Of a stretch of DNA of 64,000 nucleotides, positions 1-64,000 are shown piece by piece. The stretch comes from Chryseobacterium sp. 39-10 (GTDB lineage: Bacteria; Bacteroidota; Bacteroidia; Flavobacteriales; Weeksellaceae). Positions within the stretch are counted from its first letter, which is position 1. The number at the start of each line of letters is the position of its first letter. The stretch is from NCBI GenBank assembly GCA_001898255.1, contig MKTK01000010.1, positions 95,896 to 159,895 of the forward strand. Direction: 5' to 3'. Below the pieces are notes generated by a model that saw only the letters and a program-made list of their open reading frames with translations, was not told the origin of the DNA and did not search any database. The position numbers and the translations under genes were made by a program.

Positions 1-2
1 TA

Positions 3-137
3 AGTTTTGCCATTACCGGCAATGTCTCACCACTTTTTGCGGCTATTCTTATGCCCATAAGCTCCATCAGTGTAGTGGCCTTTACTTCTATGGCAACATG
101 GCTTCGAAGTGCTAAATATTTCAAAATCAATAAATAG
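3..137 (+). CDS. 3' end of heavy-metal P1B-type ATPase (CcoI/FixI-like), truncated by the window edge
   Basis: Manual translation from position 3: SFAITGNVSPLFAAILMPISSISVVAFTSMATWLRSAKYFKINK*. Contains the P1B last-helix motif AAILMPxSS and lies directly upstream of ccoS. Not in the ORF track. Confidence 0.85.
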   Translation, partial: SFAITGNVSPLFAAILMPISSISVVAFTSMATWLRSAKYFKINK

Positions 138-234
138 CAAAATTTCGCTATTTAGAAATGTTTTAAATTAACATTATTTAACAATTAAAATTCAAAATCA
201 TTATTTTTGAGTAAATTTGGTGCAGGTTTATTTT

Positions 235-242
235 TAAATTTG
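235..242 (+). promoter_or_regulatory. Bacteroidota -7 promoter element upstream of ccoS
   Basis: TAAATTTG matches TAnnTTTG 8 nt before the ATG; a second copy lies at 212-219. Confidence 0.6.
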
Positions 243-250
243 CACGAAGC

Positions 251-457
251 ATGGATATACTGTATTTAATGATCTTTTGCAGCGTTACATTGGCTGTTAT
301 TTTCTTGGTCATATTTATAGTAAATGCTAAAAATGGGCAGTTTGAAGATGATGAATCGCCTGCTGTAAGGATGTTATTAGATTCTGAAATCATTAAGGAA
401 GAAGATACGGACCAGGAAGAAAATAGTAAAAAAAATAGAGAAGAAAAAAGTGATTAG
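251..457 (+). CDS. ccoS: cbb3 oxidase assembly protein CcoS
   Basis: One TM helix followed by GQFEDDESPAVRML, preceding ccoN. Confidence 0.93.
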   Translation: MDILYLMIFCSVTLAVIFLVIFIVNAKNGQFEDDESPAVRMLLDSEIIKEEDTDQEENSKKNREEKSD

Positions 458-462
458 TTAAT

Positions 463-2742
463 ATGGAAACACAAAAGTTTAGTTATGACAACAGCATTGT
501 GCGCGCATTCCTTTATGCAACTGTAGTATTTGGCTTGGTTGGATTTTTATTAGGGCTTACTGCAGCATTGATGCTTTTCTATCCCGAACTTCCTGAATAT
601 TTCCTCGGAACAGATGATGTTACCATCAAGAGTTTACAGAGTGGGAATCTGCAGGGGTTGATCAACTCGCATGGCGCATTTGGCTTCGGCCGTATCAGAA
701 TGCTGCATACCAGTGCGGTTATTTTTGCATTTGTTTGTAACGGTTTCTTTGCCGGTGCATATTATTCATTGCAACGCCTGCTAAAAACAAGAATGTGGAG
801 TGACACGCTTTCTTGGATCCACTTCTGGGGATGGCAATTGATGATCGTTGCAGTAGTAATCACCTTTTTGATGGGTATTAATACTTCAAAAGAATACGCA
901 GAACACGAGTGGCCAATCGATATTTTGATTACGGTGATCTGGGTGGTCTTTGGCGTCAATATGATGATGACGATCCTGAACCGAAGAGTACGCCACTTGT
1001 ACGTTGCCATTTGGTTCTATCTAGGAACTTGGGTAGCTATTGCCATGCTTCATATCTTCAATAACCTTGAAGTTCCTCTATCCTTTACCGGCTGGAAATC
1101 CTATTCCGCTTATGCTGGGGTAAAAGATGCTTTGGTACAGTGGTGGTATGGCCACAATGCAGTAGCTTTTGTACTCACCACGCCTATTCTGGGATTGATG
1201 TATTATTTCTTACCGAAAGCTGCAGATCGACCAGTATTCTCCTATAAGCTTTCTATTATTCACTTTTGGTCCCTTATTTTCGTATATATCTGGGCAGGTC
1301 CACACCATTTGCAGTACACTGCTATTCCAGGTTGGGCTCAGGCGCTGGGAACCGGTTTCTCCATCATGCTGATTGCACCATCTTGGGGTGGAATGCTGAA
1401 CGGACTTCTTACGCTGAGAGGTGCGTGGGATAAAGTGAGAGAAAATCCTGTATTGAAATTCTTTGTTGTTGCTGTTACCTGCTACGGTATGGCGACGTTT
1501 GAAGGGCCAGTGTTGGCTACCAAAACATTAAATAAAATTGGACACTTTACCGATTGGGTAATCGGGCACGTACATATTGGTGCATTGGGTTGGAACGGAT
1601 TTATCACATTTGGTATGATTTACTATCTACTTCCTATCATGTGGCGAACCAAACTTTGGTCCACAAAATTGGCTAACTGGCATTTCTGGTTGGGAACACT
1701 GGGTATTATCTTCTACGCAGTTCCTCTATACATCGCCGGCTTTACCCAAGGTTTGATGTGGAAACAATTTAACCCAGATGGTACCTTAGTTTATAAAAAC
1801 TGGTTAGATACAGTAACCGCCATTATACCTTATTACCAAATGAGATTTGTAGGTGGGTTACTTTATATATCGGGCGCAATTCTGATGTGTATTAACGTTG
1901 TAGCAACCGTAAGAAGCGGATCTTTCCAAAAAGAAGTTCCTGCGGAAGCGCCTGCACTTGCTAACATTTCACCACAGAGAAAAGCAGGAGAAGGATGGCA
2001 TTTATGGTTGGAAAGAACCCCTATCCTTCTTACAGTACTTTCCTTTGTAGCGGTAGCAATCGGTGGTTTCATTGAGATTGTACCCACTTTAACTATCAAG
2101 GATAATGTACCTACCATTGCAGCAGTGAAACCCTACTCACCATTAGAACTGGAAGGGCGTGATTTGTATATCAGAGAAGGATGTAATGCTTGCCATACGC
2201 AAGTTTTAAGACCATTCCGTGACGAGGTAGTACGTTTCAATGGTAAAAATGGACAGTACTCTAAGGCAGGAGAATTTGTTTATGACCGACCTTTCCTTTG
2301 GGGCTCCAAAAGAACCGGTCCGGATTTGCACCGTGAAGGGGGTAAAAACCCGAGTTCATGGCACTACAAACACATGCTGAACCCAAGAGTAACTTCCGCA
2401 GGATCCATCATGCCCCGTTATCCTTGGTTGATTGCCAACGATCTCGACAGAAGCAAAATGGTGGCTAAAATTGAATTAATGAAAAACGTTTTTGATGTTC
2501 CTTACACCAAAGCCGAAATTGATTCTGCCAACCAGTGGGCTGATAATCAGGCCGCGCACATCGTGAAGCAAATCTACTCCGAAGCTGCCGACGTGAAGCA
2601 AGCGTATGCTGAAAGAAAAGCAGCACAAGGTGCATCATTTACACCATTAGAGAAAAAAGAAATCATTGCTCTAATTGCTTACCTACAGCGACTAGGAACA
2701 GATATTAAAACCACTGAAATTAAAACGGCCAGTACCAACTAA
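463..2742 (+). CDS. ccoN: cbb3 cytochrome c oxidase subunits I/II fusion (CcoNO)
   Basis: Heme-copper oxidase motifs WWYGHN, GPHH and GHVH; C-terminal CcoO with CNACH and SKRTGPDL. Confidence 0.98.
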   Translation: METQKFSYDNSIVRAFLYATVVFGLVGFLLGLTAALMLFYPELPEYFLGTDDVTIKSLQSGNLQGLINSHGAFGFGRIRMLHTSAVIFAFVCNGFFAGAYYSLQRLLKTRMWSDTLSWIHFWGWQLMIVAVVITFLMGINTSKEYAEHEWPIDILITVIWVVFGVNMMMTILNRRVRHLYVAIWFYLGTWVAIAMLHIFNNLEVPLSFTGWKSYSAYAGVKDALVQWWYGHNAVAFVLTTPILGLMYYFLPKAADRPVFSYKLSIIHFWSLIFVYIWAGPHHLQYTAIPGWAQALGTGFSIMLIAPSWGGMLNGLLTLRGAWDKVRENPVLKFFVVAVTCYGMATFEGPVLATKTLNKIGHFTDWVIGHVHIGALGWNGFITFGMIYYLLPIMWRTKLWSTKLANWHFWLGTLGIIFYAVPLYIAGFTQGLMWKQFNPDGTLVYKNWLDTVTAIIPYYQMRFVGGLLYISGAILMCINVVATVRSGSFQKEVPAEAPALANISPQRKAGEGWHLWLERTPILLTVLSFVAVAIGGFIEIVPTLTIKDNVPTIAAVKPYSPLELEGRDLYIREGCNACHTQVLRPFRDEVVRFNGKNGQYSKAGEFVYDRPFLWGSKRTGPDLHREGGKNPSSWHYKHMLNPRVTSAGSIMPRYPWLIANDLDRSKMVAKIELMKNVFDVPYTKAEIDSANQWADNQAAHIVKQIYSEAADVKQAYAERKAAQGASFTPLEKKEIIALIAYLQRLGTDIKTTEIKTASTN

Positions 2743-2767
2743 ATTCATCATCTAAAGCAATATTCGA

Positions 2768-2965
2768 ATGATACCACAAAGCGTAAAAGATATTTTGGCC
2801 AATGGCGACAATGTCGGGTTATACCAAACCGTTGCGCTGATATTATTCCTCATCTTTTTTCTGGGAATCGTGTATTGGGTGATTTCCCGGCCCAAAAAAT
2901 ACTATGATGAGGAAGCGAATGCCCCTTTAGACGATGACATTAAAGATAAAGACGAGCATCTTTAA
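2768..2965 (+). CDS. ccoQ: cbb3 oxidase subunit CcoQ
   Basis: 65 aa, one TM helix, ANAPLDD tail, between ccoNO and ccoP. Confidence 0.88.
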   Translation: MIPQSVKDILANGDNVGLYQTVALILFLIFFLGIVYWVISRPKKYYDEEANAPLDDDIKDKDEHL

Positions 2966-2984
2966 TTATAAAAATTAAACTTTT

Positions 2985-3863
2985 ATGAAACCAAGAACAC
3001 CCATTTACATTACCATAGCAATCATCTTCGTGATTCTGTTCATCGTGTATTATATGTTTGTACAGAACGCAACATTTCTGTCTTCTCCTTATTTCTGGGG
3101 AACGGTTGTAATCAGCGTTATCCTTGCATTAATCCACAGCGCAATTGGTGATTTGATTGAGAATGATAAATTTAAAAAACTTTCCGCAGCCGAAAAAGAA
3201 GAATACCTTAACAGTAAAAAAGTTCCGTACTTTAAATCGCTGTACGAAAGTGCATTTAAAAAGCAATCCAGCACAGAAGAAAAAGATATTCTTATCGACC
3301 ATGGATTCGACGGAATTATGGAATTAGACAACCAACTTCCAAAATGGTGGCTAGGTCTATTCTGGTTTGGCGTTTGTTATTGTGTCGTTTACCTTATGTC
3401 TTATGGCTTGACCGACTTTGCCCACCAAGGAAAAGAATATGATGAAGAATACAAAGCGCAAACAGCAAGCATCGCTGAATACATGAAAAACACACCTCCT
3501 CCAACCATTGACAATGCAGTGTATTCTGCAGATAATATTGCAGCTGGTGAAGAAGTGTTTAAAACCAACTGCGTATCTTGTCATGGCGATGGTGGTAAAG
3601 GAGGAATTGGGCCAAACCTTACTGATAATTATTGGATCAACCAACCAGAAAAAACCCTATTCAAAAATGTATTCCACATGGTTGAAGATGGATCACCCAA
3701 TAACCCGACCATGCAAGCTTGGGGCAAAAACGGAGTGTTGACCGGATTCGACATTCAGAATGTGGCAGCTTATGTTTACCACATCAACCAAGAACAGTCT
3801 CCCATAACCACAGCACAAGGTGGTGCAGCTCCACAAGGAACTGAGGCACACTGGGAAAAATAA
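2985..3863 (+). CDS. ccoP: cbb3 oxidase subunit III CcoP
   Basis: HGFDGIMELDNQLPKWW motif and a single CVSCH heme site. Confidence 0.95.
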   Translation: MKPRTPIYITIAIIFVILFIVYYMFVQNATFLSSPYFWGTVVISVILALIHSAIGDLIENDKFKKLSAAEKEEYLNSKKVPYFKSLYESAFKKQSSTEEKDILIDHGFDGIMELDNQLPKWWLGLFWFGVCYCVVYLMSYGLTDFAHQGKEYDEEYKAQTASIAEYMKNTPPPTIDNAVYSADNIAAGEEVFKTNCVSCHGDGGKGGIGPNLTDNYWINQPEKTLFKNVFHMVEDGSPNNPTMQAWGKNGVLTGFDIQNVAAYVYHINQEQSPITTAQGGAAPQGTEAHWEK

Positions 3864-3883
3864 AAGAAATATAACATCTTACT

Positions 3884-3939
3884 GAAAACATAATCCGGTA
3901 TCTTTTATTACATAAGATAAGGATTATGTTTTCTTTTTT
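3884..3939 (+). terminator. Intra-operon hairpin with U-tract between ccoP and ccoG
   Basis: 13-bp perfect stem GAAAACATAATCC/GGATTATGTTTTC, inner 6-bp stem, followed by T-run. Confidence 0.6.
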
Positions 3940-3952
3940 AATGGTAAAAGAA

Positions 3953-5416
3953 ATGGCAGAAGAAAGACATATCTCCACCGCAGAACTAAAAGGTGGACAA
4001 GGACAAGTAATTGAAGCCGAAACATTCCGGGATTCGGTGGGAACCATGGAGCAAACAGGACAACGAAAATGGGTGTTCCCGAGAAAACCGAGCGGAAAGT
4101 TCACCAATTACCGAACTATTGTTGCCATCGTACTACTCGCAGTATTTTTTATATTGCCTTTCATAAAAATCAATGGAAATCCGTTTTTGCTTATCAACAT
4201 ATTGGATCGGCAATTCTTTATTCTTGGTCAACCTTTTTACCCCCAAGATTTTTTTATTCTTGCATTGGGAGCCATCACTTCAATTGTTTTTATCATCCTG
4301 TTCACAGTAGTTTTTGGTCGAATTTTTTGTGGATGGATATGCCCTCAAACGATTTTTCTGGAAATGATTTTTAGAAAAATAGAATATGCCATTGAAGGAG
4401 ACCGAAATAAACAAATGAAACTTGACCGACAAGAGTGGAACACCGAGAAAATTTGGAAACGATCTCTAAAATGGGGAATTTACATTATGATTTCGCTCGT
4501 TATCACACACTGGATGTTTATGTACATCGTTGGCTACCAGGAAGTTTTTAACATGATGAAAGAAGGCCCTTTCGCCCATTTTACCAATTTCCTCGTGATG
4601 ATTATTTTTACCGCAGCGTTCTACTTTACATTTGCATGGTTCAGAGAGCAGGTTTGTACACTCGTTTGTCCTTACGGACGGCTTCAGGGCGTATTGATAG
4701 ACAAGCAGACCATCAATGTGTATTACGATTTTAAACGGGGAGAAAATAGAGCTAAATGGAGAAAAGGAGAAGATCGTAAAGCTGCAGGCAAAGGCGATTG
4801 CATCGACTGTAACCAATGCGTGGTAGTGTGCCCTACCGGTATCGATATTCGTGATGGTCAGCAACTTGAATGCGTCAACTGTACTGCCTGTATTGATGCG
4901 TGCGATGAAGTTATGGTGAAAGTGGGATTGCCAAAAGGATTAATTCGCTATGCAACAGAGGACGAAATTGAAAAAGAAATTCCTTTCAAATTCACGAACA
5001 GAATGAAGGCCTACTCTGTGGTACTGCTGCTTCTCGTCGGATTCCTTGGGTTCTTGCTTAGCAACCGCGGATCCATGGAAGCCAAATTCATAAAACCTGC
5101 AGGAACAACATTTTTTGTGCGCGATGGAAAAATCACCAACAACTATAACTATACTTTCCTTAACAAATCCAACAAAGATTTTACCGTCACCATTAAAGTA
5201 ATTGAGCCGCAACACGGAACGGTAACAATGGGCGAAGGTGAAAACATATTGCTCAAAAAAGACCAGATTATTAAGGGAAATGTAAACATTAGTTTTCCGG
5301 AAAAGGAAATTAAAATGTCTAAACAGAATGTAAAAATAGGAGTGTACGACCAAAAAGGAAAACTGTTGGATTCTTTCGACTCTTACTTTGAAGGGCCATT
5401 CAAAATTCAATTCTAA
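3953..5416 (+). CDS. ccoG: Cytochrome c oxidase accessory protein CcoG
   Basis: FCGWICPQT, CTLVCPYG, CIDCNQCVVVCP and CVNCTACIDAC motifs. Start placed at MAEER (ORF track starts 3926). Confidence 0.95.
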   Translation: MAEERHISTAELKGGQGQVIEAETFRDSVGTMEQTGQRKWVFPRKPSGKFTNYRTIVAIVLLAVFFILPFIKINGNPFLLINILDRQFFILGQPFYPQDFFILALGAITSIVFIILFTVVFGRIFCGWICPQTIFLEMIFRKIEYAIEGDRNKQMKLDRQEWNTEKIWKRSLKWGIYIMISLVITHWMFMYIVGYQEVFNMMKEGPFAHFTNFLVMIIFTAAFYFTFAWFREQVCTLVCPYGRLQGVLIDKQTINVYYDFKRGENRAKWRKGEDRKAAGKGDCIDCNQCVVVCPTGIDIRDGQQLECVNCTACIDACDEVMVKVGLPKGLIRYATEDEIEKEIPFKFTNRMKAYSVVLLLLVGFLGFLLSNRGSMEAKFIKPAGTTFFVRDGKITNNYNYTFLNKSNKDFTVTIKVIEPQHGTVTMGEGENILLKKDQIIKGNVNISFPEKEIKMSKQNVKIGVYDQKGKLLDSFDSYFEGPFKIQF

Positions 5417-5422
5417 AAAATT

Positions 5423-5878
5423 ATGCTGAAGAAAATTCACTGGGGACATGGTGTTGCCATAGCACTTGGATCGTTTATCGCATTTATTCTGTTCATGATT
5501 TTCATCTTCCCGAACGGAAAGCAAAATTCTGAACTTGTTTCTCAAAATTATTACGAGGACGAGCTCGCTTATCAAAAGGTAATCGATGCCAAAAAAAATG
5601 CAGATCAACTTTCCGAAAAACCACAGTACCAGCAAAACAAAGAAGGAATTAGGATAACCTTTCCTTCCAACGCAAGTATTGACCAAAATTTGGTTAGTTT
5701 TGAATTATACCGGACAGACGATGCCAATCTCGATGTAAAAAAAGAAATTAGTGTTGACGCACAAAATGCGCTCCTGATTCCTGCAAAAGTGCTTACAAAC
5801 GGTTCTTACACTTTAAAGCTCAAATGGAAATCCAATAAAAAACCCTACCAACTCGACTACGATATTTTATGGAAATAG
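5423..5878 (+). CDS. FixH/CcoH family protein
   Basis: N-terminal HWG plus TM helix, YYEDELAYQ motif, follows ccoG. Confidence 0.85.
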   Translation: MLKKIHWGHGVAIALGSFIAFILFMIFIFPNGKQNSELVSQNYYEDELAYQKVIDAKKNADQLSEKPQYQQNKEGIRITFPSNASIDQNLVSFELYRTDDANLDVKKEISVDAQNALLIPAKVLTNGSYTLKLKWKSNKKPYQLDYDILWK

Positions 5879-6612
5879 CACTCATCATCTCGGCGATTGG
5901 CTTGGGCTTTGCCTCTGGCTTTCATTGCATAGGAATGTGCGGACCCATTGCCCTGTCGATGGGTTTAACCAAGAAACAATCAACCAATTATTACCTCCAG
6001 AATTTAACCTACCAGTTTGGGCGAATTTTTACCTATTCGTTACTGGGAGCAACATTGGGAATTGTGGGAAAAGGGTTTGAACTTGCCGGTTTTCAGCAAT
6101 ATCTTACCATTGCGGTAGGAATTCTTCTTGTCTTGATGGCGTTTTTTTCATTTGGCGGAAAAGACTTTGCTTCAAAAATCCCCTTTCTTTCCACATTCTT
6201 GTTCAGGGTTAAGATGAATTTAGGCAAATTACTTCAAAAGGCAGATTATCGCTCACGTTTTACTACAGGCATCCTCAACGGGTTCTTACCTTGTGGAATG
6301 GTTTATATGGCGCTTACCGCCAGTTTAGCATCAGGAGGGATTTGGCAGGGCGCATTGTTTATGGCACTTTTCGGACTTGGCACTGTACCGTTCATGTTTT
6401 CGGTGGTTCTTCTCGGTAACCTGATGACCAATGCTTTTAGAATAAAAATTCTGAAATTTGTTCCAGTGATGATGATAATTCTCGGTGGACTTTTCATACT
6501 CCGCGGCATGGAAATAGGGATTCCTTACATCTCGCCAAAAAAAGAAGCACTGAAAATCATCCACAACGATTCCAAAGAGCATCAGCAGGGAAACCATGCG
6601 ACTTGCCATTAA
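5869..6612 (+). CDS. TauE/SafE-like (DsbD_2) cbb3-associated membrane protein
   Basis: FHCIGMCGP and LPCGMVY motifs, multiple TM helices, end of the cco operon. Confidence 0.85.
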   Translation: MEIALIISAIGLGFASGFHCIGMCGPIALSMGLTKKQSTNYYLQNLTYQFGRIFTYSLLGATLGIVGKGFELAGFQQYLTIAVGILLVLMAFFSFGGKDFASKIPFLSTFLFRVKMNLGKLLQKADYRSRFTTGILNGFLPCGMVYMALTASLASGGIWQGALFMALFGLGTVPFMFSVVLLGNLMTNAFRIKILKFVPVMMIILGGLFILRGMEIGIPYISPKKEALKIIHNDSKEHQQGNHATCH

Positions 6613-6735
6613 AGATTACAAAGAAAAGGTAACACTTCAGCACACCATGTCCTTTGATGCTGATGTGAGCAGCTAAAACATAGCACATTTTCAAAAAAAA
6701 ACACGAAACCAGCGTGGGATTCCCGAATTTATCTT

Positions 6736-6743
6736 TATTTTTG
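6736..6743 (+). promoter_or_regulatory. -7 promoter element of the Hc1-like gene
   Basis: TATTTTTG 26 nt upstream of ATG 6770. Confidence 0.55.
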
Positions 6744-6769
6744 CCCGCGAACAAATAATTGTATTACCC

Positions 6770-6946
6770 ATGAAAGAACTAATTGAAAAAATCAGTGCTG
6801 AGTTTGAAACCTTCAAAACTGATGCAGACACTCAGGCAGAAAAAGGAAATAAAGCTGCAGGAACAAGAGCAAGAAAATCTACTTTAGCACTGGAAAAACT
6901 TTTGAAAGAGTTCAGAAAAACTTCACTAGAAGATTCTAAAAAGTAA
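6770..6946 (+). CDS. Histone H1-like protein Hc1 family (58 aa)
   Basis: Manual translation MKELIEKISAEFETFKTDADTQAEKGNKAAGTRARKSTLALEKLLKEFRKTSLEDSKK*; contains the GNKAAGTRARK motif; has its own promoter and terminator. Below the ORF-track size cutoff. Confidence 0.9.
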   Translation: MKELIEKISAEFETFKTDADTQAEKGNKAAGTRARKSTLALEKLLKEFRKTSLEDSKK

Positions 6947-6950
6947 AAAT

Positions 6951-6983
6951 AAACCCTCCTGAAAATATTCTGGAGGGTTTTTT
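6951..6983. terminator. Bidirectional terminator between the Hc1-like gene and serS
   Basis: AAACCCTCC...GGAGGGTTT stem with flanking A/T runs. Confidence 0.85.
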
Positions 6984-7002
6984 ATGCGGTATAAGTTGAT
7001 TG

Positions 7003-8271
7003 TTAATCGATCAAATCGAATTTAGCATACGCTGCAATTTTTGCGGGAATTCTGATTCCCTTTTCAATTTGATTATTTTCCAACAACGCTGCCATAATTC
7101 TTGGTAAAGCCATTGCAGAACCGTTGAGGGTATGCACAAGTTGGGTTTTTCCCTCTCCTTTAAATCGGCACTTCAACCGGTTGGCCTGAAAAGTTTCAAA
7201 ATTGGAAACTGATGATACTTCCAACCATTTTTCCTGAGCAGCACTCCATACTTCAAAATCGTAGGTCATTGCCGATGTGAAACCCATATCGCCACCACAA
7301 AGACGAAGAATACGAAACGGCAGCTCCAAATCAACAAGAATTGATTTCACATGTTCCACCATTTCTTCTAGCGCCGGGTACGAATTTTCGGGTTTTTCTA
7401 TTCTTACAATTTCCACCTTTTCGAACTGATGCAGACGATTGAGCCCGCGAACATGCGCGCCATAACTTCCCGCTTCCCGACGATAACACTGTGAAAATGC
7501 AGTATTTTTAATAGGTAACTCTTTCTCGTCCAGCAATACATCGCGGTAAATATTGGTGACAGGAACTTCAGCCGTAGGTATGAGATAAAGGTTGTCTTCG
7601 GTCACAAAATACATCTGCCCTTCTTTATCCGGCAATTGCCCCGTTCCGTAACCAGATGCTTCGTTCACAACATGCGGGGGATTTACTTCCAAATATCCGG
7701 CATCCACATTTCTGTCAAGAAAATACTGAACCAATGCACGCTGCAACCTGGCACCTTTACCGAGATACACAGGGAAACCCGCACCGGCAATTTTAACGCC
7801 GAGTTCGAAATCAATCAGGTTATACTTTTTGGCCAACTCCCAATGCGGGATGGCGCCCTCACCTAAACCTTTCACATCGTGCGACTGGTAAACGATTTCA
7901 TTGTCTTCGGCACCAGTTCCTGCAACCACTTTATCGTAAGGAATATTGGGTATTAGATACAGAATATCCTGCAGTTTAGTCTCTGTATCCCGCAATTTTT
8001 GCTGAAGGTTTTGGGCGTTCTCTTTGAACTCTGCCGTCTTTATTTTGGCCGCTTCTGCTTCCTCCTTTCTACCTTCTTTCATGAGCGTACCGATTTCCTT
8101 GGAAATCCTGTTCATCTCTGCCAGATTCTGGTCAAGATCGAACTGGTATTTTTTTCTTTCGTCGTCTGCGGCAATGGCATCATCAACCAGGCCGAGCTGC
8201 TTGAAATTTCTTTTCTTTAAACCTTGCATCACGCGCTCGTTATTGTCGCGTAAAAAATTAACCTGTAACAT
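7003..8271 (-). CDS. serS: Serine--tRNA ligase
   Basis: LIPTAEVP, YRREAG, FQANRL and TLNGSAMA motifs. Start reassigned to MLQVNFLR. Confidence 0.98.
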   Translation of the reverse strand: MLQVNFLRDNNERVMQGLKKRNFKQLGLVDDAIAADDERKKYQFDLDQNLAEMNRISKEIGTLMKEGRKEEAEAAKIKTAEFKENAQNLQQKLRDTETKLQDILYLIPNIPYDKVVAGTGAEDNEIVYQSHDVKGLGEGAIPHWELAKKYNLIDFELGVKIAGAGFPVYLGKGARLQRALVQYFLDRNVDAGYLEVNPPHVVNEASGYGTGQLPDKEGQMYFVTEDNLYLIPTAEVPVTNIYRDVLLDEKELPIKNTAFSQCYRREAGSYGAHVRGLNRLHQFEKVEIVRIEKPENSYPALEEMVEHVKSILVDLELPFRILRLCGGDMGFTSAMTYDFEVWSAAQEKWLEVSSVSNFETFQANRLKCRFKGEGKTQLVHTLNGSAMALPRIMAALLENNQIEKGIRIPAKIAAYAKFDLID

Positions 8272-8344
8272 TGTTGTTGTGAATGATAAATGTGAATGAT
8301 GACTGCTGCAAACTTGCAACAAACCCGAATTGCAAATTTAAGGA

Positions 8345-8842
8345 TTATTTCGATATTTTTACGATGTTCGGCTGGCCTTCCGTTTTGCTAAACTGCAGTG
8401 TGCCGTTGTACCAAATTTGAGACAATTGAAATAATTCAGGCGTCCATCGGTACCGAATCGTCATGGTATCATTGGTCACCGAATTCACGGTGTCGTTTTT
8501 CTTTTTCGTCAATCTTAACGCAATTTTGGACTCGTAAATCCTGAACGCAGCCGTGGAATCAACATTTATTCTCTTCGCACCCGCGATGTACTCTATATAA
8601 TGGATGGTATCTGCATCAATTTTAGGGTTAAACGTAACAGGAGCATTGTCTTTAAGACCGTACACATCGTTCATCTTTACTTCAAAGTACGAACCCGGGA
8701 TCTTATTGTTCAGCATATCCTGCTTGGCCGAATCGATGTACAAGTTGAAAATCTGGTCAATCTGCTGCACTACATTCTCATCATTTCTGCAGGCGAGAAA
8801 CAACGCCAAGACAACCACGAAACCAAAAAACAAGTTTTTCAT
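8345..8842 (-). CDS. Hypothetical lipoprotein
   Basis: Lipobox FLAC; TATCTTTG promoter element just upstream. Confidence 0.75.
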   Translation of the reverse strand: MKNLFFGFVVVLALFLACRNDENVVQQIDQIFNLYIDSAKQDMLNNKIPGSYFEVKMNDVYGLKDNAPVTFNPKIDADTIHYIEYIAGAKRINVDSTAAFRIYESKIALRLTKKKNDTVNSVTNDTMTIRYRWTPELFQLSQIWYNGTLQFSKTEGQPNIVKISK

Positions 8843-8867
8843 TATTGCAAAGATAAGTCGTAAATTT

Positions 8868-10481
8868 TTATTGTTGCTCTCTTTTTGTTCGCTGTTTCAG
8901 GAATTGCACATACCAAGCACAGATTACCGCATTGTAATTTTTAAAATCCCTGAATTTTGCTCTATTACATTTCTCCACAAACTTCAACATGCTTTTGGTG
9001 AGCTCTCTATAATAAGGCCAGTCTGCATTATTAATACGATTTAGCACCATTTTCCAAGGAAAAAAATAACGTACTCTATCTTTAATCTGTTGAAGCAAAA
9101 CCTTCAATGTACCAGTTTTCAATTCCTTCTCCTGAAAATGAATATGATAAGGTTCGAAAAATTTCTCTTCAAGCACATGATCATAAAGCATTTTATGCTC
9201 ACGAAACTGCATTGGAACTTTCCGGAAAAATTTAACTAAACGCTGATCCCAAAGTAAAAAATAATGTTCAAAACCAAAAAAATTAAATACTTGTGATGAG
9301 TGAAAAATAAATTTGGCCAACTTCTCACGAATATCCCATTCTTCAACGGCAATATTATAATCGCCGATACGTTTTGCATGACCAATTGATTGCAATGATT
9401 GGCTAATTCTCTTTTCTATCTGCATTCGCTTTCTGCGGTCTTTTCGTACAAAAATGAAGTACTTCGATGCGATAAAATGTGGAAGTTGATTTAATTCTAA
9501 ATGATTTTTCACCGTCTTCAAAACATAACTGCCACCTAAAAAATCACCGGAATGTCCCGGAATAAAAACCGAATCCTTAGGAATTCTGCTATCTTTCAAC
9601 AATTGAGCAACTGCAAAATACTCCATTAAATAAGGCATTGAAAAACCATTGGCAGCAAAATGCAAATAATTTTCGTAATTTTTTTCACTTTGTATTTCCT
9701 CTATATTCAAGGTGGAATAATCAACAAAAAACCATTCAAAGCCAAGTGTTTGCGCAACCTTTTTACTGATGGAAACCTCAGGATTAATCGTCCCGTACGT
9801 GATGCAGATTACTTTTTGATAGTTCAATCTTTTAAGTAAGGCAACGATAAGTCTAGAATCGTAACCACCGCTGAGCGGAACAACAGCCGTTCTGCCATTC
9901 AAAAATTTTATCAATCGTTGTCCGGCATTCAACATCTCTGCTTCGAATTGTGTGGAGAGATCAGCCAGAGAATCCGTAGAAAAATTCGTACTCAAAAAAT
10001 CCTGATACTGCACTGCTTCAGGATTCGCACTGCTTAGTTTCAATACCTGACTGCCATTATTCTTAAAAACATTCTTGGCCAACGTCTCGGTACCCAAAAC
10101 AAAACCTGCTGTCTCAAACTCGTCTATCGCCTCGGTATTTAAATGAAAATCTCCCTGCAATTCCACCAGTTTTTCAAAACGATCAGAAATAACATAACGA
10201 TTTTTCTCGTTGATGTAAAAAAGCGGATAAAAGTTCATGGAATCAGCGGCCAACAAACAGGTTTCACCCTGATTGACAATAACAGAGAAAGAACCGTTCA
10301 TCTTTTGAACAACTTCAACTAAAGAGTTCGTTTTGAGTTTTTCCTGAATGTAGGCAACAGCATCAAGTCCGCGATAAAGCTGATCAGCATCATCAAAAAA
10401 ATAGCCGATAAAATGGACATCATCCAAATGAAACCATGGACAGGCATCGTTGCCGAATAAAAAAAATTCAAACTTCATCAT
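8868..10481 (-). CDS. Asparagine-synthase-like amidotransferase (glycan-associated)
   Basis: PP-loop PLSGGYDS, MNGSFSV and GHSGDFLGG; ATGA overlap with the flippase. Confidence 0.8.
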   Translation of the reverse strand: MMKFEFFLFGNDACPWFHLDDVHFIGYFFDDADQLYRGLDAVAYIQEKLKTNSLVEVVQKMNGSFSVIVNQGETCLLAADSMNFYPLFYINEKNRYVISDRFEKLVELQGDFHLNTEAIDEFETAGFVLGTETLAKNVFKNNGSQVLKLSSANPEAVQYQDFLSTNFSTDSLADLSTQFEAEMLNAGQRLIKFLNGRTAVVPLSGGYDSRLIVALLKRLNYQKVICITYGTINPEVSISKKVAQTLGFEWFFVDYSTLNIEEIQSEKNYENYLHFAANGFSMPYLMEYFAVAQLLKDSRIPKDSVFIPGHSGDFLGGSYVLKTVKNHLELNQLPHFIASKYFIFVRKDRRKRMQIEKRISQSLQSIGHAKRIGDYNIAVEEWDIREKLAKFIFHSSQVFNFFGFEHYFLLWDQRLVKFFRKVPMQFREHKMLYDHVLEEKFFEPYHIHFQEKELKTGTLKVLLQQIKDRVRYFFPWKMVLNRINNADWPYYRELTKSMLKFVEKCNRAKFRDFKNYNAVICAWYVQFLKQRTKREQQ

Positions 10482-11734
10482 GGGCGACGCTTAATTTTTT
10501 GGAGTAGGAGTTGAAAATCAGTTCTGGAAAAAAAGAAATCCTGAATCTTAAATGTAGTCAGTTGATAAAAGTTCCAAAATAAAATACCGGAAGACAACAG
10601 ATAAGAAACTGATGTCACGATGCAGCCCCCAACGATTCCCCATCTGGGTATGCAGTACCATGATGCAATAATGGTGAATACCAAGCCCACTAGTGATTTA
10701 ATATTCAAAATCCTGAGTTTATTGACCCCGGCAAAATAAAACCCCAAGACATTACTCACCGCAATTGCTAAAATCCCCGGCGAAAGCAAGATAATAATCT
10801 CTTTGGTCTGACTAAAATCTTTACCGAAAATCATGGCGTACAAGGAAGCGGGGATCAATAGCATTAAACCCAGCGAAACCAGGGTGACCAAAAAGCTGAT
10901 CTTCATCGAAATCTTTGTTTTTAGGATGGCGTCTTCCTTATGTTCGCTGTTGATGATATCGGCATACAGAACTAGTGCAAGTGTTCTGCTCATGGTCCAG
11001 ATTGCTTCAGAGAAAGCCACACCCACCGAGAAAATACCAACGCTTGCGATGCCCTTGAAAAACTCAAGAAAATAATACGAAAGTCGGTTGTTAAGAAACT
11101 GCAAAAATGCGCTGAGTTGGGATTTCCAGCCGTAGCTGAAAAGTTGTGCTGCAATGTTTTTTGACAACTTAAATTCTGAAAGCTTATACAACCTAAAAAT
11201 CTGTATAAAGCTGATGATAAACAACAGGACGTAAGCTAAAATTTGAGCAACGAAATAGCCCGTAATATCTGTATAGTGAAGTACATTCACCATTCCCAAA
11301 ATAAATAGAAAATGAACCGCCAGCTGCAAAATAGTATAAAGGTTATACATCTTGATATGCTGCTTACCGACAAAAAGATTAATGTTGGTCGTGAGTAATG
11401 ACGTAAGTACCGATAAAGCGATCAGGTAAACCGTAAAAGACTGCGGATGTGCCCACGATAAAAGAAGTGGGGTCACTATTCCAGAAACTATCGACCACGA
11501 ATAGGCATGGAAAAGAATAGTTCCCGTTTGAAATTTCGAGGAGAAAAAACTCACAGATCCACCTGCAAAAATATTGCTCAGAAACATGATGACCGCCAAA
11601 TCTGCTGTAACAATAGACACCACACCCTTTCCTGCGCTCCCCCATACGTTCGTTGTATAGATAATGAGGCCGAAACTCAGGATCAGAATTAAAAACCGAG
11701 ACAGAAAAGTCTGTAAAATCGTTTTATACTTCAA
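10478..11734 (-). CDS. Wzx/MATE-type polysaccharide flippase
   Basis: About 12 TM helices, LQFLNNRL motif. TTG start 1 nt after the glycosyltransferase stop assumed (ORF track 11758). Confidence 0.85.
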   Translation of the reverse strand: MKYKTILQTFLSRFLILILSFGLIIYTTNVWGSAGKGVVSIVTADLAVIMFLSNIFAGGSVSFFSSKFQTGTILFHAYSWSIVSGIVTPLLLSWAHPQSFTVYLIALSVLTSLLTTNINLFVGKQHIKMYNLYTILQLAVHFLFILGMVNVLHYTDITGYFVAQILAYVLLFIISFIQIFRLYKLSEFKLSKNIAAQLFSYGWKSQLSAFLQFLNNRLSYYFLEFFKGIASVGIFSVGVAFSEAIWTMSRTLALVLYADIINSEHKEDAILKTKISMKISFLVTLVSLGLMLLIPASLYAMIFGKDFSQTKEIIILLSPGILAIAVSNVLGFYFAGVNKLRILNIKSLVGLVFTIIASWYCIPRWGIVGGCIVTSVSYLLSSGILFWNFYQLTTFKIQDFFFSRTDFQLLLQKIKRRP

Positions 11735-11735
11735 G

Positions 11736-12866
11736 TTATTGCAGGGCTTTTTTGACAAATTTCACAAAAGAATCACTTATTTTTCTCCAATTGCATTGCA
11801 TTAAAAACAGACTTCTGCCGCGCTTTGCATGCTGCATATAAAGTGCAGGATCGTCAATATAATTCAGCACAATATCGGCAATTTTTTCTGAATCTTCAGG
11901 ATGAACCAAATGACCAAAAGCGGAAATATCCATTTTATTTTGAATGGCCTTAAGCGCTGTATAAATCACCGGCTTACCAGCGCCTGCATAGTAAAAAATC
12001 TTGATCGGAAAGCTTCTGCTGTACTCTCTGTTATTCTCTCGGAGATCAAAGCACAAATCAGCACTGGCCAATGCATTTGTAAATTCAACAAAGGGAACTT
12101 GCTCGCGAATTTCAATATCGCTGAAATTATACTCTTCTAATAGTGCTGAGAAATACTGCTCATCTGATTTTCTTTTTGGGCGGCCAATGATCAGCACAGA
12201 AACCTTTAATGACGGACGTTTCTTTTGGAGTGCCGCTATTGCTTTAAAGAAATTCCCAATACCATCTTCTTCCGAAATTCTGCCGGTGTAGCATAAACGA
12301 ATAGCGTTCGGCGTTAATTCTTTAACATGATCCGCAACATATTTCTCGTCCGGATAATAACCCAGATCAAGGGATTTTTTCCAGGGGAAAAGTTGCGCCA
12401 AAGGAAACTTCTTGTTGTCTTCTCCAAAAATAAAATGACTACTCAGGAAGCCGGCATACCCCTGAATGAGGAAAAACTTGACGGCATGAAAAAACTTTGT
12501 AAAACCCTTATATTGCTGCAACATCCGGTACGACGGATACCATTCGGTAATATCGTACATCAGCGGAATTTTTGACTTGGATCGGTATGCTTTCGCCGCC
12601 ATCACCGCAAGCGGTTCAGATGCAATAATGGCGTCAGGTTGAAAAGCGTTAATTACATTTTGAAAAGCAGCTATTTTTTGTTTTGCCGATTGTTGCAGAA
12701 TCGAACTTGAATCGATTTCTACACCGTCAATGGTGCCCGAGAACGCACTGTTTAAACTGCAAATCTTGACCTGAAAACCATTTTGCTGCAATGTTTTTGC
12801 CTGATGAAAAAAAATTCGGTCATCATCAAATTTATGAGCAGTCGTCAGGAAAAGGATTTTAGCCAT
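11736..12866 (-). CDS. GT-B (GT4-like) glycosyltransferase
   Basis: HKFDDDRIF N-terminus and FPIKIFYYAGAGKPVI donor-binding region. Confidence 0.88.
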   Translation of the reverse strand: MAKILFLTTAHKFDDDRIFFHQAKTLQQNGFQVKICSLNSAFSGTIDGVEIDSSSILQQSAKQKIAAFQNVINAFQPDAIIASEPLAVMAAKAYRSKSKIPLMYDITEWYPSYRMLQQYKGFTKFFHAVKFFLIQGYAGFLSSHFIFGEDNKKFPLAQLFPWKKSLDLGYYPDEKYVADHVKELTPNAIRLCYTGRISEEDGIGNFFKAIAALQKKRPSLKVSVLIIGRPKRKSDEQYFSALLEEYNFSDIEIREQVPFVEFTNALASADLCFDLRENNREYSRSFPIKIFYYAGAGKPVIYTALKAIQNKMDISAFGHLVHPEDSEKIADIVLNYIDDPALYMQHAKRGRSLFLMQCNWRKISDSFVKFVKKALQ

Positions 12867-12913
12867 GTTCAATTCTGGAAATCATGCATTACAAAAATAG
12901 TTTATTTTGAATG

Positions 12914-12950
12914 AAAAAACCCTTTCCACACGCAAAATGCAGAAAGGGTA
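12914..12950 (-). terminator. Intrinsic terminator
   Basis: ACCCTTTC/GAAAGGGT stem with U-tract on the minus strand. Confidence 0.6.
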
Positions 12951-12969
12951 AATTTTTATTAGCTGTGGT

Positions 12970-13461
12970 TTACCGTACGTAAAATTCGGCCCAACTTCTT
13001 TTCAGAGGCAGTAAAAAATCACTCAAAAACGACACATAAGAACTCTTCGAAAAATCAAAAACTTCGATGTCCTGCGCAATGGATCCGTCTTTCAGCCCAT
13101 TTTTAAAATCCTGTAGTTTCATGGTCTTGATTTCGCCATTCTGTACAAAGCTTGCTTTCATGCGATCAAAAAGTCCGAGTTCAAATTCCTGATCAATTTC
13201 CTTTATAAGTGCGCCAAGCGCATCAATGGAACAACCTGATGCAGCTTCTTTTTCCTCGTCAACACAAATGACGATAAACTGATTCTTCTCGATTTTAAAT
13301 GACGACGACAGTGGCTTGCCATGGGCAGCCCAACTCGCAAGGAAGTCGTAGAGTTTCTCTGTGATTACTTTCGCTTCTTTAGTGGTAAACGCACGAGATG
13401 CGGGGTAAATAATTACCCGATAATCGTTGGTTTCCACAATACTTGATTCTTCTATTTTCAT
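12970..13461 (-). CDS. Conserved Bacteroidota hypothetical protein (no ATPase motifs)
   Basis: WAAHG and ASGCSID motifs; co-oriented downstream of the Fe-S genes. Confidence 0.75.
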   Translation of the reverse strand: MKIEESSIVETNDYRVIIYPASRAFTTKEAKVITEKLYDFLASWAAHGKPLSSSFKIEKNQFIVICVDEEKEAASGCSIDALGALIKEIDQEFELGLFDRMKASFVQNGEIKTMKLQDFKNGLKDGSIAQDIEVFDFSKSSYVSFLSDFLLPLKRSWAEFYVR

Positions 13462-13484
13462 TTTAATTCTATTTGAATTGGTTT

Positions 13485-14270
13485 TTACAGATCTTCGGCT
13501 TCTGCTAAAAGTTCTGCAATATCTTTTACAGCCACTTCATCATTTTTGTTGAAATGCTTCACGCCATCAGTCATCATCGTCATACAGAACGGACAACCGG
13601 TTGCAATGACATCTGGTTTTTCCTGCAATGCTTCTTCGGTGCGCTCGATGTTGATATCTTTGTTTCCTTTTTCCGGTTCCTTAAACATTTGGGCTCCACC
13701 TGCACCACAACACAATCCGTTGGATTTGCATCTTTTCATTTCCACCAATTCAGCATCCAGTTTATTCAAAAGTTCTCTTGGTGCTTCGTACTCGTCGTTT
13801 CCTCTACCCAAATAGCAGGGATCATGGAACGTTATTTTTTTTCCTTTAAAGCTTCCGCCTTCCACTTTCAGGCGACCATCGTTCATTAATTGTTTCAAAA
13901 ACTGCGTGTGGTGCATCACTTCGAAATGACCGCCCAGCGATGGATATTCGTTCTTCAAAGTATTAAAACAGTGCGGACAAGCTGTAACGATTTTCTTTAC
14001 TTCATAAGCGTTCAGAATTTCGATGTTGGTAAGTGCCATCATTTGGAAAACGAATTCGTTTCCTGCCCGTTTTGCAGGATCGCCGGTGCAGGATTCTTCC
14101 TGTCCCAACACCGCAAACTCCACATTAATTTTATTGAGGATTTTGCAAAATGCACGTGTAATCTTCTTCGCACGGTCATCGAAACTTCCGGCACAACCTA
14201 CCCAAAAAAGCACTTCGGGTGCTTTGCCTTCGGCGGCATATTCAGCTATTGTTTTTATCGTGAAATCCAT
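13485..14270 (-). CDS. CCG-domain Fe-S protein (HdrB/GlpC-like)
   Basis: WVGCAG, ESCTG, TACPHC, HDPCYLGR, CCGAGG and TGCPFC motifs. Confidence 0.92.
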   Translation of the reverse strand: MDFTIKTIAEYAAEGKAPEVLFWVGCAGSFDDRAKKITRAFCKILNKINVEFAVLGQEESCTGDPAKRAGNEFVFQMMALTNIEILNAYEVKKIVTACPHCFNTLKNEYPSLGGHFEVMHHTQFLKQLMNDGRLKVEGGSFKGKKITFHDPCYLGRGNDEYEAPRELLNKLDAELVEMKRCKSNGLCCGAGGAQMFKEPEKGNKDINIERTEEALQEKPDVIATGCPFCMTMMTDGVKHFNKNDEVAVKDIAELLAEAEDL

Positions 14271-14343
14271 ATCTTATTTTGCCATTTACTCATGTAACAG
14301 TTGGAGAACATTGCTACATTTTTAAATTTATAACATTGTTATC

Positions 14344-15672
14344 TTATTCTTTTGCCCAATTCAAACGGTCTGCCTGATTATATTGCCAAGGTGCAGCATT
14401 GTTTTCTACATTGGTCATCATCAGATTCAATTCTTGCGGAGCTGCAGATTGCTCCATCACCAGGAATCTCCTCATCTCAAAAATAATAGACAATGGATCG
14501 ATGAGTACAGGACAAGCTTCTACACAGGCATTACAGGTGGTGCATGCCCACAGTTCTTCGTTGGTTATGTAATCATTTAGAAGTTTTTTGCCATCATCCA
14601 CAAACTTACCTCCGTTTTTGTTAATGTTTCTTCCTACTTCTTCTAAACGATCCCGTGTTTTCATCATAATAAGGCGAGGTGAAAGCTTTTTACCCGTAAT
14701 ATTGGCCGGACAAACAGCGGTACACCTTCCACATTCGGTACAGGAATATGCATTAAGCAACTGCACCTGATTCAGATCAAAAATATCGCTTGCGCCAAAC
14801 TTCTCAGGAACAGCAGTTTCCCCTTCTGGTGGAGCTGCATAAGGATCAGCATTGGGATCCATCATCAATTTAATCTCCTGCGTTACCGAAGCCAAATTAT
14901 TGAACTTTCCTTTGGGCTGCAGATTAGCAAACCACGTATTGGGAAACGCCAAAATGATGTGAAGATGCTTTGAATAATACAGATAATTCATAAAAAAAAG
15001 CACACCCAATATATGAAACCACCACGCAGCACGCTCTGTAAAGATCAAAAAACCATCACTAAAATGCTGAAAAACTGGCCCCATCAAATGGGAAGAAACG
15101 GGGAAACTTCCGTGTTCAGGAAAGACACCTCTTTGTTGAAGCACCCAATCGGCGGCATTCATCTTGAAGAAAGCTATCATTAAAGCAAATTCGATGACTA
15201 AAATCCAGTTGGCATCATGTTTTGGCCAACCGAAAAGCTCTTTCATCGTTAATCTTTTTACGCCATAAAAGTTTCTTCTTATAAAAAAAATGACAACGGC
15301 GAAAACCACCAAGAATGCCAATATCTCTAAAGTTGCGGTAAATATATTGTAGAGCGAGTGCCCTAAAACCTGAGACAAAACACGATGAGTCCCGAAGATA
15401 CCATCGATCATGATTTCGATGAGTTCCAGATTGATGATGACAAAACCAACGTACACAAAAATGTGTAGAATTCCGGCAATAGGTCGTTTGGTCATTTTAC
15501 TTTGCCCCATTGCCACTTTTGCCATGGTTTTCCATCGTTCCGAAGGATGATCGGTTCTATCAATGGTTTTGCCAAGTTTAATATTGCGGTAGATCTCTTT
15601 TAAACTTCTAAAAAAAAGGCCGAAACCTATCGCAATAGCGATGATGAAAAGGATATTGTCAACATATTGCAT
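14344..15672 (-). CDS. Membrane Fe-S oxidoreductase (NarI/DsrM-like TM domain plus 2x[4Fe-4S])
   Basis: TM helices, CTECGRCTAVCP and CTTCNACVEACP. Confidence 0.92.
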   Translation of the reverse strand: MQYVDNILFIIAIAIGFGLFFRSLKEIYRNIKLGKTIDRTDHPSERWKTMAKVAMGQSKMTKRPIAGILHIFVYVGFVIINLELIEIMIDGIFGTHRVLSQVLGHSLYNIFTATLEILAFLVVFAVVIFFIRRNFYGVKRLTMKELFGWPKHDANWILVIEFALMIAFFKMNAADWVLQQRGVFPEHGSFPVSSHLMGPVFQHFSDGFLIFTERAAWWFHILGVLFFMNYLYYSKHLHIILAFPNTWFANLQPKGKFNNLASVTQEIKLMMDPNADPYAAPPEGETAVPEKFGASDIFDLNQVQLLNAYSCTECGRCTAVCPANITGKKLSPRLIMMKTRDRLEEVGRNINKNGGKFVDDGKKLLNDYITNEELWACTTCNACVEACPVLIDPLSIIFEMRRFLVMEQSAAPQELNLMMTNVENNAAPWQYNQADRLNWAKE

Positions 15673-15691
15673 ATGAAGAGGTATTTAGCTT

Positions 15692-16642
15692 TTAGTTGGA
15701 ACTGTTCTTCCCAAACACCGAAAAATTGAGGTATCGTTTTGGGTTTTGCTTCAGATCAATAATCAGTTTATTGAGGTTTTGCGATGATTCATTAAGATTT
15801 TTGTAAAGTTCTTCATCTTTAGTGAGTTTACCAAGCGATCCTTCTCCATTCTGTATGCCTGTAATAACACCGTTCAATTTATCCGCGGTGATGCTCAGTT
15901 TATCGATGGCGTTATTCAGTTTGGCCACATCTACCTCATCAGCCACTTTTCCATATTTATCGATGGCTGTTCTCGCACTAACGGTAGCAAGGTTTGCATT
16001 GTCGAGCACTTTCTGAATGCGCGGATCACTACTCGCCAACAAAGAATTGGTTTGTTGCGAAGTACTTTCGAAGGACGCAACGGTTTTGTTGAGACTGGAA
16101 AGCAATGCTTTTATGGAGCGCTGATTGTCGGCATCGGTAATGAGATTGGCGTTATGCATCAAAGAATCAACTTTTTTCAATACTTCTTGCACCTGATCCT
16201 TTACAGGACCTACCTGCGAGGAAATATTATTCATCATCGATAGTTTAAATGCGCCTGTCAGTGTGTCGCCATCTTTAGCAATGGGTTGTCCGTATGCTAA
16301 ATTAATCCGCGTTTCTTTACCCGACATCAATCCCGGCTCAAAAATCTCGAGTGTAGATCTTTTCGAGAATTCAAACTTATCATCCACAATTACCTTCACC
16401 ACAAAATGGATTTTGCCATCCTTCTCAGTAACGGGTATAATTTTATCAACCTGCCCCACTTTTAATCCATTAATTGACACGGGGTTAGAAGCTGCCAAAC
16501 CTTCCACATTATCAAATTTTGCATAAAAAATATTGTCGGTGGTGAAAAGACTTTTACCTTTCATAAACTGAAAGAGAAAGATAAAACCTACAATGGCTAA
16601 AATGGCGATAAGACCAGCTTTTATTTCTTTGGTGAACTTCAC
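15692..16642 (-). CDS. mlaD: MlaD/MCE family protein
   Basis: N-terminal TM helix, GLAASNPVSINGLKVGQV MCE motif, GSLGKL helical tail. Confidence 0.88.
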   Translation of the reverse strand: MKFTKEIKAGLIAILAIVGFIFLFQFMKGKSLFTTDNIFYAKFDNVEGLAASNPVSINGLKVGQVDKIIPVTEKDGKIHFVVKVIVDDKFEFSKRSTLEIFEPGLMSGKETRINLAYGQPIAKDGDTLTGAFKLSMMNNISSQVGPVKDQVQEVLKKVDSLMHNANLITDADNQRSIKALLSSLNKTVASFESTSQQTNSLLASSDPRIQKVLDNANLATVSARTAIDKYGKVADEVDVAKLNNAIDKLSITADKLNGVITGIQNGEGSLGKLTKDEELYKNLNESSQNLNKLIIDLKQNPKRYLNFSVFGKNSSN

Positions 16643-16718
16643 TTTTTACTATTTTTAATGAAACAAATATACTATATTTTTAAATAAGCGTTTAAGCATG
16701 CATAACGGTAATGGCATC

Positions 16719-16748
16719 AAAAAAGCGACCTTTTTAAAAGTCGCTTTA
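16719..16748 (-). terminator. Terminator after the ppiD-like gene
   Basis: AAAGCGAC/GTCGCTTT stem. Confidence 0.75.
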
Positions 16749-16771
16749 TATTGATTGAGCACCGCAGTCGA

Positions 16772-18919
16772 TTATTGTTGTGACTGCTGGTTGTACACCT
16801 GAATTCGGTAATCATCTATTTTGGCATTATCTTGCAAGCTCTTCAAGAATAGCTGGCCAAACTGCTGCGAGTTTTGTCCCTGAATAGATTGGATTACTTG
16901 CTGCAAATCGCCTGGTTGCTTGTTCACCGTTTCAGATTTTTTCACCAATACATACACCCCGGTCATTCCTTCTACAGGATTGCTCAGTTTTCCTTTTGCC
17001 ACACCAAAAGCAGCACCGGCAACTTTGGGCTCCATGGCACCAGCAACTTGTGGGTTCAACATATTGACTTGCGCCGCTTGCTTGGTTGATGCAAACTGTT
17101 TAGCGACCTGATCCAGTGAAGTAGCTTTAGCAGCACTTAATTTTTCTTTAATCTGCTTAGCGATCAATTGATTTTTGACAATAGGTTCAATTTGATCACG
17201 AACAGCTTCAGGATCGGCTGTTCCAGCATCTTGAATTCCGTTCAGGAAGGCAACAATTCTGTCTCCAGTTCCGTCCACAGTAAAGATATCGGTATCACCT
17301 TTACTTCTTTTTTTATTGAAAGCCCAAGCAAGAACTTCCTGGTCCTTATCGGTTCCTAACCCTGGGATCTGCCCTTGGAACCTACCTAATTCCTTAGGAT
17401 TCAAAAAGTTGTAATTCGATTTTTTAGCAATATTGGCAAAATCGTTGAACGATTTACCTTGTACTTGCTGAATAAACTTGGTTGCTTTTGTGTACACTTC
17501 ATTTTCTGTCTTTTCTGATGGCTTGATGGTTTTTACCAAATTAGCCACCTTGTAAGTCATTGAACCAGATTTTTTATCCTCGATATTGATGATATGGTAA
17601 CCAAACTGCGTTTCCACCACCCCTGTTGCTCCTTTCCCGTTGCTGGCAAGGAAATGAAGAAACTCAGGAACGAAAGGTGTTGCAGGAGTTGTCCAACCTA
17701 CACTTCCACCCTGCGCTGCAGAACCAGGATCCGATGAGTATTTCAAAAACTCGGTAAACTTTGATGGATCTGCCTTTACAATGGCACCGATAGAATCTGC
17801 CAATTTTTTGGCTTGCTCTTTTGTACGGGTTACATCACCACCTGCCTGATTTCCTTTGTAAGAAACCAGAATATGTCTAGACAACGTAGAATCGGATGGT
17901 TTTTTATCCAACAATTTAGAAAGCACATAGAAATTCTGTTCTTTATAAGGTCCCCAAATCGTACCAACAGTTGCTGACGCTACTTTATCTTTAATTTCTG
18001 CCGGAAGTTGACTGGCTGAAAAATAAGTTGGGTTGTACTGCATATCTGAGTTCAGTGCCACAAACATTGAATCGTTGGTTGTATTATGGAAATTTTCTTT
18101 ACCACCGCTTGTTGCACTACCTTCGTTCAACAATTTGTTAATATCCTTTTGTGCTGCAGCATCATCTTCTGCACTAGCTGCCGCAGGGAAATAAACCAAA
18201 CCAAGGTTTCGGCTGGCCTCTCTTTTAAATTGAACGGGATGTTTCTTAATATAATCGGCTAAATCCTGAGTGGTCACTTTTACAGGATTTTTTTGTGCAT
18301 AGGCATCATAACCTATTTTCACAAAATCAATATCAGCAAGTTGATCGCGTTGCTTCATCATTTCCTCTGCTTCTTTCTTACCCACTGTGATGCCGGCAGA
18401 AACGTTGGCAAATACCTGGCGCGCCATCATTCTGTATTCCATTGCCTTTCTGGTTTTCAACCAGTTATTATACATTTCAACATTGGTTGATTTTAGTTCC
18501 TCAACTTGTTTTTTAATTTCTTGCACCTTAAAGTTACCTTTCGCATCAAAGTTTTCTTTATTTTGAGCAAACATGGGGTCATACTGTATTTGGTTCCAGA
18601 ACATATCGTCTGTAAGCTTCAGCCCCATTTTATCGAATTGTTGCGCAATAAGCTTAGACTGTACTGCAAGTTGCCATGCCTGTTCATCTAAACCAGTTGT
18701 GGGACGACCTTGTTGCTGCGCTTGTTGTTGCAGGATAAACAGCTGATCATCAAAATCTTCCTTGGTTACCTCGTCTCCATTTACTTTTCCGAAAACACCG
18801 GGTTTTGCTCCAAATAACTTTTCCAAACTATCTGGGTTTACTACGAATGCTAACATTGCAAGCGCAATAATTCCCATCAAAAGCCAAGGTTTGTTTCTAA
18901 TCTCTCCTAAAATTGCCAT
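16772..18919 (-). CDS. PpiD/SurA-like parvulin peptidyl-prolyl isomerase
   Basis: MAILGEIR start, SurA N-domain, SRHILV and ETQFGYHII parvulin motifs. Confidence 0.9.
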   Translation of the reverse strand: MAILGEIRNKPWLLMGIIALAMLAFVVNPDSLEKLFGAKPGVFGKVNGDEVTKEDFDDQLFILQQQAQQQGRPTTGLDEQAWQLAVQSKLIAQQFDKMGLKLTDDMFWNQIQYDPMFAQNKENFDAKGNFKVQEIKKQVEELKSTNVEMYNNWLKTRKAMEYRMMARQVFANVSAGITVGKKEAEEMMKQRDQLADIDFVKIGYDAYAQKNPVKVTTQDLADYIKKHPVQFKREASRNLGLVYFPAAASAEDDAAAQKDINKLLNEGSATSGGKENFHNTTNDSMFVALNSDMQYNPTYFSASQLPAEIKDKVASATVGTIWGPYKEQNFYVLSKLLDKKPSDSTLSRHILVSYKGNQAGGDVTRTKEQAKKLADSIGAIVKADPSKFTEFLKYSSDPGSAAQGGSVGWTTPATPFVPEFLHFLASNGKGATGVVETQFGYHIINIEDKKSGSMTYKVANLVKTIKPSEKTENEVYTKATKFIQQVQGKSFNDFANIAKKSNYNFLNPKELGRFQGQIPGLGTDKDQEVLAWAFNKKRSKGDTDIFTVDGTGDRIVAFLNGIQDAGTADPEAVRDQIEPIVKNQLIAKQIKEKLSAAKATSLDQVAKQFASTKQAAQVNMLNPQVAGAMEPKVAGAAFGVAKGKLSNPVEGMTGVYVLVKKSETVNKQPGDLQQVIQSIQGQNSQQFGQLFLKSLQDNAKIDDYRIQVYNQQSQQ

Positions 18920-19037
18920 TTTTTTGTATAATTTTATCAGTCTGCGAAAATACACATTTTTAAGAGATTAGAAAAAAAATTAAATATTTAATTTAGACCT
19001 GTATCATCAAAGCGGAAATTTTGTCTAAAAAACCACA

Positions 19038-19052
19038 TGGCATAATGCTTGT
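19038..19052 (+). promoter_or_regulatory. Possible sigma54 -24/-12 promoter of lon
   Basis: TGGCAT-AATGC-TTGT versus the consensus TGGCAC-N5-TTGC. Confidence 0.4.
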
Positions 19053-19129
19053 GAAAATAACCGCACATTCATCATTAACAAAGATCGGGCACACATCGCG
19101 CCAAGATCATGTATAACTATTATATTTAA

Positions 19130-19144
19130 ATGACAAATTGTCAT
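19130..19144. promoter_or_regulatory. Palindromic operator upstream of lon
   Basis: ATGACA-AAT-TGTCAT perfect 6-bp arms, 11 nt before the ATG. Confidence 0.5.
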
Positions 19145-19155
19145 TCCTTTATATT

Positions 19156-21561
19156 ATGACAGAATTCGAAGACCTTAATCTGGAAGAAATCATGGGTGAT
19201 GGTTTCAGTGTAATGACTGAAGAAATCAACCTCAAAGATTTTACCGAAACCAGCGAAAACAAAGTTCAAAAAGTATTTCCGATTCTTCCCGTTAGGAACA
19301 TGGTCATGTTTCCCAAAGTGGTGATTCCGATTACCGCTGCGCGAGAAATGTCGATAAAATTATTAGAAGAAGCCCAGAAAGCAGGGCAATTCATTGGCAT
19401 CATCAGTCAAAAAAATCCGGAACAAGAGAATCCAAATTTTAAAGATCTTTACCAGGTAGGTACATTGGCAAAGGTGGTGAAGATCATCAAACTCCCAGAT
19501 GGTAATACCACTGCAATAACAAAGGGTTTTCAACGGTTCAAGGTGAAAAACTTTACCGAAGCCACACCTTATTTTAAAGCCGAGATTACCAAACTCAAAG
19601 ATGTATCACCCAGAGAAAAGGAAGAATATACCGCTTTGCTGGAGAACATTAAGGATCTTGCGCTACAGATTATTGAGCTTGATCCCAATATTCCCAGCGC
19701 CGCAAATTTTCCCATTAACAACATCAGTGAGCATGAGGATTTACTGAATTTCATTTGCACAAATGCTAATTTTAAATCCACAGACAAACAGAAATTGCTT
19801 GAAAAAAGGAATTTGCTGGATCGAGCCGAATGCTGTTATTCCTTGATGTTCGACAACTACCGAAAACTTGAACTGCGGAGCCAAATTCAACAAAAAACCA
19901 ATAAAGAACTCGACAAGAACCAGCGTGAGTATTTCCTCAATCAGCAAATGCGCACCATTCAGGAAGAGTTGGGTGGCGGGCCAGAATCTGATGTCGACGA
20001 GCTTATGGAAAAAGCTAAAAACATAACGTGGAGTGAGGACGTGGACGCTTTGTTTCAAAAAGAGATCAGCCGATTGCAGCGACAAAATCCCAGTTCGCCG
20101 GATTATAATGTACAACGCAATTACCTCGATTTTTTCACCGATTTACCTTGGCAAAAATATTCAAAGGATATTTTCGACATCATTCGTGCTGAGAAAGTTT
20201 TGGACAAGGATCATTTTGGCCTCGAAGATATCAAGAAGAGAATCCTGGAACACATGGCGGTGCTGAAACTTAAAAATAACATGAAGTCTCCCATCCTCTG
20301 TCTTGTTGGTCCTCCAGGAGTCGGTAAAACCTCATTGGGAAAATCAGTTGCTGATGCATTAGGCAGAAAATACATTCGTGTTTCATTAGGCGGGCTGCAT
20401 GATGAGTCTGAAATTCGTGGCCACCGCAAAACCTATATTGGCGCAATGGCGGGAAGAATTCTGCAGTCCATCAAAAAAGCGGGAACCTCCAATCCTGTAA
20501 TTGTGTTGGATGAAATTGATAAAATTGGTCAGGGAATGCACGGCGATCCCAGTTCAGCGTTGCTAGAAGTACTCGACCCAGAACAGAACAGCTCCTTCTA
20601 CGATAACTTTTTGGAGATGGGTTACGATTTGTCCAAGGTAATGTTTATTGCCACGGCCAACTCTCTTTCCACCATTCAGAGACCGCTCTTGGACCGAATG
20701 GAGATCATAGAAATTGCAGGTTATACCCTGGAAGAGAAGGTGGAAATTGCCAAACGCCATCTTATCAGAAAACAACAAGAAGAAAATGGTCTTGATGCAA
20801 AATCGTTTAAACTCGGTGCGCCAGAATTAAAACATATTGTTGAAGCGCATACTTCGGAAAGCGGCGTTCGTGGACTCGAGAAAAGAATAGCTTCCATCGC
20901 AAGATGGGTTGCACTTCAAACGGCGATGGAAAAAGAGTATGACAGCAAAATATCCATTGCCAAAATTGATGAAATCTTAGGAGTGCCCCGACCAAAAAGC
21001 TTGTCCGAAATTACCGGTGTTCCGGGTGTTGTAACCGGCTTGGCTTGGACGCAAGTGGGTGGTGATATTCTGTTTATCGAAAGTATTTTGAGTGAAGGAA
21101 AAGGAAACCTTACGATGACCGGTAATTTAGGAACTGTGATGAAAGAATCGGCTACCATTGCATTGGAATACATCAAGGCAAAACACCAGGAGTTGGGCAT
21201 TTCGACGGAAGACATGCAGAAAAAAAACATCCATGTCCACGTTCCGGAAGGAGCCACGCCAAAAGATGGACCTTCTGCAGGAATTGCCATGCTGACGTCG
21301 ATGGTATCAAGTTTTAGAAATAAAAAGGTAAAACCTCACCTCGCCATGACGGGCGAAATTACCCTGCGCGGAAAAGTGTTGCCAGTTGGTGGAATTAAAG
21401 AAAAATTGCTTGCCGCTGCAAGAGCCGGCATTAAAGAAATTATTCTGTGCGATGCAAACCGTAAAGATGTGGAAGAGATCAAGAAAGATTACCTTAAAAC
21501 ATTGCATATCAATTATGTAAGCCGTATGAGCGAAGTGATTGACTTAGCGTTAGAAAAATAA
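19156..21561 (+). CDS. lon: Lon protease
   Basis: GPPGVGKTS Walker A and PKDGPSAG catalytic Ser motif. Confidence 0.98.
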   Translation: MTEFEDLNLEEIMGDGFSVMTEEINLKDFTETSENKVQKVFPILPVRNMVMFPKVVIPITAAREMSIKLLEEAQKAGQFIGIISQKNPEQENPNFKDLYQVGTLAKVVKIIKLPDGNTTAITKGFQRFKVKNFTEATPYFKAEITKLKDVSPREKEEYTALLENIKDLALQIIELDPNIPSAANFPINNISEHEDLLNFICTNANFKSTDKQKLLEKRNLLDRAECCYSLMFDNYRKLELRSQIQQKTNKELDKNQREYFLNQQMRTIQEELGGGPESDVDELMEKAKNITWSEDVDALFQKEISRLQRQNPSSPDYNVQRNYLDFFTDLPWQKYSKDIFDIIRAEKVLDKDHFGLEDIKKRILEHMAVLKLKNNMKSPILCLVGPPGVGKTSLGKSVADALGRKYIRVSLGGLHDESEIRGHRKTYIGAMAGRILQSIKKAGTSNPVIVLDEIDKIGQGMHGDPSSALLEVLDPEQNSSFYDNFLEMGYDLSKVMFIATANSLSTIQRPLLDRMEIIEIAGYTLEEKVEIAKRHLIRKQQEENGLDAKSFKLGAPELKHIVEAHTSESGVRGLEKRIASIARWVALQTAMEKEYDSKISIAKIDEILGVPRPKSLSEITGVPGVVTGLAWTQVGGDILFIESILSEGKGNLTMTGNLGTVMKESATIALEYIKAKHQELGISTEDMQKKNIHVHVPEGATPKDGPSAGIAMLTSMVSSFRNKKVKPHLAMTGEITLRGKVLPVGGIKEKLLAAARAGIKEIILCDANRKDVEEIKKDYLKTLHINYVSRMSEVIDLALEK

Positions 21562-21595
21562 TTGCCACCTTTTCTAAGGAAGGATCACTACCCCT

Positions 21596-21632
21596 AAAAA
21601 AGCGATTGAGTGGAATACTGAATCGCTTTTTT
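21596..21632 (+). terminator. lon terminator
   Basis: AAAAAGCGATT/AATCGCTTTTT stem. Confidence 0.85.
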
Positions 21633-21711
21633 ATGCCACTTCTATGCCTCTTTCTCCAAAAAAAGTAAAATACGAAGCAGGCAACCCTCCATTTTTTTGT
21701 TTCTTTGTGTT

Positions 21712-22821
21712 ATGAAAGAAATTAAACTTCCATTTCTTGTACAGCTTACTTTGGTACTTATCAGCGCTTTAGCGTTGGGATATTTGGCTTTTATCGGTAA
21801 AACCATTTTGGCGCCGCTGTTTTTTTCATTTTTAATGGCGCTGCTTTTTCTGCCTTTTTCTAATTTTTTAGAGCGTCGGCTTAGGTTCAGCCGTGCCATT
21901 TCCACTTTCATGTCGGTCCTGATTATGACGGTGGCCTTATCCGGAATTTTTTACTTCTTTGTGGCGCAACTCAGCGATTTCAGCGAAGATTTCCCACAAT
22001 TGCAAAAGCAAGTGACGCATTCACTTTACGAACTTCAGATCTGGATCTCCAAAACGTTTAACCTCAATATCAGTAATCAGTGGAAATACATTAATCAGGG
22101 ATTGGAAAGATTGCTCTCATCCACTGGTGTTATTCTGGGATTCACGGTTTCTATGTTTTCTTCGTCATTGGCTTTTGTGGCTTTCAGTTTATTATTTTTC
22201 ATTTTTATCCTTAATTACAGACGCATTCTTTACCAGTTTATCGTTTCGGTTTTTAGTGAGAAACATTCTTCGAAGGTGCACGAAGTAATGGCAGAAATAC
22301 AGCGCATCATTAAATCTTATATTGTAGGTTTATTCATTCAAATTATTATTGTTGCGGCATTGACAAGTGGTTTGCTCTCTATATTGGGTGTAAAATATGC
22401 CATTCTAATTGGCGTTTTAACTGGTTTGCTAAACGTTATTCCGTATGTTGGGATTTTTATCGGTTGTATAGTTGCAGCGCTTATTTCGTTTGCTACAGGA
22501 AGTTCTTCTACGCTTTTTGTATTGTTGGGTTACGTAGGAATCCATGCCATTGATGCTAATATTACGCTGCCACTGGTGGTGGGATCCAAAGTGAAAATCA
22601 ATGCTCTTTTTACTTTTATCGGTTTGTTGGCGGGCGAAGCGCTTTGGGGAATTTCCGGAATGTTTCTCAGCATACCTTTCCTTGCTATTTTAAAAATTGT
22701 ATTAGAAAAAGTGGACGGGCTGGAACCTTGGGGAAAACTGCTGGGCGAAGAAAGCCGGAAAAACAGAAACCGTAAAAAATACAAAATAACCAAGAACATC
22801 ACCTTGGAAGAGAAAGAATAG
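21712..22821 (+). CDS. AI-2E family transporter
   Basis: Multi-TM, LNVIPYVG and WGISGMFLSIP motifs. Confidence 0.9.
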   Translation: MKEIKLPFLVQLTLVLISALALGYLAFIGKTILAPLFFSFLMALLFLPFSNFLERRLRFSRAISTFMSVLIMTVALSGIFYFFVAQLSDFSEDFPQLQKQVTHSLYELQIWISKTFNLNISNQWKYINQGLERLLSSTGVILGFTVSMFSSSLAFVAFSLLFFIFILNYRRILYQFIVSVFSEKHSSKVHEVMAEIQRIIKSYIVGLFIQIIIVAALTSGLLSILGVKYAILIGVLTGLLNVIPYVGIFIGCIVAALISFATGSSSTLFVLLGYVGIHAIDANITLPLVVGSKVKINALFTFIGLLAGEALWGISGMFLSIPFLAILKIVLEKVDGLEPWGKLLGEESRKNRNRKKYKITKNITLEEKE

Positions 22822-22982
22822 ACCAACGAATGTCATAAAATCTTAATACGTAGAATATTTTTCGTCCTTTTATTTTTCAGTAAATTTGCATTTCTAAAAT
22901 TTGAAGCATGACACTTCAAATATTTTCTGCTCCTGAGCATCTCCGGACGGAAATCATTGTTAAACAACATTAATTATTGGAA

Positions 22983-24623
22983 ATGTTCCCAAAAATAAAT
23001 CCTACACAAACACAGGCTTGGCAAGCACTTACTGCCCATTTTGCACAAAACGACTTCGAACTCAGAACGCTGTTTCAATACAACCCGGATCGCTTTCAAC
23101 AGTTTTCCGTACAAAGAGAAAACTACCTTTTCGATTACTCCAAAAATTTAATCGATGATACCACTTTTGAGCTGCTTTTAAAACTGGCGGAAGAATGTCA
23201 ACTCAAGGAGGCGATCAATGCAATGTTTAGCGGGGAGAAAATAAACGAAACCGAAGGAAGAGCTGTTCTTCACACCGCGTTGCGAGATTTTTCTCCCAAC
23301 CCTATTTTGGTAGATGGTGAGAATATTAAACCCAATATCAAAAGAGTGTTGGATCACATGAAGACTTTTTCTGAAGAAGTAATTTCTGGATCCCACAAAG
23401 GATTTACGGGTAAAGAAATCACAGATATTGTCAACATTGGCATTGGAGGATCTGATCTTGGACCCGTGATGGTTTGTTCCGCGTTAAAACATTTCAAAAC
23501 CCGTCTCAACGTGCATTTTGTTTCTAATGTTGATGGCAATCATATTGCGGAAACAATTAAAACGCTCGATCCAGAAACTACATTATTTATCATAGCATCC
23601 AAAACTTTTACCACCCAGGAAACCATGACCAATGCGGAGTCTGCAAAAGCATGGTTCTTGAAAAGTGGTGAACAGAAAGATGTGGCCAAACATTTTGTGG
23701 CTTTATCAACCAATATAGCTTCTGTAAAAGATTTCGGAATTGCAGAAGAGAATATCTTCGAATTCTGGGATTGGGTAGGCGGAAGATATTCGCTTTGGAG
23801 CGCAATTGGCCTCAGTATTTCACTGGCAGTGGGATATGATAACTTCGAAGAACTTTTAAAAGGGGCTCATGAAACAGATGTTCATTTTAAAACGGCAGAT
23901 TTCAACAAAAATGTCCCTGTATTGATGGCGCTTCTTGGAGTTTGGTACCGAAATTTCTTCGATGCCGGCACTTATGCAATTCTACCTTACTCCCAGTATT
24001 TAGATCGTTTCCCAGCGTATTTACAACAGGGCGATATGGAAAGCAACGGGAAATGTGTTGACAGAAATGGTGAGTTTGTGGAATATGAAACCGGCCCAAT
24101 TATCTGGGGAGAACCTGGAACCAACGGTCAACACGCATTTTATCAACTCATTCATCAGGGAACGGAATTGATTCCGGCAGATTTTATTGCTTACGTCAAC
24201 TCACCCAACCACGTATCGGATCATCAGGAAAAATTACTGGCTAATTTCTTTGCTCAGACTGAAGCGCTGGCCTTCGGAAAAACTGAAGAAGAAGCAAAAG
24301 CAGAACTGCAGCAAGCTGGTAAAACTGAAGAACAAGTGGTGCGGTTGCTTAATTATAAAGTCTTCCACGGAAACACACCCACTAATTCATTACTCATCAA
24401 CGACTTAACTCCTTTTTCACTCGGTCAGCTTATTGCTCTTTATGAACACAAAATCTTTGTTCAGGGGATTATTTGGAATGTCTTTAGCTTTGACCAGTTT
24501 GGCGTGGAATTAGGAAAAGTACTGGCTGGGAAAATCCTGAAAGAACTTGAAAATGGCGGAACAGTGTCGGACCATGACTCCTCTACCAATGGCTTAATGA
24601 ATTATTGGCTGAATCACAAATAA
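22983..24623 (+). CDS. pgi: Glucose-6-phosphate isomerase
   Basis: [19 protein letters not shown] and [10 protein letters not shown] motifs. Confidence 0.98.
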
Positions 24624-24651
24624 TAAAATACAGCACCTAAAATCATAAATA

Positions 24652-25536
24652 ATGGCACAGATTCTAGACGGACTTCGGCTCTCGGCTGAAATTAAAAAAG
24701 AAATTAAGCAAGATGTTGATAAAATCATCAGCACCGGAAAAAGAGTGCCTCATCTAGCGGCAATTTTGGTGGGCAACAACGGTGCAAGCAAAGCATACGT
24801 CAACAGCAAGGTGAAAGATTGTGCAGAAGTTGGTTTTAAATCTTCGCTCATTAAATTCCCAAGTACCGCCTCCGAACCTGAGCTGCTCGAAAAAATTAAG
24901 GAGCTGAACGAAGATCCTGAGGTGGATGGCTTTATCGTACAGCTTCCGTTACCAAAACAGATGGATCAGGAAAAAGTGATCATGGCCATCAATTCTCATA
25001 AAGATGTGGATGGTTTCCACCCTGAAAATTTCGGTCGTATGGCTTTGGAAATGAGCACTTTTCTTCCTGCAACGCCTTTTGGAATCCTCACTTTATTTGA
25101 AAGATACAACATTGAAACCAAAGGAAAACACTGCGTCATAATTGGCAGAAGCAGAATTGTAGGCCGCCCCATGAGCATCTTGATGGGTCGAAAAGATTTC
25201 CCTGGAAATTCCACGGTGACATTAACTCACAGCTATACGCCGCATGTGGAAGATTTCACCAAAAATGCAGACATTGTAATTACCGCTTTGGGCGACCCTC
25301 ATTTCCTTAAAGGTGATATGATTAAAGAAGGTGCCGTAATCGTAGATGTAGGAATTACCCGTGTTGATGACGATTCGGAAAAAGGATACCACCTTGCCGG
25401 TGATGTCGATTTTAATAGCTGCGCAGAAAAAGCAAGTTGGATCACCCCTGTTCCCGGCGGTGTAGGCCCCATGACCAGAGCCATGCTAATGAAAAACACT
25501 TTGCTGGCGTACAAACATACCATTTATAAAGACTAA
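24652..25536 (+). CDS. folD: Methylene-THF dehydrogenase/cyclohydrolase
   Basis: KDVDGFHP, PATP and PVPGGVGPMT motifs. Confidence 0.98.
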   Translation: MAQILDGLRLSAEIKKEIKQDVDKIISTGKRVPHLAAILVGNNGASKAYVNSKVKDCAEVGFKSSLIKFPSTASEPELLEKIKELNEDPEVDGFIVQLPLPKQMDQEKVIMAINSHKDVDGFHPENFGRMALEMSTFLPATPFGILTLFERYNIETKGKHCVIIGRSRIVGRPMSILMGRKDFPGNSTVTLTHSYTPHVEDFTKNADIVITALGDPHFLKGDMIKEGAVIVDVGITRVDDDSEKGYHLAGDVDFNSCAEKASWITPVPGGVGPMTRAMLMKNTLLAYKHTIYKD

Positions 25537-25545
25537 CCATTTTTA

Positions 25546-26178
25546 ATGACAAAAGAAGAAGAAAACATAGCATTACAACAAGGTAAAATGCTCCCGGTAA
25601 TGGAGCATTTTTATACTTTACAGGGCGAAGGTGCGCACACCGGTAAAGCGGCCTATTTTATTCGGCTTGGAGGTTGCGACGTGGGTTGCCACTGGTGCGA
25701 TGTCAAAGAAAGTTGGGATCCTAACCTTCACCCTTTGATGAACGCTGAGGAAATTGCGGAAACCGCTGCAAGGCACTGCAAAACAATTGTTTTAACCGGT
25801 GGCGAGCCATTGATGTGGAATTTGGATATTCTCACAAAAAAACTGAAGGAATTGGGTTGCCAAATCCATATCGAAACGTCGGGCGCTTACCCGCTAAGCG
25901 GCACGTTGGACTGGATTACACTATCACCAAAAAAAACAGGTTTACCCCAGGAAGAGATTTACGCCAAAGCCAGCGAACTGAAAGTGATCATTTTCAACCA
26001 GCACGATTTTACCTTTGCGGAAGAACAACGAAAAAAAGTGTCAGACCACTGTAAGCTTTATCTGCAAAGCGAATGGAGCAAGCGTGAACACATGTATCCG
26101 CAAATCACGGATTTTATTTTGGCTCACCCCGAATGGCAAGCATCGGTTCAAACGCATAAGTATTTGAATATTCCATAA
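25546..26178 (+). CDS. queE: 7-carboxy-7-deazaguanine synthase (radical SAM)
   Basis: TLQGEG, CDVGCHWC, LTGGEP and QTHK motifs. Confidence 0.92.
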   Translation: MTKEEENIALQQGKMLPVMEHFYTLQGEGAHTGKAAYFIRLGGCDVGCHWCDVKESWDPNLHPLMNAEEIAETAARHCKTIVLTGGEPLMWNLDILTKKLKELGCQIHIETSGAYPLSGTLDWITLSPKKTGLPQEEIYAKASELKVIIFNQHDFTFAEEQRKKVSDHCKLYLQSEWSKREHMYPQITDFILAHPEWQASVQTHKYLNIP

Positions 26179-26211
26179 TTTGTGCTACATTTACGATTCC
26201 GATAAAAAGAA

Positions 26212-27585
26212 ATGCAGAAACTTCGATTTTCGCGATATTTCAAAGTTATTTTTATACTCCTCGATATCATCGTCATCGCAGGAGTTTTTCTATATTTCTT
26301 TTTAAAAAACAACGAGTTTAAATACGACCATGATATTTGGGAACAAAACATGCTGTCCTTGGCTCTGCTGGGCTTTTTTTGGATTCTTTTAAGCGGCAGA
26401 ACGCGGCTATACTCCATTCCTCGTAACTTAACGTACACCATTTATCTGGAACGTCTGGTGACGCACATTTTCATCTTTATTTTTGGCGTTGTATTGTTGG
26501 CCAAAGTGAGCAACAACAGCTTTCTGAAAGAAGATCGGTTTATGATTGCGCTCAGCTTATTGTTGCTTTTGTTTATACTAAAATCTTTGCTCTTCTTTAC
26601 GCTTAAATATGTCAGAACTTTGGGAATTAACCACCGAAATGTCATGTTTTTGCGCGAAGATTCTTCCACTGAAATATTGAGAAATATCCTGAACGAAAGG
26701 AAAGATTATGGTTTTAAAATTTTTGATTATCCTGACGAAAAGAAAATTGATTTCGAGAAACTGACCCTATTTTGGGAAGAAAATGGCATCCACACGATTT
26801 ACCTATCGAACGAAGCTGTCTCATTACCAAAAAATGAGGAACGGGAACTTTTTCGGCTTGCCGATTTGCACAAGATTAAAATATCGCTCGTTCCCAGCAT
26901 CCTGAAAAATAACTTTTTCCAGTACGACATTGCATACATTGAGACTCAACCTATTTTGGTGCGTGCCAAATTTCCTTTAGATTTTCTTACCAATGCTGTT
27001 CTCAAGAGAACCTTCGACATCCTCTTTTCCATCGCCGTTTTAGCAGGTGTTTGCAGCTGGCTCTTTCCTATCATCGCTTTGCTGATTATGATTGACAGTA
27101 GAGGTTCGGTTTTCTTCCTTCAAAAAAGGTATGGCTACCATGACCAGGTTTTCAAATGTTTCAAATTCAGAACGATGTATGTGAACAGTGATGCCGCGAA
27201 TAAAACTACCGAACACAACGACAAACGCATCACACCATTAGGAAAATTTCTGCGAAAAACCAGTATTGATGAACTTCCTCAATTCATCAATGTGCTGATA
27301 GGTGAAATGTCGGTGGTGGGCCCAAGACCTCACATGCTTCTGGTGGACGATTTCTATAAACCAAAAATCGGAAGATATTTTGTGCGAAGCATGGTAAAAC
27401 CTGGAATTACAGGGCTGGCTCAGGTAAACGGACTTCGGGGAGATTTTGGCGATATGAATATTGAAATGCACAAAAGAATTCTTGCGGATGCATTTTATGT
27501 AAAAAACTGGACCATCAGTTTGGATCTTGTCATCATCCTCAAAACCATTTTTCTGGTAGTGCGCGGCGATAAAAATGCCATATAA
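26212..27585 (+). CDS. Undecaprenyl-phosphate sugar phosphotransferase (WcaJ-like)
   Basis: KRTFDI, FKFRTM, DELPQFINV and VKPGITGLAQV motifs. Confidence 0.92.
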   Translation: MQKLRFSRYFKVIFILLDIIVIAGVFLYFFLKNNEFKYDHDIWEQNMLSLALLGFFWILLSGRTRLYSIPRNLTYTIYLERLVTHIFIFIFGVVLLAKVSNNSFLKEDRFMIALSLLLLLFILKSLLFFTLKYVRTLGINHRNVMFLREDSSTEILRNILNERKDYGFKIFDYPDEKKIDFEKLTLFWEENGIHTIYLSNEAVSLPKNEERELFRLADLHKIKISLVPSILKNNFFQYDIAYIETQPILVRAKFPLDFLTNAVLKRTFDILFSIAVLAGVCSWLFPIIALLIMIDSRGSVFFLQKRYGYHDQVFKCFKFRTMYVNSDAANKTTEHNDKRITPLGKFLRKTSIDELPQFINVLIGEMSVVGPRPHMLLVDDFYKPKIGRYFVRSMVKPGITGLAQVNGLRGDFGDMNIEMHKRILADAFYVKNWTISLDLVIILKTIFLVVRGDKNAI

Positions 27586-27936
27586 AGCATAATGAAATGA
27601 CCTGATTCAGCGTGTTAAGAATGATTACTATCTGCTTTTCTCGGAGTTATGGCTTTAATTTCTCCTTATAATAATCCCAGATTTTTTGACGATTTTTAGC
27701 GGAATGATGCTTGTTGATTGAATTTTATTCACTCTTAGGATTTCCAAAAACTTTCCTGAAAATAAGAAATTTTGCCTATTATTTCACTGTCATACCCTAA
27801 AATAGGTTGACTTTTTTGGGTTAAAAATAAGGTTTAGCTTAACGATCTAAAAGTAGAAATTTTTTGACAATGACAGCATAAAGTAAGAAGTTTATGAGCA
27901 GCTTCGGCGAAATAGGCCAAATACTTCAACTTGCAA

Positions 27937-27970
27937 TTTCTCCCGCAATTTGCCAATACATGTTAGCAGA
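27937..27970 (-). repeat. attC-like half-site (copy 2)
   Basis: 32/34 identical to 28961-28994; on the minus strand it begins TCTGCTAAC 6 nt after the stop of 27977-28426. Confidence 0.8.
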
Positions 27971-27976
27971 TGGTTT

Positions 27977-28426
27977 TTAATGAATTTTAGAAAAATATCT
28001 TCTGATAATGTCAGTTTTTCCGTCATTGTCAACATCTTGAGATCTGTCTTCAAAAACCAATTCATTTTCTGTTAGTTTTGTTATAAAATAGGGATAATCC
28101 TGCTCATTTTCATACCAAAATTTCATATTGGCTTTGTCAAAAGTATAATTTCTTGAACTTACTTCTCCAGTTAATTGACAACTAGAACCAACTATTCCGT
28201 AGAAAGTTGATTTATGTACAGTTCCCAAAAATTCGTGAATTGATTTTTTATCACAATCACTCTTTTCAATTGTTTGAGTTTGATTAGTTGCGGACTTAAC
28301 GGCATCCACTTTTTGAAAACTCCATTTCCCAATTAAACTTGCCTCGATTTGCTGATTTCCATTTTCGTCACTTCTGCAAGAAGTGAAGATAAAAAACGCA
28401 GGTAAAATTATAAGTATTTTTTTCAT
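27977..28426 (-). CDS. Lipocalin-like lipoprotein (cassette cargo)
   Basis: Lipobox FTSC, LIGKW and ITKLTENELV motifs; AT-rich. Confidence 0.8.
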   Translation of the reverse strand: MKKILIILPAFFIFTSCRSDENGNQQIEASLIGKWSFQKVDAVKSATNQTQTIEKSDCDKKSIHEFLGTVHKSTFYGIVGSSCQLTGEVSSRNYTFDKANMKFWYENEQDYPYFITKLTENELVFEDRSQDVDNDGKTDIIRRYFSKIH

Positions 28427-28770
28427 TTTCCGACAGGTTCATTTTTAATATATGCAGGAAGTATAATTGCAATGGTAATTCCACCAACAATTAAAGGAAT
28501 TGTTTTCCCTGCACTAAATTTTAAAACTTTATTGATGCTATTTTTTTCGATTTGAATTTCTTTTCCTTCTTGATTTCCAATGATTGAATTGTCATCATTT
28601 CCTAAATATTCAAATTGTCTTATTTTATTTCCGTCTTTGGTTTGAATGATATATTTTGAATTTGTTTTCAAGACAGAGTAATCGTAGTTATTCTTGGAAC
28701 TGACTTTTGTGGAAACACATGCGTTTAAAAATAGAACACTGGAAAATAATATTAACGCTTTGATTTTCAT
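28423..28770 (-). CDS. Hypothetical lipoprotein with C-terminal TM helix (cassette cargo)
   Basis: Lipobox LNAC; ATGA overlap with the next gene. Confidence 0.78.
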   Translation of the reverse strand: MKIKALILFSSVLFLNACVSTKVSSKNNYDYSVLKTNSKYIIQTKDGNKIRQFEYLGNDDNSIIGNQEGKEIQIEKNSINKVLKFSAGKTIPLIVGGITIAIILPAYIKNEPVGK

Positions 28771-28796
28771 TTATTTGACTGATTCTTGAAAAGCTT

Positions 28797-28994
28797 TCTG
28801 CTAACGGAAAAAGTATTGGCGAAGTGTGGGTTTAATTTGAACGAATATTCAAGTTCATACCGAACGGAACCGATGCTTTTTTAATGAAACTAAGTTATCA
28901 AAAAAATGTGAAATTGAAAAATATTGGCGGCTAAATATTTCTAATTTTTTGATTCAACACTTTCTCCCGCATTTTGCCAATACATTTTAGCAGA
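28797..28994 (-). repeat. Full attC-like palindrome (198 bp)
   Basis: Terminal TCTGCTAAC/TTTAGCAGA boxes plus 18-bp arms 28813-28830 and 28966-28983. Confidence 0.8.
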
Positions 28995-29215
28995 AGGCGT
29001 CTTTTATTCTTGTGCTCCTTTTAGGCCAATTAATTCAAGATTTGGTGGTAGATAAACACAACTATACGAAAGTTTTCACACCTACAATGAGAATAACATG
29101 TATAACTTAATCCATTGTATATCAGTAAATAATAGTTATTTTCTCGATTCGCATTTTGTGTTTAACAGAAATAAAATGCCATATTTGTTTGGTAATAGTT
29201 AATCCGTTTTGCGCC

Positions 29216-29338
29216 ATGGTTTTTTCTCATCATGATTTCTCTTTTGGTACACATCATGCCAAAAACATTATTTTTTTTCGTTTTGCGTACGACACTACTT
29301 TAATTCAAGAGCTACGGAAAAGATGGTCTTATTACTAA
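29216..29338 (+). pseudogene. Putative N-terminal remnant of a Bacteroidota tyrosine recombinase
   Basis: MVFSHHDFSFGTHHAKNIIFFRFAYDTTLIQELRKRWSYY*. Similarity is from recall only; orientation is divergent from the cassette. Confidence 0.5.
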
Positions 29339-29594
29339 TTGAACTCTAAATCATCGTACTGAAATTATGGACCCCATTCGCACCCGGCATGCATCCTCTC
29401 TTTGAACCTTTAAAAAAAAATATAAATGGTATCAATGGTGAACCAAAGACCGGTAAAAGGTTATAAAAAAATAACATTCTGAAACCTTGACAAATTTTCT
29501 TTCTGCGTGATATTCTAAAAAAATTCTTCTGTTGAGTATGATAAAAATATCACTTAAAAAACACATCAAAAAATAAAAACACTAATTTAGCGGA

Positions 29595-30347
29595 ATGTTT
29601 AAAAAACTGTTGCACGAAATTGGTGCCTATTTCCTGCTATTATCAAAAACACTCAAAAAACCGCAGAAAACATCGGTGTTCATGAAACTACTGATGAGGG
29701 AAATTTACGATTTAGGCGTTAATTCCTTTGGCTTGGTTTTGTTCACTTCCGTTTTTGTGGGTGCGGTAGTGGCCATCCAAATGTATAATAATTTTAATGC
29801 CAGCAGCTTCCCCATTCCGAACTCATTTATCGGCTATGCCACCAAAGTAGTTCTTATTCTGGAATTTGCGCCCACCATTATTTCGGTTATCCTTGCCGGA
29901 AAAGTAGGTTCATACATCGCTTCAAGTATTGGAACCATGCGGGTTACGGAGCAAATTGATGCCTTAGATATTATGGGCGTCAACTCTCCTAATTTCCTCA
30001 TCATGCCCAAAATTATTGCCAGTGTCATCTTTAATCCTTTGCTCATCGCCATCAGCATCGTCTTCGGAATCTGGGGCGGATATCTTGCAGGGATTGCGAC
30101 CGGCAACTGGAGTCAGGCCGACTATATTCGAGGAATCCAGATGTATATGCCGCAACATTTTATTTGGTATGCATTTTTCAAAACTGCTGTTTTTGCGTTT
30201 ATTATTGCCACAGTTCCGGCTTATTTTGGATACAATGTAAAAGGCGGCTCCTTGGAAGTGGGACGCGCAAGTACCCAGGCAGTAGTGTGGACCATTGTAG
30301 CAATCATTATCATGAATTTACTTTTAACCCAAATGTTCCTCAGCTGA
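29595..30347 (+). CDS. mlaE: MlaE ABC permease
   Basis: EFAPT, IGTMRVTEQIDALDIMG and GRASTQAVV motifs. Confidence 0.93.
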   Translation: MFKKLLHEIGAYFLLLSKTLKKPQKTSVFMKLLMREIYDLGVNSFGLVLFTSVFVGAVVAIQMYNNFNASSFPIPNSFIGYATKVVLILEFAPTIISVILAGKVGSYIASSIGTMRVTEQIDALDIMGVNSPNFLIMPKIIASVIFNPLLIAISIVFGIWGGYLAGIATGNWSQADYIRGIQMYMPQHFIWYAFFKTAVFAFIIATVPAYFGYNVKGGSLEVGRASTQAVVWTIVAIIIMNLLLTQMFLS

Positions 30348-31165
30348 TGATTGAAGTAAAAAATTTAACAAAAAGTTTTGATGACGTTCAGGTACTGAAA
30401 GGCATTTCCACTACATTTGATACAGGCAAAGTAAATCTGATCATCGGCCAAAGCGGTTCGGGCAAAACCGTATTTCTGAAAAGCTTGCTCAATGTGTACC
30501 AACCTACTTCAGGAGAAATTCTCTTTGATGGGCGAGACATCAACAAAATGTCGCGCGACGAGAAACAATCGCTTCGAAGTGAAGTAGGAACCGTCTTTCA
30601 GGGCAGCGCACTGTTCGACTCGATGACCGTGGAAGAAAACATTATGTTCCCGCTCGATATGTTTACCAATCTCACCTATCGTGAAAAGAAAAGAAGGGTT
30701 TTTGACGTAGTTGGAAGAGTTCATCTGGACAAAGCCAATCGGAAATATCCTTCGGAAATATCGGGAGGCATGCAGAAAAGGGTGGCTATTGCCCGTGCAA
30801 TCGTCAACAACCCAAAATATCTTTTTTGTGACGAACCCAACTCTGGACTCGATCCTTATACCTCCAACATTATTGATGATCTGCTGCTGGAGATTACAAA
30901 AGAATACAACACCACCACCATCATCAACACCCACGATATGAACTCGGTGATGACCATTGGTGAAAAAATTGTGTATCTTCGCCACGGCATCAAAGAATGG
31001 GAAGGCAATAAAGACATCCTCATCAACGCCGGCAATAAAAACCTAATTGATTTCGTTTATTCATCAGAATTGTTCAAAGAATTACGAGAGTATTTCCTGG
31101 AAAAGAATAAAACTTCTATTACCAATATCATAACCAAACCTCCATCAGATGAAACAGATTTTTAG
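30347..31165 (+). CDS. mlaF: MlaF ABC ATPase
   Basis: GQSGSGKT, ISGGMQKR and CDEPNSGLDP; TGATG overlap sets the start at 30347. Confidence 0.92.
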   Translation: MIEVKNLTKSFDDVQVLKGISTTFDTGKVNLIIGQSGSGKTVFLKSLLNVYQPTSGEILFDGRDINKMSRDEKQSLRSEVGTVFQGSALFDSMTVEENIMFPLDMFTNLTYREKKRRVFDVVGRVHLDKANRKYPSEISGGMQKRVAIARAIVNNPKYLFCDEPNSGLDPYTSNIIDDLLLEITKEYNTTTIINTHDMNSVMTIGEKIVYLRHGIKEWEGNKDILINAGNKNLIDFVYSSELFKELREYFLEKNKTSITNIITKPPSDETDF

Positions 31166-31763
31166 CTCACTTCTTCTTGTAGCCGCCATTAGCTTATCTG
31201 CACAAGTAAAGCTGGCAGCCAAAGCGAACCTTCTATTTAAAGTTGACAAGCCCACGTGGGAAAATATTACGGCAGCCCAAACCTACGGCGATAACGGAAA
31301 AAATAATGTGGGTTTCAACATGGGACTTTCTGCAAAGATCGACTTCCCCGTTACCTCTTTTTTCTTGATGCCGGAAATTTACTATACCACATACAAATCC
31401 GAATTTGATATTCCTGGACAGAACACCACGTTGGAAATAAAAAGCAATAGAATCGACATCCCTGTGTTGGTGGGATACAATGTTTTAGGTGATTTATTGG
31501 GCGTTTTTGCTGGGCCAGTGGCTTCGTACAATCTGGATAAAAATGACCAGTTTAAAGACTTTACCGAAGACACCAAAAATAAATTCCTCATCGGCTACCA
31601 ATTTGGTGCACAAGTGGTTCTAAAACAGTTAATGTTTAACGCCCGTTATGAAGGAACTTTCAGTCAGGATCAACGAGATTTTATCGATAAAGTGACCAAG
31701 ACCACAGTTCGGTACGACAGCAAGCCCGGGTTGTTTATCCTCGGTTTAGGTTATCAGTTTTAA
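31149..31763 (+). CDS. Outer-membrane beta-barrel (OmpA-TM/porin-like)
   Basis: Signal peptide, alternating beta pattern, terminal GLGYQF. Confidence 0.85.
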   Translation: MKQIFSSLLLVAAISLSAQVKLAAKANLLFKVDKPTWENITAAQTYGDNGKNNVGFNMGLSAKIDFPVTSFFLMPEIYYTTYKSEFDIPGQNTTLEIKSNRIDIPVLVGYNVLGDLLGVFAGPVASYNLDKNDQFKDFTEDTKNKFLIGYQFGAQVVLKQLMFNARYEGTFSQDQRDFIDKVTKTTVRYDSKPGLFILGLGYQF

Positions 31764-31786
31764 TGCAAGAAAAATCGAAAGTGATA

Positions 31787-31821
31787 GAAATCCGCAGTTA
31801 GTAAAAACTCTGCGGATTTTC
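31787..31821. terminator. Bidirectional terminator
   Basis: AAATCCGCAG/CTGCGGATTT stem. Confidence 0.75.
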
Positions 31822-32127
31822 GTTTTTTAAAGATTCCGATTCCTGAAGTTGTTTTTCCTGTGTCAATTTTGCGGTCTGTTTTTCCAGCTCTTCTTTATCC
31901 TTACGGAGTTGCTTTAATTCTTTTCTCTTTTGCTCTTCTTTCAGCGCAGTGCCTTTGCTGACATAGCCCACAATTCCACCAATAATCAGCCCAATGCCAA
32001 TTCCGGCAAGGATTCCCATCAAGCTAATGGGTTCCACGAGTTTTACCCACGAAAACTGAGGCGAAATATAATACAGCAAAAAAGCAAGTCCCAATAAGAG
32101 AAAACCGATAAAATGTAAATTTTTCAT
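31798..32127 (-). CDS. Hypothetical membrane protein (2 TM helices plus coiled coil)
   Basis: ORF track and composition. Confidence 0.7.
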   Translation of the reverse strand: MKNLHFIGFLLLGLAFLLYYISPQFSWVKLVEPISLMGILAGIGIGLIIGGIVGYVSKGTALKEEQKRKELKQLRKDKEELEKQTAKLTQEKQLQESESLKNENPQSFY

Positions 32128-32140
32128 GAGAACAGCATTT

Positions 32141-32180
32141 AAAAAAACCTTTCCAAATTTACATATTTTTCGGAAAGGTT
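32141..32180 (-). terminator. Terminator after the M48 gene
   Basis: AACCTTTCC/GGAAAGGTT stem. Confidence 0.7.
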
Positions 32181-32205
32181 GTTTTGATGATTCATTTTGC
32201 CAACA

Positions 32206-33015
32206 TTACAATTTTCCGCCAGCGGTTTTATAATATTGTAAAGCTTTTGGCATGTGCATCTCCAGATCCGCTCTTCGGGTATCTGGATTAGGGTGAGTTG
32301 AGAGAAACTCTGGTGGTTTGTTGCCGGTGGAAGCCGCTTCCATACGTTGCCAAAACGGCTGCGCTTCCCGCGGATCGTAACCCGCCATGGCCATCAAGTA
32401 AAGCCCCATTTCGTCTGCTTCCAACTCTTGGCTTCGTCCGTACTTCAGGAGTGCCACCTGCGCACCCAGCGGATAGGCCTGCTGAAAAATCTGCGACATT
32501 TGAGAATTGCTGATGGTGCTTCCCAAAATTGCTCCGCCATACTCAGCAACCATGGCCTGCGAAATTCTTTCGTTGCCGTGTCCAGCGAGTGCGTGCGAAA
32601 TTTCATGGCCAAGAACTACGGCTAAACCCGCGTCCGTTTTAGTCACCGGAATGATTCCCGAATAAACAGCAACTTTACCGCCCGGCATGCACCACGCATT
32701 AATCTGCTTATCATCAATCAGGTTAAATTCCCATTGATAATTGGTTAAATCGCCTTCTCGACCGATGGAACGATAATAATTGTTCGCGGCATTTTTAATT
32801 CGTAAACCCACATTCTGAACACTTTTAGCAGCTGTAGTTCCTTTGATCACATTGGCTTTTGAAAGTGTTTCACGGTATTGCTGCAATGCCATAGCTGCAA
32901 TTTCCTGATTGTTGGCCAACTGCAAGGATTTTCTTCCGGTAATTGGGTTGGTGGTACACGCCAACATAACTGCCGCCACAGCACCCGTGGCAAATACTCT
33001 GTTTAATTTTTTCAT
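32206..33015 (-). CDS. M48 family metallopeptidase lipoprotein
   Basis: INAWCMPGGK, HEISH, ELEADEMG and STHP motifs. Confidence 0.93.
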   Translation of the reverse strand: MKKLNRVFATGAVAAVMLACTTNPITGRKSLQLANNQEIAAMALQQYRETLSKANVIKGTTAAKSVQNVGLRIKNAANNYYRSIGREGDLTNYQWEFNLIDDKQINAWCMPGGKVAVYSGIIPVTKTDAGLAVVLGHEISHALAGHGNERISQAMVAEYGGAILGSTISNSQMSQIFQQAYPLGAQVALLKYGRSQELEADEMGLYLMAMAGYDPREAQPFWQRMEAASTGNKPPEFLSTHPNPDTRRADLEMHMPKALQYYKTAGGKL

Positions 33016-33120
33016 CGTATTAATAAATTCTGTTATCGTTCGTTAAACAATTATTATTCCAAATATTTTTTTTAATTTTAACTAAGTTAAGCGTAAATCA
33101 TCAAATCACAAAAAAAGATT

Positions 33121-33645
33121 ATGAAAAATATATGGAATACGATTGGGATTTTTTTACTTCTCCTCACTTCATGCGGCTCCCAATTGAATATGGCTCCCGA
33201 AAAAGTAAATCAGTTGCTGAACAGTGGTGAATTCACCTTTATGGCCCAACGCGCCAATCCTACCAACGCTGACGTGACGAATGTTCTGAACTCGCTTCCG
33301 AATGCTTCATCGGCGAGAATCCTGAATCTCGATTACGGATATACTTTGCAAATCACAAAAGATCAGTTAGATGTAAATTTACCTTATTTCGGGAGAACAT
33401 ACAACCCCAGTTATGACACCTCCAAAAACAGTTTTCGTTTTACTTCAAAAAGCTTTCGGGTAACCCAAAAAGATGGTAAAAATGGGAACAAGAATTACTT
33501 TTTCACCCTGAACGACCAAAACAGTATCCGCAAAATGAATCTCGAGATTTTCAGCAACGGTAAAGCGTATCTATCGGTGGATGCTGATGACCGTCAACCG
33601 ATTTCATACGACGGTTATATTATGGAAAACAATACGAAAAAGTAA
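33121..33645 (+). CDS. DUF4251-like lipoprotein
   Basis: Lipobox LTSC, LPYFGR and ISYDG motifs. Confidence 0.8.
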   Translation: MKNIWNTIGIFLLLLTSCGSQLNMAPEKVNQLLNSGEFTFMAQRANPTNADVTNVLNSLPNASSARILNLDYGYTLQITKDQLDVNLPYFGRTYNPSYDTSKNSFRFTSKSFRVTQKDGKNGNKNYFFTLNDQNSIRKMNLEIFSNGKAYLSVDADDRQPISYDGYIMENNTKK

Positions 33646-33646
33646 G

Positions 33647-34630
33647 TTATTTGCCCAGGAGTTTCTCTACAAACATTTTGGCTTCAGAACTCGGATTGCC
33701 TTGCAGCTCGGTGGCATTTTCTTTATGTTGCTGAAAGTACTGTTCTGTGGATCTTTCTTCCCTTGTTTTCTGAAGTATATATTCCTGAACCCAATAATCA
33801 AATCTTTTCCCTGCCTGCAGTTGACGGGTTTGCTGAAAAGTGTTGTTATTCACTTTCAGCTGTATAAAGTCGTCTATTTTTGCATATACATCTTCCAGAC
33901 CTTTGTTGTGCAAAGCCGAGCCAAGCAATACCGGAATCTTCCAACCCGCTTCCCTCGAAGGCAAAAAATGAAGCGCGCGCATCAACTCAACTTTTGTGTT
34001 TTTAGCTTTAAGCACATTGTCTTCTTCTACTTTATTAATAAAAATAACATCCACCATCTCCATGATTCCACGCTTTATTCCCTGCAATTCGTCGCCTCCG
34101 CCAACAATTTTTAACATTAAAAAAACATCTGTAATATCGGAAACAAGAACCTCGCTTTGTCCAACGCCCACGGTTTCAATCAGAATAAAATCATAGCCCG
34201 CGGCCTCGCAAATCAGCATGGTTTCGAAAGTGGTATTGGCAATTCCTCCCAAAAAACCGGAACTTGGAGAAGGCCGAATGAAAGCATCTTGCTCTCTTGC
34301 TAAATCTTCCATCCGCGTTTTATCTCCCAACACCGATCCTTTGTTCACCGACGAACTGGGATCAATCGCCAGTACGGCCACTTTTTTCCCTTTGTGCAGT
34401 GCGAGTTGCCCAAAGCGCTCAATAAAGGTAGATTTCCCCGCTCCCGGAACACCGGTAATTCCTATTCTGATAGATTTCCCAGTATGAGGAAGAATCTTCT
34501 TCAGCAGCTCTTCGGCCTGCACTTTATGCTCGGGCTTTTTACTTTCTACCAACGTGATAGCTTTAGCCAGCAAACGCTTATTGCCAGACAGTATTCCATC
34601 AATTAGTTCTTCTGTAGCGAGGGTTTTCAT
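33647..34630 (-). CDS. meaB: Methylmalonyl-CoA mutase-associated GTPase
   Basis: GVPGAGKST, DKTRM, ETVGVGQSE and GDELQGIKRG motifs. Confidence 0.95.
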   Translation of the reverse strand: MKTLATEELIDGILSGNKRLLAKAITLVESKKPEHKVQAEELLKKILPHTGKSIRIGITGVPGAGKSTFIERFGQLALHKGKKVAVLAIDPSSSVNKGSVLGDKTRMEDLAREQDAFIRPSPSSGFLGGIANTTFETMLICEAAGYDFILIETVGVGQSEVLVSDITDVFLMLKIVGGGDELQGIKRGIMEMVDVIFINKVEEDNVLKAKNTKVELMRALHFLPSREAGWKIPVLLGSALHNKGLEDVYAKIDDFIQLKVNNNTFQQTRQLQAGKRFDYWVQEYILQKTREERSTEQYFQQHKENATELQGNPSSEAKMFVEKLLGK

Positions 34631-34812
34631 TCATCCAAAAATACAACACTTTTACGAGATTTGCTAGTGACCACTTCATCTATGGGTTATAAAATACAAC
34701 TGTTTTCTTTCTTTAAGTATCCTTTTCGTACTTAGTTTTGGGATCACCTCTGAAAACGCAATGCATGTTCAGATTTTTCTTTAATTTTGAAAAGAATAAA
34801 ACATCAAAAATT

Positions 34813-35100
34813 ATGAAATCTGTACCTCTCTTTGCCATGTTTGGAATTACGTTAATTATTTCGTGCACTCCAAAAACCGTCCCGGCAGCAGCCACCAAAA
34901 CAATTACTGCTGAATACCTTGCCCAGGGAAAAACCATCTATGATAATGCTTGCAAGAAATGTCATGATTTACCGGATCCAAAAGATCACTCTGCACAAGA
35001 TTGGGTGGGAATCATGAATTCGATGGCGCCCAAATCTAACCTCACGGATCAGCAGCATGAAATGGTTTACGACTATATCGTGTCTGCCATTAAAGAATAA
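34813..35100 (+). CDS. Monoheme c-type cytochrome lipoprotein
   Basis: Lipobox IISC and CKKCH. Confidence 0.85.
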   Translation: MKSVPLFAMFGITLIISCTPKTVPAAATKTITAEYLAQGKTIYDNACKKCHDLPDPKDHSAQDWVGIMNSMAPKSNLTDQQHEMVYDYIVSAIKE

Positions 35101-35101
35101 A

Positions 35102-35446
35102 ATGCTCATTAAACCCAACATTTCTTGGTCCGATTTTGAGAAGATCGATATGCGCAGCGGAACCATCATTGCAGTGCAAGATTTTCCGAAAGCCAAAAAT
35201 CCATCTTACATTTTGGAGATTGATTTTGGCGAATTGGGCATTAAAAAATCATCAGCGCAAATAACCACCTTATACACCAAAGATGATTTGGTGGGCCGAC
35301 AGATTATTGCAGTAGTTAATTTTCCTAAAAAGCAGATTGCCAATTTCTTCAGCGAATGTCTTGTTTTGGGCATTTATGGCGATAACAAGGAGGTCACGCT
35401 TTTGACTCCGTCTTTTGCAGTAAAAAACGGTAAGCATGTGGGATAA
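35102..35446 (+). CDS. CsaA/Trbp-like tRNA-binding protein
   Basis: DFEKIDMRSG, SSAQIT and VVNFP motifs. Confidence 0.9.
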   Translation: MLIKPNISWSDFEKIDMRSGTIIAVQDFPKAKNPSYILEIDFGELGIKKSSAQITTLYTKDDLVGRQIIAVVNFPKKQIANFFSECLVLGIYGDNKEVTLLTPSFAVKNGKHVG

Positions 35447-35482
35447 AGTACTCTATTCTGTATTTTTTAAAATTAAACAGTC

Positions 35483-36181
35483 ATGTTACAAAATGTTCCG
35501 TTAGAAAAAGTCCTTTTTTTAGACATTGAAACCGTACCTCAATATGGTGACTGGTCCGAAATGGACGAAGCACAGCAAAAACTATGGGATAAAAAAACCA
35601 AGCTGCAGCGTAAAGAAGAGTTCAGCGCGGAAGAATTCTATAACGAAAGAGGCGGAATTATGGCAGAATTCGGAAAAATCATTTGTATTTCGGTAGGCCT
35701 TTTAGACAAAAGCAACAAACTGAAAATCAAAAGTTTTTACGGGGACGATGAAAAAAAACTGCTGGAAGAGTTTGGGGAAATCTTCAACAGTCCCAAACTT
35801 CGCGAAGGAATTTTGTGCGCACACAACGGTAAAGAATTTGATTTCCCATGGATTGCACGGCGCTTTCTTATCAATGGCATGCAGCCCCCAAAACCTTTTC
35901 AGCTGTTCGGAAAAAAACCATGGGAAATTCCTCATCTCGACACCATGGAACTTTGGAAATTTGGCGATTATAAATCGTATGTTTCGTTGGAGTTGCTTGC
36001 GCATGTCTTCGGAATACCCACACCAAAAGACGATATCGACGGTTCGATGGTGGCTTCCATGTACTGGGTTGAAAAAGACTTATTTAGAATTGTTCAATAT
36101 TGTGAAAAAGATGTCTTAACTTTGGCAAATATTTTTCGGCGCATGAGGCAGGAAGATATTTTAGAAAAACTCGATGCATAA
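35483..36181 (+). CDS. PolB-related 3'-5' exonuclease
   Basis: DIET, HNGKEFD and YCEKD motifs. Confidence 0.9.
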   Translation: MLQNVPLEKVLFLDIETVPQYGDWSEMDEAQQKLWDKKTKLQRKEEFSAEEFYNERGGIMAEFGKIICISVGLLDKSNKLKIKSFYGDDEKKLLEEFGEIFNSPKLREGILCAHNGKEFDFPWIARRFLINGMQPPKPFQLFGKKPWEIPHLDTMELWKFGDYKSYVSLELLAHVFGIPTPKDDIDGSMVASMYWVEKDLFRIVQYCEKDVLTLANIFRRMRQEDILEKLDA

Positions 36182-36282
36182 GAAAGAAAACGATAGCAAT
36201 TTAATGAATTGTTTTCTTCCTCAAAAAAAATAAAAAATTGCCATTGAGAAGATGAGTAGCAACTATTACTGAGCAAATAAAT

Positions 36283-36609
36283 ATGAAGTTTACCGACGAC
36301 CAAATTGCCGACATTGGCGAAGAGATTATCCGAGTACTGAAAACCATTTATGATCCCGAAATTCCTGTAGACATTTACGAACTGGGGCTCATTTATGATG
36401 TGCAAATTTCGGATGAAGCGGCGGTGAAGATCATTATGACCCTCACCTCGCCCAACTGTCCTGTTGCGGAGAGTTTACCGGCAGAAGTACGCGAAAAAGT
36501 AACCGCTGTGGAAAACGTGAAGGAAGTGGAGCTAGAACTTACCTTTGAACCCACTTGGAACAAAGATATGATGAGTGAAGAAGCCCGATTCGAACTCGGG
36601 ATGATCTAA
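36283..36609 (+). CDS. DUF59/SufT Fe-S assembly protein
   Basis: DPEIPVDIYELGLIY and TLTSPNCP motifs. Confidence 0.92.
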   Translation: MKFTDDQIADIGEEIIRVLKTIYDPEIPVDIYELGLIYDVQISDEAAVKIIMTLTSPNCPVAESLPAEVREKVTAVENVKEVELELTFEPTWNKDMMSEEARFELGMI

Positions 36610-36640
36610 AAAAACTGCCGGTTTCTTAAGCCGGCAGTTA
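36608..36640. terminator. Bidirectional terminator
   Basis: AACTGCCGG/CCGGCAGTT stem. Confidence 0.8.
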
Positions 36641-36646
36641 CTTTCA

Positions 36647-37051
36647 TTAATGAGGATATTCAAACAGTACCGTGGTTTGAATATTCGGGTTAATTGACAA
36701 AGCCACCGGACAGTTCATTGCGGTTTCTTCAATAAATTTCTTTTCCTCGTCGGTATAATTTTGGGGGAACCGTATAATACAGAAAATGGTTCCTATTCTT
36801 TTGGGCTCCGGATATGTTGATTTTTTCAGCTCGCATGTGGCACCCGTAATATCAATACCTCGTGGTTTGCCCAGCACTGCAATGGCCATGAGCATCGACT
36901 GCCCATAAGAAATTCCAAAAATATCGGATGGCGAAAAATACTCGGAGGTTCCACCTTCCCGCAGCGGCGCGCAAGTAATTATTTCTGCTCCAGATTTTTC
37001 GTGTTCTGAAACGATTTTAAAATCACCAACATAAGTAAGGGTTGAAGTCAT
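36647..37051 (-). CDS. OsmC-like protein, paralog lacking the first conserved Cys
   Basis: Aligns with 37126-37527; reads SYGQSML instead of SLAQCML; NCPV retained. Confidence 0.82.
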   Translation of the reverse strand: MTSTLTYVGDFKIVSEHEKSGAEIITCAPLREGGTSEYFSPSDIFGISYGQSMLMAIAVLGKPRGIDITGATCELKKSTYPEPKRIGTIFCIIRFPQNYTDEEKKFIEETAMNCPVALSINPNIQTTVLFEYPH

Positions 37052-37125
37052 AGTTTAGTTTATTTGTGGATAAAGATAAGAAACTTTTTATATCGATTTG
37101 TATTCAAACTTACTGATTATTTTCA

Positions 37126-37527
37126 TTATTCGAAATAAAAACTAACATTTTTCTTCAAATCGGCACTTAGCGATAATGCAACTGGACAATTCATCGCCGT
37201 GTATTTTATAAATTCCTGATCATCTGCCGAAAACTCCCCATTAAAGTAAAGATTGATCACAATTTCACCAATCTTCCTTGGTGAAGGCGTCATATTTTTC
37301 TGCACCTCGGCATACGCACCGTCAATGGAAATCCCTTTGTTCTTCCCCAAGATGGCAATGGTGGTGAGCATGCATTGGGCCAAAGAAGTTGCACAAAGAT
37401 CGGTAGGAGAAAATGCTTCTCCTTTACCATGATTATCGGTAGGCGCATCGGTAAGAATAACGGACCCAGATTGCAGGTGTTCGGATTCGCAACGTAAATC
37501 GCCGCTGTAAATTACTTTCGAAGTCAT
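37126..37527 (-). CDS. OsmC-like protein
   Basis: TDAP...GEAFSPTDL, AQCM and NCPV motifs. Confidence 0.88.
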   Translation of the reverse strand: MTSKVIYSGDLRCESEHLQSGSVILTDAPTDNHGKGEAFSPTDLCATSLAQCMLTTIAILGKNKGISIDGAYAEVQKNMTPSPRKIGEIVINLYFNGEFSADDQEFIKYTAMNCPVALSLSADLKKNVSFYFE

Positions 37528-37541
37528 AAAATAAAAAGGTT

Positions 37542-38390
37542 TTAAAAATGAAAAATAGCTTTGGCTTTATTGTAAGCGCTTTCGAAATTAAGCAAATTCA
37601 ATCGATTTTCAATTTTTTCACTCGCCATAAAATTAATTACCTGTTCCGTAGGCATATTCCCCACCAAATCATCTTTTGCCATAGGGCAACCACCAATTCC
37701 CTTGATGGCCGAATCGAAACGACGACAACCTTTGCTGTATGCCGCTTTTAGTTTTGCATAAGAATCTTCATAGCGGTTATGAAAATGTGCACCAAAATGA
37801 ATATCGGGATACTTCGGCGGAATTTTTTCGAAAAGAAGTTCAATTTGTGGCACCGTTCCCGTACCCGTGGTGTCGGAAAGTAAAATGTTCTTAATTCCTA
37901 TTTCGCTGAAACGCTGCGCCCAAAAATCAACATCTTCCCACTTCCACATTTCACCATAAGGATTTCCAAAAGCCATTGAAAAATAGACGTTCAGTACACG
38001 CCCGTCCGATGCCAGCAGATCATTGATGCGCACAATATCATTAAACGCCTCTTCCCTGCTTTTATTGGTGTTTCGATGCTGAAAAGTTTCCGATATTGAG
38101 AAAGGAAAACCAAGAATATCCACCTGCTGATGGTGAAGCGCTTTCTGTGCACCTCGATAATTGGCAACAATAACCGAAAGCTTGGTGCTCGAAAGACCTT
38201 TATCAATTTCGTCGATTACCGTGCCGGAATCTGCCATTTGAGGAATACTCTTTGGCGACACAAAACTACCACAATCTAGCACATCGAAACCAACCTCCAT
38301 CAACGAATTGATATAGTCTATTTTCTTCTGAGTGGGGATCATTTCACCCCATCCTTGCATGGCATCTCTGGAACATTCGGTAAGAAACAT
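37542..38390 (-). CDS. Hydroxymethylglutaryl-CoA lyase
   Basis: RDAMQG, HFHN and GIGGCP motifs. Confidence 0.9.
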   Translation of the reverse strand: MFLTECSRDAMQGWGEMIPTQKKIDYINSLMEVGFDVLDCGSFVSPKSIPQMADSGTVIDEIDKGLSSTKLSVIVANYRGAQKALHHQQVDILGFPFSISETFQHRNTNKSREEAFNDIVRINDLLASDGRVLNVYFSMAFGNPYGEMWKWEDVDFWAQRFSEIGIKNILLSDTTGTGTVPQIELLFEKIPPKYPDIHFGAHFHNRYEDSYAKLKAAYSKGCRRFDSAIKGIGGCPMAKDDLVGNMPTEQVINFMASEKIENRLNLLNFESAYNKAKAIFHF

Positions 38391-38538
38391 TTTTGGCTGA
38401 TTTGATTTTCGTAAAGATAATAAAATTGCTGAAAGACAAAAGACTCGTTTTATCGAAACGATAGTCGCAAGTTATTCCCCATGCTGCTTTCTGCTTGCAT
38501 TTAAAAACCTTAACTTTGTTAAAAATAACAGATTCATT

Positions 38539-39798
38539 ATGACAACCATAGATTTTAATCTGGAATGGAAACTCAAACTCCAGAACCGATTCATTACTTA
38601 TGCGAAAATTTATTCAACCAGTGATCCTGAGAGTGAAACTACGCCATCTACCGAGCGCCAATGGAATATTGCCAACTATATTTTTGAGGAGCTGAACGCA
38701 CTTGGCTTAAGCGACGTCTCAATCGATGAAAACGGTTATATCTACGCCTACCTGCCTTCAAACCTTGAACAGGACGATGAACCTACTGTTGGATTTATCG
38801 CTCATTATGACACCTCGCCCGATTTTAGCGGAGAGAATGTAAATCCTCAGATTTGGGATGATTATCATGGCGGCGATTTGGTGCTTAACCAGCAAACCGG
38901 ATTCACACTTTCGCCATCAAAGTTTGAAAGTTTAAAAGATTATGTAGGCAAAACCCTCATCACAACGGATGGAACAACCCTTCTTGGTGCAGACGATAAA
39001 GCGGGTGTTGCGGAGATTGTAACAGCTGCGGAATTTCTGCTGGCACACCCTGAAATTAAACACAGCCGAATCGCCATTGGTTTTACCCCGGATGAAGAAA
39101 TCGGAAGAGGAGCCCATAAATTTGATGTTGAAAAGTTTGGTGCAAAATGGGCCTACACGATGGATGGTGGCGAAGTAGGCGAACTGGAATATGAAAATTT
39201 CAATGCGGCCGGAGCAGTGGTAAAAATTCATGGGCTCAGCGTACACCCCGGTTATGCTTATGGCAAGATGATTAACGCTGCATTGCTGGCTGCCGAATTT
39301 GTCAGGATGCTTCCCGAGCATGAAACGCCTTCTACCACCAAGTCGTTTGAAGGATTCTACCATTTAACCGATTTAAAAGCAGATGTTTCGGAGGCGAAAA
39401 TCCAGTATATCATTCGGGATCACGATCATGAAAAATTTGAACAAAGGAAAAAATTCATCACCGAGAAGGTTGCAGAGTTCAACAAAAAACATGGTGAAGG
39501 TACCGCAGAAATTGAAGTGAAAGAGCAGTACCGCAACATGAAGCAGCAATTTGAAGGCAAGATGCACATTATCGACATTGCCGAACAGGCGATGAAAGAT
39601 GCCAACATAGAACCCAAAATCAAGGCCATTCGCGGAGGTACCGACGGCGCTCAACTTTCGTACATGGGTTTACCCTGTCCTAATATTTTTGCCGGCGGCA
39701 TCAACTTCCATGGACCCTACGAATATGTGGCTTTAGAATCAATGGAAAAAGCGGTGAAAGTAATTATTAATATTGCCAAAGCCGTTAAGAAAAAATAA
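38539..39798 (+). CDS. pepT: Peptidase T
   Basis: AHYDTS, LGADDKAG, PDEEIG and IRGGTDG motifs. Confidence 0.97.
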   Translation: MTTIDFNLEWKLKLQNRFITYAKIYSTSDPESETTPSTERQWNIANYIFEELNALGLSDVSIDENGYIYAYLPSNLEQDDEPTVGFIAHYDTSPDFSGENVNPQIWDDYHGGDLVLNQQTGFTLSPSKFESLKDYVGKTLITTDGTTLLGADDKAGVAEIVTAAEFLLAHPEIKHSRIAIGFTPDEEIGRGAHKFDVEKFGAKWAYTMDGGEVGELEYENFNAAGAVVKIHGLSVHPGYAYGKMINAALLAAEFVRMLPEHETPSTTKSFEGFYHLTDLKADVSEAKIQYIIRDHDHEKFEQRKKFITEKVAEFNKKHGEGTAEIEVKEQYRNMKQQFEGKMHIIDIAEQAMKDANIEPKIKAIRGGTDGAQLSYMGLPCPNIFAGGINFHGPYEYVALESMEKAVKVIINIAKAVKKK

Positions 39799-39820
39799 AC
39801 CTGTATGATTTTTCATCAGC

Positions 39821-39850
39821 AACCATCGGATAATTTCCGGTGGTTTTTTT
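39821..39850 (+). terminator. pepT terminator
   Basis: AACCATCGGA/TCCGGTGGTT stem with T-run. Confidence 0.75.
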
Positions 39851-39896
39851 CTTTTCATTGATTAAATATCCAGAAAATAGGGGGCCACAGATTTAC

Positions 39897-41236
39897 TTAA
39901 TCAAGATGAAGCTCGTGCTCGATTTCTTCAAGCGATTTTCCTTTCGTTTCGGGAATATAACGAAGAACGAAGAAGTAAGAAAAAACACCAAATATGGCAA
40001 ACAAACCAAACAAAAACTCAACACCAAGCACTGCAATAATGCCCGGTGAAAACTGAATAATGAGAAAAGAAAAAGCCCAGCTCATGGCTGTGGAAAAAGA
40101 CATGGCCGTGCTTCGAATTCGTTGGGATAAATTTCTGATATCACCACCCACATGATAGGCGACCAAGTGGCAGCAAAAAATGCAATATAAGCAAATAGCG
40201 CTAATGACATGCCAATTCCTTCCATTTTAAAAACGGTGGCAATCACCAAATAAAGTAACGCCAATGTTGAACCTACGGAACCGATTAAAAGTAATTTTTT
40301 TCGCCCTAACCAATCTACAAAACCCAAAGCTACAACGGTAAAAACAACATTGACTACTCCGATGATAATAGATTGCATAAAAGGATCTGTTGCAGAACCC
40401 ATCTGTTTGAATAAAACCGGCGCATAATTGACCACGGCATTAATGCCCATTATCTGTTGAAGCACAGCTAACAACGTACCCAGCAGAACAACTTTCCCTA
40501 TGTTTCCACGGAAAATATCAGAGAAAACAACCTTCTCCTCAGCACTTGCTTCTGTGAAAGAAGTTTGCAGTGCATTATATTCTTTTCGTCCGTCTTTTTT
40601 GCCCATCATCCAATAAAGTACGTCCCGGGCTTTTGCTTTAAGCCCCTTTGCCATAAGCCACCGTGGGCTATGAGGCAGTATAAACAAAGCAAGCAAAAGA
40701 AAAACGATACTAAAAACAAAAGGTACAGCCAACATATAGTGCCACGCCACTGCGGGTGCCAATCTTTCTTTGAAATAAAAATTAATGAGATAAGCAAACA
40801 GAATCCCGATCGTAATGGCAAATTGATTAAAGGAAACCAATGTTCCGCGCTTGTCGGAGGGCGAAATTTCTGAAATGTACATAGGCGAAACCACCGATAC
40901 CGCCCCTACCACTAATCCCGAAATAAAGCGCAATACAATAACCCAGACAATGGATTGTGCATAAAAAAGCCCCAGCGAAGTAAGCGCCATGATGATGGCA
41001 CTCAAAATGAAAACGCCACGCCGGCTGATGATGTCTGCAAGTTGACCCACAAAAAAAGAACCCACCAAACAGCCCAGTGTAAGAATGCTTACTGCTAAAC
41101 CGATACTATTACTGGAAAGCCCAAAAATTTGCTGAATACTGTCAACGCATCCAGAGATTCCAGCCATGTTCAGACCATATAAAAGTCCTCCATTGGCAGC
41201 GATAAAAGTAATAAGGTAAATTTTTTTGTTGTCCAT
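39897..41236 (-). pseudogene. Sugar porter MFS transporter with a single-base frameshift
   Basis: Split across ORFs 40082-41236 and 39897-40166; SEIYPN|RIRSTAM...PETKGKSLEEIE continues in the shifted frame near 40120. Confidence 0.85.
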
Positions 41237-41353
41237 ATCATCAACATTGATGGATCAAAGTTAGGAAAAGTTTTGATAAATGAGTTTGACGCATCATGGA
41301 AAGATCTTAGGAGCGTAAGCGGGAAATTGAACGCCTCAGCATAAATTATCAAT

Positions 41354-41383
41354 AAAAAAACCACCGAAAATTTCGGTGGTTTT
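41354..41383 (-). terminator. tRNA-Asn terminator
   Basis: AAAACCACCGAAA/TTTCGGTGGTTTT stem. Confidence 0.85.
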
Positions 41384-41384
41384 G

Positions 41385-41458
41385 CTCCTCTTCTTGGGCT
41401 CGAACCAAGGACCCTCTGATTAACAGTCAGATGCTCTAACCAACTGAGCTAAAGAGGA
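41385..41458 (-). tRNA. tRNA-Asn(GTT), CCA not encoded
   Basis: TCCTCTT TAGCTCAGTTGGTTAGAGC ATCTGACT GTT AATCAGA...GGTTCGAGCC...AAGAGGAG; TATATTTG promoter at 41484-41491. Confidence 0.97.
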
Positions 41459-41531
41459 AGATTACTTTTGCTTTTAGCGTGTGCAAATATAAAAACTTTT
41501 TTACTACTGCCAAAATAATTTAAGAAAATTT

Positions 41532-42869
41532 CTAAAATTTTCCGGTAATCCATTTTACAATGTCGCTACCAAAGATCAAAACCATTAAACCTAATAGAAA
41601 AATCACCCCGATCATCTGTGCATTTTCGAGAACTTTTTGAGGCACTGGTTTTCCTGTAATCATTTCCCATAGCGTAAACATAACATGTCCGCCATCTAAT
41701 CCCGGAATCGGTATAAGGTTGAGGAAAGCCAACCATACTGAAAACATGGCGGTGAAACTCCAGAAAAACTCCCAATTGATGGTTTCGGGCATTTGCTTGA
41801 TAATCCCAATAGGCCCAGCTACTTTTTTATAACCTTCTGTTTTGGTATTGAAGATAATTTTGAACTGCTTCACCTGCATCGTTAACACATCAATGGTTCT
41901 TTGAAAACCCCGTGGAATGGATTCGAGAAAAGTATAGCTCTTTACGACTTGTGTTTTCTCAAACTCCTTCTGAGCGACAGAGGTATCGGTAGTAAAGCCA
42001 AGTTTCCCCTGTGGATCAACTTTTACCTCAATTTTCTGAGGAACATGATTTCTTTGGATATCCAAGGTAATATTCTGATTCTTATACCGAGCGAGTTCCT
42101 TTGAAAACTGGTCGAAAAATGCAACAGGTTTTCCATTGACACCCGTAATTTCATCGCCCTTAATCAACCCTGCCGCTTTTGCATTACCAGTAGGTGTTAA
42201 GCTGTCGATAACAGTCGGAAAACGTGGTGCAAAATAAGCCTTGGCTTCCCTTTGCGCTAAAACCTCAGCAACGCCATCTTCATTGACAGGAAAGGTAACT
42301 TCTTTACCGTCTCTCATCACCGTTACATTATTGGCAAATAACATGTTAACCGTAGAGGTTTCCATTCTTTCCGCTGGCTTTCCGTCGATTTTTAAAATTC
42401 GGTCTCCGGTGTGAAGCCCCATTTTCTTTCCAGCGTCGGTTACCGCAATACCATTTTCGAATTTGGCATTATCATGAAAGGTTTCTCCTTTGAAGTAACT
42501 TAGACACGAATAGATGAGCCAAGCCAAAAAGAAATTGACGGTGACACCACCCATCATGATAATCAACCTTTGCCATGCCGGCTTACTGCGAAATTCCCAC
42601 GGCTCTGCAGGTTTTTTCAACTGTTCGGTATCCATACTTTCGTCCACCATTCCGGCAATTTTTACATAGCCCCCGAAAGGTAACCATCCAATACCGTATT
42701 CGGTTCCGCCTATTTTTTTCTTAACAATAGAGAACCATGGATCGAAGAAAAGATAGAACTTTTCTACTTTTGTTTTAAATAGTTTTGCGGGAATAAAATG
42801 CCCGAGTTCATGAAGAATAACAAGGATTGATATGCTTAGTATAAACTGAAATAACTGTATTAATGTCAT
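41532..42869 (-). CDS. rseP: RIP metalloprotease RseP
   Basis: HELGH, PDZ domains and NLIPIPGLDGG. Confidence 0.96.
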   Translation of the reverse strand: MTLIQLFQFILSISILVILHELGHFIPAKLFKTKVEKFYLFFDPWFSIVKKKIGGTEYGIGWLPFGGYVKIAGMVDESMDTEQLKKPAEPWEFRSKPAWQRLIIMMGGVTVNFFLAWLIYSCLSYFKGETFHDNAKFENGIAVTDAGKKMGLHTGDRILKIDGKPAERMETSTVNMLFANNVTVMRDGKEVTFPVNEDGVAEVLAQREAKAYFAPRFPTVIDSLTPTGNAKAAGLIKGDEITGVNGKPVAFFDQFSKELARYKNQNITLDIQRNHVPQKIEVKVDPQGKLGFTTDTSVAQKEFEKTQVVKSYTFLESIPRGFQRTIDVLTMQVKQFKIIFNTKTEGYKKVAGPIGIIKQMPETINWEFFWSFTAMFSVWLAFLNLIPIPGLDGGHVMFTLWEMITGKPVPQKVLENAQMIGVIFLLGLMVLIFGSDIVKWITGKF

Positions 42870-42977
42870 TGATTTATAAATATTTTTTTACAATTGGCAA
42901 AGATAGTAATTATCAAAAGCATGCCAAAGAAAAAAGGCCCTCATTACTGAAAGCCCTTTTACCTTTTTTGGCTGATT

Positions 42978-43445
42978 TTACAGTGTAAATTTAAATCCCA
43001 AGCCAAATCTGCCAACATTGTTGCCTCCACCATCGGAGAGAAAAAACTTAGGACGCCAATCTGCAGAAATAGCCAATGGTGCCCCATGAATTTTAAAATC
43101 TAAACCTATTGCCGGTGTGATGTAAAATGAGTTTCCGCCCCCTTTGTTCGCGAACGCAATTCCCGGGCCTGCTCCTACATACCAATTCAGCCCTTTTGCT
43201 CCGCCTAGTGGCGCATTATACTGGTACAATGCCTGTACCGCTGTAGAGCCGTTACCAAAAAGAATGTCGAATTCACCCGCACCGTTACGGGTAAAGAAAT
43301 GTTTCACGTGTGGGCCCACAAAAGTACCACCATCTCCTACATCAATCATCAGTCCTAACCCCGTTTTGTACGATTGCGCACTGGTCTCTGTTGTTCCCAA
43401 GAACATTGCGGATGCGAATAACGCCGCAGAAAGTAACTTTTTCAT
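42978..43445 (-). CDS. Small outer-membrane beta-barrel protein
   Basis: Signal peptide, WYVGAG, terminal GLGFKFTL. Confidence 0.78.
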   Translation of the reverse strand: MKKLLSAALFASAMFLGTTETSAQSYKTGLGLMIDVGDGGTFVGPHVKHFFTRNGAGEFDILFGNGSTAVQALYQYNAPLGGAKGLNWYVGAGPGIAFANKGGGNSFYITPAIGLDFKIHGAPLAISADWRPKFFLSDGGGNNVGRFGLGFKFTL

Positions 43446-43494
43446 AATAATTTATTTTAATTAATGTGATATGTTTGAGCAGGCTTGGTAGCCA

Positions 43495-43935
43495 TTACAA
43501 ATTGATTGAAACACCCAAGCTTCCGTTATTTCCGGCTTCAATAAATGCTCCAAATTTGTCTGTAAAGAAATAGCGAACGCCCAAATGTGCACCCAATCCA
43601 AATGTATTACCCAAAACACCAACATCTAATCCAGGATAAATATCCCATTGTTCCGGCAGGTTGACTAAATTTTGAAGATGAGCATTCACCCGTCCAAAAA
43701 TGAAAAAATTGTTGTTTTTATCATCTTTACTGTTCGAATTAAAATAAAAATTGGCCCCGCCTCCTACAGAAAACAGATCAGAGAGTCCGTAATCATAAGT
43801 ACCCGTTAATCCCGTTCCGTTTCCCCATGCACTTAAACCTACCTGAACTTTTTGATCGCCAGATCCACTCCACGCCTGCGCATTTACCATCACTACCGAA
43901 GACAAAATGCCTAATACAAAAATGATTTTTTTCAT
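43495..43935 (-). CDS. Small outer-membrane beta-barrel protein (DUF6646-like)
   Basis: AQAWSGSGDQK, DIYPG and GVRYFFT motifs. Confidence 0.78.
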   Translation of the reverse strand: MKKIIFVLGILSSVVMVNAQAWSGSGDQKVQVGLSAWGNGTGLTGTYDYGLSDLFSVGGGANFYFNSNSKDDKNNNFFIFGRVNAHLQNLVNLPEQWDIYPGLDVGVLGNTFGLGAHLGVRYFFTDKFGAFIEAGNNGSLGVSINL

Positions 43936-44055
43936 AAATTTTTTTAGATTATTTTTTTCACAACAAAAACAAGACCATATTCTGTGATTTGAAGGTGTTG
44001 CTTATCTCAAAAAAAAATCGCAACATTACTTACCCATTTATTACACTTCGAAACA

Positions 44056-44808
44056 ATGAAAATAGCAGCCCTAAATCAAGACATTATCTGGAAAGATCCC
44101 AAAACTAATTTTGCTCTTATTGATAAACAACTAACGGAAGTACAGGCAGATTTATTTCTATTGCCTGAAATGTTTACCACCGGTTTTTGCATGGAACCTG
44201 AAAAAATTGCGGATCAACACGAAGAAACACTGCTTTGGATGAAGTCTTTTGCAGCACAAAAAAAAGTGGCAATTGCGGGAAGTGTGGCCGTAGCTGAAGA
44301 AGGTCATTACTACAATCGTTTCTATTTTGTGAAGCCCGATGGCAACCATCAGTATTATGACAAAGGGCATCTTTTCTCCTACTCTGGTGAAGACCGTGTT
44401 TATACATCAGGCAAAAAGAGGATGATTGTGAGCTATAACGGCTGGAAAATTTTGCTGCAAGTTTGCTATGACCTTAGATTTCCTGTATTCTCAAGAAACA
44501 ATGCGGACTATGATGCTATTTTGTATGTGGCAAACTGGCCGAATTCCAGGATTGATGCATGGCAGACACTGCTTAAAGCAAGGGCCATAGAAAACCAATG
44601 TTATGTTTTCGGGGTAAATCGAATTGGTTCGGATGATAATCATCTTCAATATCCGGAAAGTACATACTGCTTTTTCGCAGATGGCAGCGTTGTTTCAACC
44701 ACGAAAGGCGTCATTGTATCAGCAGAATGGAATGCTGAAAAACTGCTGAACTTTCGCACCAAATTCAGTTTTCTAAATGACCGTGATTGTTTTGAAATTA
44801 CTGATTAG
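44056..44808 (+). CDS. Nitrilase-family omega-amidase (YafV-like)
   Basis: LPEMF, YDKGHLF and VCYDLRFP catalytic triad context. Confidence 0.92.
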   Translation: MKIAALNQDIIWKDPKTNFALIDKQLTEVQADLFLLPEMFTTGFCMEPEKIADQHEETLLWMKSFAAQKKVAIAGSVAVAEEGHYYNRFYFVKPDGNHQYYDKGHLFSYSGEDRVYTSGKKRMIVSYNGWKILLQVCYDLRFPVFSRNNADYDAILYVANWPNSRIDAWQTLLKARAIENQCYVFGVNRIGSDDNHLQYPESTYCFFADGSVVSTTKGVIVSAEWNAEKLLNFRTKFSFLNDRDCFEITD

Positions 44809-45104
44809 CTATAGCTTTTAAGCAAATTTGTAAGCGTATTGACGTCATGAACGCCACTTTCTTTCCAAAGCAACTGTCCTTCTTTGAAAACGGCCAGCGT
44901 AGGAACACCTCGTACACCATACTCAGCAGCAATGGCCGGGTATTGATCGACATCAATTTTAACAATTCTTGCCGTGTCACCAATATTTTCTTTAACAGTA
45001 GTCAACACAGATGATTGCACCTTGCACGGACCACACCAGGTGGCAAAAAAATCAATTAAAACAGGTCGGTCAGAATTGATAAGTTCTTTGAATTTTTGTG
45101 ACAT
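44805..45104 (-). CDS. Thioredoxin
   Basis: WCGPC motif. Confidence 0.95.
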   Translation of the reverse strand: MSQKFKELINSDRPVLIDFFATWCGPCKVQSSVLTTVKENIGDTARIVKIDVDQYPAIAAEYGVRGVPTLAVFKEGQLLWKESGVHDVNTLTNLLKSYS

Positions 45105-45157
45105 TGTAAAAATTTTAAAAGATATTGTTAAAGCAAACGCAAAAAATGAACCGCTGT

Positions 45158-45361
45158 CTATTTTTCAGCTGAATGATCGACTGGCGATATACTGCAACTT
45201 CCTGCCGCACAACCCAACCGAAATACTGCCATCACCACAAAGTAAAGCCCAAAGGGAATCATCCACCAAGTTTGGTCGTTAACCGCCACCAGAATGAAAA
45301 AGAGACCGCCGATTAAATAGGCGAATCGGCGCAAGTCCCAAGTTTTGAAATAATTGATCAT
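45158..45361 (-). CDS. Small membrane protein with CAAGSC motif
   Basis: 2 TM helices plus CxxGxC, inside the operon. Confidence 0.7.
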   Translation of the reverse strand: MINYFKTWDLRRFAYLIGGLFFILVAVNDQTWWMIPFGLYFVVMAVFRLGCAAGSCSISPVDHSAEK

Positions 45362-45393
45362 TTTTTCAATTCATTAATCGGAAGGAAAAACCT

Positions 45394-45615
45394 TCACATT
45401 TTTTCTTTCAATTTCCCCGATTGCTCAAACATCGAGAATAGCAAATAACCCATTATCATACCGTAAACAGATGAGTTGATGGGCTTTGAAGTAATGGCAC
45501 AACTTCCGCTATTGCAGCCAATGAAATGATAATAGGCGTATCCCAAAATGCCACCAACCACCACGCCAACAATTCTCAACTTGTACTTTTCTATAAAAAT
45601 TTTCGTCTTGCTCAT
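45394..45615 (-). CDS. DUF6132-like small membrane protein
   Basis: GYAYYHFIGCNSGSCAITSKP motif. Confidence 0.8.
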   Translation of the reverse strand: MSKTKIFIEKYKLRIVGVVVGGILGYAYYHFIGCNSGSCAITSKPINSSVYGMIMGYLLFSMFEQSGKLKEKM

Positions 45616-45990
45616 CTATCTCTTTTCTTTTTGATGTTGAATAGCCGTCACATTATCCATGGTTTTACCGAAATAGACATTTTTTATTCCTTTACTTGTA
45701 AGAAAATCTAATGCTTTTTTCGATTGCACGCCACGGTTGCAATATAGAACGGTTTGTTTCTGTTTCCTAAAAAAATCAAGGTGATCACCAATCTCGGCCA
45801 AAGGAATATTCACTCCATGCTGCACGGTGCTCTTCTCGAACTGTTCGGGAACCCGCACATCCACCAAGGTAGTTTGCGGATCATTCACGATGGTGGTGAG
45901 ATCTGGTTTTGCAGTAGCGAGCTGCGAGCTGCTTGCTTTACACGACGAAAGCGAAACAACAAAACCCATCATTAAAAGAAGTAAACGCAT
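45616..45990 (-). CDS. Rhodanese-domain lipoprotein
   Basis: Lipobox LSSC, LVDVR and YCNRGVQS. Confidence 0.88.
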   Translation of the reverse strand: MRLLLLMMGFVVSLSSCKASSSQLATAKPDLTTIVNDPQTTLVDVRVPEQFEKSTVQHGVNIPLAEIGDHLDFFRKQKQTVLYCNRGVQSKKALDFLTSKGIKNVYFGKTMDNVTAIQHQKEKR

Positions 45991-45993
45991 GCA

Positions 45994-47400
45994 TTACATT
46001 TTTTTACTTTGACAAACAAAATTGCTTTTAGGGACCGATGTTTCTTTAATTTTATTAAATCCACCATCAACCTCAGAAAAGTTACGAATTCCTCTTGAGT
46101 TCAGGATACTTGCAGCAATCATGCTTCGGTAACCACCGGCACAGTGAATGTAGAAATGCTGACCGTTGCTCAACTCATTTGCCCATTCATTAATATCAGC
46201 AAGAGGCCGTGATAGCGCGTCTTTTACATGTGCAGCATTGTATTCGGAGTCTTTGCGTACATCGATCACTTCGCTATTTTCATTATATTTTGATGCAAAT
46301 TCGTCTGCCGTAATGCGATCGATATGATCAATTTCTTTGCCTGCATTCTTCCAAGCATTAAAGCCACCATTGAGATAGCCAATAACATGATCGAAACCAA
46401 CACGCGACAATCTGGTAATTGCTTCTTCTTCCGTTCCCTCATCGGTCACCAGAAGGATAGGTTGCTTTACATCAACAATCATGGCGCCCACCCACGGTGC
46501 GAAATCACCTTTCAAACCAATGTTAATAGAGTTAGGAACAAAACCTTTGCTAAAATCTGCTGCATTTCTTGTATCGAGAATCAGGCAACCGTTTTCTTCT
46601 GCCACCGTTTCAAAATCGTCCACATTAATCGGCTGATTGCCATTCTTCAGCACATTCTCAAAATTATCGTAGCCGGATTTATTGAGTGCTACATTCATCC
46701 CAAAGTACTTTGGTGGTGCAGAAAGCCCGTCCAATACTTCTCTGACGAACGATGCTTTATCGGGCTGATTAAGTGCATAATTGGTTTTCTTTTGATTCCC
46801 AAGCGTATCCACAGTCTCCTTCTGCATGTTTTTTCCACAGGCCGAACCTGCTCCGTGCGCCGGATAAACAATAATATCATCAGCCAGAGGAAGAATTCTA
46901 TTCTGTAGACTGTCATAAAGAATACCAGCGAGTTGCTCCTGGGTCATGTTCGCCGCTTTCTGAGCCAAATCTGGACGGCCTACATCGCCAAGAAACAAAG
47001 TATCTCCGCTAAAGATGGCTGTCTCTTTTCCGTTTTCATCCATGAGCAAATAAGTGGAGCTCTCCATGGTATGACCTGGTGTGTGCAGCACTTTAATCTT
47101 TACCTGACCAATATCAAAGATTTGATTATCTTCTGCGATTATGGCATCAAATTCGGGTTTCGCGGTGGGTCCATAAACAATCTGCGCGCCGGTTTGTTTT
47201 GCCAAATCCACATGTCCTGACACAAAATCTGCATGAAAATGGGTCTCGAAAATGTATTTAAGTTTCACGCCGTCTTTTTCCAGCCGATCCATGTACGGTT
47301 TTGTCTCACGTAGCGGATCAATAATGGCTGCTTCTTTGCCGGAAACGATATAATACGCTCCCTGCGCAAGGCAACCGGTATATATTTGTTCTATTTTCAT
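45994..47400 (-). CDS. Persulfide dioxygenase-rhodanese fusion (CstB-like)
   Basis: ETHFHADFVSG, TPGHT, GRPDL, two rhodanese domains with HCAGGYRS. Confidence 0.9.
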   Translation of the reverse strand: MKIEQIYTGCLAQGAYYIVSGKEAAIIDPLRETKPYMDRLEKDGVKLKYIFETHFHADFVSGHVDLAKQTGAQIVYGPTAKPEFDAIIAEDNQIFDIGQVKIKVLHTPGHTMESSTYLLMDENGKETAIFSGDTLFLGDVGRPDLAQKAANMTQEQLAGILYDSLQNRILPLADDIIVYPAHGAGSACGKNMQKETVDTLGNQKKTNYALNQPDKASFVREVLDGLSAPPKYFGMNVALNKSGYDNFENVLKNGNQPINVDDFETVAEENGCLILDTRNAADFSKGFVPNSINIGLKGDFAPWVGAMIVDVKQPILLVTDEGTEEEAITRLSRVGFDHVIGYLNGGFNAWKNAGKEIDHIDRITADEFASKYNENSEVIDVRKDSEYNAAHVKDALSRPLADINEWANELSNGQHFYIHCAGGYRSMIAASILNSRGIRNFSEVDGGFNKIKETSVPKSNFVCQSKKM

Positions 47401-47513
47401 CGTAATTATTGGTTTAAACCGATGGCTCGGCATACGTTATTACTGCTTTTTTTAATCCAAACGATTGGTTGTAACTATGGATGAGTACTTCCTTCTGAAT
47501 TTTCTTACAGGAC

Positions 47514-47888
47514 TTACTCGGCTTTTCTGTATTGCACTGGTTGACCTGTTTTACCAGAAAGTTTTCCGCCGGCTCCGTCATCGGTCATCTCCCACATCAA
47601 CTCTTCGCTAGTAAATATCGGATTTCCTGTAACGCTTGTTGTTTTAGCGGAAAGCTTCTTCTCCTCTTGCCCTGATTTTTTAATTTTTACGGCCACCTTA
47701 TCACCTTCTGCAAAGTAAATGACGGTAATTTCTTCCCCGGCTTCGTTTTTCAGCACCTGAGGTTTTTGCTCCAAACTTACTTCTTCAGATTTCACTTCTG
47801 CAATTTTGTCGTCTTGTTTGGTTTGTTGGTGATCTTTACAGGCATTTAGAAAGAATACCGATAAAATAATGATCATTACATTTTTCAT
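47514..47888 (-). CDS. Hypothetical lipoprotein
   Basis: Lipobox LNAC. Confidence 0.75.
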   Translation of the reverse strand: MKNVMIIILSVFFLNACKDHQQTKQDDKIAEVKSEEVSLEQKPQVLKNEAGEEITVIYFAEGDKVAVKIKKSGQEEKKLSAKTTSVTGNPIFTSEELMWEMTDDGAGGKLSGKTGQPVQYRKAE

Positions 47889-47889
47889 A

Positions 47890-48179
47890 TTATGAATGTA
47901 TTGAGGTTAATATAATTTCTTTAACAATAATAAAAAGACCCATTACAAGTACAATGTACCCAAATATGGGCTTCAGTCTGCGGATGTCGATCTTTTTGGA
48001 AACCGACAATCCTATAAAAATTCCGATCATCGACAAGAATGCGATGGCGCCGTGGCAGTAACCGCTTCAAAGCCGAAAGTATACGCAAATACCGGCACCC
48101 CCAATATGCTGCCTCCTCCGCCAATAAGCTCCATGAAAAAACCAATGATAATTGCCGAAAAGTATCCCAGTGTCTCCAT
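47890..48179 (-). pseudogene. Internally deleted TauE/SafE sulfite exporter
   Basis: N-terminus METLGYFSAIIIGFFMELIGGGGSILGVPVFAYTFGFEAVTAT is joined out of frame to C-terminus GAIAFLSMIGIFIGLSVSKKIDIRRLKPIFGYIVLVMGLFIIVKEII...; junction near 48050. Confidence 0.85.
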
Positions 48180-48218
48180 AAATTTTCAGCAAAAATAATC
48201 CATAAGTTGTTTAATTAT

Positions 48219-48234
48219 TGTAACCAAAGTTACA
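48219..48234. promoter_or_regulatory. CRP/FNR-family-type operator
   Basis: Perfect TGTAAC-N4-GTTACA about 30 bp upstream of the minus-strand TATTTTTG box (48190-48197). Confidence 0.6.
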
Positions 48235-48286
48235 TATAAAAATAGAATGCTGCTAAGCCAGCTGTATCCCACTCAATGAATGCAAT

Positions 48287-48304
48287 AAAATGGCCACCCA
48301 TTTT
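48287..48304 (-). terminator. Possible terminator after the TonB receptor
   Basis: AAAATGG/CCATTTT stem, short. Confidence 0.45.
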
Positions 48305-48315
48305 CCCTAATTGAA

Positions 48316-50304
48316 TTAAAAATTAACATTAATATTCAGATAAAAATTACGCCCGGGGCGAGGAATTTTATTCCAGTCCGAATAGGTGGTATACAACTTA
48401 TCGAAAATGTTTTCCACTCCAATTTTGGTTAACAACTTCATTCCATTAAAACCAAACTGATAACCTATATTGGCATTAAAAACCGCAAAAGCAGACGTTT
48501 CCGATTCGCCATATTCAGCAGCAAAATCATTATATTTTGAATTTCCCATCGCAGAAACCTCGGCCGACAATTTGTTCCTGTGAAACAACAGCGACGAACG
48601 GTAACTGAACGGACTCATGAACGGAAGATTCTTTTTTTCAAAATCTTTTCCACGAGCGTACTTCAATTGGTTCGTCCATTCCAGAAACTGCAATAATTTA
48701 ACCTTCGTCGTTAAGCTCGCATCAAAAATAGTAGCAAAATCAAGTGCTTCGTACTGTTTCACACCATGAGCACCAATAGTCATAGGTACCAAACCACCGA
48801 GCACCTTCCCAACGATATAATCGCTGATATGGAAATAACTCGCCGATAAATCAGCCGAAAATCCTTCGCTTTTTAACCCCGCAAAAGCATTCAGCTCAAT
48901 AGATGATTCATTCTTAAGATGAGGATTACCTATATAATCGTACTTCTCAAAACTATTAAACAAATAAAAGCCATAACCTTCCGACACCGAAGGTGCACGA
49001 TCGCTAAAACCACCTCCAAAACCGAATGTTAACTGTTTGCCTTCGAACCTATATTTTGCGGCAACACTCTTCAGTAAACGATTTTTCTGCGCCGCCATTT
49101 CCGGATAAAAAATCTGCAAACTATTTAAGCCAAAATCGCTTTCTACTTTGTTGGAATGGAACCCTAACGAACCTGACAGCTGCAGCGAAGATTTTGAACT
49201 CAGCAAAAAATGATCTTCCAAATAAACACCCTGAAAAAGGGTGCGCACTTGCGGCCAGGTGTACATAAACATCAGCTTTTCTGCAGAATTAGCCGGATAC
49301 ATCGTCATCTCCGCCGTGGAGAGATTTGAAAAGCCATTCAAGTTGAACTTAAAATGATGATCGGGCAATTCAGCTGTGAGTTGTGAATAATACCCGTATG
49401 TTTTGCTCCAGCCAGGCATATCCATGTGAATAGGCACTGATGGTCGCTGGGTATCGTCCATTCTGTGGGTAATATTGTTGTAATAAATTTTGGTTTCCCA
49501 GCCCGTTAAATAATCAGAAACAGGAACAAGGCGATATTTCAACGATCCTATGAATGCTTCTGCAAGAGAGACATCCATAGGTAAAGCGGGGTAGCCCACG
49601 TTGGTCGCTTTATCGTAAATTAACGAAGTTTCTACCCATTGATTGCTGCCCAATTTCAAACCAGCGTTTCCTGAAAGATTAATCTTTTTATACTGAGAAA
49701 ACGGCACTTCGGTATGGTTGCCTGCAAAATAATTTTCCGCAGAACGCGACATGCCACTTACATCAGCATAGAAAACAGGAGATTTATACGCGGCAGACCC
49801 ACCATAAATTTTCTGCTGATTAACGCTTTCAAAACCACTGTTGAGTGCAAAATCCCATTTTTGGGGGCCAAATTCACCCAATTTTCTTCTCAAGTTAATG
49901 GCTCCACCGATGGTATTTCCATGCTCACTTCCCTGTGCACCTGAAACAATTTCCGCCTCAGATAAATTTGATACTTCCACATAAGAAGTCACAGGATCCA
50001 TTTTGTCTGTACACGCGCCAAAAATCCTCATCCCGTCAATGGTGACGACGGTTCGTTCCGTTGGCATGTTATTCAGCAGTGGTTCCCATGCGTAAGAGCC
50101 ACGCTTAATCATCTCTATTTTTGAAGATTTTTGAAGGTACTCATCAATCGAGCTTAGCGGTTTCGATTCTTTTGCGGAAACGGCATGCCCGCCGATCACC
50201 ACCACCTCCTGAATATTATGGACATTCAGGGAATCAGCGTCGATTTGTTGCGCGAAAGCTCCCACGGAGATGATGCTGCACATCAATACGAATTTCTTTC
50301 TCAT
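48316..50304 (-). CDS. TonB-dependent receptor, OprC/NosA-like (copper)
   Basis: Plug CTDKM (CxxxM), barrel HRM (HxM) and HMDM, terminal GRNFYLNINVNF. Confidence 0.85.
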   Translation of the reverse strand: MRKKFVLMCSIISVGAFAQQIDADSLNVHNIQEVVVIGGHAVSAKESKPLSSIDEYLQKSSKIEMIKRGSYAWEPLLNNMPTERTVVTIDGMRIFGACTDKMDPVTSYVEVSNLSEAEIVSGAQGSEHGNTIGGAINLRRKLGEFGPQKWDFALNSGFESVNQQKIYGGSAAYKSPVFYADVSGMSRSAENYFAGNHTEVPFSQYKKINLSGNAGLKLGSNQWVETSLIYDKATNVGYPALPMDVSLAEAFIGSLKYRLVPVSDYLTGWETKIYYNNITHRMDDTQRPSVPIHMDMPGWSKTYGYYSQLTAELPDHHFKFNLNGFSNLSTAEMTMYPANSAEKLMFMYTWPQVRTLFQGVYLEDHFLLSSKSSLQLSGSLGFHSNKVESDFGLNSLQIFYPEMAAQKNRLLKSVAAKYRFEGKQLTFGFGGGFSDRAPSVSEGYGFYLFNSFEKYDYIGNPHLKNESSIELNAFAGLKSEGFSADLSASYFHISDYIVGKVLGGLVPMTIGAHGVKQYEALDFATIFDASLTTKVKLLQFLEWTNQLKYARGKDFEKKNLPFMSPFSYRSSLLFHRNKLSAEVSAMGNSKYNDFAAEYGESETSAFAVFNANIGYQFGFNGMKLLTKIGVENIFDKLYTTYSDWNKIPRPGRNFYLNINVNF

Positions 50305-50373
50305 GAGGTTTGATGATAAATGATTTAAGTTGACTGAATTTTGTTTTTTCAAAACAATTTCCATTGAACAAGA

Positions 50374-51228
50374 TTAAAATTCAAGCTCAAAGAAAATACT
50401 CGATGCCGGATTATCGGTGGTCACCGGTTCGCCTTTCAGTAAACTACCGCTGGCATTCAGCAACTGAAGATTGATTTTCCAATAACCCGTCATGGTTAAG
50501 GATAGTTTACCGGTGTACAATTTACCGGGTGCAGCTTGCTTAGCATCAATATTATTTGGTGAACTGTGGTTTCCCATTCCCGGCATTCTGGGATCGATTT
50601 TAACGGTGAAACCATCTACAACAGAAAATGTATTCATGTCTTCCGTTTTCCAAACGCCCACTTTTAAATCATTCACCGCCACGGCAGGGGATTGCGGCTC
50701 CACATACGCCATTACATACCTCACATTATCGGATCCTAAGAAAGAGGTCACTCGTCTTTTCGCTGATTCTGGAACATCAATCGCAGTAGTTGCTGAAAAC
50801 GAGGTTCCGTTGATTGTATAATTGATCTGCAAATCCCAATATTCGGAGTTATTCTGTGCCATTTGAAAAACCAGATAGCCGGAGTAAAGCGTACCGTCGG
50901 GTTGATCTTTGGTAATTGCAGATTTTGGACAAGAATGCGACATGGACATCATGTGCATCAAAGGGTTCCAACTCAAGGTTGCATTCTTTTCATATTGCCC
51001 GGTAGCTGTATTCTTAATCCGTATTTTCAAGTCGTTGTACCCTAATTGTGTTGTGCCGGAAACTGAATACAGTTCTAGGGTATGGGTACTGTTGGAGAAT
51101 TCTTTAATTTTTTTAAGACCATCGAGCTCGTTGGTGACTGGAGCGACAGCATCGTCTGATGTTCTGCAGGAATGCAGGAGTAAAGCCATTGCAAAAAATG
51201 CAATGATTACAGGAATTGAAAATTTCAT
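50374..51228 (-). CDS. YtkA/FixH-like Met/His-rich lipoprotein
   Basis: Lipobox LHSC, PLMHMMSMSHSCP, MPGMGNHSS and MTGYWKI motifs. Confidence 0.8.
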   Translation of the reverse strand: MKFSIPVIIAFFAMALLLHSCRTSDDAVAPVTNELDGLKKIKEFSNSTHTLELYSVSGTTQLGYNDLKIRIKNTATGQYEKNATLSWNPLMHMMSMSHSCPKSAITKDQPDGTLYSGYLVFQMAQNNSEYWDLQINYTINGTSFSATTAIDVPESAKRRVTSFLGSDNVRYVMAYVEPQSPAVAVNDLKVGVWKTEDMNTFSVVDGFTVKIDPRMPGMGNHSSPNNIDAKQAAPGKLYTGKLSLTMTGYWKINLQLLNASGSLLKGEPVTTDNPASSIFFELEF

Positions 51229-51320
51229 TTTTTTTAATTTTAAATCAAAGGGATGAGATTCCGAAAGAATGCATTCGAAATACTTTTTTTGTGCACTATG
51301 CACGCGTAAAAAACTGAAAT

Positions 51321-51683
51321 TTATCCCTGTGGCGGATCCGGAAGCACGTCTGCGAAACCAGCGGAAGTTTCATGAATCATTGTGAAGAAAAGAGGTTGAT
51401 CGCTTAAAACAAATACCGTCGCACCATCTTTTACTTCCCAGGTTGTATGCGGCAGCATATTAAAATCAAAACTATACTTCTGCAGCTTAAATGGTGAATT
51501 GCTTTTTTCGCTTTCCTTCTTCATGCCACATTTTCCGTGGCAATTCATTTCCGGTTTCGATTTATTCACGCAATGCAATTCATAATAAGCCGTGTTGATC
51601 TTGTAGTCGACCAACAGCAGCGTATTCTGGAAACTCGCCATGAATATAATTGCCGATAAAAGGGTAAGAAAAAAACTTTTCAT
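51321..51683 (-). CDS. Cys-motif exported small protein / putative leader ORF
   Basis: Hydrophobic N-terminus, HCVNKSKPEMNCHGKC, terminal PDPPQG; TAAATTTG promoter at 51693-51700. Confidence 0.8.
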   Translation of the reverse strand: MKSFFLTLLSAIIFMASFQNTLLLVDYKINTAYYELHCVNKSKPEMNCHGKCGMKKESEKSNSPFKLQKYSFDFNMLPHTTWEVKDGATVFVLSDQPLFFTMIHETSAGFADVLPDPPQG

Positions 51684-51820
51684 TGAACGTATCAAATTTA
51701 AGACTTTTTTATCCTAATTAAAAATGATTTTAATCACCATAAGAAAAGCAAAATTTTATTCAAATATACAGCAATCCTCCAATATTTTTTATCTTTATCG
51801 TTTGAAACAAACAGCGAACA

Positions 51821-53341
51821 ATGGCAGATCAAGAAAAATTTATTCAGGAACTCTCTACACGATACACGCCAAAAGGCGAATTTATCACCTTGGGAAAGGG
51901 AATGTTGGATGGCGAGGTAGTTACCCAAGTGGATGTTACCATTCCTCTAAAAACAATTAACCGCCACGGTTTAATTGCGGGGGCTACAGGAACCGGGAAA
52001 ACCAAAACGCTGCAGGTTTTTGCGGAGCAGCTCTCCAAAGCCGGAGTTCCATCGCTGGTGTTAGATATAAAAGGAGATTTTTCCGGTATTGCTGAACCCG
52101 GCACCAACAATGCGATTATCCAGGAGCGATATGCCAAAACGGGCTTTAGTTTTCAGCCCCAATCCTTCCCTGTGGAACTGATGTCGATCTCCGGCGAAAA
52201 AGGAGTGAAACTTCGGGCAACGGTAACAGAGTTCGGACCCGTTCTTTTGGGGAAAATCCTTGAGCTTAATGATACGCAGCAAAGTATTTTGTCTATCGTT
52301 TTTAAATACTGCGATGACAAAGGATTGCCACTTATCGACCTTGACGACCTGAAAAAAGTTTTACAATACGTCACCGATCCAAAGGGAGGCAAAGACGAAC
52401 TTTCGCAAAATTACGGAAACATTGCACCTGCTTCTTTTGGAGCCATTCTGAGGTCCATTGTGGCATTGGAGCAACAAGGCGCTGCGCAGTTTTTTGGCGA
52501 GCCCAGTTTTGATGTTTTTGATTTAGTGAAAAAAAGTGGCGAGAAAGGAGTGGTGAATATTCTGCGTGTAGATAATATCCAAAATAAACCACAATTGTTT
52601 TCAACCTTCATGCTTTCGCTTTTTGCGGAGATTTACCTTACCTTTCCGGAAGAAGGCGATTCGGGCAAACCCAAACTTGTTCTGTTCATTGACGAGGCAC
52701 ATCTTATTTTTAATGAAGCATCTAAAGCACTCCTCAGTCAAATTGAAACGATGGTAAAGCTGATTCGGTCTAAAGGCGTGGGCATTTACTTCATTACGCA
52801 AATTCCCGGAGATGTACCCGAAAATGTGCTTTCACAATTGGGACTCAAGATTCAGCATGCATTGCGAGGGTTTACCGCCAAAGATCGAAAAGAAATCGAC
52901 AAAGCAGTACAGAATTACCCCATTACAGCATATTATGACGCGGGGCAACTTATTCAAAACCTTGGAATTGGTGAAGCATTTGTAACAGCATTGGACGAGA
53001 AAGGGATTCCAACACCGTTGGTGCAAACCTTCCTTATTTCGCCTGAATCCAGAATGGATGTATTAACACCTGAAGAAGTTGATGAACTAACGGCTAACTC
53101 AGCTTTGGTATCTAAATACGAAACTTCAGTTAATAAAGAATCTGCTTACGAAATCCTGATGGGTCGCATGGAGCAAGTAACACAACCCGAAACACCTAGA
53201 CCTGCAGCAAAAGAAGAGCCCGGAATGTTTGAGCAAGTCATGAAAAGCAGCGCCGGGAGAACTTTCACCAATACAATTATGCGTGAAGGAGCCAAAGCCA
53301 TTCTCGGGATGTTTGGTTTAGGTGGAAGAAGAAGATCATAG
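51821..53341 (+). CDS. HerA-like ATPase (DUF853/YjgR family)
   Basis: RHGLIAGATGTGKT, FIDEAH, RSKGVG and QHALR motifs. Confidence 0.92.
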   Translation: MADQEKFIQELSTRYTPKGEFITLGKGMLDGEVVTQVDVTIPLKTINRHGLIAGATGTGKTKTLQVFAEQLSKAGVPSLVLDIKGDFSGIAEPGTNNAIIQERYAKTGFSFQPQSFPVELMSISGEKGVKLRATVTEFGPVLLGKILELNDTQQSILSIVFKYCDDKGLPLIDLDDLKKVLQYVTDPKGGKDELSQNYGNIAPASFGAILRSIVALEQQGAAQFFGEPSFDVFDLVKKSGEKGVVNILRVDNIQNKPQLFSTFMLSLFAEIYLTFPEEGDSGKPKLVLFIDEAHLIFNEASKALLSQIETMVKLIRSKGVGIYFITQIPGDVPENVLSQLGLKIQHALRGFTAKDRKEIDKAVQNYPITAYYDAGQLIQNLGIGEAFVTALDEKGIPTPLVQTFLISPESRMDVLTPEEVDELTANSALVSKYETSVNKESAYEILMGRMEQVTQPETPRPAAKEEPGMFEQVMKSSAGRTFTNTIMREGAKAILGMFGLGGRRRS

Positions 53342-53385
53342 AGGAACGTAAAAAGCCACTGAAAAAAAATTGAGGAAAAAAAAGA

Positions 53386-54609
53386 ATGTATTCAGTTATT
53401 GATATAGAAAGTAATGGTGCAGGATTCAGAAAAGAAAGCATCATCGAAATCGCCATTTATCGGTACAACGGTCATGAAATTACAGACCGCTTTATCTCAC
53501 TGGTGAATCCGGAAAGTGATATAACACCGTTTGTGCAAAAGCTCACTCACATTTCACCTAAAATGGTGAAAACAGCGCCAAAATTTCATGAAATTGCAAA
53601 AAGAATTATTGAGATTACAGCCGGAACAACTTTAGTGGGGCATAATATTGATTTTGATTACCGAATGCTGCGGCAAGAGTTCAAGCGCTTGGGTTACGAC
53701 TTTGAAAGCAATACCATCGACACCATACCGTTGGCCAAAAAACTGATTCCCGAAGCGGAAAGTTACTCGCTGGGGAAATTAGTAAAATCCATAGGAATCC
53801 CTTTAACCGATCAACACCGTGCAGGTGGAGATGCGCGTGCCACACTGGATTTATTTAAAATCCTGATGAGCAAAGATCAGTCATCAGAGATTATTCAGCA
53901 ACATCGCGATGAGGTCAATTCCAAAACATACCTGAGTAAAGTTCGAGATCTTTCGCAAGATTTACCTGCCGAAAGAGGGCTCATTTATTTTCAGAATCCG
54001 CAAGGCAAAATTATTTACTTTGATTTTGTTGATGATATGAATAAGTTCGCGAAGTCCGTTTTTCACTCCAAATCAAAACGCTGGAAGAAAATACAGGAAG
54101 AAACCGAACACATTTCTTATGAGCTTACCGGCAACAGAATTATTGCCAAACTCATCACGCAAACCAAAGGCCTACGAAAACGAGAAGCACTTCCCTTCGG
54201 GCTTTACCATAAAAACGGAAAGTATTTTGCCGACAAAATTTCGAGCCACAAGGGTAAAGAACCATTGCTTAAATTTAAATCATTTACGCAGGGTCTAAAA
54301 GCCGTTGCTTTCATCAAAAACAACAATCAATACAATGATTTAGCTACCTTTAAGGAACATATCTCAATGAAAAAACGCAACGAACTGTGGACTTCTGCAG
54401 GCCGTACTTTGGGAGAAAAATCATTCTTTGTGGTGGAAAACGGCAAACTTAAAGCGTACGGTTTTTACGAATTTCATACCCAAATACAGACCCGTAAGAA
54501 AATTGACCAACTGAAAATCAACGTCGCAACAGCCACCGCCGATGTAAAAAATGAGCTTCAACTGGGTCTTTTGCGCGGTGATTTTGAAGTGATGGAACTG
54601 CCAAAATAG
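53386..54609 (+). CDS. DnaQ-like DEDDh exonuclease with a degenerate GIY-YIG-like region
   Basis: DIES, HNIDFD and HRAGGDA motifs. Confidence 0.88.
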   Translation: MYSVIDIESNGAGFRKESIIEIAIYRYNGHEITDRFISLVNPESDITPFVQKLTHISPKMVKTAPKFHEIAKRIIEITAGTTLVGHNIDFDYRMLRQEFKRLGYDFESNTIDTIPLAKKLIPEAESYSLGKLVKSIGIPLTDQHRAGGDARATLDLFKILMSKDQSSEIIQQHRDEVNSKTYLSKVRDLSQDLPAERGLIYFQNPQGKIIYFDFVDDMNKFAKSVFHSKSKRWKKIQEETEHISYELTGNRIIAKLITQTKGLRKREALPFGLYHKNGKYFADKISSHKGKEPLLKFKSFTQGLKAVAFIKNNNQYNDLATFKEHISMKKRNELWTSAGRTLGEKSFFVVENGKLKAYGFYEFHTQIQTRKKIDQLKINVATATADVKNELQLGLLRGDFEVMELPK

Positions 54610-54743
54610 ACGCCGTGGCAACATGCACGGTTTCCTCCAAAAACCTCTGGGAAAAAAGCACGAATTCTTTTCTTTCAAAATTTCTAACTTTGCACTCGAA
54701 AATTTACATATAATATCCACCAATTACTTTCAATACCGTTAGC

Positions 54744-55943
54744 ATGACCAACAGAGATCTTTTAAAAATAGCCGAAAAATTTGGCACGCCCACTTATGTT
54801 TACGATGCAGATTCCATCAAAACGCAATACGAAAAACTGGCGAACTCCTTTCATAAAAGCACCCGATTTTTCTATGCATGCAAGGCATTATCCAACATCA
54901 ACATTCTTAAATATGTGCAATCGCTTGGCGCAGGGTTAGATTGTGTGTCCATCAACGAAGTGAAATTAGGAATGAAAGCCGGATTCGAACAAAAGAAAAT
55001 CCTGTTTACCCCCAATTGTGTGGACCTTACCGAGATTGAAGAGGCCATGAGTTTGGGTGTCCACATCAACATCGACAATATTTCGATTCTGGAACAGTTT
55101 GGCAACAAACACGGAGACTCCTATCCTATTTTCGTGAGAATTAACCCGCATATTTTTGCCGGCGGAAACTACAAAATTTCAACAGGACATATTGATTCTA
55201 AATTTGGTATCTCCATCCATCAGCTTCGGCATATTGAGCGAATTATGAGCACAACCGGCATTAACGTGGAAGGACTTCACATGCATACGGGAAGCGAGAT
55301 TAAAGATCCAGAGGTTTTTCTGCAAGGGTTAGAAATTATGTTCGAACTTTCCTCTCATTTCCCTAACCTCAAATATTTAGATATGGGAAGTGGCTTTAAA
55401 GTGCCTTACCAGGACAATGGAATGGAAACCGACGTTAAAGAGCTTGGGAAAAAAGTGGAAAAAGCCATTTCAGAATTCACCAAAACTTCTGACAAAAAAT
55501 TTGAATTATGGTTTGAGCCGGGAAAATTTTTGGTGAGCAAATGCGGGCATTTTTTAGTGAAAACCAATGTCATAAAACAAACTACTGCAACCGTTTTTGC
55601 GGGGATCAACTCAGGGTTTAATCATTTGATTCGCCCTATGTTTTACGATTCTTATCACATCATCGAGAATCTTTCCAACCCAAAAGGTTCGGAACGAATT
55701 TATACCGTTGTAGGCAATATTTGTGAAACCGACACTTTTGCCTGGGATCGCAAAATTCATGAAATCCATGAAGGTGATGTTCTGGTATTTCGCAATGCGG
55801 GTGCCTATGGTTTCGAGATGAGTTCCAATTTTAATTCTCGCTTAAAACCGGCAGAAGTGCTCTTCCTGAATGGGAAAGCACACCTCATCAGAAAAAGAGA
55901 TGAATTTGAAGATTTGCTCCGAAACCAAATCGAAGTTTTGTAA
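54744..55943 (+). CDS. lysA: Diaminopimelate decarboxylase
   Basis: YACKAL, SKFGI, HMHTGS, EPGKF and GNICETD motifs. Confidence 0.97.
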   Translation: MTNRDLLKIAEKFGTPTYVYDADSIKTQYEKLANSFHKSTRFFYACKALSNINILKYVQSLGAGLDCVSINEVKLGMKAGFEQKKILFTPNCVDLTEIEEAMSLGVHINIDNISILEQFGNKHGDSYPIFVRINPHIFAGGNYKISTGHIDSKFGISIHQLRHIERIMSTTGINVEGLHMHTGSEIKDPEVFLQGLEIMFELSSHFPNLKYLDMGSGFKVPYQDNGMETDVKELGKKVEKAISEFTKTSDKKFELWFEPGKFLVSKCGHFLVKTNVIKQTTATVFAGINSGFNHLIRPMFYDSYHIIENLSNPKGSERIYTVVGNICETDTFAWDRKIHEIHEGDVLVFRNAGAYGFEMSSNFNSRLKPAEVLFLNGKAHLIRKRDEFEDLLRNQIEVL

Positions 55944-56032
55944 TTGCCAAAGCAATTCAGCAGCGAAATTTTAGGCGTTTGCTTTTACAAGTGATCAAAA
56001 TTAGTTGTAACTTTATTCATTAAATTTTCAGG

Positions 56033-56524
56033 ATGAAAAGATTGTTTTTAATCAGCTTATTCTTTTCTACGTTTTTCAGCGCACAAGAAATTGAGGATCT
56101 TCAGGAAGGATATTTCTATTCCGAAGGAAGCAAAAGTTTTTTCAGGGTTGACATTAAAAAACCCTTTGATTATTATAAGGTTGCCAACTGCAGCGACAAT
56201 TCAAACTTTGTAAGGGCACAGTTTGAAGGTGGAGATGCGCACTTCAGCCGCGAGCTTTTTAAGTATATTTCTTCTTACGTAGACAAAGAAGTATATGTAG
56301 TGAATGGCGATTTCTTTTTACATTTTGATGTGGATACGGTGGGAAATATTTCAAATATCGAGGTAACGCCCAAAGTGGCCAACAGCGAATTTTTCACAAA
56401 AGATTTAGCATTGGCTTTAAGAAAGATCAAAAAAACATGGACGCCTTCCAAATGTGATGGCATACCCGTCAATTCAAAGATACGTATCAAATTGAACTTC
56501 GTGACCGAAATCACCGATTCATAA
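56033..56524 (+). CDS. Secreted TonB-C-like protein
   Basis: Signal peptide, FEGG, WTPSKCDGIPV. Confidence 0.75.
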   Translation: MKRLFLISLFFSTFFSAQEIEDLQEGYFYSEGSKSFFRVDIKKPFDYYKVANCSDNSNFVRAQFEGGDAHFSRELFKYISSYVDKEVYVVNGDFFLHFDVDTVGNISNIEVTPKVANSEFFTKDLALALRKIKKTWTPSKCDGIPVNSKIRIKLNFVTEITDS

Positions 56525-56557
56525 ATTTATTTTTTTTGAATTTTTAATTCGCTTTTT

Positions 56558-56947
56558 ATGGTAAAAAAATTACTGCAATTTTTTTTTGCGCTAATGGTTA
56601 TCAATACGTTTTCTCAGCAAAAAACATGGGATAAAGACCCGTACTACAAAGAGGGTAATAAAAAACTCAATGAAGAATTCCAGCGGGCAATAGACTATGC
56701 GGTAGACCAGAACTACGTTGTGTACGGCAAAATGACGTTCACTATTTTTATTAATGATAAAGGCATAGCAAAAATTATTGATGTTACTCCTAAAGTAAAA
56801 AATCAAAAAATGCTGATCGATGATTTAAACTATGTTCTGAAAAAATCCAACAAAAAATGGGTTTCTGCTACCAAAGAGACCAAGCCCGTGCAATCTTTCT
56901 ATCACTTGACCATCAATTTCAACACCGAGGTTTATGATCATGATTAA
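56558..56947 (+). CDS. Secreted TonB-C-like protein (paralog)
   Basis: Shares YVVxG, VTPKVxN and NFxTE with the previous gene. Confidence 0.72.
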   Translation: MVKKLLQFFFALMVINTFSQQKTWDKDPYYKEGNKKLNEEFQRAIDYAVDQNYVVYGKMTFTIFINDKGIAKIIDVTPKVKNQKMLIDDLNYVLKKSNKKWVSATKETKPVQSFYHLTINFNTEVYDHD

Positions 56948-56963
56948 ACCTAAATGCCAATGC

Positions 56964-57689
56964 ATGAAAAATTTCGCCTTAATTTTATTGATGATTTTTA
57001 ACACCTTTCGTGGACAAGAAATTCTTGAGAAGTACCCGAAATCACAAACGCCTTATAAAGGTGGCTACGAGCAATATTATAAAGATCTTTATCATATCAT
57101 AAAGGAGAAAAACCTGCAACCTTGCACCAATCCGAACGAACTCTATCAACTTACGCTGGTCGTCATGCCCGATGCCAGCATTCAGTTTGTGAAAGACGCG
57201 AACAAAAAAGTGGTGAGCAACAACCAATGTGCCTACAACCTTGCACGGGAAACCGCAAAACACATGACCGGATGGAATCCCGCAACCATAAACGGAGTTC
57301 CACAACAAGCCGTCGCAAGATTCATCATTTATCCCGATGATTTATTCAATAATTTTCACGAAAACTACTATCCTGTTTACACGCCTCCCGTGTATAACAA
57401 CAATCGAAATAGAAACAGTTTCGGCAAGGATTTTATCACCAAATTCAATAAAAGAAGATTCAACTGGTATGATGTATTTGTCATCCAGGGTGAATTTATA
57501 GTAACTAAAGAGGGCAAGGTGAAAGACTTGGTGATGACCCGATCATCTGGCGTGGAACAATTTGATAAAGAAGTACAAAATACTGTCAATATTCTCAGCA
57601 AAAACTTTATACCTGCAACTATTAACGGAAAAGCAGTAGACGATCGCTTTAGCTTTACCATCACTGGGATTACTGAGCAGGAAGATTAA
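56964..57689 (+). CDS. Tandem TonB-C domain protein
   Basis: WNPATINGVP and FIPATINGKAV repeats. Confidence 0.78.
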   Translation: MKNFALILLMIFNTFRGQEILEKYPKSQTPYKGGYEQYYKDLYHIIKEKNLQPCTNPNELYQLTLVVMPDASIQFVKDANKKVVSNNQCAYNLARETAKHMTGWNPATINGVPQQAVARFIIYPDDLFNNFHENYYPVYTPPVYNNNRNRNSFGKDFITKFNKRRFNWYDVFVIQGEFIVTKEGKVKDLVMTRSSGVEQFDKEVQNTVNILSKNFIPATINGKAVDDRFSFTITGITEQED

Positions 57690-57806
57690 CTGCCATTCTG
57701 TCACAAAATTCCTTATCTTTGCATGCTCATCAGTTTGATGTTTGCGGTTTAAAGTTCAGCATTACAAAACTTTAAACCTTAAGCTTTAAACTTTAAACCG
57801 AATACC

Positions 57807-59243
57807 GTGCAGGAAAAATATATAGACGAAACGAAACAGGGCGAAGCTTTTGCCATTGCCGAAAAACCCGAAAACAGCAAAAAACTTTTTTTGGAAAGCT
57901 ATGGCTGCCAAATGAATTTCTCTGATTCTGAGATCGTTGCTTCCATCCTGAATGAACAAGGATACAACACGACACTTGATGTAAAAGAAGCCGATTTAAT
58001 ATTGCTCAACACCTGTTCCATTCGTGAAAAAGCCGAGCAAACGGTAAGAATGCGATTGTCCCAATTCAAAAATCAGAAAAAGGAAAATCCAAACCTTACG
58101 GTTGGTGTTCTCGGTTGCATGGCAGAACGGCTGAAAACCAAGTTTTTGGAAGAGGAACATTTGGTGGACCTCGTTGTGGGGCCCGACGCCTATAGAGATT
58201 TACCCAATTTGTTGAAAGAAACCGAAGATGGTCGAGACGCCATCAACGTCATTCTTTCCAAAGAAGAAACCTATGCAGACATCAATCCGGTTCGCTTGGG
58301 CGGAAACGGTGTTACGGCATTTGTTACCATCACCAGAGGTTGCGATAACATGTGTACTTTTTGCGTGGTGCCTTTTACCAGAGGACGCGAAAGAAGTCGT
58401 GATCCTCACTCTATTATTGATGAATGCAAGGATTTATGGAACAATGGCTATAAAGAAATAACACTTCTAGGCCAGAATGTTGATTCTTATCTATGGTTTG
58501 GCGGCGGTGCGAAAAAAGACTTTAAAAACGCTTCCGAAATGCAGAGAGCCACGGCTGTTAATTTTGCTAAATTGTTGGATCTTGTTGCCAAGGCAGTTCC
58601 GGGAATGAGGATTCGTTTTTCTACCTCAAATCCGCATGACATGACGGTGGACGTTTTCGAAATGATGGCAAAACACGACAATATCTGCAACTACGTTCAC
58701 CTTCCGGTGCAAAGCGGTAGCGATAGAATTCTTCAACTGATGAATCGGCAACACACAAGGCAGGAATATTTAGAACTCATCAGAAAGGCCAAGGAAATCG
58801 TTCCCGACATTGCTTTTTCTCAGGATATGATCGTGGGTTTCTGCACCGAAACTGAAGAAGATCATCAAGATACACTGTCGCTTATGCAGGCAGTGGAATA
58901 CGATTACGGCTATATGTTTGCCTACAGCGAAAGACCAGGGACGCCTGCTCACAAAAAAATGGAAGATGACGTTCCGGCTGATGTAAAACAAAGACGTTTG
59001 GCGGAAATCATTAAACTTCAGGGCGATTTGTCCCGAAAAAGAATGGCTGGATATGTGGGGAAAAACCATGAAATCCTTATTGAAGGTACCTCTAAAAAGA
59101 ACGAAAACCAGTGGAAGGGCAGAAATTCTCAGAATGCTGTCTGCGTTTTCGACAAACTTGAAGGCCAGAAAATTGGTGACATTGTTTCCGTTTTTGTTCA
59201 CGGAAATACGCAGGGAACGCTTTTGGGGGAAACGGTACTCTAA
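57807..59243 (+). CDS. miaB: tRNA-i6A37 methylthiotransferase
   Basis: [21 protein letters not shown] and a TRAM domain; GTG start. Confidence 0.97.
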
Positions 59244-59267
59244 AACATCGATTAAAATACGTAGAAC

Positions 59268-59603
59268 TTGAAAAGCTTATCTTACCTTATTATCGTAATG
59301 TCACTGATTGGCAATTGCCCGTCAGCAAAAGCTTTTTATGACCAAAACAAAATCAAATTCTGCCCACAAAGAATTGCCGAAAACATCACAAGCGAAGACG
59401 CCAAGCAATTACTGGAAGATTACCATTTTTTCTTATCCCAGCGCCATATCGCATTGAAGAAAAGCTGTTACAATGCGCCCTCAAATAAAGAGTTTGCTTT
59501 CTCAAGTGCTGGCAAATCGACCAACCAAAACGACTGCGGATATCACTTAAAATTACACCACAAAACCTCCGTCATCAGGAATAAAAATGATTTGTTGATT
59601 TGA
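59268..59603 (+). CDS. Hypothetical protein (doubtful)
   Basis: TTG start and signal-like N-terminus only. Confidence 0.4.
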   Translation: MKSLSYLIIVMSLIGNCPSAKAFYDQNKIKFCPQRIAENITSEDAKQLLEDYHFFLSQRHIALKKSCYNAPSNKEFAFSSAGKSTNQNDCGYHLKLHHKTSVIRNKNDLLI

Positions 59604-59657
59604 TTTTTTTACCGACTAAAAAACATCAAAATTTTTCAACAACAAATCTATACAACA

Positions 59658-60914
59658 ATGGCAGACTTGCAATCCATAAAAAACCGCTTCGGCATTATCG
59701 GGAATTATCCCGCACTCAACCGGGCATTAGAAAAAGCAATCCAAGTGGCACCTACCGATATTTCAGTTCTCGTAATCGGGGAATCGGGTGTGGGGAAAGA
59801 ATTTATCCCGAAAATCCAACCTTATATCGTTGTTAATTGCGGTGCTATTCCGGAAGGAACGATTGACTCAGAACTTTTCGGTCACGAAAAAGGTGCCTTC
59901 ACGGGTGCTACCTCTACACGAAAAGGTTATTTTGAGGTAGCCGATGGTGGTACTATTTTCCTTGATGAAGTGGGCGAATTGCCTTTGCAAACGCAGGTTC
60001 GACTGCTTCGGGTTTTAGAAAGTGGCGAATTCATGAAGGTAGGGTCATCTCAAATTCAGAAAACCAACGTAAGAATAGTTGCCGCAACCAACGTCAATAT
60101 GATGAAAGCGATTACAGACGGCCGTTTTCGTGAAGACTTATATTATCGCTTGAATACTGTACAAATCGATATTCCGCCATTGCGTGAGCGGAAAGGCGAC
60201 ATCCATCTTTTGTTCCGAAAATTTGCCATCGACTTTGCAGAAAAATACAGAATGCCGGAACTTATCCTGACGGAAGACGCTGTTCGCTATCTCGAAAATT
60301 ACACCTTTCCGGGAAACGTGCGACAACTAAGAAATCTGGTGGAGCAAATGACCGTTGTAGAGCAAAACCGCGAGATTAATGCAGCAAAATTAGCAGAATA
60401 CATTCCGCTGCAAGCTCATTTACCGGCAGTGGTGCAAAAGAATCAGCCAGGCATTTCCTCCAACGAGTTTCATTCGGAAAGGGAAATTATGTACAAAATA
60501 CTTTTCGACATGCGCAGCGATATTAATGATTTAAAATCCTTAACTTCGGAACTGATAAAAAACCGCGGGAACAGTGACTTCAGCCATCAGGAAAAAAATC
60601 TCATCAACAGGGTTTTTACTTCCGAAACCTCAACGGCCAATCCTAATTCTCTGCTGTATTTTGAAGGAAACAATCAAAACCAGGTACACCACCCCACCAT
60701 TATTTCCGATCCTGATGCAGATTTTCAGGATGTGGAAGACATTGAACTGGAAGATGCAAAACCCGAGACACTGTCGCTTCAAAACAATGAAAGAGAACTG
60801 ATTGTAAAGGCATTAGAAAAACACCGAGGCAGAAGAAACAAAGCAGCCGATGAACTGGGGATTTCGCAGCGTACCCTTTATCGAAAAATCAAACAATACA
60901 ACCTGGAGGAGTAA
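59658..60914 (+). CDS. Sigma54-interacting AAA+ activator without receiver domain, apparent ~9-aa deletion
   Basis: [18 protein letters not shown] and C-terminal Fis HTH. Confidence 0.93.
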
Positions 60915-60915
60915 C

Positions 60916-61485
60916 ATGAAGAAATACGCCACAAAAAGTAAAGAACATACAGTGATCAAAAAATTTTTGATTAAACTTCCTTCGTTTTTTCTGTGCTCAT
61001 TGCTTATTTCACTAACGAGTTGTTATAGTTTCACCGGCTCATCACTAAGTCCTGAAACAAAGACAATTCAGATTAATGACTTTCCCAATAATGCTGCCTT
61101 GGTGAACCCCAATTTGGCACAACAGTTTTCGACAGATATTCAGAATCGATTTCTGCAGCGCACTACACTCAAAGGAACAAAAGCAAGTCCTGACATCCTG
61201 ATTGAAGGTGAAATTACTGATTACCAAATTACGCCCACCACGATATCTTCAGCCGTCAACACCAGCGGCGGAACCATTCAGGCAGCACAAAATAAATTGA
61301 CGATTACCGTTAAAGTTCATTACGAAAATAAGATAGAACCGAATAAAAGTTTCGACAGAACCTATTCTGACGAAGCCACTTTCAGCAGCGATCTTGACAT
61401 CAACACCATCGAAACATCGCAGGTAAAACTGGTGAACGAGCGCATCATCAACAAAATTTTTAATGACATTGTAGCCAACTGGTAA
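60916..61485 (+). CDS. lptE: LptE family lipoprotein
   Basis: CYSFTG lipobox, EGEIT and IFNDIVANW motifs. Confidence 0.85.
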   Translation: MKKYATKSKEHTVIKKFLIKLPSFFLCSLLISLTSCYSFTGSSLSPETKTIQINDFPNNAALVNPNLAQQFSTDIQNRFLQRTTLKGTKASPDILIEGEITDYQITPTTISSAVNTSGGTIQAAQNKLTITVKVHYENKIEPNKSFDRTYSDEATFSSDLDINTIETSQVKLVNERIINKIFNDIVANW

Positions 61486-61486
61486 A

Positions 61487-63286
61487 ATGAATACACGAGT
61501 TTTAGATCTAATTAAAAACCCCGACCTTTTTCAGCCCGATGATTTAAGGATCCTGGAAAATGAAATCTCTAAAGCACCTTACGTGCAAAGTTTCCGTGCA
61601 TTGCAATTGTATGGGATTCACCGCTTTCAGCCAGAAGATTATGCAGCAAAACTTTCAGAAACGGCGGCATTTACCACTGACAAAAAGATTCTTTACCGTT
61701 TTATCAACAAAAAAACGGAAACTCTTCCCGTAGGTCATGTTATTCCATCTGCCGAAGCTGCTCCTGTCAAAAAGAATGAAACGAAATTGGTGGCCGTGGA
61801 ACCAGCGGCAGTTTCAAAACCGAAACCTGTTTATGTCAATGGTGAACTCAACAGAATTTTGTTTGAAGGAGAAGAGGATTTTATGAACCAAGAACAGGAA
61901 ACGATAGATCTGGAATCGACCGTAGAATCGGGCATTCTTACGACGCAGAAAACCGAAAGCAAACCTATTGAAATTCATTCAAATATAAGAGAAACAGAAG
62001 AAAACCCTGCAGAATATTTCGACGCGGAAGATTTTTCTAAAGAAGTTGTCATCGATGAAAATCAGATTCAGAACGAGCAAAAAGAAATTGAAAAACCTGT
62101 AGATCTTAGTTTTGAAGAAATTGCGGACGTAGTTTCCGATACAAGCATCAAGACAGAGGAAAAAATTTTCGCAGAAACTCCTATTGCAGAAAGCTTTTCT
62201 AAAGAAATCATCATTGATGAAGAAGGACTTCAACAAGAAAAAAAGAAGGTTGAAAATTCCGCCGATTTAAATTTTCATGGCACATCGGATTTTATGCCTG
62301 ATGTAAAAATTAGTGTTCCAACAATTCCCGAAACGCTAAAACCAGTGCCAAAACCTATTGTTAATCGGCATGAAGAGGAAATGCAAAGATTGATTGCGGA
62401 GGTGGAAGAGAAAATGAAAACCTCTAAAAAAAATAAGCAAAAAGTAGAAACAGAACCTGTTCAGAATGCTGAAATCAATTTTGCGCAAACCGAATCTTTC
62501 ATGGTTGCGGGTGCCCAATCTTCATCCGTTGAAGAAGAGAAGTCTCCAGCGTTAACGTCCCCATCAGAAATGACAAATCTTGAAAAAGAAAAACCAAAAG
62601 CAACGCTTGTTTCGCCCAACAAAGAAAATGGAGCAAATAAAGAAGAGGAGCCAAAACTGATCAAAACAACAATATCCGAAGAAAAACCAGCTTGGAAACC
62701 GATGCCCATTGCCACTCACCTTCCCGATTCCGTCATTGGTTTGAGAGAAGAAAAAGTGCAACAAGCCATCATAAAACAACCTGAAAAAGAAGACAGAGAA
62801 ACGCCCATTTTAAAAGAAAAAACAGAAGAACGAGCTGCATTTAATGTTTCGTTTTTCACACCCGAAGTGGCACGGCTGGAAGAGAAAAAAGCCGAGGAAC
62901 AGGATGAAAAAGAGGCGACAGAAAGCAATGTCCCCGTTTTTATCAACACTTGGCAAAACTGGCTAAAGATTGATCGCGCAGCACCGGAAGAAAAACCCAT
63001 TGTTTCCAAAGCAGAGCAAAAAATTAAATCCATTGAGAACTTCATCGAAAACGAACCGAAAATTTCAAAGCTGAAAGATGATTCGGATTTTGTTGTAAAA
63101 GATAAAGGCGACAACATTCAGCACTTGATGACAGAAACATTGGCCAGATTATACACCGAGCAAAAGCTTTATGCAAAGGCCATTAAAGCGTACGAAATTT
63201 TAGGTGAAAAACATCCGGAAAAGAAAACTTTCTTTTCAGACAAAATTCAGGAGGTTAAAGATTTAAGACAGAATAAATCCCAATAG
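61487..63286 (+). CDS. Conserved hypothetical with long acidic linker and C-terminal TPR-like helices
   Basis: Conserved-looking termini (TETLARLYTEQKLYAKAIKAY) around a Glu/Lys-rich core with an internal repeat. Confidence 0.85.
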   Translation: MNTRVLDLIKNPDLFQPDDLRILENEISKAPYVQSFRALQLYGIHRFQPEDYAAKLSETAAFTTDKKILYRFINKKTETLPVGHVIPSAEAAPVKKNETKLVAVEPAAVSKPKPVYVNGELNRILFEGEEDFMNQEQETIDLESTVESGILTTQKTESKPIEIHSNIRETEENPAEYFDAEDFSKEVVIDENQIQNEQKEIEKPVDLSFEEIADVVSDTSIKTEEKIFAETPIAESFSKEIIIDEEGLQQEKKKVENSADLNFHGTSDFMPDVKISVPTIPETLKPVPKPIVNRHEEEMQRLIAEVEEKMKTSKKNKQKVETEPVQNAEINFAQTESFMVAGAQSSSVEEEKSPALTSPSEMTNLEKEKPKATLVSPNKENGANKEEEPKLIKTTISEEKPAWKPMPIATHLPDSVIGLREEKVQQAIIKQPEKEDRETPILKEKTEERAAFNVSFFTPEVARLEEKKAEEQDEKEATESNVPVFINTWQNWLKIDRAAPEEKPIVSKAEQKIKSIENFIENEPKISKLKDDSDFVVKDKGDNIQHLMTETLARLYTEQKLYAKAIKAYEILGEKHPEKKTFFSDKIQEVKDLRQNKSQ

Positions 63287-63385
63287 AGATTACACCCCAG
63301 CATAGAACGCTTGACATCACGATTTCGCATCACCGTAATGGTATTCTCAGTCATGAAATGAATATGCGGCGAGTTGTGTTGAACC

Positions 63386-64000
63386 CTACTCTATATTCCG
63401 GCGATCAACTGCTTCTACATCAATGGTAGTGGCATTTCCATCGGCATTGTAACGTCGGAATTTGCGCCATATTTTGCGGCCAACAACCAGCACTAAAATC
63501 ACCAAAGCAATCGAACATATAAATGCGATAACAGGAGCTGCCATTGCTAAGATCGACATAATTCCTGCACCTGCTGTTTCCGTAGTTGCAACGACTGAAT
63601 TTCCAAGACCTCCCGTTGTCGCCGTAGAAGCTGCCCTTGTTCCTGCGAATCCTGAACTGATAGCCGCTGCCGTTCCTCCTCCTGCAATTAATGCTAAAGC
63701 CCATTGCGGAAAAGTTCCGATATCCGCAAACTGACTGGCAAACATCACGGAACCTGCGATGGTTGCTAAAGGTACGGAAAGGGTATCCAAAATATGATCA
63801 ACAAAGGGGATGTAATAGGCAAGAATCTCAACAACAGTGGCAATCCCTGTGGTAATAAGCGTTGGCAAACCGGAGAGCCACTCGAAATGTTCGTTCATCG
63901 GGATCCATCCCATGTAAGAAGCTAAGCTTACTGCAAACATGGGCAGAAATACGCGAAAACCTGTTGCTGCAGCCAAACCCACACCAATAAAGGCGCTCAG
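63386..64000 (-). CDS. DUF4126 family membrane protein, 5' end outside the window
   Basis: GLAAATGFRVFLP, EILAYYIPFVDH and TATTGGLGN; frame open to the window edge. Confidence 0.9.
   Translation of the reverse strand: MSAFIGVGLAAATGFRVFLPMFAVSLASYMGWIPMNEHFEWLSGLPTLITTGIATVVEILAYYIPFVDHILDTLSVPLATIAGSVMFASQFADIGTFPQWALALIAGGGTAAAISSGFAGTRAASTATTGGLGNSVVATTETAGAGIMSILAMAAPVIAFICSIALVILVLVVGRKIWRKFRRYNADGNATTIDVEAVDRRNIE

Follow-up and report, generated by a model that had tools for sequence, protein, structure and literature searches.

The locus between a wcaJ-like gene and mlaE in Chryseobacterium sp. 39-10 raises the question of whether a chromosomal block with the layout of an integron can be the relic of a gene-cassette system in the Bacteroidota, a phylum in which standard tools have reported almost no integrons (PMC9024848). 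The window analysed here, that is the whole stretch of DNA, comprises 64,000 nt of a 3.07-Mb genome (GCA_001898255.1, MKTK01000010.1:95,896-159,895, forward strand). An earlier description of this stretch, hereafter the sequence-only reading, had likened the block to a decayed integron-like cassette system, a proposal supported by the recombination sites, the recombinase remnant, the attI core and the cassette arrays. Judging from these signatures, the block is very probably what is left, in small and decayed form, of an integron-like gene-cassette platform to which Flavobacteriales and other Bacteroidota are the native hosts (Table 1).

The 1.97-kb block is missing in all 18 same-genus genomes checked, where wcaJ and mlaE lie about 43 bp apart, and it is therefore an insertion. 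The sequence-only reading had correctly placed it between these two genes and described it as AT-rich, its G+C content being 27-33% against 40-47% in the flanks; it had also considered that relatives might hold the same fixed genes and no recombinase, and what they show is the absence of the whole block. The insertion begins exactly at the wcaJ stop codon, and a 19-bp direct repeat, which could be an att-type repeat or chance, is present on both sides. These two features would suit the remnant of a small integrative island, with a recombinase that served only for insertion at the wcaJ 3' end and a cassette layout that is incidental. Such an origin is very unlikely given that members of the same recombinase family stand at the head of 38-130-kb arrays, that the conserved core upstream of the recombinase is the junction where the first cassette changes between genomes, and that the repeat is imperfect (15/19 identical). 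Moreover, the island and the platform readings are compatible, as a whole platform may have moved as a unit. We propose that a platform would have been inserted just past wcaJ and later decayed at several of its parts.

Table 1. Features of the inserted block, in window positions.
Feature	Position	Strand	Evidence and remarks
Direct repeat, left copy, GATAAAAATGCCATATAAA	27568-27586	+	Last 19 nt of wcaJ-like gene; 79% identical to 29540-29558; homology with the 18 relatives stops here
AT-rich DNA, distal end of insertion	27587-27787	.	Missing in relatives; no match in genome or fetched loci
IS-end remnant, about 80 bp	27788-27870	-	Abuts truncated site; 72-79% identical to C38:178118-178202, C13:7436-7512, C14:775-852 and C24:58884-58962
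Partial attC-like site	27879-27969	+	Right half only (profile positions 108-200); nhmmer
Cassette gene, 149-aa lipoprotein, lipocalin-like domain	27977-28426	-	Pfam PF13648, E = 1.1e-5
Cassette gene, 115-aa lipoprotein	28423-28770	-	No Pfam match
Full attC-like site, 198-bp palindrome (~200 nt)	28795-28996	+ (folding strand)	nhmmer 166.8 bits; covariance model 173 bits
Remnant of attI-proximal cassette, 57 nt	28995-29051	-	Without complementary left box; homology to intact paralogue's upstream region begins only at 29052
attI-like and recombinase promoter region	29052-29215	+	87% identical over 166 bp to C26:79395-79559
Tyrosine recombinase gene remnant	29216-29338	+	40-codon ORF; first 37 codons match family N-terminus, then three unrelated codons and stop
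Insert DNA past truncated recombinase gene	29339-29539	.	No match found in genome or fetched loci; missing in relatives
Direct repeat, right copy, GATAAAAATATCACTTAAA	29540-29558	+	Homology to relatives' wcaJ-mlaE spacer restarts just past repeat

The truncated recombinase-like ORF and the attI-like zone of the sequence-only reading both proved to be real. The former is a true gene remnant, which over 37 aa shares 78% identity with the N-terminus of an intact paralogue of 355 aa (C26:78326-79393; tblastn E = 3e-12), an Xer/IntI-like tyrosine recombinase, and the latter corresponds to the upstream region of that paralogue. Elsewhere in the same genome there are two intact paralogous recombinases and large arrays. 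The core AAC-NNNCAAATATACG is found 140-300 bp upstream of the recombinase start codon in 25 of 37 loci, in many genera, and it is exactly at this attI core that homology between genomes breaks off. The window copy reads GATAA-ACACAACTATACG where the consensus is TAAC-NNNCAAATATACG, having lost one base at the crossover point and undergone one substitution in the core. attI is not palindromic; the cassette sites are. Recombinase and cassettes are divergent in the window, at C26 and in genomes G050, G040, G041, G001 and G005.

The motif TTGCCAATACATNTTAGCAGA occurs twice in the window (27950-27970 and 28974-28994; 0.01 matches expected) and belongs to two attC-like sites, as had been claimed, of which one is complete and the other retains its right half only. 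The full site folds at -30.8 kcal/mol (z = -3.6) and is bounded by a left box TCTGCTAAC (28797-28805) and a right box TTTAGCAGA (28986-28994). The terminal box of the partial site, GTTAGCAGA (27962-27970), adjoins the stop of the cassette's last gene and has its complement in the full site's left box; what is missing is the half bearing the presumed crossover point. The adjoining IS remnant, whose C13 counterpart overlaps the 3' end of an IS3-like transposase ORF and extends just past it, probably marks the deletion which removed that half. The surviving cassette is probably frozen in place, because the site that follows it lost its crossover half next to this remnant. Its two genes, predicted earlier as overlapping and on the minus strand, indeed overlap by 4 nt, and each begins with a lipoprotein-type signal peptide. 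The cassette-type spacing that had been noted was also measured: 6 nt from the stop at 27977 to the box 27962-27970, 26 nt from the box 28797-28805 to the ATG at 28770, and 9 nt from a possible stop (29004-29006) to the box ending at 28994. The supposed start-less gene end exists as sequence, but amounts to a 57-nt remnant that separates the full site from the attI-like junction. No promoter was identified for the cassettes. In genome G005, a two-gene counterpart adjoins another attI core, with homologues 65-66% (149-aa protein) and 66% (115-aa protein) identical. The window copy is a dead remnant, with a truncated recombinase gene, a mutated attI core, a half-deleted site and one two-gene lipoprotein cassette left.

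The site family extends far beyond the block. The genome contains about 50 copies, 29 of them full length (nhmmer), which form co-oriented arrays of unrelated genes (e.g. 12 copies in one 13-kb contig), with 1-7 genes between neighbouring copies and always on the opposite strand. Of 41 genomes of the genus, 40 carry the sites. Three complete genomes have arrays of 38, 85 and 130 kb, which stop at a distance of 1.7-2.3 kb from the recombinase and lie on the side and strand predicted. The association of the palindromes with variable gene content, which the sequence-only reading had anticipated, is seen in co-oriented arrays that end at a divergent tyrosine recombinase. The boxes of these arrays pair between neighbours: among 27 neighbour pairs, 26 (24 as scored, before by-eye correction of two anchor errors against the alignment) join the variable right box of one site to a complementary left box in the following site, and the two boxes of the same site are complementary in 4 of 25; with shuffled partners, the count averaged 1.85 and never exceeded 8. 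This complementarity between neighbours spans 15 nt and locates the crossover within the conserved GTT/AAC core, which is invariant in the site alignment.

Imperfect palindromes in many copies per genome are also what would be expected of selfish non-autonomous elements, either MITEs or REP-type sequences mobilised by a RAYT, that insert after genes and for which the arrays are favoured landing zones; the genome does carry one Y1-type transposase gene (C7:53100-53447). This gene is nowhere near an array, and on its location, together with the box statistics, we reject the MITE or REP-RAYT reading, to which we attach scarcely any probability. The ends of each site pair with those of the neighbouring copies and not with each other, the aligned site flanks showed no target-site duplications or direct repeats around the copies, the orientation relative to the genes is constant at every copy seen, and in many genera the arrays stop where a conserved attI core and a tyrosine recombinase lie.

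Two related large cassettes, one flanked by two sites (C16:41-6644) and the second by attI and a site (C26:79555-86783), have their end boxes in common, and their homology begins exactly at GTTA. Likewise, the recombinase and attI of contig C1 and of genome G001 are 99.7% identical over 1.9 kb, an identity which stops exactly after AAC, the first cassettes beyond being different. In 11 of 16 loci, the box of the first cassette is complementary to the end of an upstream site; for the first cassette of contig C1, the assembly yielded no such partner. By analogy with integrons and from the C16/C26 comparison, which is a single one of moderate strength, it may be surmised which neighbouring site travels with a cassette. 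A 31-kb prophage-like stretch of contig C39 was considered as one giant cassette and rejected, its flanking boxes GTTATTACA and TCTGCTAAC not being complementary; it resembles an independent element, equipped with a 405-aa integrase of its own and inserted at the end of a site. Among about 20 cassette proteins scanned, roughly half had no Pfam match, many were small secreted proteins or lipoproteins, and none matched immunity families. The platform of Empedobacter stercoris carries cassettes encoding APH-like, ABC-F-like and two LinB-like proteins.

The structure of the sites was analysed on 18 copies rebuilt across the presumed crossover. In this form they fold 9-12 kcal/mol better than in the arrays, the strand opposite the genes giving the better fold. 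The outer stem has 15 bp and ends in AAC/GTT; an asymmetric internal loop separates it from a second stem of ~19 bp in which G·T wobbles are fixed, and clear extrahelical bases were not observed. Compensatory changes occur at 19 of 33 pairs; three G·U pairs do not vary at all, and 16 of the 18 sites have a fourth wobble. The conserved wobbles point to the strand opposite the genes as the one that folds, although they could also reflect an RNA made from that strand. Rfam scans of window positions 27000-30000 and of positions 2300-3600 of locus L001 returned no real family, only sub-threshold hairpin noise. The suggestion that these sites form a distinct long class has stood up, with a length of ~200 nt and a recombinase below the cut-off of the integron-integrase model.

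Single-strand recombination is regarded as having depended above all on one innovation, the extra (I2) domain of IntI. Against the IntI model TIGR02249, the recombinase scores 187 bits for a cut-off of 265, with model positions about 180-240 skipped, and in the alignment to IntI4 (2a3v), residues about 214-247 of IntI4 have no counterpart: the IntI-specific insert is missing. That the recombinase lacks the segment which classical integrases need for folded sites was counted against the integron-like reading. In its fold, the modelled recombinase comes closest to IntI4 (2a3v, E = 7e-15), and the IntI-type C-terminal SPLD tail is present. The first roughly 80 residues form an extra N-terminal domain, predicted as strand-strand-helix-strand-strand-helix (residues 1-60, mean pLDDT about 88), for which a fold search gave no significant match among solved structures (best E = 0.74). 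We hypothesise that this family-specific domain may do the job of the I2 domain instead.

The same recombinase scores 133 bits with the archaeal XerA and 114 bits with IntI4. Being as close to XerA as to IntI4, and devoid of the IntI insert, it could act on double-stranded DNA at short inverted cores, the long palindrome then serving some other purpose such as transcription termination or mRNA stability. This would resemble the pdif modules of Acinetobacter plasmids, in which 28-bp double-stranded sites are used by the housekeeping XerC/XerD (PMC7399989); the box-swap signature locates the crossover and is silent on the folding of the DNA. In both cases, mobile gene modules are bounded by inverted Xer-type recombination sites, but pdif modules have neither attI nor long hairpins, dedicated array-side recombinase or uniform gene orientation. 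We consider a pdif-like mechanism unlikely. Four wobbles conserved on one strand only and compensatory changes along the 33 pairs indicate selection on a folded single strand, and the asymmetry between a non-palindromic attI and palindromic cassette sites is that of integrons.

The integron-like reading leads to the following model, drawn from sequence signatures. An intact platform would consist of a recombinase gene, an attI-like site upstream of it and cassettes read away from the recombinase, each followed by an attC-like palindrome of ~200 nt. The strand opposite the genes would form a long hairpin, with the 15-bp outer stem to AAC/GTT, the asymmetric loop and the ~19-bp G·T-wobble stem. 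The recombinase would then cleave in the AAC/GTT core, and strand exchange with a second folded site would result in excision, or with attI in insertion.

With integrons, the platform shares a divergent tyrosine recombinase gene beside a non-palindromic attI, co-oriented and mostly small cassettes of mixed or unknown function (up to tens per array), an imperfect palindrome with AAC/GTT cores after each cassette, a core crossover by which the outermost box goes with the next cassette, and a better fold on the strand opposite the genes. It differs in its recombinase, which lacks the IntI-specific insert (I2 helix region) and has an extra N-terminal domain, and in its sites, which measure ~200 nt and combine an outer stem of 15 bp with fixed G·T wobbles, whereas integron attC sites usually measure 57-141 nt and have extrahelical bases. 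The VCR-type attC sites of the sedentary chromosomal integron of Vibrio cholerae are roughly 120 nt long. Another Bacteroidota system, the rAID-1 (recombinase-associated acquired interbacterial defence) arrays of Bacteroidales, whose recombinases are defined by at least 44% identity to BF9343_RS08045, also combines a XerD-like tyrosine recombinase with repetitive intergenic motifs, described as 'reminiscent of integrons', and its cassettes encode orphan immunity proteins; close homologues of its recombinase have been reported in Bacteroidales only, and the mechanism of array formation is still open (bioRxiv 10.1101/471110; PMC12247911). The two systems differ in layout, the rAID-1 array being downstream of and co-oriented with its recombinase, while here both diverge from a common attI.

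As regards distribution, a phylum-wide search (E <= 1e-60) found recombinase matches in 88 of 401 genomes, a tally that is not the distribution of the platform because shorter Xer-like proteins are mixed in with the family; full-length matches with at least 49% identity are found in only about 7 of 400 sampled genomes. We found no published description of the platform. On balance, we lean towards the view that the Bacteroidota have their own widespread lineage of integron-type platforms, in which an I2-less recombinase acts on hairpins of ~200 nt, and which would serve Flavobacteriales as their own reservoir and assembly line of accessory genes, invisible to standard integron finders.

The value of the window copy lies in being an entry point to this family and an example of platform decay. 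Integrons are the textbook gene-capture system and are thought to depend on the extra domain of IntI. If the integron-like reading is true, hairpin-cassette recombination arose, or persists, without this domain, and the platform would offer a second, independent system for testing how tyrosine recombinases read folded DNA. Its cassettes may include genes of the resistance type, as exemplified by Empedobacter stercoris. In Empedobacter, a divergent 'xerD' adjoining tet(X14) has been described with no integron found, and platforms may explain such unexplained 'xerD' genes beside tet(X) variants (PMC7473080). More broadly, the platform would account for many fragmented assemblies and islands of 'hypothetical' genes in Flavobacteriales.

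The block between the wcaJ-like gene and mlaE (~27587-29539) is most probably a decayed copy of an integron-like platform, which comprises a tyrosine recombinase, an attI-like site and cassettes each followed by an attC-like palindrome of ~200 nt (hereafter, site). All the integron-like features listed from the sequence alone are present in the window. The truncated recombinase-like ORF at 29216-29338 (40 codons) is 78% identical over 37 aa (E = 3e-12) to the start of an intact 355-aa paralogue encoded on another contig of the same genome (C26:78326-79393). The 21-nt arm motif occurs twice (0.01 expected), and the long palindrome is a full element at 28795-28996, folding at -30.8 kcal/mol (z = -3.6 versus shuffles), while nhmmer detects the second copy (27879-27969) as a right half only. 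As claimed, the - strand between these copies carries two lipoprotein genes that overlap, the spacings being 6 and 26 nt, and the AT-richness of the block was also borne out (27-33% G+C, against 40-47% in the surroundings). Comparison with relatives, as the sequence-only reading had proposed, found the same fixed genes absent, the wcaJ-mlaE gap being ~43 bp in 18/18 same-genus genomes examined. Relative to these genomes the window carries an insertion of 1.97 kb, placed directly 3' of the wcaJ stop codon and bounded by an imperfect 19-bp direct repeat (15/19; 27568-27586 and 29540-29558), the left copy of which is the wcaJ end. The repeat could be of att type or due to chance, and it may mean that a whole small platform was inserted as a unit.

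The site family extends well beyond the window. Iterated nhmmer searches of the 41 contigs (3.07 Mb) of the genome that contains the window gave 53 matches without overlap, of which 29 are full length, and a covariance model gave 39 sites. These are strongly clustered: contig C9 (13 kb) has 12 copies at intervals of 0.5-2.4 kb, shorter runs are found on C25, C16, C26, C13, C12, C8, C36 and C39, and many small contigs terminate within a copy. All copies of a run share one orientation and the intervening genes all lie on the opposite strand, with a stop codon a few bases from one site end and the following start codon 25-50 nt from the other. 'Mini' sites (C7:18031-18157 in this genome; L002:1620-1752, L073:3338-3470 and L075:6309-6445 in loci of other genomes) retain both arms (profile positions ~1-70 and 140-200) without the central 70-90 nt, so that the site centre may be dispensable. 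Within the cassette array of C39, a prophage-like element of ~31 kb (C39:976-32473) begins at a GTTA site end and has an integrase gene of its own (C39:1211-2428, 405 aa), as well as one excisionase-like gene and genes of lysis type; it was rejected as a cassette, its flanks being non-complementary boxes.

The suggested covariance-model scan of relatives recovered sites in 40/41 genomes of the genus, with 2 to at least 58 copies each. Three closed genomes contain one co-oriented array apiece. In each, the recombinase gene lies 1.7-2.3 kb away from the last listed site, as predicted for both side and strand.

Site arrays and their recombinase genes in three closed genomes of the genus
Genome	Array	Strand	Recombinase	Strand
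G050	1,200,871-1,331,493	+	1,333,255-1,334,292	+
G040	194,832-280,506	-	191,482-192,528	-
G041	853,535-891,571	-	850,815-851,861	-

Proteins homologous to the recombinase, at 51-79% identity, are encoded in Epilithonimonas, Bergeyella, Cloacibacterium, Moheibacter, Zobellia, Winogradskyella, Chryseobacterium, Kaistella, Myroides, Empedobacter, Flavobacterium, Cytophagales, Chitinophagaceae and Balneolaceae, and a Chlorobiota MAG has a partial match, limited to the 86 C-terminal residues. At nine of the homologue loci, sites of the same family lie upstream in the same orientation. One locus, L001 (CALFXE010000265.1), from a bin labelled 'uncultured Paludibacter sp.', encodes a recombinase 100% identical to the C26 protein and has sites spaced as in C26; the bin label may be wrong, or the organism may be the same as that of the window.

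The ends of the sites are conserved, the left one as (T/C)AAC and the right one as GTT(A/G), and a variable box adjoins each of them. The right box of one site is complementary to the left box of the next in 24/27 pairs as scored, and in 26/27 once two anchor errors are corrected by eye against the site alignment, while a site's own two boxes match in 4/25 only and shuffled partners give a mean of 1.85 and a maximum of 8 (2000 trials). The complementarity extends over 15 nt, at position 11 of which a G invariably faces a T. Such a pattern is the product that a crossover in the core would leave, as in integrons, the outer box moving with the neighbouring cassette. When the left 15 nt of 18 sites were replaced by those of the following site, to give the form expected in an excised circle, 33 pairs were predicted, with compensatory changes in 19, three G·U pairs were invariant and a fourth wobble was present in 16/18. 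For the six sites that were folded, rebuilding improves the fold by 9-12 kcal/mol over the array form, and the rebuilt sites fold better on the strand opposite the genes by 0.6-8 kcal/mol. The conserved wobbles would become A·C mismatches on the coding strand, which points to selection on a single folded strand, corresponding to the 'bottom' strand of attC sites. We propose that recombination would proceed via the folded strand opposite the genes, and that each site would belong to the gene upstream of it.

Over the 166 bp located 5' of the window's recombinase remnant, identity to the region preceding the C26 gene is 87%, and the homology ends at a TAAC-like motif. Across loci of this and other genera the attI junction reads variable box, (T/C)AAC, then NNNCAAATATACG, and lies 140-300 bp before the recombinase start codon in 25/37 loci; in 11/16 loci from different genera, a site located 0.5-7 kb upstream has a right end complementary to the attI box. 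Two comparisons show apparent exchange at these junctions. Firstly, C26:79555-86783 (7.2 kb, seven genes), between attI and a site, and the related C16:41-6644, between two sites, have the end boxes GTTATATGCAATGC and GCACTGCATATAAC in common, and their homology starts precisely at GTTA. Secondly, recombinase and attI on contig C1 are 99.7% identical over 1.9 kb to those of another genome, G001, the identity stopping precisely at AAC, beyond which the first cassettes differ. In the genome G005, an array of at least six sites (C4 ~121,300-127,000; L089) ends at a well-preserved attI core, CACAGATAAC joined to TCTCAAATATACG, with no recombinase gene after it, and is a second kind of decayed platform.

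The window copy is decayed in five ways: its recombinase gene halts after 37 family codons; in its attI core the C of the crossover point is missing and another base is substituted; only 57 nt, with no matching box, are left of the attI-proximal cassette; the site 3' of the two-gene lipoprotein cassette retains only its stop-codon-side half; and this half-site adjoins an 80-bp IS end. Complementarity persists between the boxes bordering the two genes, GTTAGCAGA and TCTGCTAAC. Among 41 genomes, only G005, another species, has the gene pair at high identity (65-66%, same order, as the first cassette beside the recombinase-less attI core), which fits a mobile cassette. By analogy with integrons, the window's cassette is probably fixed in place despite two intact recombinases in trans, because its own site lacks the crossover end.

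The second of these recombinases (C1:1194-2264) is 56% identical to the C26 protein. The family combines PF00589 with an N-terminal SAM_4 domain, which is typical of integron integrases. Its best NCBIfam matches are all under cut-off (XerA_Arch, 202 bits against 220; the integron integrase TIGR02249, 187 against 265), the TIGR02249 match omitting the model's central segment. In alignment, residues ~214-247 of IntI4 (2a3v) have no counterpart in the recombinase, and an SPLD C-terminal tail is common to both. A structure model built from 19 homologues (mean pLDDT 81) matched IntI4 best (E = 7e-15), followed by XerA. Residues 1-60 form a confidently modelled strand-strand-helix-strand-strand-helix domain, conserved family-wide, for which a fold search gave no significant match among solved structures. 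Sequence comparison likens the platform to integrons in its layout, the logic of its sites, the position of the crossover and the strand bias; the platform differs in its recombinase, which scores below the defining protein test, and in its sites of ~200 nt. The rAID-1 elements of Bacteroidales, whose mechanism is stated as unknown, resemble it in having a recombinase of Xer type, an array of low G+C and repeated motifs between genes; their array, however, is downstream of, and co-oriented with, the recombinase (10.1101/471110; PMC12247911). IntegronFinder 2.0 reported only one complete integron in Bacteroidetes (PMC9024848), and a study of Empedobacter stercoris described a divergent 'xerD' adjoining tet(X14) and found no integron (PMC7473080). 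Full-text literature searches turned up no description of the present platform.

About half of the cassette proteins have no Pfam match, and many of those carry signal peptides. The others include a Fic protein, a DUF2268 protease-like protein, two short-chain dehydrogenases, a low-molecular-weight phosphatase, a GNAT acetyltransferase, a CPCC protein and type IX secretion-tail proteins. Overall, the cassette content resembles that of sedentary integrons. In two related large cassettes the end is formed by a conserved non-coding stretch of ~150-400 nt (C26:86360-86783, C16:6250-6644, also L001:2555-2950) with short tandem-like repeats (ATTCTT..CGATTGTAA) and then a G+C-rich part; it has no Rfam match and is preceded by a conserved 242-249-aa protein of no known family with the motif SEVGHAKNVAN. 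One cassette of the window's genome (C9:3638-5938) holds a GmrSD_N/HNH nuclease and an EcoRI-like adenine methyltransferase (431 bits), and resembles a restriction-modification or defence module in cassette form. In Empedobacter stercoris CIP110833T (L025, 3750-9840), the attI-proximal cassettes carry genes for an APH-family phosphotransferase, an ABC-F-like double ATPase and two LinB-like nucleotidyltransferases, predicted from sequence to belong to families that include antibiotic-resistance enzymes.

Follow-up and report, generated by a model that had tools for sequence, protein, structure and literature searches.

A probable relic of an integron-like gene-capture system in the genome of Chryseobacterium sp. 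39-10

The window analysed here is a stretch of 64,000 nucleotides from Chryseobacterium sp. 39-10 (GenBank assembly GCA_001898255.1, contig MKTK01000010.1, positions 95,896 to 159,895 of the forward strand). Between a sugar-transferase gene and mlaE it contains 1.95 kb of extra DNA (27587-29539). In 30 congeners the stop codon of the sugar-transferase gene is followed by 36 nt and then by mlaE, with no insertion; the insertion, located where the transferase gene ends (3'), is specific to this strain. A 19-nt imperfect direct repeat marks both of its borders, and the right one also has a degenerate 3' end of the same gene. The leftmost 200 nt or so of the insertion (+ strand), before an 85-bp repeat, carry no assigned feature; the features that could be assigned are listed in Table 1. 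Read in the sense of the cargo genes (- strand), they comprise the remnant of a recombinase gene that points away from the rest, an attI-like site, an ORF-less unit with a complete attC-like site, a cassette of two lipoprotein genes and half of a second site. The attI-like site is a simple one, situated about 160 nt upstream of the recombinase gene remnant. Homology to the leader of an intact recombinase gene on contig C26 of the same genome begins at 29052, and homology to the recombinase itself stops at about 29324. The 3' end of a transferase gene is not the usual home of such elements, as none of 42 recombinase loci lies near a gene of this kind.

Table 1. Features assigned within and at the borders of the 1.95-kb insertion (window coordinates).
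Feature	Position	Strand	Basis or remark
Left copy of 19-nt imperfect direct repeat, GATAAAAATGCCATATAAA	27568..27586	+	Sugar-transferase gene end; left insertion border
Unrelated 85-bp interspersed repeat	27788..27870	+	Abuts truncation point of the cassette's site; contains GTTAAGC
Truncated attC-like site (3' half) of the two-gene cassette	27873..27973	+	nhmmer, alignment, direct repeat
Right arm of truncated site, CCCGCAATTTGCCAATAC	27942-27959	+	
Right box of truncated site, GTTAGCAGATGGT	27962-27974	+	
Cargo gene 2: 149-aa predicted lipoprotein, lipocalin-like domain	27977..28426	-	ORF; Pfam Lipocalin_4, E 1.1e-5
Cargo gene 1: 115-aa predicted lipoprotein, hydrophobic C-terminal stretch	28423..28770	-	ORF; no Pfam family
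Left box GCTTTCTGCTAAC, partner of box 27962-27974	28793..28805	+	Inferred crossover AA|C between 28804 and 28805
Complete attC-like site, about 200 bp	28795..28996	+	Fold, family alignment, nhmmer
Left arm of complete site, GTATTGGCGAAGTGTGGG	28813-28830	+	Pairs with right arm
Right arm of complete site, CCCGCATTTTGCCAATAC	28966-28983	+	Pairs with left arm
Right box of complete site, TTTAGCAGA	28986-28994	+	TTT in place of family GTT
57-nt ORF-less stretch ending in box-like GGTGGTAGATAA	28997..29053	+	Forms degenerate first unit with complete site
Degenerate attI-like site, AAA-CACAACTATACGAAAG	29054..29075	+	Crossover triplet AAC changed to AAA relative to family consensus
Conserved leader/promoter region of recombinase gene	29057..29215	+	87% identity to C26:79394-79559, 70% to Epilithonimonas bovis
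40-codon N-terminal remnant of Xer-like recombinase gene	29216..29338	+	tblastn, 81% over 36 residues against C26 recombinase
Degenerate second copy of sugar-transferase 3' end	29480..29558	+	Right insertion border; ends in right 19-nt repeat (29540-29558)

A repeat search of the window returned a 40-nt direct repeat (27934-27973 and 28958-28997) with 36/40 identical nucleotides (90%) and a start-to-start spacing of 1024. Within it lies the 34-nt core (27937-27970 and 28961-28994, 32/34 identical, 1024 bp apart) that a preliminary description of this DNA had read as an attC-like half-site. The perfect 9-bp complement that the same description had noted across the unit is also present, between GTTAGCAGA (27962-27970) and TCTGCTAAC (28797-28805). 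The downstream repeat copy is the right arm of an imperfect palindrome of about 200 bp (28795-28996). The single-stranded DNA fold of this palindrome is better than those of 200/200 shuffles (z -2.97), and it scores 167.6 bits in nhmmer against the profile of the site family described below. The upstream copy represents what is left of a second palindrome, namely its 3' half (about 27873-27973); nhmmer aligns 27879-27971 to positions 108-202 of the 203-position profile, and in a direct alignment the likeness begins at about 27873. The half-site first reported at 27937-27970 is therefore real, but its extent had been drawn too short. Its truncation, also proposed at that stage, is confirmed, whereas the GTTAAGC suggested as its lost end is not a remnant of the missing arm, since this motif (GTTAAGC/GCTTAAC, at about 27837-27845) lies inside the unrelated 85-bp interspersed repeat (27788-27870). 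That repeat, which now stands in place of the site's 5' half, has four other copies in the genome (C38:178118, C13:7436, C14:775 and C24:58884) and no match in Rfam. We considered whether it could be the end of an insertion sequence that truncated the site, and found this unsupported: the other copies are not followed by a transposase gene, and housekeeping genes surround one of them. A search of the whole window against Rfam gave nothing at the gathering threshold except a tRNA elsewhere in the window, and around the locus only a chance-level match to RAGATH-7.

A profile built from the complete site indicates that it belongs to a family with about 50 copies in this genome. Thirteen are found on the 13-kb contig C9 and others on C12, C13, C16, C25, C26, C36, C39 and C40, with a uniform orientation per contig, a spacing that is usually 0.4-2.6 kb (with a single gap of 6.6 kb) and many copies at contig ends; the arrays are spread over roughly 15 contigs. 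The arrangement is clearest in G046, a complete genome from another genus, where 77/77 sites lie on one strand over 135 kb. Across the Weeksellaceae the family was detected in 39/81 genomes, representing 29/49 genera, and it also occurs on one Chryseobacterium plasmid and on three plasmids of Riemerella anatipestifer, where the sites adjoin erm(F), ere(D) and a class D beta-lactamase gene. In length the sites measure about 200 bp, some of them about 137 bp. In an alignment of 27 copies they share the form N8-AAC-GGAAAAA-arm ... arm-AAT-GTT-N8, in which the N8 boxes differ between copies. The cargo ORFs lie predominantly antisense to the sites, by 40 to 8 in this genome and by 83 to 15 in G046. 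Ten array proteins were sampled: they include Fic, GmrSD/HNH beside an EcoRI-like methylase, SDR, low-molecular-weight phosphatase, GNAT, DUF2268, DUF2255 and T9SS-secreted FG-GAP proteins, with one protein having no Pfam match. No immunity family was seen in this small sample of ten.

The variable boxes follow a rule that connects neighbouring sites. We scored seven variable nucleotides and compared the right box of each element with the left boxes of the others. The right box of a site and the left box of the next one along are perfectly complementary (7/7) in 18/22 adjacent pairs in this genome and in 34/52 in G046. The two boxes of one and the same site match perfectly in only 3/27 and 1/56 cases, respectively, and random box pairs, computed for this genome, in 4.7%. 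The match extends to 13 nt, with a systematic G versus A at position 11 that corresponds to a G.T pair on the + strand. In integrons such a pattern comes from crossover inside the core triplet, which gives every cassette a start complementary to the first box of the site it carries. The complementarity across cassettes is this same integron cassette signature. The earlier suggestion that complementary R' and R'' boxes delimit one cassette in the window is thus borne out, and the rule holds throughout the family.

Box complementarity alone leaves open which side's cargo travels with the site body. Four observations bear on this point. The first is a solitary 618-bp unit (C38:119348-119965) whose left part is a site body and whose right end is a bare box, AATTGCAGATAAC; congeners lack it, and its flanks, when joined, align with their uninterrupted intergenic region. 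The second is a cassette present in about ten copies in G046, with cargo 94-100% identical: the site bodies on its left are 97-100% identical within each of two classes, compared with 67-86% for those on its right. The third is the junction on C26, where the recombinase leader ends in ...TTTGTGTG|TTATATGCAATG, the first cassette starts with GTTATATGCAATG directly at the attI motif, and the box pairs with that of the first array site 7.2 kb away. The fourth is a cassette shared between species that is copied from AAC to AAC, as detailed below. Because of these four cases we place the crossover at AA|C, which lies at the left end of each site on the + strand and equals G|TT in the sense of the cargo. 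A crossover at the right-hand GTT, with the body travelling with the cargo on its left, was considered first, since it fits the preliminary description, and was rejected because of the C38 unit, the G046 cassette and the C26 junction. Given this crossover side and the antisense cargo, each gene is followed by its own site, as in integrons.

It follows from the same crossover that the truncated site in the window is the two-gene cassette's own site, located 3' of the genes in the gene sense. In the adjacent ORF-less unit next to attI the two boxes do not match each other, which we count against an integron-like explanation of the locus. The complete site at 28795-28996 was also considered as a resident attI-like site and rejected, as the real attI motif is found at 29054-29075 and at 31 other loci. 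In all, the copy in the window is a fossil. The cassette's site has lost its AAC box and 5' arm, the triplet of its attI reads AAA and the recombinase is cut after about 36 codons. A site without an AAC box and 5' arm would neither fold nor be cleaved, and the 1024-bp unit, in all probability once a cassette, as first described, is no longer excisable. The relic is of value because it brings together within 2 kb a half-site, a cassette, a complete site and attI, and because 30 relatives provide a clean empty site for comparison.

Two congeners, G085 and G100, contain related cassettes. Gene 1 has homologues that are 66% identical in cassettes of both, and gene 2 has a homologue that is 65% identical inside the G085 cassette. 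In each case a site of the shorter, 137-bp type comes before the cargo and a bare box after it. From just after the left AAC to the right AAC the G085 and G100 cassettes share 91% identity, and their flanks are unrelated (58-60% identical). A search for the two-gene unit at other loci had been proposed as a check at the outset, and its homologues are indeed found in two other species with the same type of box pair, different neighbours and AAC junctions (G|TT in the gene sense). By these sequence comparisons the two-gene cassette type is shown to move between species.

Two intact, paralogous genes for Xer-like tyrosine recombinases are present in this genome, at C26:78326-79393 (355 aa) and C1:1194-2264 (356 aa), and their products share 56% identity. 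The best matches of these proteins in NCBIfam are XerA (202-205 bits, cut-off 220) and the integron integrase model TIGR02249 (187-194 bits, cut-off 265), and in the latter the middle of the model (positions 178-241) is left unmatched. Similarly, residues 214-247 of the VchIntIA chain (2a3v) have no counterpart in the alignment. Among solved structures the recombinase is closest to P. abyssi XerA, followed by VchIntIA and then XerD. The first 85 or so residues form an N-terminal extension without a Pfam match. Homologues occur widely in the Bacteroidota, in Epilithonimonas (79%), Bergeyella, Cloacibacterium, Kaistella, Empedobacter, Zobellia, the Cytophagales and others. Array sites, where seen at such loci, share the strand of the recombinase gene and are situated upstream of it, with the cargo on the opposite strand. 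A motif of the form AAC-NCNN-AAATATACG-MAA, preceded by a variable box, is found 140-310 nt upstream of the recombinase gene at 31 of the 38 loci with enough sequence, and always on the same strand. This motif is the equivalent of attI. C26 thus has a complete platform, with a recombinase gene, attI and cassettes with their sites.

Alignment of 60 copies from two genera indicates that the folded form of the site has been maintained. The 17-pair outer stem keeps its pairing through double (compensatory) changes at many positions and the inner hairpin shows heavy covariation. Two G.T pairs in the outer stem are invariant in 60/60 copies, and on the opposite strand, which has the sense of the cargo mRNA, these become A.C mismatches. 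The arms pair without bulges, and no obvious extrahelical bases were seen in this alignment. The + strand, antisense to the cargo, is predicted to be the more stable in 26/27 copies (mean -37.9 versus -33.3 kcal/mol, p = 6e-6). These data argue for a function as one folded strand, which may be DNA, rather than for a role in the cargo mRNA.

In our view, the observations described above are best explained if the two repeats in the window are the recombination sites at the ends of a single cassette, part of an integron-like gene-capture system that occurs in the Weeksellaceae and other Bacteroidota, a reading to which we assign a probability of roughly 0.8. A working cassette would be circular and made up of cargo and one site. 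Folding of the strand antisense to the cargo would give a long imperfect hairpin that resembles a two-arm core site through its box duplex (AAC/GTT plus about 10 variable nucleotides), an asymmetric unpaired spacer of 7/3 nt and an arm duplex of 18 bp. The folded strand would then be cut at AA|C by a dedicated tyrosine recombinase of the Xer-like kind and exchanged with attI or with another folded site, leading to insertion or excision of the cassette. Recombination via folded single-stranded DNA is what the strand-biased fold suggests to us, and the Xer-like protein would be its catalyst.

An unlikely alternative that merits consideration is that the cassettes are the same, but recombination acts on double-stranded core sites in direct repeat, following the pattern of Xer/dif and the pdif modules of Acinetobacter plasmids, with the palindrome having another role or none. 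The Xer-like character of the recombinase and its lack of the IntI insert would suit such a mechanism, as would the attI motif, which is a simple conserved sequence of duplex type. However, in duplex form there is no inverted pair of binding arms around AA|C, and the two-arm geometry arises only on folding. Duplex exchange would also leave unexplained why the fold is kept by compensatory changes, with one strand favoured almost throughout and G.T pairs that never vary.

The alternative that the palindromes of about 200 bp are selfish intergenic repeats of the MITE or REP kind, with the 1024-bp spacing being incidental, seems to us highly improbable. These elements are imperfect palindromes in many copies that break assemblies, as such repeats do, but selfish elements would not be expected to keep a uniform orientation within arrays (all 77 in G046), to be linked steadily to a recombinase gene and attI motif, or to move between genomes as whole units of cargo plus site. 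Moreover, the box complementarity spans the cargo rather than a single element, whose own boxes rarely match. Fractionally less probable still is that the elements act as RNA, as terminators, processing sites or antisense RNAs of small-gene arrays. Secondary structure conserved with covariation is what an RNA would display, yet the strand that folds better is the one antisense to the cargo genes, the mRNA strand carries A.C mismatches and Rfam has no match, and neither the rule that connects the boxes of neighbouring cassettes nor the insertion junctions would be accounted for. That the 40-nt match is due to chance or is the trace of a local tandem duplication, for which only the proximity of the two copies speaks, can be set aside: a 22-nt core pattern of the repeat matches the window exactly at these two copies where shuffles expect 0.01, both copies are members of a genome-wide family and their flanks show no further likeness.

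Comparison of the integron-like system proposed here with classical and sedentary chromosomal integrons, such as the Vibrio cholerae superintegron, indicates a similar overall layout. In both, attI is found immediately upstream of a recombinase gene that is directed away from the array, and the cassettes are co-oriented, each followed by an imperfect-palindromic site with AAC/GTT triplets. Both have the crossover at G|TT in the gene sense and cassettes that start with the complement of the first box of their own site. The sites are homogeneous within a genome, as are the VCRs, the arrays can exceed 100 kb and the cargo is a mixture of accessory and defence genes (here Fic, GmrSD plus a methylase, and GNAT). 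The fold is also biased in both to the strand antisense to the genes. The differences relate to the recombinase and the sites. The recombinase lacks the IntI-specific insert (the I2 helix region), falls below the integron-integrase cut-off and carries the N-terminal extension of about 85 aa. The IntI-specific domain is held to be necessary for recognizing folded single-stranded attC sites, and its absence counts against the reading preferred above, as do the length of the sites and their lack of obvious extrahelical bases. Classical attC sites are about 57-141 bp long and their bottom strand is marked by extrahelical bases; in contrast, the sites described here are mostly about 200 bp long (some about 137 bp) with a branched interior, and their strand is marked by the invariant G.T pairs, with no extrahelical bases seen. 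Of the features that define a classical integron, the palindromic AAC/GTT sites, a cassette boundary within the triplet, attI with a divergent recombinase gene and cargo ORFs followed by their own sites are therefore found, whereas the IntI-specific domain, the site length and the extrahelical bases are not. The system is integron-like in layout, cassette rule and strand bias, yet it stands outside the integrons by its integrase domain and site length. The remnant in the window also resembles CALINs (clusters of attC sites without an integrase) in having few sites and cargo with no working recombinase nearby. It differs from them in that its sites are not classical attC and in that it retains attI and the first 40 recombinase codons, which makes it a decayed platform rather than a detached piece of an array.

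According to a survey with IntegronFinder 2.0, integrons are all but absent from Bacteroidetes, where Salinibacter ruber was the one source of complete integrons (PMC9024848), and in the literature we found no description of an integron-like system from Weeksellaceae or Flavobacteriia. The closest published relative is the rAID-1 array (recombinase-associated acquired interbacterial defence) of gut Bacteroidales. According to the sections of Ross et al. (2019) drawn on here, immunity genes of the same orientation come after a gene for an XerD-like recombinase, and the repeats between them are called 'reminiscent of integrons' (10.1101/471110). Membership is defined there by a 5' XerD-like recombinase gene, at least two co-directional downstream genes, a recombinase more than 44% identical to BF9343_RS08045 and cargo that is mainly interbacterial immunity genes (10.1101/471110). 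Those sections of the rAID-1 papers describe no cassette rule, attI or strand bias, and a 2025 preprint from the same field states that the mechanism of rAID-1 biogenesis is not yet defined. As here, rAID-1 combines a recombinase of Xer type with small genes parted by repeated intergenic sites. In an array of rAID type on a B. ovatus plasmid, the recombinase and the C26 protein share 44.6% identity over 265 residues (87-351), the sites are hairpins of about 55 nt and, as judged by eye in this one array, the cross-cassette box rule holds in most adjacent pairs. The two systems differ in that in rAID-1 the recombinase gene comes first and the array follows it downstream in the same orientation, while the arrays described here are upstream and divergent, without the co-directional downstream genes of the rAID-1 definition. 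Furthermore, rAID-1 sites measure about 55-60 nt rather than about 200 bp, and rAID-1 cargo consists mostly of immunity genes where here it is broad.

Taking these comparisons together, we lean, with somewhat more belief than doubt, towards a broader proposal in which the Bacteroidota have an integron lineage of their own that extends across the phylum. Its recombinase would be Xer/XerA-like, with an N-terminal extension and without the IntI insert, and would capture circular cassettes via a simple conserved attI (AAC-NCNN-AAATATACG) and folded single-stranded DNA sites whose reactive strand is marked by invariant G.T pairs, not by extrahelical bases. The Weeksellaceae arrays of more than 100 kb and the copies beside resistance genes on Riemerella plasmids would belong to this lineage, and rAID-1 would be a rearranged branch of it.

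About half of the sampled genomes of the family, including this one, hold integron-style arrays that are apparently run by a recombinase without the IntI-specific domain. If this is confirmed, gene capture through folded sites would extend beyond the integron family or have had two origins. Confirmation would also suggest a concrete mechanism by which rAID-1 immunity arrays could arise, and provide a frame for the resistance genes found beside such sites on Riemerella plasmids.

The same genome holds a complete platform of this integron-like system on contig C26, in which the recombinase gene is intact (355 aa). The attI junction, at 79555, reads GTTATATGCAATG, and directly beyond it lies a first cassette of 7.2 kb containing several genes, followed by at least three further attC-like sites in an array that continues off the contig end. 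We note that a contig from a metagenome bin labelled 'uncultured Paludibacter sp.' (CALFXE010000265.1) encodes a recombinase that shows 100% identity to the C26 protein and shares its leader, which suggests that the bin is mislabelled or that the contig comes from the same organism as C26.

A second class of sites, of approximately 300 bp, is found on C36. In each, the attI-like motif (AAC-ACCCAAATATAC-) forms the start and a GTT box the end, and no recombinase gene is adjacent to them; they may be hybrid attI/attC sites.

Coordinates of features described in the text (C numbers are contigs of the genome containing the window)
Feature	Sequence	Position	Strand	Remark
19-nt imperfect direct repeat	window	27568-27586		left copy; borders 1.95-kb relic
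Sugar-transferase 3' end, degenerate ~80-nt copy	window	29480-29558		right border of 1.95-kb relic
85-bp interspersed repeat	window	27788-27870
	C38	178118-178202
	C13	7436-7512
	C14	775-852
	C24	58884-58962
Complete platform (L142)	C26	78326-89370
~300-bp sites, second class	C36	1625, 3598, 5726, 48064	minus	within array regions
Immunity array, rAID-1 type (L160)	Bacteroides ovatus plasmid NZ_CP081918.1	51235-66032
Site family on Riemerella anatipestifer plasmids	NZ_CP081933.1 (L157); NZ_CP072192.1 (L158); NC_019261.1

The borders of the decayed insertion in the window form the pattern that would be expected from an integrative element whose own sequence supplied a surrogate gene end; neither an element of this kind nor an integrase to match was identified. 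Within the insertion, the site belonging to the cassette itself is truncated at the position of the 85-bp interspersed repeat, which has the pattern TGTCAT..CCTAAAATAGGTTGACT...TTTCACGATTTAAA.., the copies of which have no Rfam match and are not followed by a transposase gene.

An array in the complete genome of another Weeksellaceae genus (G046, C1:458-594 kb, L133-L139), comprises at least 77 sites across 135 kb, similar in size to the Vibrio superintegrons, and contains a cassette of approximately 703 bp about ten times, frequently as tandem pairs of two subtypes. The box rule is shared by the B. ovatus array, in which, in most adjacent pairs as judged by eye, the box after one intergenic hairpin of approximately 55 nt complements the box before the next; the cargo of this array includes SMI1/KNR4, Imm26, PoNe/PoNi immunity and Tdi1.

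On the R. anatipestifer plasmids, both full-length and short forms of the window's site family lie between resistance genes, namely erm(F), ere(D), a class D β-lactamase gene and estT. In NZ_CP072192.1 the site at 3713-3763 is followed by a box that pairs with the one preceding the site at 4469-4671, which indicates that at least some of these resistance genes are cargo of cassettes of this integron-like system. R. anatipestifer, the host of these plasmids, is a poultry pathogen.

Follow-up and report, generated by a model that had tools for sequence, protein, structure and literature searches.

Integrons are the textbook case of recombination on folded single-stranded DNA, and the I2 helix of the IntI integrase is regarded as the innovation that made this possible (Escudero et al., eLife 2020, PMC7790495). 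In sedentary chromosomal integrons, for example the Vibrio cholerae superintegron with its homogeneous VCR-type attC sites, attI lies next to a divergently transcribed integrase gene with the first cassette joined at the triplet. Each attC site is an imperfect palindrome of 57-141 nt bounded by R'' ..AAC and R' GTT.. triplets, with extrahelical bases in the L box and an unpaired central spacer that direct strand choice, and the R'' of a cassette is complementary to the core site at the start of the same cassette, which reflects a crossover inside R'. Integron surveys report the Bacteroidota as almost integron-free (PMC9024848), and the IntegronFinder 2 survey lists a single complete integron in Bacteroidetes. 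The nearest description in this phylum is rAID-1 of gut Bacteroidales (Ross et al. 2019, bioRxiv 10.1101/471110; 10.1101/2025.05.03.651265), in which a XerD-like tyrosine recombinase (at least 44% identical to BF9343_RS08045) is followed by two or more genes running in the same direction, in arrays of short co-oriented accessory genes with repetitive intergenic sequences that the authors call 'reminiscent of integrons'; an earlier remark noted XerC/D next to polyimmunity loci.

We examined a 64,000-nt window of Chryseobacterium sp. 39-10 (assembly GCA_001898255.1, contig MKTK01000010.1, positions 95,896 to 159,895 of the forward strand), which is contig C10 of a 3.07-Mb, 41-contig assembly. 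It contains an imperfect palindrome of about 205 nt (Table 1) that we interpret, with fairly high confidence, as the attC-equivalent recombination site of an integron-like gene-cassette system of Flavobacteriales, whose recombinase has no IntI-specific insertion. The use of folded single-stranded DNA, the strand used and the exact cleavage point are inferred from sequence, without experiments or read data showing excision, circles or strand preference. A first-pass annotation of the sequence had proposed an attC-like site that recombines as a folded single strand, with a strand bias and a possibly inactivating change in one terminal box; the features it described are present and its interpretation is supported, with the qualification that the site is not a classical attC.

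Table 1. Coordinates of the palindrome and its surroundings in the 64,000-nt window.
Feature	Coordinates	Strand	Sequence	Remarks
Whole decayed mini-platform	27598..29539			Insertion relative to three congeners (G001, G019, G013), in which the end of the 457-aa gene (27586/27597) abuts the region upstream of mlaE (29539)
Flanking imperfect direct repeat	27568-27590 and 29505-29545		GATAAAAATGCCATATAAA and GATAAAAATATCACTTAAAA	Repeat of the last 20 nt or so of the 457-aa gene, which ends at 27585
Truncated copy of the element	27895..27973 (about)	+	GTTAGCAGATGG (right box, 27962-27973)	Keeps the right part of the inner region, the right arm (27942-27959), a 2-nt spacer and the right box; found by alignment, motif search and BLAST against the genome
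Cassette gene B	27977..28426	-		149-aa lipocalin-like lipoprotein; Pfam Lipocalin_4, E 1.1e-5; a 72%-identical cassette occurs in congener G005
Cassette gene A	28423..28770	-		115-aa small lipoprotein; only weak family matches
Left outer box	28793..28805	+	GCTTTCTGCTAAC	AAC triplet at 28803-28805; inferred crossover box, the R' equivalent read on the bottom strand; complementary to the right box of the half copy (GTTAGCAGA, with G·T at position 11); family consensus [variable]YAAC
Unpaired spacer, 7 nt	28806..28812	+	GGAAAAA	Conserved in all copies
Left arm of the 18-bp main stem	28813..28830	+	GTATTGGCGAAGTGTGGG	Followed by 135 nt of inner sequence
Inner hairpin	28869..28928	+		28869-28883 pairs with 28915-28928; RNAalifold columns 79-93/127-140; several pairs with double compensatory changes
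Right arm of the main stem	28966..28983	+	CCCGCATTTTGCCAATAC	
Spacer, 2 nt	28984-28985	+	AT	
Right outer box	28986..28998	+	TTTAGCAGAAGGC	The family's GTT triplet (consensus ..ATGTTR..) reads TTT (G-to-T at 28986)
Degenerate attI-like junction	29050..29079	+	AGATAAAC/ACAACTATACGAAAGTTTTCAC	Aligns with the block found 130-170 nt upstream of intact recombinase genes
Recombinase stub	29216..29338	+	MVFSHHDFSFGTHHAKNIIFFRFAYDTTLIQELRK (protein)	N-terminal 40 codons of the Xer/IntI-like recombinase, pointing away from the cassettes; matches the N-terminus of the intact 364-aa recombinase on contig C26; DNA 87% identical

The two arms give 15 Watson-Crick pairs plus 3 G·T on the + strand, which is antisense to the neighbouring genes, and the G·T positions become A·C on the - strand. 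A repeat search reports both inverted repeats, and the asymmetric 7-nt and 2-nt spacers are as first annotated. With RNA parameters the + strand folds at -61.8 kcal/mol (z -6.0, with 0 of 200 shuffles as good) and the - strand at -46.6 (z -3.0), whereas with DNA parameters the values are -29.8 (z -3.3) and -25.4 (z -2.6). The arm motif occurs 3 times in the window against 0.02 expected, including a truncated copy lying directly after the stop codon of cassette gene B.

The element is one member of a large family. BLAST finds 30-49 matches in the genome and a structural regular expression recovers 31 copies; hits that BLAST reported as left halves only are full elements with diverged right halves, or copies cut by contig ends. 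Most copies lie in same-orientation series 0.5-2.4 kb apart, on contigs C9 (eight copies), C12, C16, C25, C26, C39 and C13, with one or a few genes between them and many at contig ends, and in every array the intervening genes lie on the strand opposite to the + orientation of the element. The cassettes carry typical accessory genes, including a T9SS-secreted protein, a CPCC-domain protein and lipoproteins, and one cassette (C9:3593-6014) holds a two-gene restriction-modification-like pair, a GmrSD_N-HNH nuclease and an EcoRI-type adenine methyltransferase, so that cassettes of this system can hold complete defence modules. At C39:1109-6000 a CTnDOT/NBU-type Arm-domain integrase, followed by excisionase-like and primase-like genes and lacking an attI block, sits directly against the last site of an array (C39:785-968), and a mobile element seems to have integrated at or beside the array end.

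Alignment of 18 full copies gives an 18-bp main stem in which eight pairs show double compensatory changes, for example G-C to U-A three times and U-A to G-C twice, and an inner hairpin with six covarying pairs. Counted by cells, the main stem has 285 Watson-Crick, 38 G·T and 0 A·C, and two G·T pairs are invariant in 18 of 18 copies (GCGAAG against TTTTGC). Subfamilies with different arm sequences (GTATTTGCGAAGGGCGGG and GCATTGGCGAAGTGGCGG) keep both the pairing and the same two wobbles. With DNA parameters all 19 full copies fold better on the antisense strand, by 5.2 kcal/mol on average. The strong fold and covarying stems could also reflect a structured non-coding RNA, or a terminator or stabiliser hairpin of the cassette transcripts, but we consider this very unlikely. 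The only Rfam hit over gathering score in the window is a tRNA; in a local search at E up to 10 there is no match at E < 0.5, and the hits overlapping the element score 14-21 bits against gathering scores of 64-180. A promoter and terminator scan found no terminator-like site and nothing useful at the element. Sense transcripts would moreover carry A·C mismatches at the wobble positions, which argues against selection at the level of the mRNA, and an RNA role does not explain the complementarity of boxes across genes described below, although a secondary RNA-level effect is not excluded.

Interestingly, the 12-16 nt outside the conserved YAAC and GTTR are variable, and the right box of each copy is the reverse complement of the left box of the next. 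In 11 of 17 neighbouring pairs the 12 variable positions give 11 Watson-Crick pairs plus 1 G·T, whereas a copy's own two boxes average 6.4 Watson-Crick pairs and random pairs 5.8 ± 1.9; no permutation out of 20,000 reached the observed value (p < 5e-5). The single non-Watson-Crick position is always the same one, with G at position 11 of the right box opposite T in the left box, and is a third fixed G·T on the + strand. Where the base next to the triplet varies it follows the neighbour and not the copy's own box (GTTG on C9 6014 pairs with CAAC on C9 7578). In integrons this is the signature of a palindromic site that has been split by a crossover inside one outer box. It also contradicts a selfish palindromic repeat of the MITE, REP or BIME type spreading into intergenic regions on its own, which the many palindromic, intergenic copies breaking the assembly at contig ends might otherwise suggest; there are no target-site duplications, and the copies are strictly co-oriented with the genes, linked to a recombinase and attI, and absent from most of the chromosome. 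Two boxes 46 kb apart at the ends of contig C36 (reverse-strand positions 64 and 46052) are complementary at 10 Watson-Crick + 2 G·T of 12, reflecting either a very large bounded segment or chance similarity between common box types.

The intact relative of the window's recombinase stub lies at C26:78326-79420, divergent from its array, and encodes a 364-aa protein with Phage_int_SAM_4 and Phage_integrase domains. Its best NCBIfam models are XerA/'integron integrase', IntI, XerC and XerD, all below their cut-offs. It matches the IntI model TIGR02249 only at positions 3-179 and 241-315, with 19 aa standing in place of the about 61 at positions 180-240, and aligns to Vibrio IntI4 (2a3v) in two pieces that skip chain residues 214-247, which is the IntI-specific insertion. 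The AlphaFold model (pLDDT 81) has 2a3v as its best structural match, followed by XerA. The extra N-terminal domain of about 85 aa is confidently predicted at residues 16-69 as beta-beta-alpha-beta-beta-alpha and has no Pfam match; it may be an arm-type DNA-binding domain that reads the sequence-conserved inner part of the sites. Homologues number in the thousands, are about 355 aa long, and come from Epilithonimonas, Chryseobacterium, Empedobacter, Tenacibaculum, Winogradskyella, Psychroserpens and others. A second, higher-GC and more distant homologue (362 aa, with the same N-terminal extension) sits alone on the 2.5-kb contig C1 with no repeats beside it. A public MAG contig labelled 'uncultured Paludibacter sp.' (CALFXE010000265.1) is 100% identical to C26 over 17 kb, but the nearest relatives of its genes are Weeksellaceae (Epilithonimonas, Cloacibacterium), and the taxonomic label looks wrong.

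A conserved attI-like junction, [variable box]YAAC/AC..AAATATACGAAAGT (also written [box]YAAC/AC..AAATATACGAAAG; the slash marks the junction), lies 130-170 nt upstream of the recombinase gene in C26, Epilithonimonas bovis, a Cloacibacterium MAG, two Winogradskyella species and a Weeksellaceae MAG. The exact motif was found in only 4 of 301 sampled genomes of the order, so intact platforms of this type are sporadic and the pattern does not work as a census tool. If this junction is attI with the first cassette attached, the reverse complement of its variable box should close the first cassette at the end of an element. In 5 of 6 loci (C26, E. bovis, the Cloacibacterium MAG, the Weeksellaceae MAG and Winogradskyella litoriviva) the 10-mer occurs exactly once, each time directly after a right arm (..CCAATACnATGTTR..) and each time with G at position 11, delimiting first cassettes of 0.5-7.2 kb. 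The longest, at C26:79560-86800, carries about 8 genes including an AraC/TPR regulator and a 775-aa surface protein, yet is bounded by perfectly complementary boxes (GTTATATGCAgTGCT and AGCAtTGCATATAAC), and a 6.6-kb unit with the same boxes lies on C16. In C26, in congener G005 and in a further recombinase locus (L059) the first gene abuts attI through a left-type box with no core in between, which places the crossover in the AAC box of the + strand rather than in the right box, and the unit is therefore gene plus downstream site, as in integrons.

In gene-sense order each cassette reads G/TTR-box, gene(s), box-YAAC, a 2-3-nt spacer, an 18-bp arm, an inner hairpin, the other arm, a 7-nt spacer and G. 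The antisense strand folds into a long hairpin with a roughly 15-bp outer box stem that holds the AAC/GTT triplets, an asymmetric internal loop, the main stem and the inner hairpin, with one fixed wobble about a helical turn from the triplet and two in the main stem keeping this strand paired. We infer that the recombinase cuts at or next to AAC and would then exchange cassettes between sites and with attI. Winogradskyella and Psychroserpens arrays use 150-220-nt sites with unrelated arms (GTGTATGGTTAGTTGC against GCAATTAATTATACAC), yet show the same CAAC/GTTG box logic, three G·T on the same strand, and better folding of that strand in 11 of 12 copies.

An alternative is that the left half ([box]YAAC + 7 nt + GTATTGGCGAA) is an ordinary duplex Xer-type core site with two 11-bp arms and a 7-bp central region, with the hairpin potential incidental or accessory. 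The recombinase is Xer-like and lacks the I2 insertion, so a double-strand mechanism cannot be excluded; the left half-site has canonical arm-spacer-arm geometry, and attI shares [box]YAAC plus a spacer of about 7 nt. We nonetheless consider it unlikely, as a duplex site needs neither a right arm that covaries with the left over 135 nt, nor a right box complementary to the next copy's left box, nor fixed G·T asymmetry, and the 2-3-nt spacer of the right half does not fit a duplex core site. A classical attC served by a canonical IntI, to which the triplets, R''/R' logic, divergent integrase and attI would correspond, is contradicted for this genome, as no protein reaches the TIGR02249 cut-off (best 102 + 97 bits against 265), unless an IntI lies in an unassembled part (completeness 99%).

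The window's two-gene cassette has a 72%-identical homologue in G005, where it lies directly beside an attI-like block with no recombinase gene at that locus. Its boxes, GTTATCTGTGgTTTT and AAAATCACAGATAAC, differ from the window's GTTAGCAGA/TCTGCTAAC but are again complementary to each other with the G·T at position 11, and the boxes therefore co-evolve as a pair together with the cassette.

The window copy itself belongs to a decayed secondary platform, a 1.9-kb insertion specific to this genome, comparison with three congeners showing its absence there. The order is truncated site, two lipoprotein genes, full site, degenerate attI and recombinase stub. On the gene-sense strand the terminal box of the full site reads ...CTGCTAAA instead of ...TAAC, through a single G-to-T change relative to the sibling half copy, which in the fold puts a C·T mismatch next to the presumed cleavage point. 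This copy is off consensus, as first annotated, and is probably impaired and may be inert; if it acts at all it could be served only in trans by the intact recombinase on C26, which heads a live-looking array continuing over several small contigs. The direct repeat flanking the module looks like the attL/attR of a site-specific insertion into the 3' end of the 457-aa gene, suggesting that the mini-platform arrived on, or is the remnant of, a larger integrative element.

It is possible, although tentative, that Flavobacteriales, and probably Bacteroidota more widely including the rAID-type arrays, carry their own lineage of integrons, in which an IntI/XerA-related recombinase that never had, or has lost, the I2 helix would still recombine folded single-stranded hairpin sites, with strand choice coded by fixed G·T wobbles and the extra N-terminal domain perhaps reading the inner part of the site. 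This would be either a second invention of hairpin-cassette capture or the ancestral state of integrons. The system gives a direct experimental handle on how strand choice and hairpin recognition can be achieved, and would reveal a large pool of mobile accessory and defence genes that standard tools (the IntI HMM, the attC model with its size limit) would probably miss.

Compared with sedentary chromosomal integrons, the system shares a divergent tyrosine recombinase next to an attI, long arrays of promoterless-looking, co-oriented, mostly single-gene cassettes, imperfect palindromes bounded by ..AAC and GTT.. (although the full RYYYAAC/GTTRRRY consensus is matched only in part), complementarity between the box at the cassette start and that before its own site, site homogeneity within a genome, better folding of the bottom strand, defence and accessory cargo, and IntI4 bound to a folded attC as the nearest solved structure to the recombinase. 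It differs in having no I2 or additional domain but an N-terminal extension, and in sites of 150-205 nt (about 190-206 nt in this genome), longer than any described attC, with an outer box stem of about 15 bp rather than about 7 bp. Strand asymmetry is coded by fixed G·T wobbles and not by extrahelical bases; the 18-bp stem has no bulges.

The rAID-1 arrays share the phylum, a XerD-like recombinase, short co-oriented accessory genes and repetitive intergenic sequences. In C26, in three further loci (L049, L057 and L059) and in the window the cassettes are upstream of the recombinase and divergent, and the cargo is not visibly dominated by immunity genes. Within the literature searched we found no description of these Flavobacteriales arrays, nor of folded sites, box complementarity, attI or strand bias in rAID-1. 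Cytophagales homologues of the recombinase (38-40% identity) in Pontibacter populi (locus L105, 9800-16100) and Arundinibacter roseus (locus L096, 10800-15400) have arrays of short palindromic repeats of about 50-60 nt, or of 140 nt, lying downstream and in the same direction, which is the rAID-1 layout and hints at a wider family with both arrangements.

The window locus, and several arrays or solo cassettes in this genome and its congeners, resemble CALINs, clusters of attC sites lacking an integron integrase (Cury et al. 2016, PMC4889954), in having sites without a functional adjacent recombinase; CALINs are defined with the classical attC covariance model, and the sites described here exceed its usual size range. 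The pdif modules of Acinetobacter plasmids (PMC7399989) similarly associate a Xer-family recombinase with small gene modules bounded by inverted half-sites, but pdif sites are 28-bp duplex sites used by the housekeeping XerC/D, whereas here there is a dedicated recombinase and 150-200-nt covarying hairpins with cross-cassette box pairing.

Follow-up and report, generated by a model that had tools for sequence, protein, structure and literature searches.

The short open reading frame at 29156–29338 (+) of the window, by which we mean the whole 64,000-nucleotide stretch of Chryseobacterium sp. 39-10 DNA analysed here, contains the truncated start of a tyrosine recombinase gene of the Flavobacteriales. 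We consider it likely that this stub is a pseudogene at the end of a satellite cassette platform that was inserted in the chromosome, that cassettes have turned over there since the truncation, and that the turnover was most likely catalysed in trans by two intact paralogues of the same genome, located on contigs C26 and C1. The stub comprises the promoter region, leader and first 36 codons of an integron-integrase-like recombinase, everything from the middle of the N-terminal module onward having been lost, and marks the recombinase end of a small platform, in which divergent promoter boxes are followed by a 197-bp palindrome, then by a two-gene cassette and finally by a half palindrome. The platform would have come in as an insert of ~2 kb, placed where a sugar-transferase gene has its 3′ end, and would have left a duplicated target. 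Cassettes would later have been gained or lost through crossovers at the palindrome bases, with the intact C26 and C1 paralogues supplying the catalysis.

The features of the region are listed below, with coordinates in the window and with the strand where one applies.

27568–27580 (+): left direct repeat GATAAAAATGCCA, within the final codons of the Bac_transf sugar-transferase gene
27878–27969: half palindrome (recombinase-proximal arm only) closing the cassette; repeat-profile positions 103–196
27977–28770 (−): cassette with two small lipoprotein-like genes that overlap (115 and 149 residues), taken from the open reading frame list; no Pfam family
28798–28994: full 197-bp palindromic repeat, the cassette boundary site; 149.6 bits against the repeat profile of the genome; the base stem folds
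28995–29035: spacer from the conserved flank to the first palindrome; not homologous to C26, conserved among strains
29036–29215: conserved 5′ flank with two divergent promoter-like sites; aligns with the upstream region of the C26 gene
29059–29087 (−): candidate outward, cassette-directed promoter; −33 TTG at 29087–29085, −7 TATAGTTG at 29066–29059
29155–29187 (+): candidate recombinase promoter; −33 TTTG at 29155–29158, −7 CATATTTG at 29180–29187, 21-base spacer; same layout in C26
29216–29326 (+): homologous part of the recombinase remnant, start codon and 36 codons (MVFSHHDFSFGTHHAKNIIFFRFAYDTTLIQELRKR); strands 1–2 and helix 1 of the N-terminal module
29327–29338 (+): unrelated tail WSYY and stop codon, past the end of the C26 DNA homology; hypervariable between strains
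29327–29505: orphan stretch from the break to the duplicated target; neither 300 family genomes nor the own genome gave a real match; no recombinase trace
29506–29556 (+): degenerate second copy of the sugar-transferase 3′ end; aligns with the gene ends of relatives and includes the right repeat GATAAAAATATCAC at 29540–29553

Identity and extent of the recombinase remnant

The program-made list of open reading frames gives a frame of 60 codons with a TTG start. The true start of the remnant is the ATG at 29216, which leaves 40 codons and a stop; the 20 codons upstream are an untranslated leader, merely an open frame, which is open in C26 too. A comparison with each of the 13 tyrosine recombinase genes in this genome matched the remnant to the start of the intact gene on C26. 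Window positions 29052–29324 and C26:79285–79559 (−) share 87% DNA identity over 276 bases (E = 6e-88), the C26 counterpart consisting of the 5′ flank and the start of the gene for an intact recombinase of 355 residues. A global alignment of the window with C26 stretches the homology to ~29036–29326, places its beginning near 29036–29046 and shows it ending abruptly after CGGAAAAGA (...LRKR). At the protein level, 29 of the first 36 residues of the remnant are identical to those of the C26 paralogue (MVFSHYDFSFGTHHDKDIIFVRFAYDKNLIQELRKK).

Direct Pfam and NCBIfam searches with the 60- and 36-residue peptides gave the identification no support and returned noise only, because the N-terminal module is absent from those libraries. 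The identity was settled through the full-length paralogues and through a custom profile of residues 1–83, built from 25 homologues of other organisms with the own paralogues left out. This profile scores the remnant at 39.7 bits (E = 2.6e-11, profile positions 1–37), while the runner-up among the 1482 six-frame peptides of the window has E = 0.69; a chance open reading frame is ruled out by this score. The DNA identity, the residue identity and the profile score together bear out the earlier note, made from the sequence without database searches, which had read the peptide as a 40-codon N-terminal remnant of a Flavobacteriia tyrosine recombinase. Its view that the peptide is an extension preceding a SAM-like domain also agrees with the intact paralogue, in which Pfam Phage_int_SAM_4 covers residues 84–164. 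The ‘WS’ that it had included in the N-terminal motif does not belong there: five residues (FPSAK or similar) separate LRKR from WS in every aligned member of the subtype, and four do so in the genus-type copies. The ‘WS’ of the remnant is probably a coincidence, because it lies beyond the point where the DNA homology stops.

The same break junction is present in at least 10 independent assemblies, and its recurrence rules out an assembly artefact. The break is placed only to within ~10 bases, because the next 12 bases are hypervariable between strains. Positions 29300–29545, searched against 300 genomes of the family, gave low-complexity chance matches only, and the ~180 bases between the break and the target duplicate have no relative in these genomes or in the own genome. 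An exact search of public genome contigs with 25 bases of the leader matched only a contig identical to C26.

Antisense to the remnant, at 29033–29260 (−), a 75-residue open reading frame has been annotated by gene callers in L052 and L058–L060. The window has an interrupted version of 31 residues, and the frame is probably spurious.

Loss of the catalytic domain and decay

With a full-length profile of the family, the six frames of the island match at positions 1–42 only and nowhere beyond, in keeping with the earlier statement that the catalytic domain is absent. In the whole genome, the only matches to this profile are the two full-length genes on C26 and C1, with no orphan fragment among them. 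The absence of any further piece of the gene, in the island or in the genome, rules out that it was split or interrupted. The stub lacks the core-binding and catalytic domains, including the catalytic residues (Arg, Lys, His-x-x-Arg, His, Tyr). Since the SAM-like and catalytic domains are missing, the locus is a pseudogene of the family and not a member protein, and the stub cannot recombine DNA. It retains strands 1–2 and helix 1, about half of the N-terminal module, as judged from the secondary structure of a predicted model.

The same locus was located in many public assemblies through exact-protein look-ups. All conspecific assemblies sampled carry the same truncation, which is thus fixed in the sampled population. 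Among these strains the island diverges 5–10 times faster than the flanking core genes. Differences in the island far outnumber those in the flanking genes when the strain is one of the more divergent: the remnant of L058 has 13/111 differences from that of the window, against 1/753 in mlaE. In L058, codon 24 is moreover a stop, and 1 base is deleted. That only half of the module is left and that one strain has a stop at codon 24 are further reasons to regard the stub as a pseudogene.

These data also bear on the idea that the 40-residue peptide is itself functional, for example as a regulator or decoy derived from the N-terminal module, to which we give almost no credence. A promoter-like site and the start codon are kept in all strains, as might be expected of such a peptide, but it comprises just two strands and one helix of a strand-strand-helix-strand-strand-helix module, it is cut short at codon 24 in one strain, the region evolves faster than the neighbouring genes, and the −7 box is mutated.

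Two related species have family genes with one internal stop each (TAA, TAG), at G017:C5:21008–22057 and G021:C1:200940–201953; decay of family genes therefore recurs in the genus.

Candidate promoters in the 5′ flank

Promoter sites were called from the Bacteroidota consensus TTTG / TAnnTTTG. The promoter elements that the earlier note had proposed for the recombinase were found at the positions given there, and they are conserved in C26, but the −7 box of the window has one mismatch: CATATTTG carries a T-to-C change relative to the perfect TATATTTG of C26, and the C variant occurs in all sampled strains of the species.

Of 8 intact platforms, 7 (L003, L002, L041 and L044–L047) have a perfect antisense TATATTTG at a distance of 135–189 bases upstream of the recombinase ATG, at −158 in C26, which makes this box a candidate conserved cassette promoter of the system. 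The antisense box of the window, TATAGTTG, differs from it at one position, and both promoter boxes in the window are one step off the consensus or the intact copy. The flank of the stub carries what looks like a cassette promoter, a function that we infer from the sequence. An Rfam scan of 27400–29700 gave nothing above chance.

The intact recombinase family

The family to which the stub belonged consists of Flavobacteriales recombinases of 355 residues, annotated as ‘tyrosine-type recombinase/integrase’. The genome encodes two intact members (C26 and C1) in addition to separate Xer-like genes; exact look-ups of the two proteins returned a single short contig each. The best 120 database matches, from Epilithonimonas, Chryseobacterium, Empedobacter, Tenacibaculum, Winogradskyella and other Flavobacteriales, have lengths of 353–395 residues and identities of 59% or more. 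This is a large family with little variation in length, and its catalytic residues are invariant across the alignment, the C26 and C1 paralogues included. The N-terminal consensus, M..xxYxFSFGxHxxKxVIWIxFxYxxxLxxxLRKRFPSAKWS, is matched by the stub, which stops before FPSAKWS.

In the C26 protein the SAM-like domain is followed by a Phage_integrase domain at 182–341, and residues 1–83 have no Pfam match. The NCBIfam models score it at 202 bits for XerA, the top match (cut-off 220), and at 187 bits, in two stretches, for the integron integrase model TIGR02249 (cut-off 265). The alignment with the integron integrase VchIntIA (PDB 2a3v) is split, query residues 91–289 corresponding to chain residues 13–213 and query residues 283–354 to chain residues 248–319, and the similarity reaches the C-terminal SPL motif. 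The AlphaFold model of the protein has a mean pLDDT of 84, and its best Foldseek match is 2a3v (E = 5e-14), followed by XerA. In sequence and fold, the intact family is closest to the integron integrases.

Residues 1–60 are predicted to form a strand-strand-helix-strand-strand-helix module with a pLDDT above 90. A Foldseek search of the isolated module against the PDB gave no significant match (best E 0.67), and a likeness to arm-binding domains is therefore unsupported.

The contig L065 (CALFXE010000265.1), titled ‘uncultured Paludibacter sp.’, is 100% identical to C26 over 8 kb. Among named organisms, Epilithonimonas and Chryseobacterium have the closest homologues of its recombinase, and the organism label may be wrong.

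Palindromic repeats and cassettes

The score of the full palindrome is typical of the array members in this genome; the half palindrome does not fold into a long hairpin. Dozens of palindrome copies form arrays on C9 (at least 12 copies), C25, C13, C16, C12 and C26. Many of them lie at contig ends, as do the copies on C26.

The remnant reads away from the minus-strand cassette genes, as the earlier note had remarked, and the intact copies in C26, G018 and G001 share this layout. On C26 the recombinase gene, which is 7.4 kb from the nearest recognisable palindrome, occupies one strand, and the cassette genes with three palindromes occupy the other. In G018, 21 repeats extend over 14 kb and end ~540 bases before the recombinase ATG, and in G001 the palindromes are upstream of, and divergent from, an intact family gene.

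Further elements were noted as well. Just past the conserved 5′ flank, C26:79555–79760 (L065 1578–1783) is repeated at C16:30–236 (83%) and C22:1726–1834 (92%); the next 7.4 kb in that direction contain no recognisable palindrome, and the repeat may be another boundary element of the main platform. In L042 (G011), two copies of a different tyrosine recombinase gene (11502–12398 and 14939–15835), with identical match statistics (31.35% identity to the family over residues 79–355), are each followed by a full palindrome (12544–12734 and 15981–16170) within the array upstream of the family integrase of that genome. They have the appearance of cassettes carrying a recombinase, or of an insertion element with the palindromes as its target. 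Finally, an 80-base element at 27788–27870 of the window (CCTAAAATAGGTTGAC...TTTAGG...) recurs four times elsewhere in the genome, on C13, C38, C14 and C24. At least two of these (C13, C14) lie ~30 bases upstream of the start of a ATGGAAAAA gene. The copy in the window is flanked by the half palindrome and the sugar-transferase gene; no gene follows it, and it has no Rfam match.

Strain variation and cassette turnover

Three array states were found among conspecific strains that share the same truncation. The window, L056 and L058 have one palindrome and the lipoprotein cassette (palB-lipo); L059 and L060 have the same cassette beside another palindrome (palA-lipo); and L052/L062 have palA-MNT/HepT-palB-lipo, with 931 extra bases and a nucleotidyltransferase/HepT gene pair. 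The core genes of L052/L062 are almost identical to those of the window (2/753 differences in mlaE), and the lipoprotein cassette keeps an identity of 99.8–100% even where two strains have different palindromes next to it.

A three-way alignment shows the window matching type A as far as ATGTATTG and switching to type B at the variable base that comes next. Its junction is confined to the 5-base GCAAA next to GTATTG, at the base of the recombinase-proximal arm, and this 5-base identity lies at the very edge of ~190 bases of 75% homology, where a homology-driven deletion would not be expected. L059 follows type A through GACAATAC and then has the TTGGC-AGAAAGCTTGTC allele, which accompanies the lipoprotein cassette in L056 and L058. 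The junction of L059 lies in CAATACTTTTTCCGTT, or at G/TTRGC, the distal end of the palindrome; it could be either a homology-driven deletion in the 15–19-base identical run or a recombinase event. The two breakpoints are thus at opposite palindrome ends, which is not what one would predict from a strict integron-type mechanism with a single crossover point. Ordinary homologous exchange may have carried alleles from one strain to another, and for this reason the order of events is one that we infer. Because every sampled allele is truncated, at least one event at the palindrome bases took place without a local recombinase.

The earlier note had concluded that, with the catalytic domain gone, the array would be frozen. 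This conclusion is not supported: two intact paralogues are present in the genome, and among strains sharing the truncation entire cassettes are present or absent, the breakpoints falling inside the palindrome bases. These differences suggest that cassettes have been gained or lost at the platform since the truncation, in events that the C26 and C1 paralogues most likely catalysed in trans.

Alternatively, the platform could be a frozen relic without any site-specific recombination, the strain differences having arisen through RecA-type or slippage deletions between palindromes combined with allele exchange. We consider this unlikely. The palA-lipo junction lies in a run of 15–19 bases that is identical between the palindromes and long enough for slippage, both promoter boxes are degraded, and the distal site is merely half a palindrome, all of which would suit a relic. 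However, the breakpoint between the window and L052 falls in a 5-base identity at the extreme edge of the homology, outside the longest identical runs, and the indel consists of exactly one palindrome and one toxin-antitoxin-type gene pair, which is typical of cassettes. The full palindrome moreover scores like the members of active arrays, and two intact paralogues are present. We therefore favour cassette turnover by site-specific recombination after the truncation.

Insertion at the sugar-transferase gene

In 8/8 related species examined, ~40 bases separate the Bac_transf sugar-transferase gene from mlaE, which comes next, and there is no insert; in the window, ~2 kb lie between the two genes. 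A genus-wide DNA search gave matches of relatives to the mlaE side of the query only. The duplicated 3′ end is contiguous with the ancestral spacer before mlaE, and the 35–55 bases before the right repeat resemble the 3′ end of the transferase gene. When the duplicate was compared with G024 and with the left copy of the window itself, one of 500 shuffles reached the score; in comparisons with four other relatives the score was not significant by shuffling. A target duplication beside the recombinase end is what an integrative element would leave.

The dead gene could also have been the integrase of a small island, formed by the inserted 2-kb unit or a larger ancestor at the sugar-transferase 3′ end, in which case the palindromes would be secondary. 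We regard this as rather improbable. The insert is bounded by GATAAAAAT...CA direct repeats, with the degenerate target 3′ end beside the recombinase end, and it is absent from all the related species examined; the gene reads towards the target junction, in line with the frequent position of island integrases next to their attachment site. Yet the same family is found beside long palindrome arrays in other genomes, and the similarity between arm and target is significant against some relatives only. An island origin would in any case be compatible with, and not opposed to, an integron-like role of the recombinase, and the cassette platform is the reading that we retain.

Significance

A literature search returned no description of a Flavobacteriales cassette system of this kind. 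We see an even chance that the stub belongs to a satellite platform of an undescribed gene-capture system of the Flavobacteriales, with an IntI-like recombinase that lacks the IntI insertion and perhaps reads its sites through a new N-terminal module, and that the strains record insertion and excision of cassettes after the death of the gene. If this is true, the system would operate in trans, and entire platforms could become established elsewhere in the chromosome, each with a duplicated target. Dead integrase genes as such are commonplace. The value of this one is that of a small, fully sequenced natural substrate for a cassette system: one platform in three natural allelic states, with breakpoints resolved to a few bases and two candidate enzymes in the same genome. 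The platform makes two questions assayable, namely whether an integron-like system can work without the IntI-specific domain and whether it can act in trans on orphan arrays. For annotation, it is a warning against taking an array for static just because the recombinase gene next to it is broken.

Comparison with known systems

The recombinase family shares the two-domain core of the Xer recombinases (archaeal XerA, PDB 4a8e and 5hxy; XerC/XerD). The XerA structure 4a8e is its best PDB sequence match (E = 1.4e-37), and XerA is its top-scoring NCBIfam model. In contrast to XerA, the score remains below the cut-off of that model and the family has an N-terminal extension; unlike Xer, it occurs in several copies per genome, beside repeat arrays, and not as a single chromosome-dimer resolvase.

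The likeness to IntI is closer in structure, VchIntIA being the best structural match of the intact paralogue, with similarity up to the C-terminus including SPL. It extends to the layout, in which the gene is divergent from a cassette array of hairpin-forming sites (window, C26, G018 and G001) with an outward promoter candidate. Unlike IntI, the intact paralogue lacks the ~35-residue IntI-specific insertion in the catalytic domain (residues ~214–247 of 2a3v are unmatched), falls below the TIGR02249 cut-off, and carries an extra N-terminal module, of ~60 folded residues within an 83-residue extension, that has no structural match. We file the family under neither IntI nor XerA, since it lacks the insertion of the former and scores below the cut-off of the latter. 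The sites also differ: attC sites are roughly 60–140 bp long, and the window, with one full and one half palindrome, and L052, with two full palindromes and one half, do not have canonical attC sites. IntI acts on attC sites folded from single strands and at one point in the R box; the breakpoints of the natural variants described here lie at both palindrome ends.

Truncated intI genes and attC clusters without an integrase (CALINs) are known, for which loss of intI by deletion and action in trans have been proposed, and chromosomal integron arrays of Xanthomonas with inactivated integrases have been described as stabilised after integrase loss (PMC8618304). As in these systems, the array of the window has had its own recombinase gene destroyed by deletion, the 5′ end and promoter region being left beside the first site. 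Unlike in them, the gene is not a bona fide IntI and the sites are ~197-bp palindromes instead of attC. Moreover, in contrast to the stabilised arrays of Xanthomonas, the platform described here appears, from the comparison of conspecific strains, to have continued to exchange cassettes after its recombinase gene was truncated.

Follow-up and report, generated by a model that had tools for sequence, protein, structure and literature searches.

The question raised by this locus is whether the short open reading frame (ORF) at the head of a putative copper operon encodes an ordinary protein or a leader peptide whose translation controls the genes behind it. An earlier note on the same DNA, a 64,000-nucleotide stretch of Chryseobacterium sp. 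39-10 (hereafter the window), had proposed a copper-sensing leader, describing the first ORF of the operon, a C-x9-C-x3-C cluster, and a PDPPQG end. All three are present and lie on the minus strand, which the note had not specified. The ORF spans positions 51321–51683 (minus strand), with an ATG start at 51683 and a TAA stop at 51321–51323, and encodes 120 amino acids. Its product, MKSFFLTLLSAIIFMASFQNTLLLVDYKINTAYYELHCVNKSKPEMNCHGKCGMKKESEKSNSPFKLQKYSFDFNMLPHTTWEVKDGATVFVLSDQPLFFTMIHETSAGFADVLPDPPQG (translated from the minus strand), starts with MKSFF and ends with VLPDPPQG. An in-frame TTG is found upstream of the ATG, at 51695; homologues nonetheless begin at MK. A profile search found a single copy of this leader family in the genome.

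Two further genes follow on the minus strand. The first (50374–51228) encodes a Met/His-rich, YtkA-like lipoprotein of 284 amino acids (PF13115, E = 3.7e-5, narrowly short of its cut-off), and the second (48316–50364), separated from it by 9 nt, encodes an OprC-like TonB-dependent copper receptor of 682 amino acids. The top NCBIfam model for the receptor is TIGR01778 (TonB-copper receptor), at 9e-29 and below its cut-off, and the closest solved relative is Pseudomonas OprC (6FOK), whose copper ligands are kept in both the CxxxM (CPNRM versus CTDKM) and the HxM (HIM versus HRM) motifs. This kinship agrees with the label given previously, and the genes behind the leader plausibly form a copper operon. 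The upstream neighbor, a HerA-like gene, is divergent and begins at 51821, which places the leader at the head of its transcription unit here. Two TAnnTTTG boxes on the minus strand, 5' of the leader (51761–51768 and 51693–51700), are candidate Bacteroidota −7 promoter elements, although a motif that occurs about once per 1.3 kb gives weak evidence of a promoter; no perfect TAnnTTTG box was found in the spacer that separates the leader from the lipoprotein gene.

The leader can be divided into four parts, all on the minus strand. Residues 1–24 (51612–51683) form a hydrophobic export segment, as judged from the sequence and from a helix at residues 2–17 in the AlphaFold model, in agreement with the export signal noted before. 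This segment has no clear AxA cleavage site, and read by eye it is probably an uncleaved signal anchor; family members retain its hydrophobicity and an (S/T)F motif. The Cys cluster, H37-C38-x9-C48-H-G-K-C52 (residues 37–52, HCVNKSKPEMNCHGKC; 51528–51575), is presumed to be a periplasmic metal site. A linker of low information and fixed length follows (residues 53–114; 51342–51527), consisting of a charged stretch and then a variable part, and leads to P115-D-P117-P118 (CCG GAT CCG CCA; 51330–51341), a presumed ribosome-stalling motif after which only Gln, Gly, and the TAA remain. AlphaFold2, run with the family alignment, predicted helices within residues 1–60 (pLDDT 86–95, with helix 2–17 above 85) and no secondary structure for residues 61–120 (pLDDT 58–76). 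Residues 1–60 thus resemble a folded conserved domain, which is equally expected for a stable protein. A Foldseek search of the PDB with the leader model returned no structural relatives.

We asked how widespread this protein is. Searching 1.8 billion cluster representatives with phmmer yielded 905 at E ≤ 1e-3, nearly all of them 110–140 amino acids long. The family profile matches 136 of 401 sampled Bacteroidota genomes, covering 71 of 180 genera with one to three copies each; within the Weeksellaceae, to which the window belongs, it matches 81 of 201 genomes. All matches with a named source are Bacteroidota (Chryseobacterium, Kaistella, Ferruginibacter, Flavisolibacter, and Chitinophagaceae), and the named members are all annotated as hypothetical. 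Neither the leader nor any of its 133 aligned relatives is matched by a Pfam or NCBIfam model. Two candidate identities were considered and ruled out: NCBIfam HYC_CC_PP, which gave no match in the scan, and DUF6660, whose model matches none of the 133 family members.

Conservation in this family is concentrated at its two ends. The invariant columns among the 133 aligned members are C38, N40, C48, G50, C52, P117, and P118; conservation of the terminal PP, which the earlier note had named as a check on its proposal, is therefore complete in this alignment of a Bacteroidota-wide family. Of 273 distinct family sequences, 251 combine the Cys motif with a PP placed 1–8 residues ahead of the stop codon, the remainder being mostly truncated fragments. 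For comparison, such a terminal PP is found in only 76 of 3899 arbitrary ORFs of 60–170 codons from the same genome. Set against this background, the 251 sequences and the invariant columns show that the combination of motifs exceeds chance. In 88% of family sequences, two to four residues stand between the PP and the stop; the pair ahead of the PP has the consensus [F/P/L]-[H/R/x], mostly F-H. In the window's clade the preceding pair is P-[H/D/K], and the window itself has L-P-D-P-P.

The distance between the two motifs is also constrained. The final Cys and the first Pro are separated by 59–70 residues, with 62–66 in 78% of the 251 sequences and a mode of 64. Information amounts to 2.6 bits per column for residues 25–52 and 2.4 bits for residues 113–118; over residues 63–112, the 50-residue part of the linker, it is 0.72 bits per column. 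The linker is therefore ruler-like, fixed in length and free in sequence; such a linker between a sensor motif and a Pro-Pro beside the stop codon is the reported hallmark of DUF2946 leaders. Same-genus orthologues of the leader share only 41–63% identity.

The earlier note had drawn a parallel with DUF2946-type leaders such as CruR and CutF while assigning the protein to a Bacteroidota-specific type. DUF2946 (PF11162) gave no match for the window protein at E ≤ 0.1, nor for any of the 133 family members at E ≤ 0.01. When the family was compared by hhalign with five DUF2946-like sequences from Bacteroidota, the probability was 2.7%, and only the hydrophobic N termini were aligned. The lack of DUF2946 model matches, the hhalign result, and the restriction of all named matches to Bacteroidota establish the family as a separate type confined to this phylum, as the note had supposed. 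By sequence, it is an analogue of DUF2946, or a relative diverged beyond detection, rather than a member. Just 2 of 201 Bacteroidota genomes contain a protein that the DUF2946 Pfam model scores above the cut-off. These proteins and some borderline ones are genuinely DUF2946-like; they come from non-Flavobacteriia lineages and have a CxxC, a spacing of 45 residues, and R[A/G]PP followed by three or four residues. Some genomes carry both these proteins and the present leader family.

To characterize the genomic setting, we assembled 40 diverse loci, three close relatives, and the window, which between them contain 46 leader copies; the downstream proteins were clustered and the cluster representatives annotated. 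In 42 of the 46 loci the leader lies immediately 5' of a TonB receptor or another copper gene. The position before TonB receptors was the other computational check proposed in the earlier note, and both checks thus came out in its favor. The gene directly downstream was a TonB receptor, often followed by a PepSY_TM or BNR-like protein, in 13 loci; MbnP, followed by MbnH (a di-heme peroxidase) and often then by an outer-membrane barrel of the Phenol_MetA_deg type, in 11; a YtkA-like lipoprotein followed by the receptor, as in the window, in eight; a Phenol_MetA_deg-type barrel in first place in six; YHS followed by SCO1 and superoxide dismutase in three; and a 146-amino acid protein followed by the receptor in one. 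The four remaining loci were of other or unclear content. Several genomes contain tandem modules, for example leader-YtkA-TBDR-leader-MbnP-MbnH. The leader begins less than 30 nt behind another gene in eight of the 46 loci; being first in the operon is thus usual but not universal, and the constant is its place directly upstream of copper genes. The spacers between the leader and the next gene are mostly 30–150 nt across loci and 75–140 nt in the window's clade. An apparent conserved upstream partner of about 430 amino acids was rejected as an artifact of the 1500-nt locus flanks.

We then turned to the RNA between the leader and the ATG of the lipoprotein gene at 51228. The spacer on the minus strand is 92 nt long, as the earlier note had stated, and occupies exactly 51229–51320. 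Sequence and fold both indicate two local hairpins in it, GTGCA-TAG-TGCAC (51291–51303) and one at 51258–51281 enclosing a GAATGCATTC palindrome (51267–51276). The small hairpins to which the note had drawn attention do exist, but they are not kept in relatives and were rejected as the functional element; the RNA element that is conserved is a long-range helix between stop and start, which we call P1. Its 5' arm (51315–51330, minus strand) is made of the last nucleotide of Pro-118, CAG GGA UAA, and a further 7–8 nt. The 3' arm (51209–51227, minus strand) contains the UG of the start codon and the first six lipoprotein codons, with a 3-nt bulge. In the window, P1 forms with a base-pair probability of 0.9–1.0 in the partition function and is present in the minimum free energy and centroid structures as well; folding of the 141-nt region is more favorable than that of shuffled versions (z = −2.3). 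In addition, a U-run after the stop codon (51308–51313) can pair with an A-run (51229–51236) just 5' of the AUG.

A ribosome modeled with Pro-117 in the P site removed 11 of the 16 P1 pairs. Placing it there raised the probability that nucleotides +1 to +20 are unpaired from 0.20 to 0.71, and the AUG itself remained paired in this thermodynamic model.

Relatives have the same stop/start arrangement with differing sequences. In 28 Weeksellaceae loci, the duplex between the cognate stop and start regions had a mean energy of −9.95 kcal/mol, compared with −6.02 kcal/mol for non-cognate pairs (permutation p < 1e-4), and the cognate partner ranked within the top 10% in 20 of the 28. Within each Weeksellaceae leader, the stop window also outperformed the alternatives: relative to some 116 windows elsewhere in that leader, its pairing had a mean z of −1.9 (p = 1e-5). 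An alignment of 16 spacers proved too divergent for column-wise analysis, and a seven-species subset was used. There, 92.7% of the cells of a 12-pair helix are paired, four pairs have changed on both sides, none of 500 shuffles was as good, and slid controls reached 17–43%. Some of the two-sided changes fall in the final sense codon (GUG/CAC to AUA/UAU). The 3' arm ends 2–17 nt 5' of the next start codon or overlaps it. Together, these data reveal a covarying helix between the end of the leader and the start of the next gene in the window's clade. Outside the Weeksellaceae, the signal over 38 diverse loci was weaker and heterogeneous (mean z = −0.7, with about one-third clearly positive), so a universal stop/start helix for the whole family is unsupported; in those loci the first ATG served as the next start codon, an assumption that makes the RNA test less sharp beyond the clade.

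On these grounds, and in support of the interpretation offered by the earlier note, we propose, with a probability of roughly 0.6, that the ORF is a cis-acting, metal-sensing stalling leader, likely responsive to copper, that gates a start region devoid of a Shine-Dalgarno sequence. The N-terminal hydrophobic segment would target the nascent chain to the Sec translocon. With the ribosome at Pro117–Pro118, some 64 residues would separate the peptidyl-transferase center from the Cys cluster. An estimated 30–35 of these would lie in the exit tunnel and the rest in the translocon; the span approximates the sum of the two, so that C38, C48, and C52 would have just emerged into the periplasm. Copper occupancy of the cluster could then alter the length of the ribosomal pause at the Pro-Pro. 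A paused ribosome would cover the end of the coding sequence together with its stop codon, the stretch that constitutes the 5' arm of P1. A long pause would leave the lipoprotein start region open, whereas quick termination would let the helix re-form and shut the start.

The downstream cargo consists of copper-uptake genes, and for this reason we favor, with less confidence, the polarity of CruR, in which stalling would allow expression without copper and copper would bring release. EF-P normally relieves pauses at PP, and since it is encoded in this genome, translation would ordinarily continue past a bare PP; a stall must then depend on sequence context or on pulling force, as it does in CruR and CutF. 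Counting against a stall, the window motif L-P-D-P-P is neither the family's commonest F-H-P-P nor RAPP. As for what P1 would hide, Bacteroidia ribosomes initiate without Shine-Dalgarno pairing, according to PMC9976891, and the concealed element would therefore be the start codon with its A-rich surroundings.

Another explanation for the same observations, which we consider unlikely, is that the product is a stable, membrane-anchored periplasmic accessory protein that binds copper, such as a chaperone or partner of the uptake systems, with its C-terminal xPP serving structure or interaction and the helix merely coupling translation of the two genes. Conservation of residues 1–60, modeled with pLDDT above 90, would suit such a protein, as would a gene that always adjoins copper-handling genes and the presence of EF-P. 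Because any ribosome terminating on the leader opens the helix, P1 could serve plain translational coupling, and coupling needs no stall. What is unexpected for either a tether or a folded domain is a 50-residue segment that is fixed in length and nearly unconstrained in sequence. The invariant PP, two to four residues ahead of the stop in 88% of the family, and the empty Foldseek search also speak against an accessory role. Furthermore, the leader precedes at least five kinds of downstream gene, an arrangement more in keeping with a general regulator than with a dedicated partner, and its architecture mirrors that of proteins shown to be leaders.

If the ORF is indeed a stalling leader, its output might still be transcription attenuation, by Rho or by an intrinsic terminator, instead of occlusion of the next start. 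We judge this less probable again than an accessory protein. CruR acts via Rho, the spacer length of 75–140 nt is kept in the clade, and 11 of 67 family spacers contain terminator-like hairpins where shuffles give 1.7. The minus (coding) strand of the window spacer, however, yielded no terminator-like site, and the strongest structure, the one that covaries, links the stop region to the start region; Rho sites, for their part, were not predictable in this AT-rich genome. Given the heterogeneous helix signal and the terminator-like hairpins in some spacers, the output may differ between subfamilies, which would resemble the difference between CruR (Rho termination) and CutF (unmasking of a ribosome-binding site). 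That the three Cys sense something other than copper (zinc, another thiophilic metal, periplasmic redox, or Sec translocation load) seems very improbable, for although three Cys with a nearby His or Asn could also bind Zn or form a periplasmic disulfide, CutF-like clusters with other metal specificities have been reported, and SecM-type leaders sense export itself, nearly all of the cargo is copper-linked (an OprC-type receptor with its ligands, MbnP/MbnH, SCO1, YHS, and YtkA-like proteins).

The reading that we prefer, a stalling leader acting on the next start, may extend beyond this locus. Tentatively, and at somewhat less than even odds, we suggest that Bacteroidota possess a phylum-wide, independently evolved class of nascent-chain copper sensors that combine a three-Cys periplasmic site, a 64-residue ruler, Pro-Pro arrest, and a start-region switch for copper-uptake genes, with sister families alongside; the ruler would set the Cys site apart from the arrest point by exactly the length of tunnel plus translocon. 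Bacteroidota are abundant soil, marine, and host-associated bacteria whose outer-membrane copper uptake feeds cbb3 oxidases and N2O reductase, and to our knowledge essentially nothing has been established about how this uptake is regulated. If the family works as we propose, hundreds of genes for "hypothetical proteins" would gain a named regulatory role, and the family would become a sequence marker for copper-uptake loci (OprC-like receptors and MbnP/MbnH or SCO1/YHS modules). The suggested class would be the first described regulated translational switch of this kind where ribosomes ignore Shine-Dalgarno sequences, and a tractable case of translational switching in a phylum without Shine-Dalgarno-based initiation. 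Nascent-chain sensing would have evolved at least twice to one design (export signal, Cys site, ruler, Pro-Pro, and short tail), and rulers of 64 and 45 residues would give a direct handle on ribosome-translocon geometry. At least two sister leader families in the same genome, DUF6660 and an unnamed one, would then point to a toolkit of metal-sensing leaders.

A literature search found no paper on this Bacteroidota family, its three-Cys motif, or the 64-residue spacing, and none on a start-region helix without Shine-Dalgarno involvement. In the literature found, the family is touched only by an aggregate count: 5,334 "CutF-like" proteins were collected by rule, about 19% of them from Bacteroidota, where they were neither described nor tested (Ozturk et al. 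2023, PMC9973294). To qualify, a protein had to be shorter than 150 amino acids, carry a signal peptide and a PP among its 15 C-terminal residues, and have a neighboring gene on the same strand within 1 kb (PMC9973294). The present leader has the corresponding size (120 amino acids), PP (residues 117–118 of 120), and neighbor (a same-strand gene across a 92-nt spacer).

Several known systems resemble the leader in part. DUF6660 (PF20365), also of Bacteroidota, comprises small, N-terminally hydrophobic, Cys-rich proteins encoded ahead of metal genes, and its C terminus (W-x-P-P-K plus two or three residues) is similar to the terminal PP of the leader; a DUF6660 gene is present elsewhere in this genome, before a CzcA-like pump (model score 7e-14). 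The two differ in Cys pattern (CSPFCYCSCC in DUF6660) and in cargo, which is efflux for DUF6660. The RAPP/RGPP arrest peptides and SecM (ApdA, ApdP, the "RQH family") likewise have a C-terminal X-X-P-P near the stop codon, and the RAPP/RGPP peptides share with the leader that they are small exported or membrane proteins encoded 5' of the regulated gene. What they sense is the activity of Sec/YidC, and unlike the leader they lack a Cys sensor. The RQH motif is [R/Q/H]-[A/G]-P-[P/G], and in some RAPP/RGPP motifs His can replace Arg (PMC10951233, PMC10987492, PMC12992588). The leader family lacks the A/G between the basic residue and the PP: the basic residue, when present, stands directly ahead of the PP, and the window has Asp there (P-D-P-P).

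A parallel in proposed mechanism is CutF of Rhodobacter capsulatus, in which a CxxxC and a proline motif lead to melting of a stem that hides the ribosome-binding site of the next gene (bioRxiv 10.1101/2025.02.05.636593). CutF and the leader share an export signal (putative here) and a C-terminal proline motif, and in both a stalled ribosome is proposed to melt a helix that hides the next initiation site. The C48-x3-C52 of the leader fits the CxxxC form of CutF, but an additional invariant Cys lies 9 residues upstream of it and there is no CxxC. In contrast to CutF, the leader is not a DUF2946 member and its signal is probably an uncleaved anchor; the differing Cys spacing remarked on earlier (C-x9-C-x3-C versus CxxC/CxxxC) is thus borne out. 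The hidden element would be a start codon with an A-rich tract in place of a Shine-Dalgarno sequence. The cargo of CutF is a detoxifying oxidase and copper prolongs its stall, whereas the cargo of the leader is uptake genes, from which the opposite polarity would be expected. The earlier note had foreseen a new mechanism; it is best seen, however, as the logic of CutF adapted to a start site without a Shine-Dalgarno sequence rather than as wholly new.

CruR (Bp2923) of Bordetella pertussis belongs to DUF2946/PF11162 (PMC9426467), and its arrest was shown in PMC12992588. It stalls at RAPP three residues ahead of the stop codon and works through Rho; the 45-residue spacing from CxxC to RAPP is conserved and functionally required, and a five-residue change impairs regulation. 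Homologues occur in Proteobacteria and a few other phyla, none being listed in Bacteroidota, and the neighbors of cruR homologues are OprC-type TonB-dependent transporters (TBDT), PepSY_TM, MbnPH, and Sco (PMC9426467), as well as SCO1/PCuAC genes. The parallel with DUF2946-type leaders therefore holds in architecture and in gene neighborhood. Like CruR, the leader is a small protein, predicted here to be exported, that heads a copper-uptake operon with a TonB receptor; both have a Cys motif (a presumed metal site in the leader), a Pro-Pro two to four residues ahead of the stop, a linker conserved in length and variable in sequence, a sizeable intergenic spacer, and a common set of neighbors (TBDT, PepSY_TM, MbnPH, and SCO1). 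The differences are equally clear. The leader family has no sequence or profile similarity to CruR and occurs only in Bacteroidota, carries C-x9-C-x3-C in place of CxxC and x-[H/R/D]-P-P in place of R-A-P-P, and separates Cys from PP by 64 residues (mode) instead of 45. Finally, its predicted output is occlusion of the next start, where that of CruR is Rho termination.

Two matches to the Bacteroidota -7 promoter consensus, TAnnTTTG, were found on the minus strand upstream of the window leader, one at 51693-51700 and the other farther upstream at 51761-51768. The nearer box ends only 9 nt before the leader ATG; this candidate promoter, if used, would therefore give rise to an almost leaderless mRNA. 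A TauE/SafE-type gene remnant (47908-48179, minus strand) lies between the copper receptor and the gene for a 124-aa lipoprotein. Of the 263-aa protein of the relatives, it retains recognisable sequence only for residues 1-46 and 220-262, indicating an internal deletion, and the 147-aa gene that comes after the receptor in relatives is missing from the window locus.

In four loci of other Bacteroidota (L041, L065, L066, and L067), leader modules of the present family are arranged in tandem and in one direction, with one leader per copper sub-module. Examples from this set are leader-YtkA-TonB-dependent receptor followed after 5 nt by leader-MbnP-MbnH, and leader-YHS-SCO1-SOD followed after 3-4 nt by leader-MbnP-MbnH-outer-membrane barrel.

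Of 67 spacers between leader and next gene, 11 (among them those of loci L036, L049, L001, and L060) contain a terminator-like hairpin, in which a T-run follows the stem, compared with 1.7 in shuffles. This excess is a hint that in some subfamilies transcription is attenuated, either in place of translational gating or in addition to it.

The source genome carries two further small, Cys-rich ORFs with a hydrophobic N terminus and a C-terminal Pro-Pro, both outside the window. The first (contig C17:12983-13309, plus strand, 108 aa; ...CSPFCYCSCC...NIWNPPKFNV) matches Pfam DUF6660 at 7e-14. Downstream of it are encoded a 1437-aa fusion of a CzcA-like RND pump with an outer-membrane factor and, next, a membrane-fusion protein rich in His. 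Possibly, DUF6660 is a family of metal-efflux leaders that follows the same logic as the window leader. The other (contig C41:8957-9334, plus strand, 125 aa) has numerous CC/CxxC motifs, ends in NIWQPPKIA, and gave no Pfam or NCBIfam matches. An 888-aa TonB receptor with two N-terminal heavy-metal-associated (GNCGMCK) domains lies 69 nt downstream.

Genuine DUF2946-like leaders are present in some non-Flavobacteriia Bacteroidota (loci L075, L077, and L079), where a CxxC, 45 residues, and R[A/G]PP plus 3-4 residues make up their anatomy. Some share a genome with the present family (G138, G013, G040, and G077), so that both kinds of leader coexist.
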